Source: Rhodospirillaceae bacterium
GTDB taxonomy: Bacteria > Pseudomonadota > Alphaproteobacteria > Rhodospirillales > Rhodospirillaceae
Length of the DNA stretch: 64,000 nt
Direction of reading: 5' to 3'
Assembly: GCA_004297485.1 (NCBI GenBank)
Contig: SCTM01000153.1
Coordinates: forward strand, 2,172 to 66,171
The notes under the pieces: model-generated
Database searches by the model: none
Told to the model about the DNA's origin: nothing
What the model saw: the letters and a program-made list of their open reading frames with translations, nothing else
Translations under genes and position numbers: made by a program
Shown: positions 1 through 64,000 of the stretch, piece after piece
Position numbering within the stretch: the first letter of the stretch is position 1
Layout of the letters: every line of letters begins with the position of its first letter

Positions 1-18270: not shown

Positions 18271-19041
18271 CTAAGCCCGGCCTCCGTTAGGACCGAACGG
18301 GCCTGCTCGAAATCGCGGTGAGAAGGTCGCTTCAAAAACGGGAGCGAGCATGTCGTATAATTCGTCCAGACGCCGCACCAGTTTACGCATCATGGCGTTG
18401 AACTCCCGCTGGAGCTCAGTGAGCCCTTCGCGAAAATAGCGATTAACCGGGAGCGGCTGGCCATTCTCGCCCATTATCCCGTTGTGCCGATGCTCAAAGA
18501 GAGACCCCATCTTGAACATTTGATCATCACTGCTGAAGCCACGTTCAGCGCCGTGATGAAAGCGACCATTGCGTTCCTGTCGTAACGTTCCCTGATCGGC
18601 TATCATTTCATAGAGAAGATCAAGAAACGGCTTTGGCACGCCAGCTTTCTTGAGCCTTGCAGCAGTACAGTCGCGCGCGTCCAGCTCGCACTCGAATACC
18701 TCATTGATGAGAAGCATCACGCAATCGACCACTGAAATGAAGCGCATGAGAAAGGCATCTGCCGAGACCGTTAGCCATTCGTAGCGCGAGAGCGGGAAAT
18801 TTTTGAAATTGTCGGGAAAATTCTCGGACCAAAGCATGTCTCCAACCATGTTAAGAGACTCGACACGTCGCGTCAGCGTGGACAGGAAGTGGTTGACGCG
18901 AAATGCGTATTTGCAGTCAGGATGTTTGGCCAGTTCATCGTACGTGTCGAAGTGAAGTCCGACGATGGAAAGATCATAAATCCGACCCACGAATTCATGG
19001 TTGTCGGAGGGCAAGATGAATCTTTTTAGCGGCCTGGCCAT
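18271..19041 (-). CDS. Hypothetical protein with a HEPN-like R-x4-H motif
   Basis: All-helical 256-aa ORF. RNGRFH lies at 18556-18573, an Rx4H motif with Asn after the Arg, as in many HEPN RNase families. The region has lower GC and I see no clear ribosome-binding site. Confidence 0.45.
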   Translation of the reverse strand: MARPLKRFILPSDNHEFVGRIYDLSIVGLHFDTYDELAKHPDCKYAFRVNHFLSTLTRRVESLNMVGDMLWSENFPDNFKNFPLSRYEWLTVSADAFLMRFISVVDCVMLLINEVFECELDARDCTAARLKKAGVPKPFLDLLYEMIADQGTLRQERNGRFHHGAERGFSSDDQMFKMGSLFEHRHNGIMGENGQPLPVNRYFREGLTELQREFNAMMRKLVRRLDELYDMLAPVFEATFSPRFRAGPFGPNGGRA

Positions 19042-19146
19042 AATCGCTATTACTTATTGTGGGAAGGCGCTCAAACTATTTGGTCGGCAGCTCTTATTCA
19101 GGCAGAGCCTTTTCTACCTAAGAACCTCCACGGTATCCCACAACCT

Positions 19147-19205
19147 CACTCCCGCTCAATCATTCCCGGCGGCTTTGACGTCACAGGCAACGCGGTTCAC
19201 GTCCA
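19147..19205 (-). pseudogene. Degenerate copy of the guaA 3' end (remnant 2)
   Basis: TCACTCCCGCTCAATCATTCCCGGCGGCTTTGACGTCACAGGCAACGCGGTT aligns with the true guaA end TCACTCCCATTCTATGGTCCCCGGTGGCTTTGACGTCACATCGTAGGTGACGCGGTT. It would encode TSKPPGMIERE* against [11 protein letters not shown] in guaA. Confidence 0.7.
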
Positions 19206-19228
19206 CACTTCGTCGGCAATGTCATTGG

Positions 19229-20560
19229 TCAGGCCCACGGGATATTTCTGTTCACTAGTGAAACACCCCTTTTCACCATTACTCTTTTGTCCTCGTACCA
19301 AACTACGCTAATAGGTCCATCCTGAGAAACCACAACGACATGCGCGTCGGCAGCCTGACTTACCAGCTTGATTGCCGATCGGTGCCGCATGCCAAACTGC
19401 TCAACATCGCAAGTCTTATGTTTCTGCGCGAATTCGTCTATGACTTCCGACACGGCAACACCCGAGGCGAATTCGGCACACACTTCTGCGCCAAACCCCA
19501 TTAGCCGCAAATCCGACGACAACACTATCGCGCCGTCGCATCCCGCCAACTGGGCCACAAACCTGGTCGTTTCAGTCAAACGATCCGACGCGGCGGAAAG
19601 AACTAGCTCGGACTTAAAATACTTGGCCGAACTCTTCTTATTTGCACGCTCAAACTGCTCCCAAAAGTCGGCGGTAACATTCCGAGCATTGATAAAATCA
19701 ACAAAGGCTGTTTGGAGAAAATCGGAGCCGGTCGGATATTTTATCCGAAGGTGTTTTACCATTTCTGTCGCGTCAACTGGGGCGACAACCAGCATTCCTC
19801 CGTGACCAGAAAGGGCGATGGAATTTGCGATGGACGAAAATACATTCCAGAGCGCTGTAAAACAAAAGCCGTGGTAATCCTTAGGCTCCTCGAATTTTGG
19901 TGGGGCGAAGCGCTTGCCCATGACTCTGAGGCCTTGGTCGACCGGCGTATGTAGAAATGCATTGATTTCAACGCCGCCGCGCGTCACCTCACCATCGATC
20001 AAACTTCCAACGTGGAACTGTCCTTGGTAGACTTTCATCCTCCCGGGCCTATCAACTTGGATAAGCAAGTTATTCGGCACCGCATAATTATACGAGAGAC
20101 CCAAGCGCGCCCTGTGCCAAGACGTACCCAGGTCTACCAGTCCAGCCACACATATTTCATTGTCGTCCCACGTTATCCAAATTGCAGATTTACGCAGGTC
20201 AGAGGCTGGCGCAAGGCGTTGCAGCTCACTTACAGTCAATGTGCGTGGTTGAACGAATGGATGAAAATTGATGTCAGGTTTCGCCGTCTGTGCGAGACCT
20301 TCTTTCGTAACGACTACATTGAATTGTGAGTAGCGTCCTTCTTCTGGAGATGCAGCAGCAAGATAACTCGCCTCCAGAATAGTTCGGAGTTTTTCCTTGG
20401 GCGGGCAAGCAGGAGCAATGTGATCCCCGGCGATCATTATGTCCCAGCGGCTGGCCACCATTTCAGCAAGATCCCGCGGAAAGGCGGCGCGATTCACTTT
20501 CCTCTTGCGCGGGAATGCTACTGCATCAATTCCAACAAGACGGCCGCTTCCCCTGTCCAT
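19229..20560 (-). CDS. DisA_N/DAC-like (diadenylate-cyclase fold) protein with a large uncharacterised N-terminal region
   Basis: The C-terminal roughly 190 aa carry the DAC blocks in order: GHGGMLVV, CDGAIVL (DGA at 19529-19537), GMRHRSAI (RHR at 19379-19387) and VVVVSQDGPISV. No HhH or transmembrane part is present. The ATG at 20560 overlaps the pseudo-stop of guaA remnant 1 (TGATG). Confidence 0.6.
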   Translation of the reverse strand: MDRGSGRLVGIDAVAFPRKRKVNRAAFPRDLAEMVASRWDIMIAGDHIAPACPPKEKLRTILEASYLAAASPEEGRYSQFNVVVTKEGLAQTAKPDINFHPFVQPRTLTVSELQRLAPASDLRKSAIWITWDDNEICVAGLVDLGTSWHRARLGLSYNYAVPNNLLIQVDRPGRMKVYQGQFHVGSLIDGEVTRGGVEINAFLHTPVDQGLRVMGKRFAPPKFEEPKDYHGFCFTALWNVFSSIANSIALSGHGGMLVVAPVDATEMVKHLRIKYPTGSDFLQTAFVDFINARNVTADFWEQFERANKKSSAKYFKSELVLSAASDRLTETTRFVAQLAGCDGAIVLSSDLRLMGFGAEVCAEFASGVAVSEVIDEFAQKHKTCDVEQFGMRHRSAIKLVSQAADAHVVVVSQDGPISVVWYEDKRVMVKRGVSLVNRNIPWA

Positions 20561-20638
20561 CACTCCCACTCAATCGTCCCTGGCGGCTTACTGGTCACAT
20601 CATACGCCACGCGGTTGACACCCTTCACCTCGTTGACG
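20560..20638 (-). pseudogene. Degenerate copy of the guaA 3' end (remnant 1)
   Basis: About 80% identical to 20852-20930. It translates to [24 protein letters not shown] against [24 protein letters not shown] in guaA. Most differences are synonymous. Confidence 0.85.
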
Positions 20639-20652
20639 TCATCGTAGGATTA

Positions 20653-20844
20653 TCACTTCTTACCGGCCCATCCCCGCTCCGCGACCCGGCTCATCTGCTC
20701 GGCGGACAGGGCACGCCGACCCGGCTTCTTCAAGCAACCGAAAACATCGGAAATCTTTCCCGTGGGCACGGCCTTTGCGGTTTCGGACGCGAAGACGCGT
20801 GCTTTCCGTACGCTTTTCAGGATGCGCTTACCTTCCTTTGTCAC
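20653..20844 (-). CDS. Small ORF resembling the C-terminal tail of an AbrB/VapB-type antitoxin, possibly a remnant
   Basis: DVFGCLKKPGRRALSAEQMSRVAERGWA resembles the tails of AbrB-type antitoxins, but the SpoVT/AbrB DNA-binding part is absent. The GTG start lies 7 nt after the guaA stop. Confidence 0.3.
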   Translation of the reverse strand: MTKEGKRILKSVRKARVFASETAKAVPTGKISDVFGCLKKPGRRALSAEQMSRVAERGWAGKK

Positions 20845-20851
20845 GTCACTC

Positions 20852-22405
20852 TCACTCCCATTCTATGGTCCCCGGTGGCTTTGACGTCACATCGTAGGTG
20901 ACGCGGTTGACGCCCTTCACCTCATTGACGATGCGGTTGGCGATCTGGCCCAACAGCGCCATGTCGAAGTGGAAAAAGTCGGCGGTCATGCCGTCGGTGG
21001 ATGTGACGGCGCGCAGCGCCAGCGCGTAGTCATAGGAACGCGCATCGCCCATGACGCCCACGGTGCGTACGGGCAGCAGCACGGCGAACGCCTGCCAGAT
21101 GGAATCGTAGAGGCCAGCGTTCCTGATTTCCTCAAGATAAATCGCATCGGCCTTGCGCAGGATGTCGAGCTTTTCCCGCGTGATCTCCTGCCCCGGAATG
21201 CGGATGGCGAGGCCGGGACCGGGGAACGGATGGCGGCCCACCATTTCGTCGGGCAGGCCCAGTTCGCGGCCGAGCACGCGCACCTCGTCCTTGAACAATT
21301 CGCGCAAGGGTTCCACCAGCTTCATCTTCATGCGCGCGGGCAGGCCGCCGACGTTGTGGTGGGACTTGATGGTGACGCTGGGCCCGCCGTGGAAGGACAC
21401 GGACTCGATCACGTCGGGATAGAGCGTGCCCTGCGCCAGGAAATCGGCGCCGCCGGCCTTGTGCGCCTCTTCGTCGAACACGTCGATGAAGGTGGCACCG
21501 ATGATCTTGCGCTTTTTCTCCGGGTCGATCTCGCCCTTGAGCTTGCCCAGGAACAAATCGGACGCGTCGCGCGCGATCAGGCGCACATTGAAGCGGTCGC
21601 GGAACACGCGCACCACTTGCTCCGTCTCACCGGCGCGCATGAGGCCGTGATCCACCAGCACGCACAGCAACTGATCGCCGATGGCCTCATGCAACAGCGC
21701 CGCCACCACGGATGAGTCGACGCCGCCCGACAGGCCGCAGATGACGCGGCCTTTGCCGACTTGTGCCTTGACGGCGGCGATGGCCTGCTGCTTGAACGCG
21801 GCCATGGTCCAGTCGCCCTTGGCGCCGCAAATGTCGCGCACGAACTTCCGGTAGAGTTCGGTTCCATGGGGCGTGTGCACCACTTCGGGATGGAACTGGA
21901 CGGCATAAAAGTGCCGCGCCTCGTCGGCGACGGCGGCGAACGGCGCGCCGTCGGAGGTCGCCACGACCTTGAAACCGGGGGGCAACGACACGACGCGGTC
22001 GCCGTGGCTCATCCACACCTGCTCGCGACCGCCCACGGTCCAATGGCCGGAGAACAGGTTCGATGCGCCGGTGATGTCGACGAAGGCGCGGCCGAATTCG
22101 CGGTGGTCGGAGCTTTCCACGCGCCCACCGAGTTGGGCCACCATGGTCTGCTGGCCGTAGCAGATGCCCAGCACCGGCAGGCCCATGGTGAACAGTTCAT
22201 CCGGCGCCTTGGGCGTGCCGATGTCGAGCACCGACGCAGGGCCGCCGGACAGGATCACGCCACGGGGCGCGAATGCCTTGATGGTGGCCGCCGTGACTTT
22301 GTTGAAGGGTTGGATTTCGCAATAGACGCCGATCTCGCGCACGCGCCGCGCGATCAGCTGTGTGACTTGGGAGCCGAAATCGATAATGAGAATGCGGTCG
22401 GTCAT
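20852..22405 (-). CDS. guaA: GMP synthase (glutamine-hydrolysing)
   Basis: Full-length match to the GuaA pattern: GATase domain ([27 protein letters not shown]), PP-loop SGGVDSS and the canonical C-terminus [10 protein letters not shown]. Confidence 0.97.
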
Positions 22406-22432
22406 GGTGAGACTTTATGATGGGTGGTGTTT

Positions 22433-22541
22433 CCCCCCTCACCCGCTCGCTCCGCTCGCGACCTCTCCCCGCTGGGGAGAGGTGCTGACAAGAACAACGC
22501 GGTCCCCTCTCCCCAACGGGGAGAGGGACAGGGTGAGGGGG
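22433..22541. repeat. Compound GGGGAGAGG-type palindromic repeat (REP-like)
   Basis: An outer stem CCCCCTCACCC...GGGTGAGGGGG encloses two hairpins, CCTCTCCCCGCTGGGGAGAGG and CCCTCTCCCCAACGGGGAGAGGG. Confidence 0.75.
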
Positions 22542-22569
22542 TCATTAAGGGACGCCAGATTGTCATGCT

Positions 22570-23880
22570 CTAACTCACCCGTTCAAGAATCGCGACAAAG
22601 AATCCGTCGGTGCCGTGGCGGGCGGGGGTCAGAGTCAGGAACGGCTCGCCCCCCGGATTCACCATGGGACAATCGCTGCCCAGCACGGCTTTCCACACTT
22701 CGGCCACGGGCACGGGGCGGTATTCGGTATGGCGGTGTAAAAACTGCGTGATGCGTTCGGCATTTTCCTCGGGCAGCAGGGAACAGGTGGCATAGACCAG
22801 CCGCCCGCCCACCTTCACCAGGGGTGCCGCCTGCTCCAGCACCGCGTCCTGGGTGGCCTTGAGGTTGACCAGATTGGACGTTTCCAAACGCCAGCGGGCG
22901 TCGGGATTGCGCCGCCAGGCGCCGGTGCCCGAGCACGGCGCATCCACCAGCACGCGATCAAACGCGCCATGCTGGCGCCCGATCCATTTGTCCTTGTCCT
23001 CAAGAATGCGCAGCGTGGCGTTGTGGGCCCCGGCGCGGCGCAGGCGTAACTTGGAACGCTCCAGCCGGCCGATGGAAACATCGCAGGCGACGATGCGGCC
23101 CTTGTTCTGCATGGCGGCGGACATGGCCAGGGTTTTGCCGCCGGCACCGGCGCAGAGATCCAGCACCGCCATGCCGGGCTTTGCATCCACCAGCAAGGCG
23201 CAAAGCTGCGAGGCCTCGTCCTGCACCTCGAAGATGCCTTCCTTGAAACCGGCGTGGGTGCCGATGGCAATGCGGGCGGGCAGACGCAAACCCCAGGGCG
23301 AGAATGGTGTGGGCGTGGGTGAAAGTTCCTCCGCCGTCAGGCGCGCGCTCACGTCCTCGCGGGTGGTCTTGAGCACATTGGCGCGGAGATCGAGGCCGGC
23401 TTCCTGGCCAAGCGCCGCCAGTTCCGCGTCGGTCTGATCGCCGAAGGCACGGTCGAATTTCTCCAGCAGCCATTCGGGCAACTCGAACCGCACATGGCGC
23501 GGCGCCGCATCCCAATCGGTCGTCACGAACCGCTCGGCGACGCGGCGCTCATAGGCCGTCATGGGCTCGGGTTCGTACTTGGCGCCGGAGAACGGCCCGG
23601 TGAGCGCGTCGACGCTTTTGCCGTCGGCGCGGATGAGGTCGGCGATCACCAGCAGCTTGGCGGTCACATGATCGGCGCGCAGGCCCCAGGCCAAACGCGC
23701 GCGATTGCGCAAGATGCGCCACACCTGGCTGGCCACGGCCTTGCGGTCCTTGGCGCCGATGAAGCGGCGGGCGCGGAAGAAGGCCGACACCACGCCGTCG
23801 GCGGGACGATCCGCGCGCAGGATTTCGTCCATAAGATCGATGGCGGTTTGCAGGCGACCGGCGGGCGTCATGGGAGGCAC
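22570..23880 (-). CDS. rsmB: 16S rRNA (cytosine-C5)-methyltransferase, RsmB/Sun family
   Basis: SAM motif DLCAGAGGKT and the catalytic motifs DAPCSGTGAWRRNPD and YATCSLLPEEN. The start is either GTG 23880 or ATG 23871. Confidence 0.85.
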   Translation of the reverse strand: MPPMTPAGRLQTAIDLMDEILRADRPADGVVSAFFRARRFIGAKDRKAVASQVWRILRNRARLAWGLRADHVTAKLLVIADLIRADGKSVDALTGPFSGAKYEPEPMTAYERRVAERFVTTDWDAAPRHVRFELPEWLLEKFDRAFGDQTDAELAALGQEAGLDLRANVLKTTREDVSARLTAEELSPTPTPFSPWGLRLPARIAIGTHAGFKEGIFEVQDEASQLCALLVDAKPGMAVLDLCAGAGGKTLAMSAAMQNKGRIVACDVSIGRLERSKLRLRRAGAHNATLRILEDKDKWIGRQHGAFDRVLVDAPCSGTGAWRRNPDARWRLETSNLVNLKATQDAVLEQAAPLVKVGGRLVYATCSLLPEENAERITQFLHRHTEYRPVPVAEVWKAVLGSDCPMVNPGGEPFLTLTPARHGTDGFFVAILERVS

Positions 23881-24090
23881 CGCTGTAATAAACTCACTCG
23901 TCGTCCGCGGGCTTGACCCGAGGTCCCAGGGTTACGGAACTCGCGTTCCGCAGCAACAACGTCGGATGCCGCATCGTACAATGCCCAGCCACCCTGGACC
24001 CTCGGATCAAGTCCGAGGGTGACAGTTGAAGTTCGTTGCTGTGGGCGGAGGCGCAAGGCGGGCGTGATCATCTCGCCCCGGCAAAAAGCG

Positions 24091-26692
<2,602 letters not shown>

Positions 26693-26712
26693 TCGAAAAG
26701 CGAGGCGCGCCG

Positions 26713-26757
26713 TCACCCCTTGAGCGCTCACCCCTTGAAGGCTTACCCTTTGAAGCC
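26713..26757. repeat. 15-bp x 3 tandem repeat covering the rlmE stop codon
   Basis: The minus strand reads GGCTTCAAAGGGTAA GCCTTCAAGGGGTGA GCGCTCAAGGGGTGA, which is GFKG*, AFKG*, ALKG*. Confidence 0.85.
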
Positions 26758-27429
26758 CGTGGCGATGAGATAGACTTCCGCCGATTCCTTGCGGCTCGCC
26801 GGTGGCTTCGCGTGGCGCACGACGCCGCAGCGGCTTTTGATCAGCTTGAGCAGTTCATTTTCCGCGCCGCCCTGGAAAACCTTGCACACGAACGCGCCGC
26901 CAGGGGCAAGCACCTCAATGGCAAAACTCCAGGCTGCTTCGGCCAAGGCGATGATCCGCAGGTGGTCGGTGGCGCCGTGGCCCGTGGCCGGCGCGGCCAT
27001 GTCGCTGAGGACCACGTCGGCCGGTCCGCCAAGGGCCTGCTTGAGAACGTCGGGCGCCGTGGGATCGAGAAAATCCAGCGTCAGGCAGGTGGCGTCGGTC
27101 ACCGGCGTCCACGCATTGATGTCCAGGCCGATCACCTTGCCTCCGCCCGGACTTCCGGCGCGCACCCGCTCCACGGCAACTTGCGTCCAACCGCCCGGCG
27201 CCGCGCCCAGATCCACCACCCGCTTGCCCGGCTTGAGGAGGTGATATTTGTCGTCGAGCTCCGTGAGTTTATAGGCCGCGCGGGAACGGCGGCCCTCGGC
27301 CTTGGCGCGCGCCACATAAGGGTCGTTGAGCTGGCGCCGCAACCAAGCGGCTTGACCCACGGTACGCCCGCGCGCGGTCTTGACCCGCACCGACAGGCCA
27401 CGGCCGGACCCGCCCTTTGCCTTCGTCAT
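26743..27429 (-). CDS. rlmE: 23S rRNA (uridine2552-2'-O)-methyltransferase RlmE/FtsJ
   Basis: WLRRQLNDPYV..A...G.RSRAAYKL.ELD and VVDLGAAPGGWTQV, followed by DVVLSDMAP. Confidence 0.92.
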   Translation of the reverse strand: MTKAKGGSGRGLSVRVKTARGRTVGQAAWLRRQLNDPYVARAKAEGRRSRAAYKLTELDDKYHLLKPGKRVVDLGAAPGGWTQVAVERVRAGSPGGGKVIGLDINAWTPVTDATCLTLDFLDPTAPDVLKQALGGPADVVLSDMAAPATGHGATDHLRIIALAEAAWSFAIEVLAPGGAFVCKVFQGGAENELLKLIKSRCGVVRHAKPPASRKESAEVYLIATGFKG

Positions 27430-27453
27430 GGTTCGTGCTTTCAGATTGCGTAT

Positions 27454-28695
27454 TTAAAGTCGGTGAAGCGGGCCGGGCGCGACCTGCAACAACGCCGGAT
27501 GGATCAAATCCATCAGCAGGCCCTCGCGCAAGCCCCGATCGGCGACCCGCAGCCGGCCCACGGGCCACAGCCGGCAGATGGCGTCGAGAATAGCACACCC
27601 CACCAGCACCAGATCGGCTCGTTGCCAGCCGATGCAAGGTTCCGCCGCGCGCTGGTGCATGGTCATCCGGCATAGGGATTTGTTGGTTTCCGCGAGGCTC
27701 GTGAAATCGAGGGTCAGGCCGTCGACCAAGGCGCGGTCGTAACGCTCGAGCCCCAGGTAAAGACCACCCAGGGTCGTGACCGTGCCCGACGTGCCGATCA
27801 TCTGCACCGCGCCCGCGGCGATCTTGGCGCGAATGTCGTAGGTTTCATCGAACGGCGTCAGTAAGCGGGTAACCCGCTCGACGATGGCGCCGTAGGTGCG
27901 CTCGCACAGATCGCCGCCGCCGCAATCCTCGGCCACCGTGACAACCCCCATGGGAAGGGAGATGCATCCCTCCACCGTCAGGCTGAGCGGATCGACGCGC
28001 ACCAATAAAACTTCCGTGGATCCGCCGCCGATATCGAAAATCATCGCATAGGGCACGGTGCGGTCGATGAGCCCGGCGCAGCCTTTCAAGGCCAGGGTGG
28101 CTTCCTCGTGGGCGGAGATGATTTCCAGAGTAATGCCGGTTTCCCGGCCTACGCGTTCAAGAAACTCGTCGCAGTTGACCGCGCGGCGACAGGCCTCGGT
28201 GGCGACCTGACGGGATGCTGTGACCCGGCGGCGTTCCATCTTTTCGGCGCAGCGTTTCAGGGCATCGATCGTGCGGTCCATGGCGTCGCGGGACAGAACG
28301 CCGGACCGGCTTAGTCCTTCTCCCAGGCGGGTGATGCGCGAGAAGGAATCGATCACCCGGAACTCACCGGCCACGGGCGCGGGGGCCGCTTGTCCGGAGA
28401 CCGGGATCGGCAGGGGGTCGGCGAGCCCGTCCGTGGCACATGACGCAACACAGGGCTGAACGGAATAGGGCCGGGCCACCAGCATGCGGCAATTGTTGGT
28501 GCCAAGATCGAGGGCGGCATAAGTGCCCTGCGCGTCCGCCTTGGTCCGCCACGGCATGGCTGACGGCTCGGCCGCTTGTGCGGGGTTAAGCTCCCCCGGC
28601 GAACCAGTACTGTCGCCCATCACCCCTCCGGCCATACGGGCCGTTACCGGACCAAACGCGTTCTCGCGCCCTGCCGGACTAATCGCCGGCTGCAT
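27454..28695 (-). CDS. Ppx/GppA family phosphatase
   Basis: ASKHA-fold motifs ALDLGTNNCRML and FDIGGGSTE. Lies upstream of rlmE, as is common in alphaproteobacteria. The start is uncertain because several in-frame Met codons precede the first motif. Confidence 0.8.
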   Translation of the reverse strand: MQPAISPAGRENAFGPVTARMAGGVMGDSTGSPGELNPAQAAEPSAMPWRTKADAQGTYAALDLGTNNCRMLVARPYSVQPCVASCATDGLADPLPIPVSGQAAPAPVAGEFRVIDSFSRITRLGEGLSRSGVLSRDAMDRTIDALKRCAEKMERRRVTASRQVATEACRRAVNCDEFLERVGRETGITLEIISAHEEATLALKGCAGLIDRTVPYAMIFDIGGGSTEVLLVRVDPLSLTVEGCISLPMGVVTVAEDCGGGDLCERTYGAIVERVTRLLTPFDETYDIRAKIAAGAVQMIGTSGTVTTLGGLYLGLERYDRALVDGLTLDFTSLAETNKSLCRMTMHQRAAEPCIGWQRADLVLVGCAILDAICRLWPVGRLRVADRGLREGLLMDLIHPALLQVAPGPLHRL

Positions 28696-28909
28696 GACAG
28701 GTATGCTACCGGCTTCGCGCTATTGGCGAAAGGCCCGCCGAGGGCCAAGCGGGCAGTCCCCAGGGGGTACGCATCGGGGTAATGTCCGGGCGATAGCCCC
28801 GTGGCGGCCACACCCCTGAACCAAGGACCTCTTGAAAAGCGGGTGACGTTTCGACAAGTATGCGGCCCCGATTCGGGCCAAGTATCCTGGCCCTGGATCG
28901 CGGCCCTCC

Positions 28910-28983
28910 TGGGGGATCGTCCAACGGTAGGACAACGGACTCTGACTCCGTGAATCTAGGTTCGAATCCTAGTCCCCCAGCCA
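28910..28983 (+). tRNA. tRNA-Gln (anticodon CUG)
   Basis: A full cloverleaf was folded by hand: acceptor TGGGGGA/TCCCCCA, D stem GTCC/GGAC, anticodon stem ACGGA/TCCGT with loop CTCTGAC, T arm CTAGG-TTCGAAT-CCTAG, discriminator G and encoded CCA. 74 nt. Confidence 0.93.
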
Positions 28984-29127
28984 CCTTCTCGAAATCCTGA
29001 GAATTCAACAGGTCCCGCGTACCGAAGCGGGGCTGTGACGTAGCGCGGCGTAGCAGGCGGCCGTCTAAGCGGACTATTCTCAAAGCTACCATGGGGTGTC
29101 GTTTCCAGCAGCTCATTCGGGTCAGAC

Positions 29128-29898
29128 ATGAACGAGGCCGACTCCAGTGTCGTGACATGCGTGTGGGTCGAGCAAAGCTACCAAGCACACCATACGCGCC
29201 AGCACGTAGGGCCACACATCGACGGCTGTCCCACATGCGCTGAGATAACGAGGCCGTTTTTTGAAGGGCTACGGTCTCTGTTCTCTACAGCCGCCGCATC
29301 ATTTCAATTGGAGGCTTCAAGATTCCGGGAAGGCGTCCTTTTGCTCTCAAGCGGGGCGTCACAGCCAGACACAACTGACCCCTCCACTGCCTTCCTGTTG
29401 GAACTGTCTCAACGTCTGAATCACGACGCTGCTCGCTACTATGCCTCGGCTCCTCATAATAGCCTGTGTGCGCTTATGTGGCTGCAACAGGCGTTCTTTG
29501 TATGTCGGGCGTTTGAATCGGAACAACTCATCGAGGGCGCGGAGCCATTTGAAGCGAAGCGGCCGCAAGTAGGGCCGATGCCGGTCCCTGACTCTGGTGG
29601 CCGAAGATGGGATGATGTGTCATCACCATCAACGATGATTGGGGAAAATCTCCAACACGGGACTTTCACTTTTAATTTTGAATTCCACGAACGCTTTCTT
29701 CGCGAGGTCGAGAAGGGAAAGTTCGTTCACGCACTCGTTTTAACCTGTGATCCGGCAAAGCACGGCGTAATGAGTCCCCTGCTCAACCTCGCGATGACTG
29801 CTCATGTCGAACAAATATACGCATTGGGGCTCGATGCTGCATCTTTGGCGCTTCGGGCGTTTTGCACCAAACACAAATTCCAACCCAGCGCCATATGA
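29128..29898 (+). CDS. Hypothetical protein, no recognisable family
   Basis: 256-aa ORF in lower-GC DNA directly after tRNA-Gln. Its stop overlaps the next gene's start (ATGA at 29895-29898). The N-terminus carries His/Cys residues (H..H.....H...CPTC). The start is unverified. Confidence 0.5.
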   Translation: MNEADSSVVTCVWVEQSYQAHHTRQHVGPHIDGCPTCAEITRPFFEGLRSLFSTAAASFQLEASRFREGVLLLSSGASQPDTTDPSTAFLLELSQRLNHDAARYYASAPHNSLCALMWLQQAFFVCRAFESEQLIEGAEPFEAKRPQVGPMPVPDSGGRRWDDVSSPSTMIGENLQHGTFTFNFEFHERFLREVEKGKFVHALVLTCDPAKHGVMSPLLNLAMTAHVEQIYALGLDAASLALRAFCTKHKFQPSAI

Positions 29899-32800
29899 CA
29901 CCAGAGCAAATAGAGACGAAGAAGCTTCTTACCCGAACCTTGGGGCAAGAATTCGCCACTCGATATGAGGATCTGTGCACGCTCAGCACGCCGCTTGCTT
30001 CGCTTCAGATCGATCTACCGCTTGCGACTCACGCGATGCGTGAAATGGAGTCAATGCTGCGCGGTATATTGCCGAAATCGGGACTTCCCGAACTGACGGC
30101 AGAAACGAAAGGTAAGCTGGAGCAGGCGAAGCGCCAATTGCTCGACTTGAAATTTGATAGTCAGCGAGTTCACGACGCGGTTAAGAGACTCTACGAGAAT
30201 ACACAACGCGCACAAATAAATGGGGTGTTGCGGGCACTCGATATCGACCAAGAAAGTGACACGGCTAAAGCGTGGCTTGCATTTGGGAAGCAGCAGGCCG
30301 GCCTTGCGCATAAGCGATCCTGGCGAAAACGGCTGAAGCTTGATAGCGATTTTTCGAGCGAAACTATCTTTCCCTTCTTGTCAGTCATAAGAGGGGTCGC
30401 CTTGGCATTCGAGGCCAAATACCCCTCATTTATCGCGCGGGTTGATGAATTGGCTTTAGGCCAGGATAAAGACGCAGCCATAGCTGAATTTGCCGAGAAA
30501 ATTCCGCATTCACCTGCCGTTGAATCGCGATTTTTCTCACGGATTGAGCCAAGTGGATGGTTAGGGCTCCTCAACAATCACGATTTTTATGCAGATCGGG
30601 GCGTAGAGCATCCTCAGTTTGATAAGTCTTGGAACCAGGGGACCTATCTAGCGCGAGTGGCAGCAGCGCCCGACGCCAGCGAACAATCCCTGGTATTGGC
30701 AATAGTGAAGGGCCTCGCCGCATCGGTTGATGCGGTGATCCGAGAAAACTGTCTTAAGGCGTTAATGGCCCTACCTGCTGCGGAAAGCGCTTCAGCAACC
30801 TTCATAGTCGAGGCATGGCTTGATAAAAGCCTGGATCGTGATGTTACGCGGCTAACGCTGCAGTTTGCACAGAAGCTCGCGAAGGGCCGCCAGTTCGAGC
30901 CTGCCATCAGACTGTGTCGAAAGCTTCTGCGCGTTTGGCGTCAGGGCGAGGGCTCTGATCTTGAATCTCATTTCGCGCCGCGTGGAATATATGAGTGGGC
31001 CGTACAAAAGATCGCTCCGGGTTTAATTGAGGGCGCACCATTACTGGCATTCGAGCTATTTTGTTCACTGCTGAGTGAGGCGGGGCAGGCTTCAAGGTTA
31101 TTCTCCGCGGACAGCAAACACGACCACAGCAACATATGGCGCAAAACAATCGCCGATAACGCGGACAACTCTCGGAGTGAGATCGGGGTCCTAATAACCG
31201 CAACACGCGATTCAGCGATGCAGCTGACGAAGGTTGCTGAAGCGTCTGAAGTTGTAAAATTGCTCAGCGCCCAGCCATACCCAATGTTTCGCCGAATTGC
31301 GCTTCATGTGCTCGCGAACGCCGGTGGGGCGAGCCTTGAACTAGCTTCATCTGCTTTGAGTGATATGGAGCTAATCGCAGATGCTACTTATGACCACGAG
31401 TACACAGCACTTGCGCGCGCCGCCTTCTCGCAACTATCTCCAGATGTACAGAATGCGATCATTAAGCAAATCGAGACTTCGTTGGAGATCATTACTCCCC
31501 GCTGGCGGGCTTGGTTTGAAAGTGAAAACAGTCGCCCTCCTACGGCCGAGGAGGAACGTAAATCGATGCTTGTCGCGCGGCGTGACAAGTATTGGGACTG
31601 GCGAGAGGCCCTTCCTACGGAGAAGAAGGCAGAGATCAAGGCTATCGCTGTAGAGTTTGGAGACCCGGAGCCGTGGCCGCCAGCCTTCATGCGGTTGGGA
31701 TCCGAAAGCCCTGTCACCCCAGAAGAATTGTCCGAGTGGCCTTCAGACAAGTTGTCGGCATATTTGGTCGCTTGGAGCCCAGACCGCAAAGAAAGGGAAA
31801 TTGCTATAAGTGGCCTTGAGCAAGCTGTTGAGAAAGCAGCTCGAGATAATCCAGTGCTCTTTGCACTCGCCGCTCAGGGGCTTGGTAATGCAGTACCGGA
31901 AATACATCGTTGCATCTTCGCCGGCTTATTGGCCGCCGCAAAGCATAATGAAAAATTCCCATGGAATGGTGTCTTGTCCCTGATTGAGAAAATAACTGAC
32001 TTAGTGTTGAACCTCCCAAACTCACAAATTAATCGACAGAATTCCGCCCTTGCGGCGGAACTGCTGAAGCTTGGCTTCATGACCCTGCCATGCCAAATGC
32101 CGTCAGAATTTGTGGATCGCGCGTGGGCTGCAACCGTCGCGCTCACGGGCGCTGTTCCCGCAGACGACACCGCCAATGATGAGGAAGGCGCGCGACACCG
32201 CCATTTCCGCGCCGCGCATACGACAGCGGGTACAGCAATAGAGGCCATGATTTGGTATGCGGTCCGGCGACTTCGTTACCCTGCTCCCGGAGACGCTCCG
32301 ATAGCTCTCTTCCAGGACCTTCCCGTCGGTCCTATCGTGGATGCACTCCTTGATGACAGGTCTTCGAGGGCAACACAGTGGAGATTGGTCGTCGGGGGCC
32401 AACTATGGCGATTAATTGAACTCGACGATCATTGGGTAACTACGCGATTAGGAAAACTCTTTCCGCCGGAGAACATCGCGCTTGGTGAGGCTATTTGGAG
32501 AGGGCATCTGGAAGGAGGCCGCCTGACCTCTAAGGCAGCCGCGTTGCTAGTGGATCAGTATAAAAGCGCCTCCACCAGCATACGTAGCGACGTTGCGCTA
32601 GAAGATCCTGATGGAGGTCATGATCGAATTTCGCGCAGATTGATCAATGATATTGCCCACGCATATGTGCTGGGTTTCTACAATGTGAACAGCGACAGTC
32701 CTGTAGATGCCATTCTTGCTCACGGCGATGATCCCGTTAATGCGGACATCATTTCGATCGTGGGGCATGCCGCCCAGGATATATTTAACCAGCCGGCTGA

Positions 32801-33278
32801 TCAGCAGACTTCAATCTCGATCGAGCGCGCCAGGAATTATTGGGTCCTTCGGAAAGAGACGTGGACTGGTACGCCACAGACTTATCAGCTGGAAGCCTCG
32901 AAGGTCGCTGAGTGGGTCCAGCACTCAGCCTTTGATTCAACATGGAGGCTTCAGCAGTTGTCATGTGCTCTTGAGAAGGGGGTATTGCTAGATTCGCCAT
33001 GGGATATCTTTCCTTGGCTCGCCGAAATGGCTGACGAGGACCCAGTGCAGGTTGTTGGAATCCTGTATGCAATGGTTACCCATCCCGCTGCCAATCAGTA
33101 TACAGTTAACGGGCCTGACGAAGACGTCGAAACCATTCTTAGCGCGGCTCTTGCATGCGGAGATGCCGCTGGAGTTCGCAAAGCAGAATCGCTGATAGGT
33201 GCACTGACGACGCGGGGAAATCTCTCTTTTCTGAGTATGATAAGCGGCGACCAGCAGACCTCTAGAGCACAGACCTAG
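29895..33278 (+). CDS. Large (1127 aa) all-helical, repeat-like hypothetical protein
   Basis: Uninterrupted 3.4-kb ORF in lower-GC DNA. The ATG at 29895 overlaps the upstream stop. I recognise no catalytic motif, and the Leu/Ala-rich composition suggests HEAT/ARM-like helical repeats. Confidence 0.65.
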   Translation: MTPEQIETKKLLTRTLGQEFATRYEDLCTLSTPLASLQIDLPLATHAMREMESMLRGILPKSGLPELTAETKGKLEQAKRQLLDLKFDSQRVHDAVKRLYENTQRAQINGVLRALDIDQESDTAKAWLAFGKQQAGLAHKRSWRKRLKLDSDFSSETIFPFLSVIRGVALAFEAKYPSFIARVDELALGQDKDAAIAEFAEKIPHSPAVESRFFSRIEPSGWLGLLNNHDFYADRGVEHPQFDKSWNQGTYLARVAAAPDASEQSLVLAIVKGLAASVDAVIRENCLKALMALPAAESASATFIVEAWLDKSLDRDVTRLTLQFAQKLAKGRQFEPAIRLCRKLLRVWRQGEGSDLESHFAPRGIYEWAVQKIAPGLIEGAPLLAFELFCSLLSEAGQASRLFSADSKHDHSNIWRKTIADNADNSRSEIGVLITATRDSAMQLTKVAEASEVVKLLSAQPYPMFRRIALHVLANAGGASLELASSALSDMELIADATYDHEYTALARAAFSQLSPDVQNAIIKQIETSLEIITPRWRAWFESENSRPPTAEEERKSMLVARRDKYWDWREALPTEKKAEIKAIAVEFGDPEPWPPAFMRLGSESPVTPEELSEWPSDKLSAYLVAWSPDRKEREIAISGLEQAVEKAARDNPVLFALAAQGLGNAVPEIHRCIFAGLLAAAKHNEKFPWNGVLSLIEKITDLVLNLPNSQINRQNSALAAELLKLGFMTLPCQMPSEFVDRAWAATVALTGAVPADDTANDEEGARHRHFRAAHTTAGTAIEAMIWYAVRRLRYPAPGDAPIALFQDLPVGPIVDALLDDRSSRATQWRLVVGGQLWRLIELDDHWVTTRLGKLFPPENIALGEAIWRGHLEGGRLTSKAAALLVDQYKSASTSIRSDVALEDPDGGHDRISRRLINDIAHAYVLGFYNVNSDSPVDAILAHGDDPVNADIISIVGHAAQDIFNQPADQQTSISIERARNYWVLRKETWTGTPQTYQLEASKVAEWVQHSAFDSTWRLQQLSCALEKGVLLDSPWDIFPWLAEMADEDPVQVVGILYAMVTHPAANQYTVNGPDEDVETILSAALACGDAAGVRKAESLIGALTTRGNLSFLSMISGDQQTSRAQT

Positions 33279-34008
33279 TCACAGCGACTCCTGCACCACA
33301 CAGAGCCTTGATCTCTTCAAGATATTTGGGGTCAGAAAGCGGGTGCACAACCACCTGGTCAATAAGCCCTGCCAAATCGAGTGGGGGCGCTAAGAATCGA
33401 AGCGACGGGTTGGCAATCTGTTCAAAGTGATTCTCGCGTGCCTCTTTTACCCAAGGAGCATCCTCTGGCCCCGCAACATCAGCCATCGCACGCAGCTCCT
33501 GCTCCCATTCAAAGTCGGGGCGGTGCTTGTGCATGACTCGTTCATAGAGATTCATGCCCTCAATGCGTTGAGAGCCATAATCGATATAATTAACCAGGCC
33601 CAGATTTACGAACGATGGAAGGGATGCTCTGAGACGAGCGTAGGACGACCGAATGGCGATGGAACGCGGTGAAGCCGTATATTCCTTCCACATGCGTTCA
33701 TTTTCATCATTGCGTATTGTCCAACAATTCACGAACCAATGTTCGCGCCATGTCTGAACGAAACGAGCCATGAAATCCCTGTTATGGGTATAGACTGATT
33801 GTTCCGTCGCTGAAGTGGCATCGCGTATTTTAAGATCCCACCATGCGGTCTCGCCGACCGGCACAGAACCCTCAAGTTTGTCCGTGAGGTCTGGAAGGCG
33901 CGTCATCCATAGACGCTTCTCCGTCAGCAGCCACTCCAGCTTGAAATGGTCCATGTACCGCCAAATGACAGTGTCTGGATGGAGTGCCTTAAACGCTGGA
34001 TGATCCAT
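33262..34008 (-). CDS. DUF2971-like protein
   Basis: VIWRYMDHFKLEWLLTEKRLWMTRLPDLTDKLEGS and VNCWTIRNDENERMWKEYTASPRSIAIRSSY match the two hallmark DUF2971 blocks as I remember them. Convergent with the 1127-aa gene, overlapping it by 17 nt. Confidence 0.55.
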   Translation of the reverse strand: MDHPAFKALHPDTVIWRYMDHFKLEWLLTEKRLWMTRLPDLTDKLEGSVPVGETAWWDLKIRDATSATEQSVYTHNRDFMARFVQTWREHWFVNCWTIRNDENERMWKEYTASPRSIAIRSSYARLRASLPSFVNLGLVNYIDYGSQRIEGMNLYERVMHKHRPDFEWEQELRAMADVAGPEDAPWVKEARENHFEQIANPSLRFLAPPLDLAGLIDQVVVHPLSDPKYLEEIKALCGAGVAVTRSVL

Positions 34009-34030
34009 GATTGAGTGATGCGGTCTTAGT

Positions 34031-34273
34031 TCAGAGTATGAGAGCGCCGCTATTACTTAACTCAAATCGTAGCAGCCTGATCTCAAGCAAGCGCAACGCC
34101 TCTTGGAATTCAGAATGGACAATTTGGTCTTTAGGCAAGACAACGAATCTCTCACATGGCTCATGTCTGCCGTGAGTTAGAACTTGGCCGATAGCTTTAT
34201 AAATATCGTCGCGAGAACAGCTCGTTTTCACCTCATATACCTCGACAAGCACCTTGCGCTGAGTAACGCCCAT
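34031..34273 (-). pseudogene. Truncated PD-(D/E)xK-nuclease-like ORF
   Basis: GID-x10-EVYEVK looks like the D...ExK core. The reading frame stays open for 37 more codons upstream, up to the in-frame vapC stop codon, with no usual start codon. This suggests an N-terminally truncated gene. Confidence 0.35.
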
Positions 34274-34384
34274 ATCAATTCCAATATCTTTTACGATCTT
34301 GGCTGAAGCAGGAAGCCCTTGCCCGCGCCTCCACGTGTTCAGTGCATCAACAACCTCTCCATGGCGCGATACATAGCACCACCG

Positions 34385-34771
34385 TTATGAATACCTTACG
34401 TCCGTCTTTGAAAAATCGGCGCCCTTGAAAAGAAGAGTCTCATCGCGACTGATCGCAAGCGCGTAAGAAAAGCAATCGCCATAGTTGATGCCCGCGGCGT
34501 GGCGGCCTTTGCCAAATTGGCGCCAAGCACGACGCGCCAAATCCGCCTGTTCGGCATCGACCGGCACGATCTCCACGTCTGCGCGTTGGAGCCAGAGATC
34601 GAATTCCCTGCCGCCCGCATCTCCTAGACGCGCCTCGACGACAATCGCTGTTTCCAAGAATGTCCCAGCTGAAATCAGGCGAACCGGATCTTCTACGATC
34701 CGGCGTTCGAAATCCGCAGCTTCAGGTTCATTGAAGAGGATCGCGCTGATGACGGACGTATCAATGACCAT
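34385..34771 (-). CDS. vapC: Type II toxin VapC (PIN domain ribonuclease)
   Basis: [12 protein letters not shown]... with the conserved acidic residues (D4, E39-like, D..D, NYGDCFSYA). 128 aa. Overlaps the vapB stop by 1 nt (TAATG). Confidence 0.9.
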   Translation of the reverse strand: MVIDTSVISAILFNEPEAADFERRIVEDPVRLISAGTFLETAIVVEARLGDAGGREFDLWLQRADVEIVPVDAEQADLARRAWRQFGKGRHAAGINYGDCFSYALAISRDETLLFKGADFSKTDVRYS

Positions 34772-35028
34772 TAGCGCGGCAATCCGTGTTCGTCGTAACC
34801 AAGCACACCCTCTGGAGGCCGATCATCTAAAATGGGGAGTTTGGCGCAGCGCTCTCTAATCGCGGCAAGGTCCTCCAGAAGCAGGCGCTGCTTCCGAGGC
34901 GCAATTCCCACGCGCTGCAAACGCTCCTCCAATGCCTTTTTTGTCGCGTCGGTGATCGTTTCTCCCGTGCGGCGAGCGAGGTCGCGCGCCAGACGTTCAG
35001 TTTCCATATCCTTGATGCTGAGAGCCAC
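34771..35028 (-). CDS. vapB: Type II antitoxin, VapB family
   Basis: [33 protein letters not shown] is typical of the FitA/Rv0623-like VapB antitoxins paired with PIN toxins. Confidence 0.85.
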
Positions 35029-35052
35029 CTTATGCTCCTTGGTTCCTATATT

Positions 35053-35066
35053 TCTACCTAGGTAGA
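35053..35066. promoter_or_regulatory. Perfect 14-bp palindrome TCTACCTAGGTAGA, candidate VapB operator
   Basis: Located 25 nt upstream of the vapB start codon, and self-complementary over all 14 nt. Confidence 0.5.
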
Positions 35067-35366
35067 TTAACAGAAGAGGCTACGAAAAACAATTCGAACA
35101 TTGAGGTTATGGCTGGCGAATCCTCAGCCGGCTCAAGCCGCGGATTTGAGATAGACCGCAGCTTCTAAAGTGAGCCGGAATGCCACCTTCGGAGCAACAC
35201 ATTTGGTCCGATAGGCGTCCACGAAGGGCAGCCGCAGCCTCATCCGGAACCACCCCTCGTTCCGCGCTTTTCAACCGGATACGAGGCCCGCGCATCGCGT
35301 TTCCGGCCGGCCTCGGATATTACATTCCGCTTGGCACACCATCAGACCTTCAGGTATCCGGGCCTA

Positions 35367-35894
35367 ATGGATTCTCCGACCTCTTCCGCCGACGAGCGAG
35401 TCCCGCAGGGCTTTGTTCGTATGGAACCTTATGGCGCGTTCCATGAGCTCGTCGGCCCGCTCTATGAAATGCGGCGCGGTGAACTCACCGTTGTCGGATT
35501 GCGGGTCGCCGCGAAGCATATCGCCAAGGGGCCCGGCATCCATGGCGGGATGTATTTCATGCTGCTCGACACGGCAATGACCCACGCCTGCGTGCGCGTA
35601 CGCCGCCCGGACGCCTACGTCGTCACGACCTCGTTTTCCAGCGAGCTTTTCGCCTCCGCGCGGCAAGATGACTGGATCGAGGCCGAAGTCGAGGTCATGC
35701 GCGCGGGCGGGCGGGTCATCTTCGTGAACTGCATCGTCAGGCGTGACGGCCCCGAGGGCGAGGCGCTGGTCCGCGGCAGCGCGACCTTCCAGATCGTCAA
35801 TCGTACGCTTCCCGCGACGGGTCCGGCCGGCGACGGGACGACAACCGCGTCGAAGCGTGATCTGCCGACGTCGCGGGCAAGAGACCGAACATGA
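35367..35894 (+). CDS. PaaI-family (hotdog fold) thioesterase
   Basis: GIHGGMYFMLLDTAMTHAC is the hotdog thioesterase core motif. ATG at 35367. The ORF-track start at 35331 is a TTG. Confidence 0.75.
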   Translation: MDSPTSSADERVPQGFVRMEPYGAFHELVGPLYEMRRGELTVVGLRVAAKHIAKGPGIHGGMYFMLLDTAMTHACVRVRRPDAYVVTTSFSSELFASARQDDWIEAEVEVMRAGGRVIFVNCIVRRDGPEGEALVRGSATFQIVNRTLPATGPAGDGTTTASKRDLPTSRARDRT

Positions 35895-37420
35895 CCATTT
35901 CAGAAAACACCTGGCGCACCCTCGTTACCGGCTTCCTGATGCTGGGCACGTTCATGCAAACGTTGGATACAACCATCGCCAATGTCGCTCTGCCGCACAT
36001 GCAAGGAACGTTGAATGCCTCGCAGGATCAGATCTCCTGGGTCGTGACCTCCTACGTCGTTGGCAGTGCGATCAGTATGTCGCTCACCAGTTTTCTGGCC
36101 GAGCGCTATGGCCGCAAGCGCATCCTGATCCTGGCGGGCGTCGGCTTTACAGCCACCTCGGCGCTCTGCAGTGCAGCGCAATCCATCGGTGACATTGTTC
36201 TCTTCCGGACGCTCCAGGGTTTCTGCAGCGCCTGGATCATTCCGCTTTCGCAAGCCGTGTTGATGGACGCGTATCCGCGTGAGCGGCAAGCACAGGCGAT
36301 CTCCTGGTGGAGCGTGGGCTCGACCATGGGCCCGATGATGGGCCCGACCCTCGGCGGCTATATTACCGAGCACTTCACCTGGCGCTGGGTGTTCCTGATC
36401 AATGTGCCGTTGGGGATCATCAGCGTGGCCGGGCTCATCTGGCTGTTGCGCGAGACCGACCGCAAGCCGGAAAACCACTTCGATATGATGGGGTTTGGAT
36501 TCCTTTCCTGTGCGCTCGGCGCGTTCCAGCTGATGCTCGACCGCGGCGAGACTTTGGATTGGTTCGGGTCGAGCGAAATCGTCATCGAAGCCATCATCGC
36601 CGTGTCGGGCCTGTATTTTTTCCTGGTGCACATCTTTACGTCATCGCGGCCGTTCATTGATCTGCGAATCTTTAAGGATTGGAATTATCGTGTCGGCCTT
36701 GTGCTCCTGTTCTTCGCCAGCGCCTTGCCGATGAGCACAATGGTGCTGATGCCGTTGCTGATGCAGAACGTCATGGGCTACCCGGTGCAGACGGTCGGCA
36801 TTCTGATGGCACCGCGCGGATTCGGCACCATGGTCGCGACCTGGGTGTCGATCCGGGCCAGTCGTGTTCTCGGTCCCCGAATCACGGTGGTCGTCGGGCT
36901 TGTCATGGTCATCATGACGCTCTCGACGATGTCGACGTTCACCGTCGAGACTCCCGAATCATTTCTTCTGACCACCGCCCTGTTCCAGGGCCTGGGCATG
37001 GGCCTGATGTTCATGCCGCTCAACCTGATCATGCTGGCAACGATCGACCGCCGCTTTCTAACGGCGATCTCGTCGTTTGCGAATCTCGTGCGCAGCGTCG
37101 GGGGCAGCGTCGGCATTTCCGTCTTCGTCACGCTGCTTTCGCAGAACATGCAGGTCGTCCGTGCCGGCCTGTCGGAGCACATCAACCCGTTCAGCCCCTC
37201 GTTGCAGCAGGCGGTGGGCCGAGCGGTGACGTCAAATCCCCAACTCGCGCTTGTCATGATGAACGGCGAACTCGACCGTCAGGCGGCGATGACGGCTTAT
37301 GTGGACGACTTCAAGCTGCTGATGATCATGACCTGCGCGCTGGTGCCGCTCATCTTCATGCTCCGCGGCCACAGCCAGAGCGTGGCGCCGGAGGCGGCGA
37401 CCGCCGTCGCCGAATCCTGA
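35891..37420 (+). CDS. MFS transporter, DHA2 (EmrB/QacA) family, 14 transmembrane helices
   Basis: LDTTIANVALPHMQGTLNASQDQISWVVTSY is the DHA2 signature. ATGA overlap with the thioesterase gene. Confidence 0.88.
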   Translation: MTISENTWRTLVTGFLMLGTFMQTLDTTIANVALPHMQGTLNASQDQISWVVTSYVVGSAISMSLTSFLAERYGRKRILILAGVGFTATSALCSAAQSIGDIVLFRTLQGFCSAWIIPLSQAVLMDAYPRERQAQAISWWSVGSTMGPMMGPTLGGYITEHFTWRWVFLINVPLGIISVAGLIWLLRETDRKPENHFDMMGFGFLSCALGAFQLMLDRGETLDWFGSSEIVIEAIIAVSGLYFFLVHIFTSSRPFIDLRIFKDWNYRVGLVLLFFASALPMSTMVLMPLLMQNVMGYPVQTVGILMAPRGFGTMVATWVSIRASRVLGPRITVVVGLVMVIMTLSTMSTFTVETPESFLLTTALFQGLGMGLMFMPLNLIMLATIDRRFLTAISSFANLVRSVGGSVGISVFVTLLSQNMQVVRAGLSEHINPFSPSLQQAVGRAVTSNPQLALVMMNGELDRQAAMTAYVDDFKLLMIMTCALVPLIFMLRGHSQSVAPEAATAVAES

Positions 37421-37441
37421 CACGACGCCACCGCCGCGGGC

Positions 37442-38758
37442 TTAAGCCGCCTCCGGGTGCACTTTAGCGAACATGTTGATGACGTCGCCGGAGGTCACCG
37501 GCCGCAAACGCTCACCCGGTGCCAGCGGCGCCGCGCCGCCGGACGAACGCGGCGTGATGTCAACCTTCGCCTCGGCCGCCTTGGCGCGCAAAGCGCCGAC
37601 GGTGAGATCTTCCCGCCGATGGTATTTAAACGGATCGAACCTGAAGAAGCGCATCGCGTTGCGATGGGTGACCTTGTCGATCTGAGCGTCGGTGAGATGT
37701 TTTACGCTTTTCCAGAGGACCTCCGGAACCTCGGGCCAGAGGCAATCGGAATGCGGATAATCGCATTCGTAGGCGACCATGTCTTCGCCGATGGCACTCA
37801 GATTTGTCAGGCCGAACGCATCGTCGATAAAGCAGTTCATGAAATGCCGGCGGAAGATGTCGCTCGGCTTCCGGTTCGCCAGGTGCGAGTGCGTCCAGGC
37901 TTGGTGGCGCCAATGGCTGAAGTCCGCCCGCTCCATGAAGTACGGCACCCAACCGATGCCGCCCTCCGAGAGCGCGATCTTCAGGTTGGGATAACGATCG
38001 AACGCCTCCAGATGCACCCAGTCCGCCGCGCCGACCGAAATCGACATCGGCATCGTCGTGATCCACGCTTCGATCGGCGTTTCCATCGAGGCATGCGGCG
38101 CGGGGTTGCCGGCACCGATATGCAAACAGATCGTCATGTCGTGGTCGGAGATCGCTTTCCAGAACGGCTCCCAATAGGCGTTATGAATGCTGGGCAGCCC
38201 CTGTTTGGTCGGGTTCTCGTTAATTGAGACCGTATTGCAGCCCTTGGCCGCGACACGCTTGATCTCGGCAACGGTTTCCAGCGGATTCCACACCGGCAGA
38301 ATGGCACACGGTATGAATCGGCCGGGATAGGCACCGCACCATTCGTCGATATGCCAGTCGTTATAAGCCTTCAGGTGGATGAGCGCCTGCGCCTTGTTTT
38401 CAACCTTCGCGAACAGGCCGCCATCGAAGCCGACGAAGCTGCCGAAATTGAGCGAAGCCGCGATGCCGTTGACATTCATGTCGCCGATGCGGGCGTGGAC
38501 GTCGTAGCAACCCTCGCGGAGCTGAGAGAGTGCGGTCGGCTCCATGCCGTATTCCTCGAGCGGACGGCCGGTGACCGAATTCATCGCCACATTGCCGGCC
38601 TTTATCCCCTGATACTCCCAGAAATTCGTGCCCGCCTTGGTGGTCCGCAGCTTAGGCGCGGTCGCGAGAGCCTCACCCGACAGCTGATTGTCGAACACGG
38701 TTGGCGGTTCGGTGATGTGATCGTCGACGCTGACAATCAGCAGATCGTTCATGTTCAT
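37442..38758 (-). CDS. Amidohydrolase-2 (ACMSD-like) family metal-dependent hydrolase
   Basis: N-terminal VSVDDHITEP metal-binding motif, with later H and D residues spaced as in PF04909 proteins. Confidence 0.75.
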   Translation of the reverse strand: MNMNDLLIVSVDDHITEPPTVFDNQLSGEALATAPKLRTTKAGTNFWEYQGIKAGNVAMNSVTGRPLEEYGMEPTALSQLREGCYDVHARIGDMNVNGIAASLNFGSFVGFDGGLFAKVENKAQALIHLKAYNDWHIDEWCGAYPGRFIPCAILPVWNPLETVAEIKRVAAKGCNTVSINENPTKQGLPSIHNAYWEPFWKAISDHDMTICLHIGAGNPAPHASMETPIEAWITTMPMSISVGAADWVHLEAFDRYPNLKIALSEGGIGWVPYFMERADFSHWRHQAWTHSHLANRKPSDIFRRHFMNCFIDDAFGLTNLSAIGEDMVAYECDYPHSDCLWPEVPEVLWKSVKHLTDAQIDKVTHRNAMRFFRFDPFKYHRREDLTVGALRAKAAEAKVDITPRSSGGAAPLAPGERLRPVTSGDVINMFAKVHPEAA

Positions 38759-58429: not shown

Positions 58430-60082
58430 CTACGCCTTTTTCTTACTGGCGCCGCGGCCGTCGCCGTCCTGTTTCAGCCGCTTTTCCAACGCCGCGCATA
58501 ACGTGCGCATGATCTTGATACGGGCATATTTCTTGTCGTTGCCCTCGACCAGCGTCCATGGCGCCGCCGTGGTGCTGGTGCGTTCGACGATTTCGTGTAC
58601 CGCGTTCCCATAGTCATCCCACTTGGCGCGATTCCGCCAATCTTCCGCTGTCAGCTTCCAGGCCTTGTAGGAGATGGTCTCGCGTTCCTTGAAACGACGA
58701 TATTGCTCATCCTTGGAGATATGGACCCAGAATTTGGCCAGCACGATTCCATGATGGCCGAGTTGTTCCTCGAACTCGTTGATTTCGGAATAGGCGCGCA
58801 TCCATTCCTCGGGTTGAGCGAATCCTTCAACCCGTTCGACCAACACCCGGCCATACCAACTGCGATCGAAGATCGCGATCCGGCCAGCCCGCGGAAGATA
58901 CCGCCAAAATCGCCAGAGGTAGTGCTGCGCCCGCTCTTCGTCCGTCGGCGCCGCAACCGGAATGACACGATAATCGCGGGCGTCCATCGATCCGGTGAGC
59001 CGGCGGATCGCACCACCCTTGCCCGCGGCATCTGGTCCCTCGAACAGAATGAGCGCCGACTTGCCCTCGAAGTGCGCACGACGGCATAACCGCCCGAGTT
59101 TCGCGCGCGTCTCAACCAAGGCTTCGTTGTACGCGTCGTCGGTCAAACTCAACGACATGTCGAGATGGTCGAGCACGGTCAATGGCTTCATTTCGCCCTT
59201 GGCCGTCACGATGACGGTTGCCTTCTTGGTCGGCTTTTTGCCCTTCCGCGTCGCGGCGGCTTGCGATGCCTTTTCCAACGCCTCGGTGGTCGCCTCGATC
59301 TTCCTGAGTTCGGTCGCGCGCAAGCGCTTGGTCGCCTCCAGCGCCTCCGCCACGGTCTTGCGCCGCGCCCGGCGCACCTCGCGATGGGCAATGATGCTGT
59401 CGCGCAAAGTCGTCAGAATAGTGAGGGCGCGGTAACGGGAATCCGCGCCTTCGACCAACACCCAGCGCGCTTTACCGCTGTCGGTTCTGCGGACGGCAAT
59501 TTCGGCGGCTTTCTCGAATTTGTCGTTATGCTTCCAGTGCTCCCAATCCTGCTTTGTGATGCGCCATGATTCGTACTTGTCCTTCTCCAACGCCTTCATG
59601 CGCTTTTTCTGGGTCGCTTTATCCATATGCATCCAGAATTTGAGAATCAATGCGCCGTCGTCGGCGAGCGTGCGCTCGAAAGCCGCGATTCGATCCAATG
59701 CGGCAAGGTATTCCACCTTGCTGATTTTTTTGTAGACGAAGTCCTGGTTGGGCTGATGGTACCAACAGCCCACGAACAGGCCGATCTGTCCCTTCGGCGG
59801 CAGGTCGCGCCAAAACCGCCAATAGCTCGGCCGTTCACGTTCCTCGTCGGAAGGGGGGCCATAGGCACGGGTGACGATCCAGCGCGGATCCATCCATTCG
59901 TTGATCAGATCGAGCGCCTCGGCCTTTCCGGCGCCGGCGACTCCCGCGAACATCAAGATCACCGGAAAATCCTCGGATTTCAGTTCCTCCTGAAGAACGA
60001 GGAGTTCGGTGCGCAGAGCGGCCGCCACCCGGTTGAAATCCTCGCGCGAGACCTTCTGTCCGAGTTCCGCAATCTGAAACAT
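58430..60082 (-). CDS. Two-domain polyphosphate kinase 2 (polyphosphate:AMP phosphotransferase type)
   Basis: Two PPK2 domains with Walker A-like motifs (FAGVAGAGKAE, FEGPDAAGKGG) and the YLWRFWRYLP...IFDRSWY block. ATG at 60082. Confidence 0.88.
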   Translation of the reverse strand: MFQIAELGQKVSREDFNRVAAALRTELLVLQEELKSEDFPVILMFAGVAGAGKAEALDLINEWMDPRWIVTRAYGPPSDEERERPSYWRFWRDLPPKGQIGLFVGCWYHQPNQDFVYKKISKVEYLAALDRIAAFERTLADDGALILKFWMHMDKATQKKRMKALEKDKYESWRITKQDWEHWKHNDKFEKAAEIAVRRTDSGKARWVLVEGADSRYRALTILTTLRDSIIAHREVRRARRKTVAEALEATKRLRATELRKIEATTEALEKASQAAATRKGKKPTKKATVIVTAKGEMKPLTVLDHLDMSLSLTDDAYNEALVETRAKLGRLCRRAHFEGKSALILFEGPDAAGKGGAIRRLTGSMDARDYRVIPVAAPTDEERAQHYLWRFWRYLPRAGRIAIFDRSWYGRVLVERVEGFAQPEEWMRAYSEINEFEEQLGHHGIVLAKFWVHISKDEQYRRFKERETISYKAWKLTAEDWRNRAKWDDYGNAVHEIVERTSTTAAPWTLVEGNDKKYARIKIMRTLCAALEKRLKQDGDGRGASKKKA

Positions 60083-60348
60083 GGCATCGCGCCCCCTGCG
60101 CCCCATGAGCGGGCCGACCCTATATGTGCCGACCTTATTCCCTGACTGTCATTGTTCACGTCCTCCGCCCGCGAGCCTTGATATGGGTCAACCAACCTCC
60201 GTCACGGCGTTTATGAAAAATATCAGGGCGTTATTTCGGCGGAAGGGCGATCAGGCAAACACTTGCGCCGCCGACTGGTTTCAAGGCCCTGAACGCCCGC
60301 GCCAGGAGGTCACCAAAAGGTCACGGCAATGACTCCATCCCGAAATGA

Positions 60349-60630
60349 ATGGCCGTGATAAAATCGGTTATGAACCAATTTCGGCACGTCCTTGTTATTT
60401 CGACGAGCATCGTCGCGGTCCTGTGGATGCTGACGGCGCCCAATTGGTTCGCGCGTGGCGCATTGGGCCGCGCCATGACCGACCTCGACATATGGGCGCA
60501 AATTCATCTTCCTTATCCCGTGCTTACCTTGCTCCTGGCGGGGTTTGTCATGACCGGCGCCACGGTATGGTTTCGCCGCCACGTTTCGGATGAGCCCGAT
60601 TCCAAAGGCATAGGAGCGCGCAAACGGTAA
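60349..60630 (+). CDS. Small membrane protein, hypothetical
   Basis: Two predicted transmembrane helices and reasonable third-position GC. It competes with an antisense ORF (60310-60657). Confidence 0.4.
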   Translation: MAVIKSVMNQFRHVLVISTSIVAVLWMLTAPNWFARGALGRAMTDLDIWAQIHLPYPVLTLLLAGFVMTGATVWFRRHVSDEPDSKGIGARKR

Positions 60631-61001
60631 CGCCGCCTGCAAAATAGCGGTGCACACCCTGAGCGCTCTGGTAACGCTGACTCCGCTGGCCTCCTGCGCG
60701 AATCATAACCGTCCAATCCCGCTGCCAGCGACGGATCCACACCGTCATCCGCGATAGATGGCCGGGTCGACATCAATCTCCGCGGCACGCTTTGCGCTTG
60801 CTCATATGGCGACATATTCACGCCAGCGTCATGGATGTATCGTTTTAATTAGTAATATCAATAGATTGCCGCAATCGACATCGGACACGCTTGACGCATG
60901 TCAAAGCCATCTCTCCGGCCTTCAATTAGATTCAATAGATTGCATTTCCAGGTATGGGGCGTGCGGCCCCTAACACAAGCCATTTGAACAAGGCGAGAGC
61001 C

Positions 61002-61355
61002 ATGACAACCCGGCCAGCGACCTACGAGGCTGGAATGCGCATTGCCTACGACAGCGCCACGAGGAAGGCCACGGTCTCATTTCGTGGTCGCATCGCGGTG
61101 ATCTACGGAACCTATGCCTTAGAGGACGAAGCTATCGCCGCCGGTGAGATGTTCTGCCGGCAATTAGGGTGGCGGCCAGACGCTAGACCGAAGTCGACGA
61201 CCAGTACGATCGACGCCGGTGGCCTTAACCACCCGCGTATGTGGACGGCGTATGTCGTACTAAAAATCGCGTGTGGCCGCACGCCGGGTGATACGGCCTG
61301 CGAACGCCCAAAATGTCTATTGCGTCAGCCGATTTGGTCGCCCACATTGGGTTAA
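61002..61355 (+). CDS. Hypothetical small protein
   Basis: ORF with an AAGGCGAGAG ribosome-binding-like sequence before the ATG at 61002. I recognise no family. Confidence 0.25.
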   Translation: MTTRPATYEAGMRIAYDSATRKATVSFRGRIAVIYGTYALEDEAIAAGEMFCRQLGWRPDARPKSTTSTIDAGGLNHPRMWTAYVVLKIACGRTPGDTACERPKCLLRQPIWSPTLG

Positions 61356-61668
61356 CGGTTTTGCGGCGCGGCCGAAAATTAAGTCACATGCGATTTCCTT
61401 GCCTGACACACATCCTGTTCCGAATGTCCCATGTCTCAGCGACATTGGTCGGATGACTATTTAGATATTGTCAGATCGCTTCGATCAGTAATCATCTCCC
61501 GCGCCAACGTATGGTTGACGCCCGCATCGCGGGCGATGCCTGTAGCTGAGTTTGGGTGTTCGGGAGTTCCATGGATCCGATTTCGAATATTTTCCGCCGG
61601 AGCGGACCATTGCGGGCGGGAATGGCGGCGGCAATCAAGCCATCTAAAGGTTGTTGCGGGCCCGTCGG

Positions 61669-63180
61669 ATGATATGGCCTCATTTTCGCGCGCCGCTGGC
61701 CGCCGTCCTGGCGAGCGCGGCGCTCGCGGCCTGCGCTCCCGATCTCGGCTCACGGCCGGAGCCCAGCCAACCCAGCGCCTATGACACCACGCGCAGTTTC
61801 ACCGCACCTTCGGCGCCGTGGCCGACGGAGCAATGGTGGACCGCCTACGGTGACCCACAACTGAACGCGTTGATTACCGAGGCGATCGCCGGATCACCGG
61901 ATTTGAAGATCGCCGAAGCCCGGATGCGTCAAGCCGAGGCAGTGGCCGAACAGACCGGCGCGGAACGCTGGCCGACACTTACGGCCGACGCCCAAGTGGG
62001 CCCCTTGCGGCAAAGCCTCAATCAGGGTTTTCAACCGCAGTTCCGATCCTTCCTGCCCCATGGCTGGCATACCCAGGGACGTCTCAACGCGAACCTTGAA
62101 TACGAACTGGATCTGTTCGGCAAGAATCGCGCCGCATTCGCCGCGGCCCGCTCGGACGAGCGCGCCGCGACGATGGACATGGCGGCGGCGTATCTGGCGC
62201 TGTCGACATCCGTCGCGAGCGCCTATGCCGATCTGGTGCGCCTCGGCGCCGACCACGCTGCCGCCGTGGACGCCGTGCATGTGCGTCAGGAAACCGCCGC
62301 GCTGGTCGCCGCCCGCGCGCGGGAGAGTCTTGAGAATCAGGGCCAGGTCAGCTTGTCGGAGTCGGAAGTCGCGGGGGCACAGGCCGAAGTGGACGCCATC
62401 GACGGCCTGATCGCCATGACCCGCAATCAGCTCGCCGCCCTGCTGGGCAAAGGCCCGGACCGGGGCCTCGATATCACGTTGCCGGCAAACGCGCAGGTGA
62501 CGCCGGCCGGGCTTCCGCCGTCGCTGGCCGTCGACCTTATTGGCCGCCGGCCCGATATCGCCATTGGCCGCCGGCCCGATATCGCCGCGGCGCGGCTGCG
62601 CGCCGAAGCCGCCGCCAAACGCATCGACGTTGCCCAAGCGGACTTCTATCCGAATATCGATATCACGGGATTGATCGGACTGCAGGCGCTGGATACCAAG
62701 GATTTATTCCAGCACGCCTCGCTCATGGGTCAAATCGCCCCGGCCGTACACCTGCCGATCTTCGACGGTGGAAAGATCAGCGGGCGCTATCGCGCGGCCC
62801 GCGCGGACTACGATGAAGCCGTCGCGGCATACGATAAAACCGTGACGGGAGCGCTACGCGAAGTGGCCGACGCGATCGCAAATCAGCGGACGCTGAATCA
62901 ACAGCTGGCCCATGCCCGCACGGCCCTTACCGCGAGCGAGAACGCCTACCGGATCGCGGGATTGCGCTATCGCGGCGGGCTCTCGCGCTATGTGGAAGTG
63001 CTGACGGCCGAGGACACGACCCTTAGCCAGCGCCGTAACGTCGCCGACTTGGAAGCCCTGGCGTTTTCCCAGAACGTCGCGCTTGTACGGGCCTTGGGCG
63101 GCGGCTTCGTCGCAAGCGCGTGTTCCGAAAAAGGGGAAACCGGTTTTCCGGTCGGAACATGCTCCAAAGATCTGAATTAG
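61669..63180 (+). CDS. Efflux outer-membrane factor lipoprotein, NodT family
   Basis: Lipobox LAAC, NodT-type repeats and the RRPDI motif. ATG at 61669. The ORF-track start at 61651 is a TTG. Confidence 0.88.
   Translation: MIWPHFRAPLAAVLASAALAACAPDLGSRPEPSQPSAYDTTRSFTAPSAPWPTEQWWTAYGDPQLNALITEAIAGSPDLKIAEARMRQAEAVAEQTGAERWPTLTADAQVGPLRQSLNQGFQPQFRSFLPHGWHTQGRLNANLEYELDLFGKNRAAFAAARSDERAATMDMAAAYLALSTSVASAYADLVRLGADHAAAVDAVHVRQETAALVAARARESLENQGQVSLSESEVAGAQAEVDAIDGLIAMTRNQLAALLGKGPDRGLDITLPANAQVTPAGLPPSLAVDLIGRRPDIAIGRRPDIAAARLRAEAAAKRIDVAQADFYPNIDITGLIGLQALDTKDLFQHASLMGQIAPAVHLPIFDGGKISGRYRAARADYDEAVAAYDKTVTGALREVADAIANQRTLNQQLAHARTALTASENAYRIAGLRYRGGLSRYVEVLTAEDTTLSQRRNVADLEALAFSQNVALVRALGGGFVASACSEKGETGFPVGTCSKDLN
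62539..62586. repeat. Perfect 24-bp tandem duplication inside the NodT gene
   Basis: ATTGGCCGCCGGCCCGATATCGCC occurs twice back to back, giving IGRRPDIAIGRRPDIA in frame. Confidence 0.95.
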
Positions 63181-63209
63181 AGCCCGTTTGATTTTGACCG
63201 GAGAGTACG

Positions 63210-64000
63210 ATGGCGGATAGCGACAGGTATGAACGATCCCCGGGTGGACCGGGCGCGGATATTTATCCGCGCGCCGGCAACCGCCCGGCTTCCCCGCCGG
63301 TGCGTTATCCGTCCCTGCGTCAGCGCCTCTTCATGGGACTGGGCATGGTGGTTGGGATCGCGGCTTTGCTTTGGATCGGCTGGTATATCCTGGTCGGGTC
63401 CCACTACGTGTCCACGGACGATGCCTATGTGGATGCCAAGACGGCGCAGATCACGCCACAGATCAGCGGCACCATCATCTCCGTTGCGGTCATGGACACC
63501 CAAAGCGTCAAGCGCGGCGACGTTCTTGTCGTCATCGATCCCACCGACATGCAACTGGCGCTGGCGCAGGCCGACGCGGACTACAACCACACCCTGGGCC
63601 GCGTGCGGCAGTATTACGCAAACGTGGATGCGGCCGCGGCGCAAGTCACCGCGCGCAAGGCCGATCTTGAACGTGCCCGCGTGGATTACAATCGCCGACG
63701 CGCGCTTGAATCGACCGGAGCGATCTCGGGCGATGAAATGACCACGGCGCGGAATTCGCTTGATACGGCGGCGGCGGACCTCCAGGCCGCGCAACAGGAA
63801 CTCGTCGCACGGAAAGCGCTGATCACCAGTCCCAAGCCCGAGCAGAATCCGGAAGTGCTTTCGGCCGCAGCAACGCGCGACCGCGCACGCCTTGATGTGG
63901 CGCGCACGCTGATCCGCGCACCCATTGACGGTATTGTCGCCCGCAGCGGCATACAGATCGGACAACACGTGGAAGTGGGCGCAACGCTGATGTCGATCGT
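63210..64000 (+). CDS. HlyD/EmrA-family membrane fusion protein (partial, runs off the window)
   Basis: My own translation from the ATG at 63210 gives MADSDRYERSPGG..., one transmembrane helix (GLGMVVGIAALLWIGWYIL), then YVDAKTAQITPQISGTIISV...VLVVIDP...coiled coil...IRAPIDGIVA. This frame is missing from the ORF track because it has no stop within the window. Confidence 0.85.
   Translation, partial: MADSDRYERSPGGPGADIYPRAGNRPASPPVRYPSLRQRLFMGLGMVVGIAALLWIGWYILVGSHYVSTDDAYVDAKTAQITPQISGTIISVAVMDTQSVKRGDVLVVIDPTDMQLALAQADADYNHTLGRVRQYYANVDAAAAQVTARKADLERARVDYNRRRALESTGAISGDEMTTARNSLDTAAADLQAAQQELVARKALITSPKPEQNPEVLSAAATRDRARLDVARTLIRAPIDGIVARSGIQIGQHVEVGATLMSI

Follow-up and report, generated by a model that had tools for sequence, protein, structure and literature searches.

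A predicted diadenylate cyclase of the DACNV-DAC family carried as low-GC cargo behind guaA in a Rhodospirillaceae genome

A role for diadenylate cyclase (DAC) enzymes in anti-phage immunity was not demonstrated until 2025-2026, and then for the CdaG and minimal-DAC families alone. The two systems demonstrated by experiment, both in 2026, are DS-2/CBASS-DAC, whose cyclase is CdaG, and PanDA/Panoptoo, whose cyclase is PanS. DS-2C/CdaG, which is N-terminally extended and similarly divergent to the protein described here, makes c-di-AMP in vitro. Catalysis by the DAC is essential in DS-2/CBASS-DAC, where both the DGA and RHR motifs are needed for defence, and half of the DS-2C homologs adjoin CBASS. 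The N-terminal "sensor" region of CdaG is reported to contain a DAC-related, non-catalytic domain, DACNH. PanS is a DAC that produces 3'3'-cUA through a break of symmetry. A 2026 survey of ~1200 DACs flagged an enrichment of defence neighbours in the minimal-DAC and CdaG clades only.

The gene considered here lies in a 64-kb stretch of DNA from a Rhodospirillaceae MAG, referred to as the window. It encodes 443 aa when read from ATG 20560 (19229..20560, minus strand; stop codon 19229-19231), and residues are numbered from that ATG. Like DS-2C/CdaG (Liu-DS2), the product is a predicted soluble DAC whose N-terminal region is large. The domains differ, however: CdaG combines DACNG and DACNH in a protein of ~550-575 aa, whereas the protein of the window carries DACNV, matches neither DACNG nor DACNH at E ≤ 1, and spans 422-443 aa depending on the start codon. 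CBASS adjacency, so common for DS-2C, occurs in 1-2 of ~33 DACNV-DAC loci and not in the window; an operon of CD-NTase and nucleotide-activated effector, the definition of CBASS, is absent from the window and surrounds one homolog only. With PanS the protein has in common the DAC fold, an origin in Pseudomonadota, low GC and an island setting. PanS, in contrast, is a minimal DAC of ~150 aa that lacks a sensor domain, is constitutively active and is invariably accompanied by a 2TM-beta effector. The window protein shares none of these traits, and no ORF adjacent to the gene matched the 2TM-beta or any other effector family.

On its profile matches, the protein belongs over its full length to the already named, uncharacterised DACNV-DAC family (PF21751 + PF02457), and the system is not new in kind. 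Pfam DACNV (PF21751) matches residues 50-142 with an expect value of 3e-16 (59.8 bits, cutoff 27) and Pfam DAC (DisA_N, PF02457) matches residues 383-420 (29.0 bits, cutoff 27), so that the assignment to DAC and DACNV is not a product of chance. An earlier note on this DNA had described an orphan protein with an unknown N-terminal domain of ~250 aa, and had proposed a profile search for DAC. That search placed the DAC match above the curated cutoff, but the protein belongs to a family that Pfam defines and NCBI protein names already use, and its N-terminal region, of ~220 aa, holds the named DACNV domain. The homologs retrieved (n = 215) are 41-56% identical over at least 94% of the query length, all have the same architecture, and many bear the NCBI name "putative sensor domain DACNV-containing protein". 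The family comprises ~311 clusters (50% identity, E ≤ 1e-30), nearly all of 420-450 aa with a constant two-domain architecture. It is found mostly in Alphaproteobacteria, and the window protein falls in an alphaproteobacterial clade; in architecture, length class and invariant residues it is like the rest of the family, and it is notable only for its setting among guaA remnants. No phage relatives were detected by tblastn or by a BFVD fold search, and the only plasmid copy found is from Hymenobacter. According to two 2026 papers, DACNV-DAC is placed in the DAC classification of Galperin 2023 (J Bacteriol 205:e00023-23); none of the papers searched in full text mentions "DACNV" or reports activity of a DACNV protein.

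The four ordered sequence blocks by which the protein was first recognized as DAC-like are all present: GHGGMLVV (19784-19807), CDGAIVL (19520-19540), GMRHRSAI (19370-19393) and VVVVSQDGPISV (19304-19339). The first two are separated by 81 residues, in line with the ~80 first estimated. Both catalytic motifs, which had been reported as intact, are so: DGA (D342 G343 A344; 19529..19537, minus strand) and RHR (R392 H393 R394; 19379..19387, minus strand). Across 30 homologs the D and G of DGA are invariant, the third position being A, G or S, and RHR is invariant in 30/30 and lines up with that of solved DACs. The residues invariant among these homologs are HGG, CDG, GFG.E, FG.RHR.A.K and SQDGP.

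The protein is not a housekeeping CdaA or DisA, a point on which the earlier reading holds. Scores against the NCBIfam models for CdaA, DisA, CdaS and CdaM range from 13 to 21 bits, far under cutoffs of 189-225 (CdaA, TIGR00159, 13.3 bits versus 188.8; DisA, NF010009, 21.3 bits versus 201). As had also been claimed, none of the usual accompaniments is present. There is no transmembrane helix (the maximum Kyte-Doolittle value over 19-residue windows is 1.37) and no HhH match, and the genes beside it are guaA, a 63-aa ORF and a HEPN-like gene, with no cdaR or glmM. The catalytic fold and the DGA/RHR motifs are common to the window protein and to CdaA, DisA, CdaS and CdaM; a helical hairpin inserted between its beta2 and DGA strands sets it apart from the housekeeping DACs.

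The AF2 model of the protein (pLDDT 87, pTM 0.82) was searched with Foldseek, a check proposed at the outset, and the C-terminal half has the fold of CdaA, DisA and DacM, with the helical insertion in addition. These three proteins occupy ranks 1-8 for the C-terminal DAC (DisA_N-type) catalytic domain (residues ~223-443; 19232..19894, minus strand), with probability 1.0 and target TM scores of 0.54-0.60. The insertion, of ~60 residues, lies between the first DAC block and the DGA block (residues ~281-341; 19538..19720, minus strand), and DSSP assigns its helices on the model to residues 281-306 and 312-341.

The putative N-terminal regulatory domain (residues ~25-222, with the Pfam DACNV core at 50-142; 19895..20488, minus strand) was modelled with a pLDDT of 88.7. 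Its top three Foldseek matches in the PDB are themselves DAC domains, namely DacM (7dfx_B, E 5e-4, probability 1.0), CdaM and DisA, and its secondary-structure elements follow the order of those in the C-terminal DAC domain. The DGA and RHR motifs are absent from it. These matches, whose TM scores are modest (0.36-0.44), suggest that DACNV is a pseudo-DAC that has degenerated and now serves in regulation. At the sequence level, an internal duplication was not significant when the N half was aligned to the C half with hhalign (E 0.52), nor was the match between the N half and two distant DAC-like proteins, L029 and L030 (E 0.019, probability 2.5%). The two comparisons fall in the same register, pairing GTSWHRAR with GxRH and VDRPGR with VSQDGP, an agreement that is suggestive only. 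If the N-terminal domain is a true dead DAC copy, the DACNV-DAC family would offer a simple model for the gating of DAC dimerisation.

An island of 4.2 kb without an integrase occupies the 3' end of guaA, and the DACNV-DAC gene is part of its foreign, low-GC cargo. The resident guaA (GMP synthase; 20852..22405, minus strand) is an ORF named TAL01551.1 in the MAG, and its 3' end is an insertion hotspot. Three copies of this 3' end (20852-20930, 20560-20638 and 19145-19204) mark off very small blocks, and one block consists of a single gene. The first remnant (20560..20638, minus strand) is 79 nt long and shares 81% identity with the end of the resident gene (20852-20930). The second (19145..19204, minus strand) is decayed, with an internal stop; it gives a 65-nt alignment at ~75%, and its 41-nt core constitutes repeat family D3. 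Both remnants and the low GC had been recognized in the earlier note and are confirmed, the GC content of the DACNV-DAC gene being 0.517 (GC3 0.53) against 0.646 (GC3 0.86) for guaA. The description of a single-gene cassette is likewise borne out: the gene, acquired horizontally, is alone in its block, with a guaA 3'-end copy on either side. The 63-aa ORF between guaA and the first remnant (20653..20844, minus strand) makes up a separate, newer block and has no family match. No integrase ORF lies between 16665 and 20851.

Integration of islands at the 3' end of guaA is documented for GIsul2 (PMC9376610) and ICERspD18B (PMC7775301). What the present locus shares with guaA-3' islands (GIsul2, ICERspD18B, Tn5801-like) is foreign DNA after guaA and direct repeats of the guaA 3' end; it differs from them in that an integrase is absent and three repeat copies bound very small blocks. 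The order guaB-rsmB-guaA-DAC also occurs in an Aestuariivirga MAG, with an intact guaA. At other DACNV-DAC loci 3'-end duplications involve queF (L008) and a radC-like gene (L010), and flanking duplications are absent from eight further loci.

Beyond the second remnant, a single older repeat-bounded block, apart from that of DACNV-DAC, holds two genes that the earlier note had called HEPN-like and ParB-like and had noted as adjacent to the DAC. For the first of these (18271..19041, minus strand) the name stands in part: its match to HEPN_Cthe2314 (E 2.3e-5) is below threshold, at 24.9 bits versus a cutoff of 27.1, but an Rx4H motif, RNGRFH, can be read from the translation. The second (16862..18205, plus strand) has no Pfam ParB match and is instead a clear homolog of PD-Lambda-5_A (PADLOC E 6.4e-70; phrog_9592 E 2e-47). 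Both were considered as conserved partners of the DAC and rejected; a tblastn search found them in 0/30 homolog loci, and no functional tie emerged. They are probably neighbours by co-insertion at the hotspot, not partners. With no linked effector, and with neighbours that are probably unrelated co-insertions, the window locus adds little to what can be learned from the DACNV-DAC family as a whole.

The explanation that we favour, with a probability of roughly 0.55, is that the gene product is a soluble diadenylate cyclase of the DACNV-DAC family, built of two domains and gated by an input. In CdaA and DisA, head-to-head pairing of two catalytic DAC domains is required for activity. The DACNV domain, as a degenerate DAC copy, would serve as a regulatory or sensor module, probably by controlling this head-to-head pairing, and when its cue is present the enzyme would make c-di-AMP or a close relative. 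Since neither a receptor nor an effector is encoded with the enzyme, its product would act on unlinked targets in trans. Against this reading, no c-di-AMP riboswitch was found within the window. The gene is probably expressed by read-through from guaA, as the genes from guaA to the HEPN-like gene all lie on one strand. Alphaproteobacteria are not known to use canonical c-di-AMP signalling. As to biological role, the protein is a reasonable candidate for either an infection alarm or stress signalling.

The most serious alternative is a dedicated anti-phage module, in which DACNV is the infection sensor and the DAC synthesizes a nucleotide alarm; the alarm would then switch on an unlinked CBASS-type effector or would by itself poison a host that normally lacks c-di-AMP, with abortive infection as the result. 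We regard this reading as possible but on balance doubtful. The distribution of the family is sporadic and its divergence deep, the best non-self match to the window protein being only 55-56% identical, and this speaks for the anti-phage reading, as do the low GC and the hotspot island shared with the PD-Lambda-5_A homolog and the HEPN-like gene. The DAC protein itself, however, has no match in PADLOC or PHROGs, and no effector is linked to it in the window or to its homologs at most loci.

Gene neighbourhoods of the homologs bear on the anti-phage reading in both directions. We surveyed ~33 homolog loci, clustering 425 neighbour ORFs all-against-all and summarizing 121 neighbours by Pfam and PADLOC. 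No partner gene is conserved across the ~33 loci, synteny among the 425 ORFs being restricted to lineages; HEPN-like and PD-Lambda-5_A-like neighbours are confined to the window. Most of the 121 neighbours belong to housekeeping families, and many loci are of a plain housekeeping kind that speaks against a defence role, with the DACNV-DAC homolog directly behind thiC, guaA or queF, or in the company of mutL, uvrB or rpoD. The commonest neighbour families, glutathione peroxidase and an HtrA-like protease (Trypsin_2/PDZ), each accounting for 3/121, are not defence genes either. Glutathione peroxidase is found near DACNV-DAC at four loci in three phyla, counting the Hymenobacter plasmid. The enrichment in the ~1200-DAC survey, confined as it is to other clades, weighs in the same direction.

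A smaller set of loci argues for the anti-phage reading. At L014, in Herpetosiphon, a CBASS patatin effector (E 1e-161) precedes the DACNV-DAC gene by 39 nt, the DACNV-DAC gene is convergent with a CD-NTase gene (E 3e-31), and an integrase fragment is close by. This setting has the same three-part composition (patatin, DAC and CD-NTase) as the validated DS-2/CBASS-DAC; neither a patatin nor a CD-NTase occurs within the 64-kb window. A CD-NTase lies three genes off at L028, and DACNV-DAC is adjoined by an integrase at L040, by toxin-antitoxin genes at L033 and L035 and by a caspase-like gene at L001. In one subclade, a 672-aa GHKL ATPase is encoded directly upstream in two orders, with 68% identity. 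This ATPase has a PD-(D/E)xK-like motif at its C-terminus, as read by eye. The proposal of the earlier note, a CBASS-like conflict protein built on a DAC fold, describes a concept established by experiment only for other DAC families, and for DACNV-DAC, where defence-like contexts are a minority, it is plausible. DACNV-DAC is a third DAC family and a sensible next candidate for immunity work, being mostly alphaproteobacterial, sporadic, often located in islands and once found inside CBASS.

A bolder form of the immune hypothesis would make DACNV-DAC a self-contained, one-gene sensor-cyclase module. On sensing infection, the tandem of pseudo-DAC and DAC would fill a host that normally lacks c-di-AMP with a dinucleotide alarm, itself toxic or feeding unlinked CBASS-type effectors. 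Dispersal of the gene, as a minimal cassette, would come about by recombination between duplicated 3' ends of housekeeping genes (guaA, queF at L008, the radC-like gene at L010), which would act as portable homology arms in place of an integrase. We consider this combination improbable.

It is also conceivable, though we think it very unlikely, that the protein has a diverged DAC fold that does not synthesize c-di-AMP, being either a nucleotide-binding pseudo-enzyme or the source of a linear pApA-type product or an asymmetric cyclic dinucleotide made by an intramolecular pseudo-DAC/DAC pair. Tandem DAC-like folds in one chain could break the symmetry of the active site, and PanS provides a precedent for a product formed in that way. 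Only profile positions 77-114 of 119 are covered by the Pfam DAC match, which exceeds its cutoff by no more than 2 bits; family-specific residues (CDG, SQDGP) stand beside the catalytic motifs, and the 60-residue helical insertion is a further departure. Two points weigh directly against the favoured reading as well. Alignment by sequence to solved DACs covers the stretch from RHR to beta5/6 only. The DGA block failed to align with either the full family profile or a profile from which the insertion had been removed, and its equivalence to the DGA of solved DACs is assigned by the modelled fold and motif order only. An invariant Cys precedes DGA, and after beta5 QD takes the place of the acidic EE/EET of CdaA, so that metal binding and product could differ. 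Nonetheless, the invariance of D, G and RHR in 30 diverse members is hard to explain without catalysis, and the similarly divergent DS-2C does make c-di-AMP.

That the gene is inert, decaying cargo of a degraded guaA-targeting island, with no present function in its host, is scarcely credible: the integrase is absent, the guaA remnants are decayed and the identical protein was found on only one other short contig, but the ORF is intact, every family-invariant residue is kept and a plausible ribosome-binding site and start are present.

The position of the start codon affects how the gene is related to guaA. In the ORF list the longest frame (19229..20569, minus strand) is 446 aa with a GTG start. 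From ATG 20560, the TGA stop of the first remnant overlaps the start codon, and translational coupling to guaA through this TGATG was considered. The overlap is now thought to be probably coincidental, because the homologs begin at the position of codon 22, where the window gene has a GTG with AAGAGG upstream. Judged from the sequence, this codon, GTG 20497, with AAGAGG just upstream, is probably the true start and would yield a protein of 422 aa, like the rest of the DACNV-DAC family.

The window gene is a fresh member of a known, uncharacterised family, here called DACNV-DAC after its N-terminal domain and its predicted diadenylate cyclase (DAC) domain. Its open reading frame is intact (19229..20569, minus strand), and all four DAC blocks described in the earlier note were found in place, including the DGA motif (19529-19537, minus strand, within CDGAIVL) and the RHR motif (19379-19387, minus strand, within GMRHRSAI). 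The Pfam check proposed there placed DAC (PF02457) above its cutoff (29.0 versus 27 bits, residues 383-420, counted from the ATG at 20560), while scores against the CdaA, DisA, CdaS and CdaM models fell far under theirs; the protein has no transmembrane helices, as had been noted. The N-terminal domain, which had been called unknown, is already named, though uncharacterised, because residues 50-142 match Pfam DACNV (PF21751, "probable sensor domain", E 3e-16) and many homologs carry the NCBI name "putative sensor domain DACNV-containing protein" (Sphingomonas, Allosphingosinicella, Mesorhizobium, Bradyrhizobium, Ruegeria and others). Among 5.8 billion proteins searched there were 215 homologs of common architecture, 41-56% identical over at least 94% of the query; a profile run against 1.84 billion cluster representatives gave 311 clusters at E<=1e-30, nearly all of 420-450 aa. 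HGG (253-255), CDG (341-343), GFG.E (355-359), FG.RHR.A.K (389-398) and SQDGP (412-416) are invariant in a 30-sequence alignment of the family. The true product is probably 422 aa long and starts at 20497, because homologs start where codon 22 lies, a GTG with AAGAGG immediately 5' stands there, and residues 1-22 have pLDDT < 50 in the AF2 model.

That model is otherwise confident (pLDDT 87.3, pTM 0.82), and the Foldseek search suggested in the earlier note recovered the DAC fold: ranks 1-8 against the PDB are CdaA, DisA and DacM (probability 1.0, target TM 0.54-0.60). The gap between the first two blocks, put at about 80 residues and counted at 81, is modelled as a helical hairpin (H281-306 and H312-341). 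Sequence alignment to solved DACs reaches only the RHR-to-beta5/6 stretch, even with the hairpin removed in silico; the predicted equivalence of DGA is therefore drawn from fold and motif order. Modelled separately (pLDDT 88.7), the N-terminal domain has DACs as its three best PDB matches, namely DacM (7dfx_B, E 5e-4, probability 1.0), CdaM and DisA, and its helices and strands follow one another as they do in the catalytic domain. Comparing the halves by profile gave nothing significant, although they align in the same register, and for this reason the suggestion that DACNV is a degenerate DAC copy is kept at the level of fold. A 2026 preprint reports, after Galperin, a comparable relationship to DACs for DACNH of CdaG, the DAC of the anti-phage system DS-2/CBASS-DAC. 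Taken together, the window protein is a predicted enzyme that has the DAC fold, keeps the conserved catalytic motifs and carries a family-specific domain N-terminally.

The low-GC setting bounded by guaA remnants was borne out in both composition and repeats. GC content is 0.517 and GC3 0.53, against 0.64-0.67 and 0.77-0.86 in the flanking core genes ABC-F, guaA, rsmB and guaB. The resident guaA ends at 20852 (minus strand), and DACNV-DAC is the sole gene of a ~1.4 kb block because that end recurs on the same strand at 20560-20638 (the last 79 nt, 81% identical, reading frame intact) and, decayed, at 19145-19204. Adjoining guaA, a newer block holds a 63-aa ORF; past the decayed copy, an older one holds the HEPN-like gene and the PD-Lambda-5_A-like gene. 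No integrase was found across the whole island (16665-20851). The guaA 3' end is a known integration hotspot, and the gene is foreign cargo there, on a contig of a Rhodospirillaceae MAG (proteins TAL01546-TAL01551).

Non-identical direct copies of parts of neighbouring genes flank DACNV-DAC in three independent loci, with 75-90% nucleotide identity where measured: the guaA 3' end in the window (19145-20638), the 3' end of queF in a Rhodospirillaceae MAG (L008:313-414 and 1713-1814; 39 aa with the stop counted, 82% identical) and a radC-like fragment in Sorangium (L010:7607-7858 and 9314-9584). Eight further loci lack such repeats. The copies fit Campbell-type or double-crossover cassette exchange without an integrase, the duplicated gene ends being the homology arms. 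These host-gene duplications were the least expected side result and merit separate study.

The survey for a conserved partner proposed in the earlier note covered 30 loci from a species-level genome collection, 7 from exact-protein look-ups and 1 plasmid. It found no neighbour family shared beyond related genomes, and the adjacent HEPN-like and ParB-like (PD-Lambda-5_A-like) genes lose their standing as linked partners: none of the 30 genome-scan loci has either protein nearby. Neither tblastn nor a BFVD fold search found phage relatives. DACNV-DAC often lies directly 3' of a same-strand housekeeping gene: thiC in four Sphingomonadales (L001, L003, L033, L035; 0-4 nt from the stop codon), guaA in an Aestuariivirga MAG (order guaB-rsmB-guaA-DAC, as in the window), queF in L008 and an ABC-3 permease in Syntrophobacteraceae. 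In Sphingomonadales, the region 3' of thiC seems to be a variable hotspot. Genes following DACNV-DAC at the thiC loci are toxin-antitoxin (YoeB; MazE and Fic) or caspase-like.

A DAC-based system resembling CBASS, the concept put forward in the earlier note, is experimentally established for other DAC families. Defence by DS-2/CBASS-DAC requires the DAC catalytic residues (PMC13092281, PMC13069673), its DS-2C makes c-di-AMP in vitro, and in PanDA/Panoptoo a minimal DAC represses a 2TM-beta effector. For the window gene the interpretation in the earlier note is partly supported. DACNV-DAC has no cis-linked effector here; the 64-kb window contains no patatin, CD-NTase, GHKL partner, glutathione peroxidase or c-di-AMP riboswitch, and the locus has nothing that would surprise a specialist. 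DACNV is not mentioned in the text of the literature searched; the 2026 DAC papers credit the domain names to Galperin 2023.

DAC chemistry needs head-to-head pairing of catalytic domains. The putative pseudo-DAC N-domain would gate this pairing, a cue would let the enzyme make c-di-AMP or a closely related compound, and the product would act on unlinked targets; transcription would probably be by read-through from guaA. The cue may be infection or physiological stress. The commonest neighbour families are glutathione peroxidase and an HtrA-like protease (Trypsin_2/PDZ), each 3/121 neighbours; with the Hymenobacter plasmid counted, glutathione peroxidase lies within two genes of DACNV-DAC in four loci from three phyla (L019:8894-9397, L028:9490-10035, L022:2020-3165, L042:3699-4301; two Acidobacteriota, Cyanobacteria and the plasmid), a possible sign that the non-alphaproteobacterial members are linked to oxidative or lipid stress. 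On the plasmid a patatin-Omp85 lipase lies between the two genes.

A dedicated immune role seems rather unlikely. Defence-like or mobile contexts are a minority of loci, and a 2026 survey of ~1200 DACs found only the minimal-DAC and CdaG clades enriched in defence neighbours. In Herpetosiphon giganteus DSM 589 (L014:680-3930) a CBASS patatin effector (PADLOC E 1e-161) lies 39 nt upstream, a CD-NTase (E 3e-31) is convergent and an integrase fragment occupies 111-494; this is the three-part composition of the validated DS-2/CBASS-DAC, but with a DAC of the DACNV rather than the CdaG type. Elsewhere there are a CD-NTase three genes away (L028), an adjoining integrase (L040), downstream toxin-antitoxin genes (L033, L035), a caspase-like gene (L001) and IS21 IstB (L026). 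A GHKL ATPase of 672-673 aa with an N-terminal HATPase_c lies immediately upstream in Lentilitoribacter and Ruegeria (L007:5905-7923, L034:4929-6950), of two different orders; the two are 68% identical, PADLOC gave no match for either, and the ATPase may form a two-gene module with DACNV-DAC in one subclade. By eye, the ATPase C-terminus carries a PD-(D/E)xK-like motif (PDVLIFDY...LLIEFKRP). Given the 2026 DAC-immunity papers, DACNV-DAC is a timely candidate.

In the older block (16862-19041) the PD-Lambda-5_A homolog (PADLOC E 6e-70, phrog_9592) is convergent with the 256-aa HEPN-like protein, which scores below threshold for HEPN_Cthe2314 and contains the motif RNGRFH. Neither a methyltransferase nor PD-Lambda-5_B lies near, and the two may be a variant defence pair separate from DACNV-DAC. 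A second low-GC island (~0.53, 28910-35000) begins right after tRNA-Gln(CTG) (28910-28983); its 256-aa and 248-aa ORFs have no Pfam match, its 1138-aa ORF (29862-33278) has a PADLOC match confined to the C-terminal part of Dsr1 (E 3e-21), and it carries a PIN-domain toxin (34385-34771, minus strand). Just downstream of the ABC-F gene, 14718-15061 holds a 106-nt unit repeated in tandem, three copies in all (overlapping, 132 nt each, 95% identical), and a cobalamin riboswitch (Rfam RF00174, 83.7 bits) lies at 2685-2909 on the minus strand.
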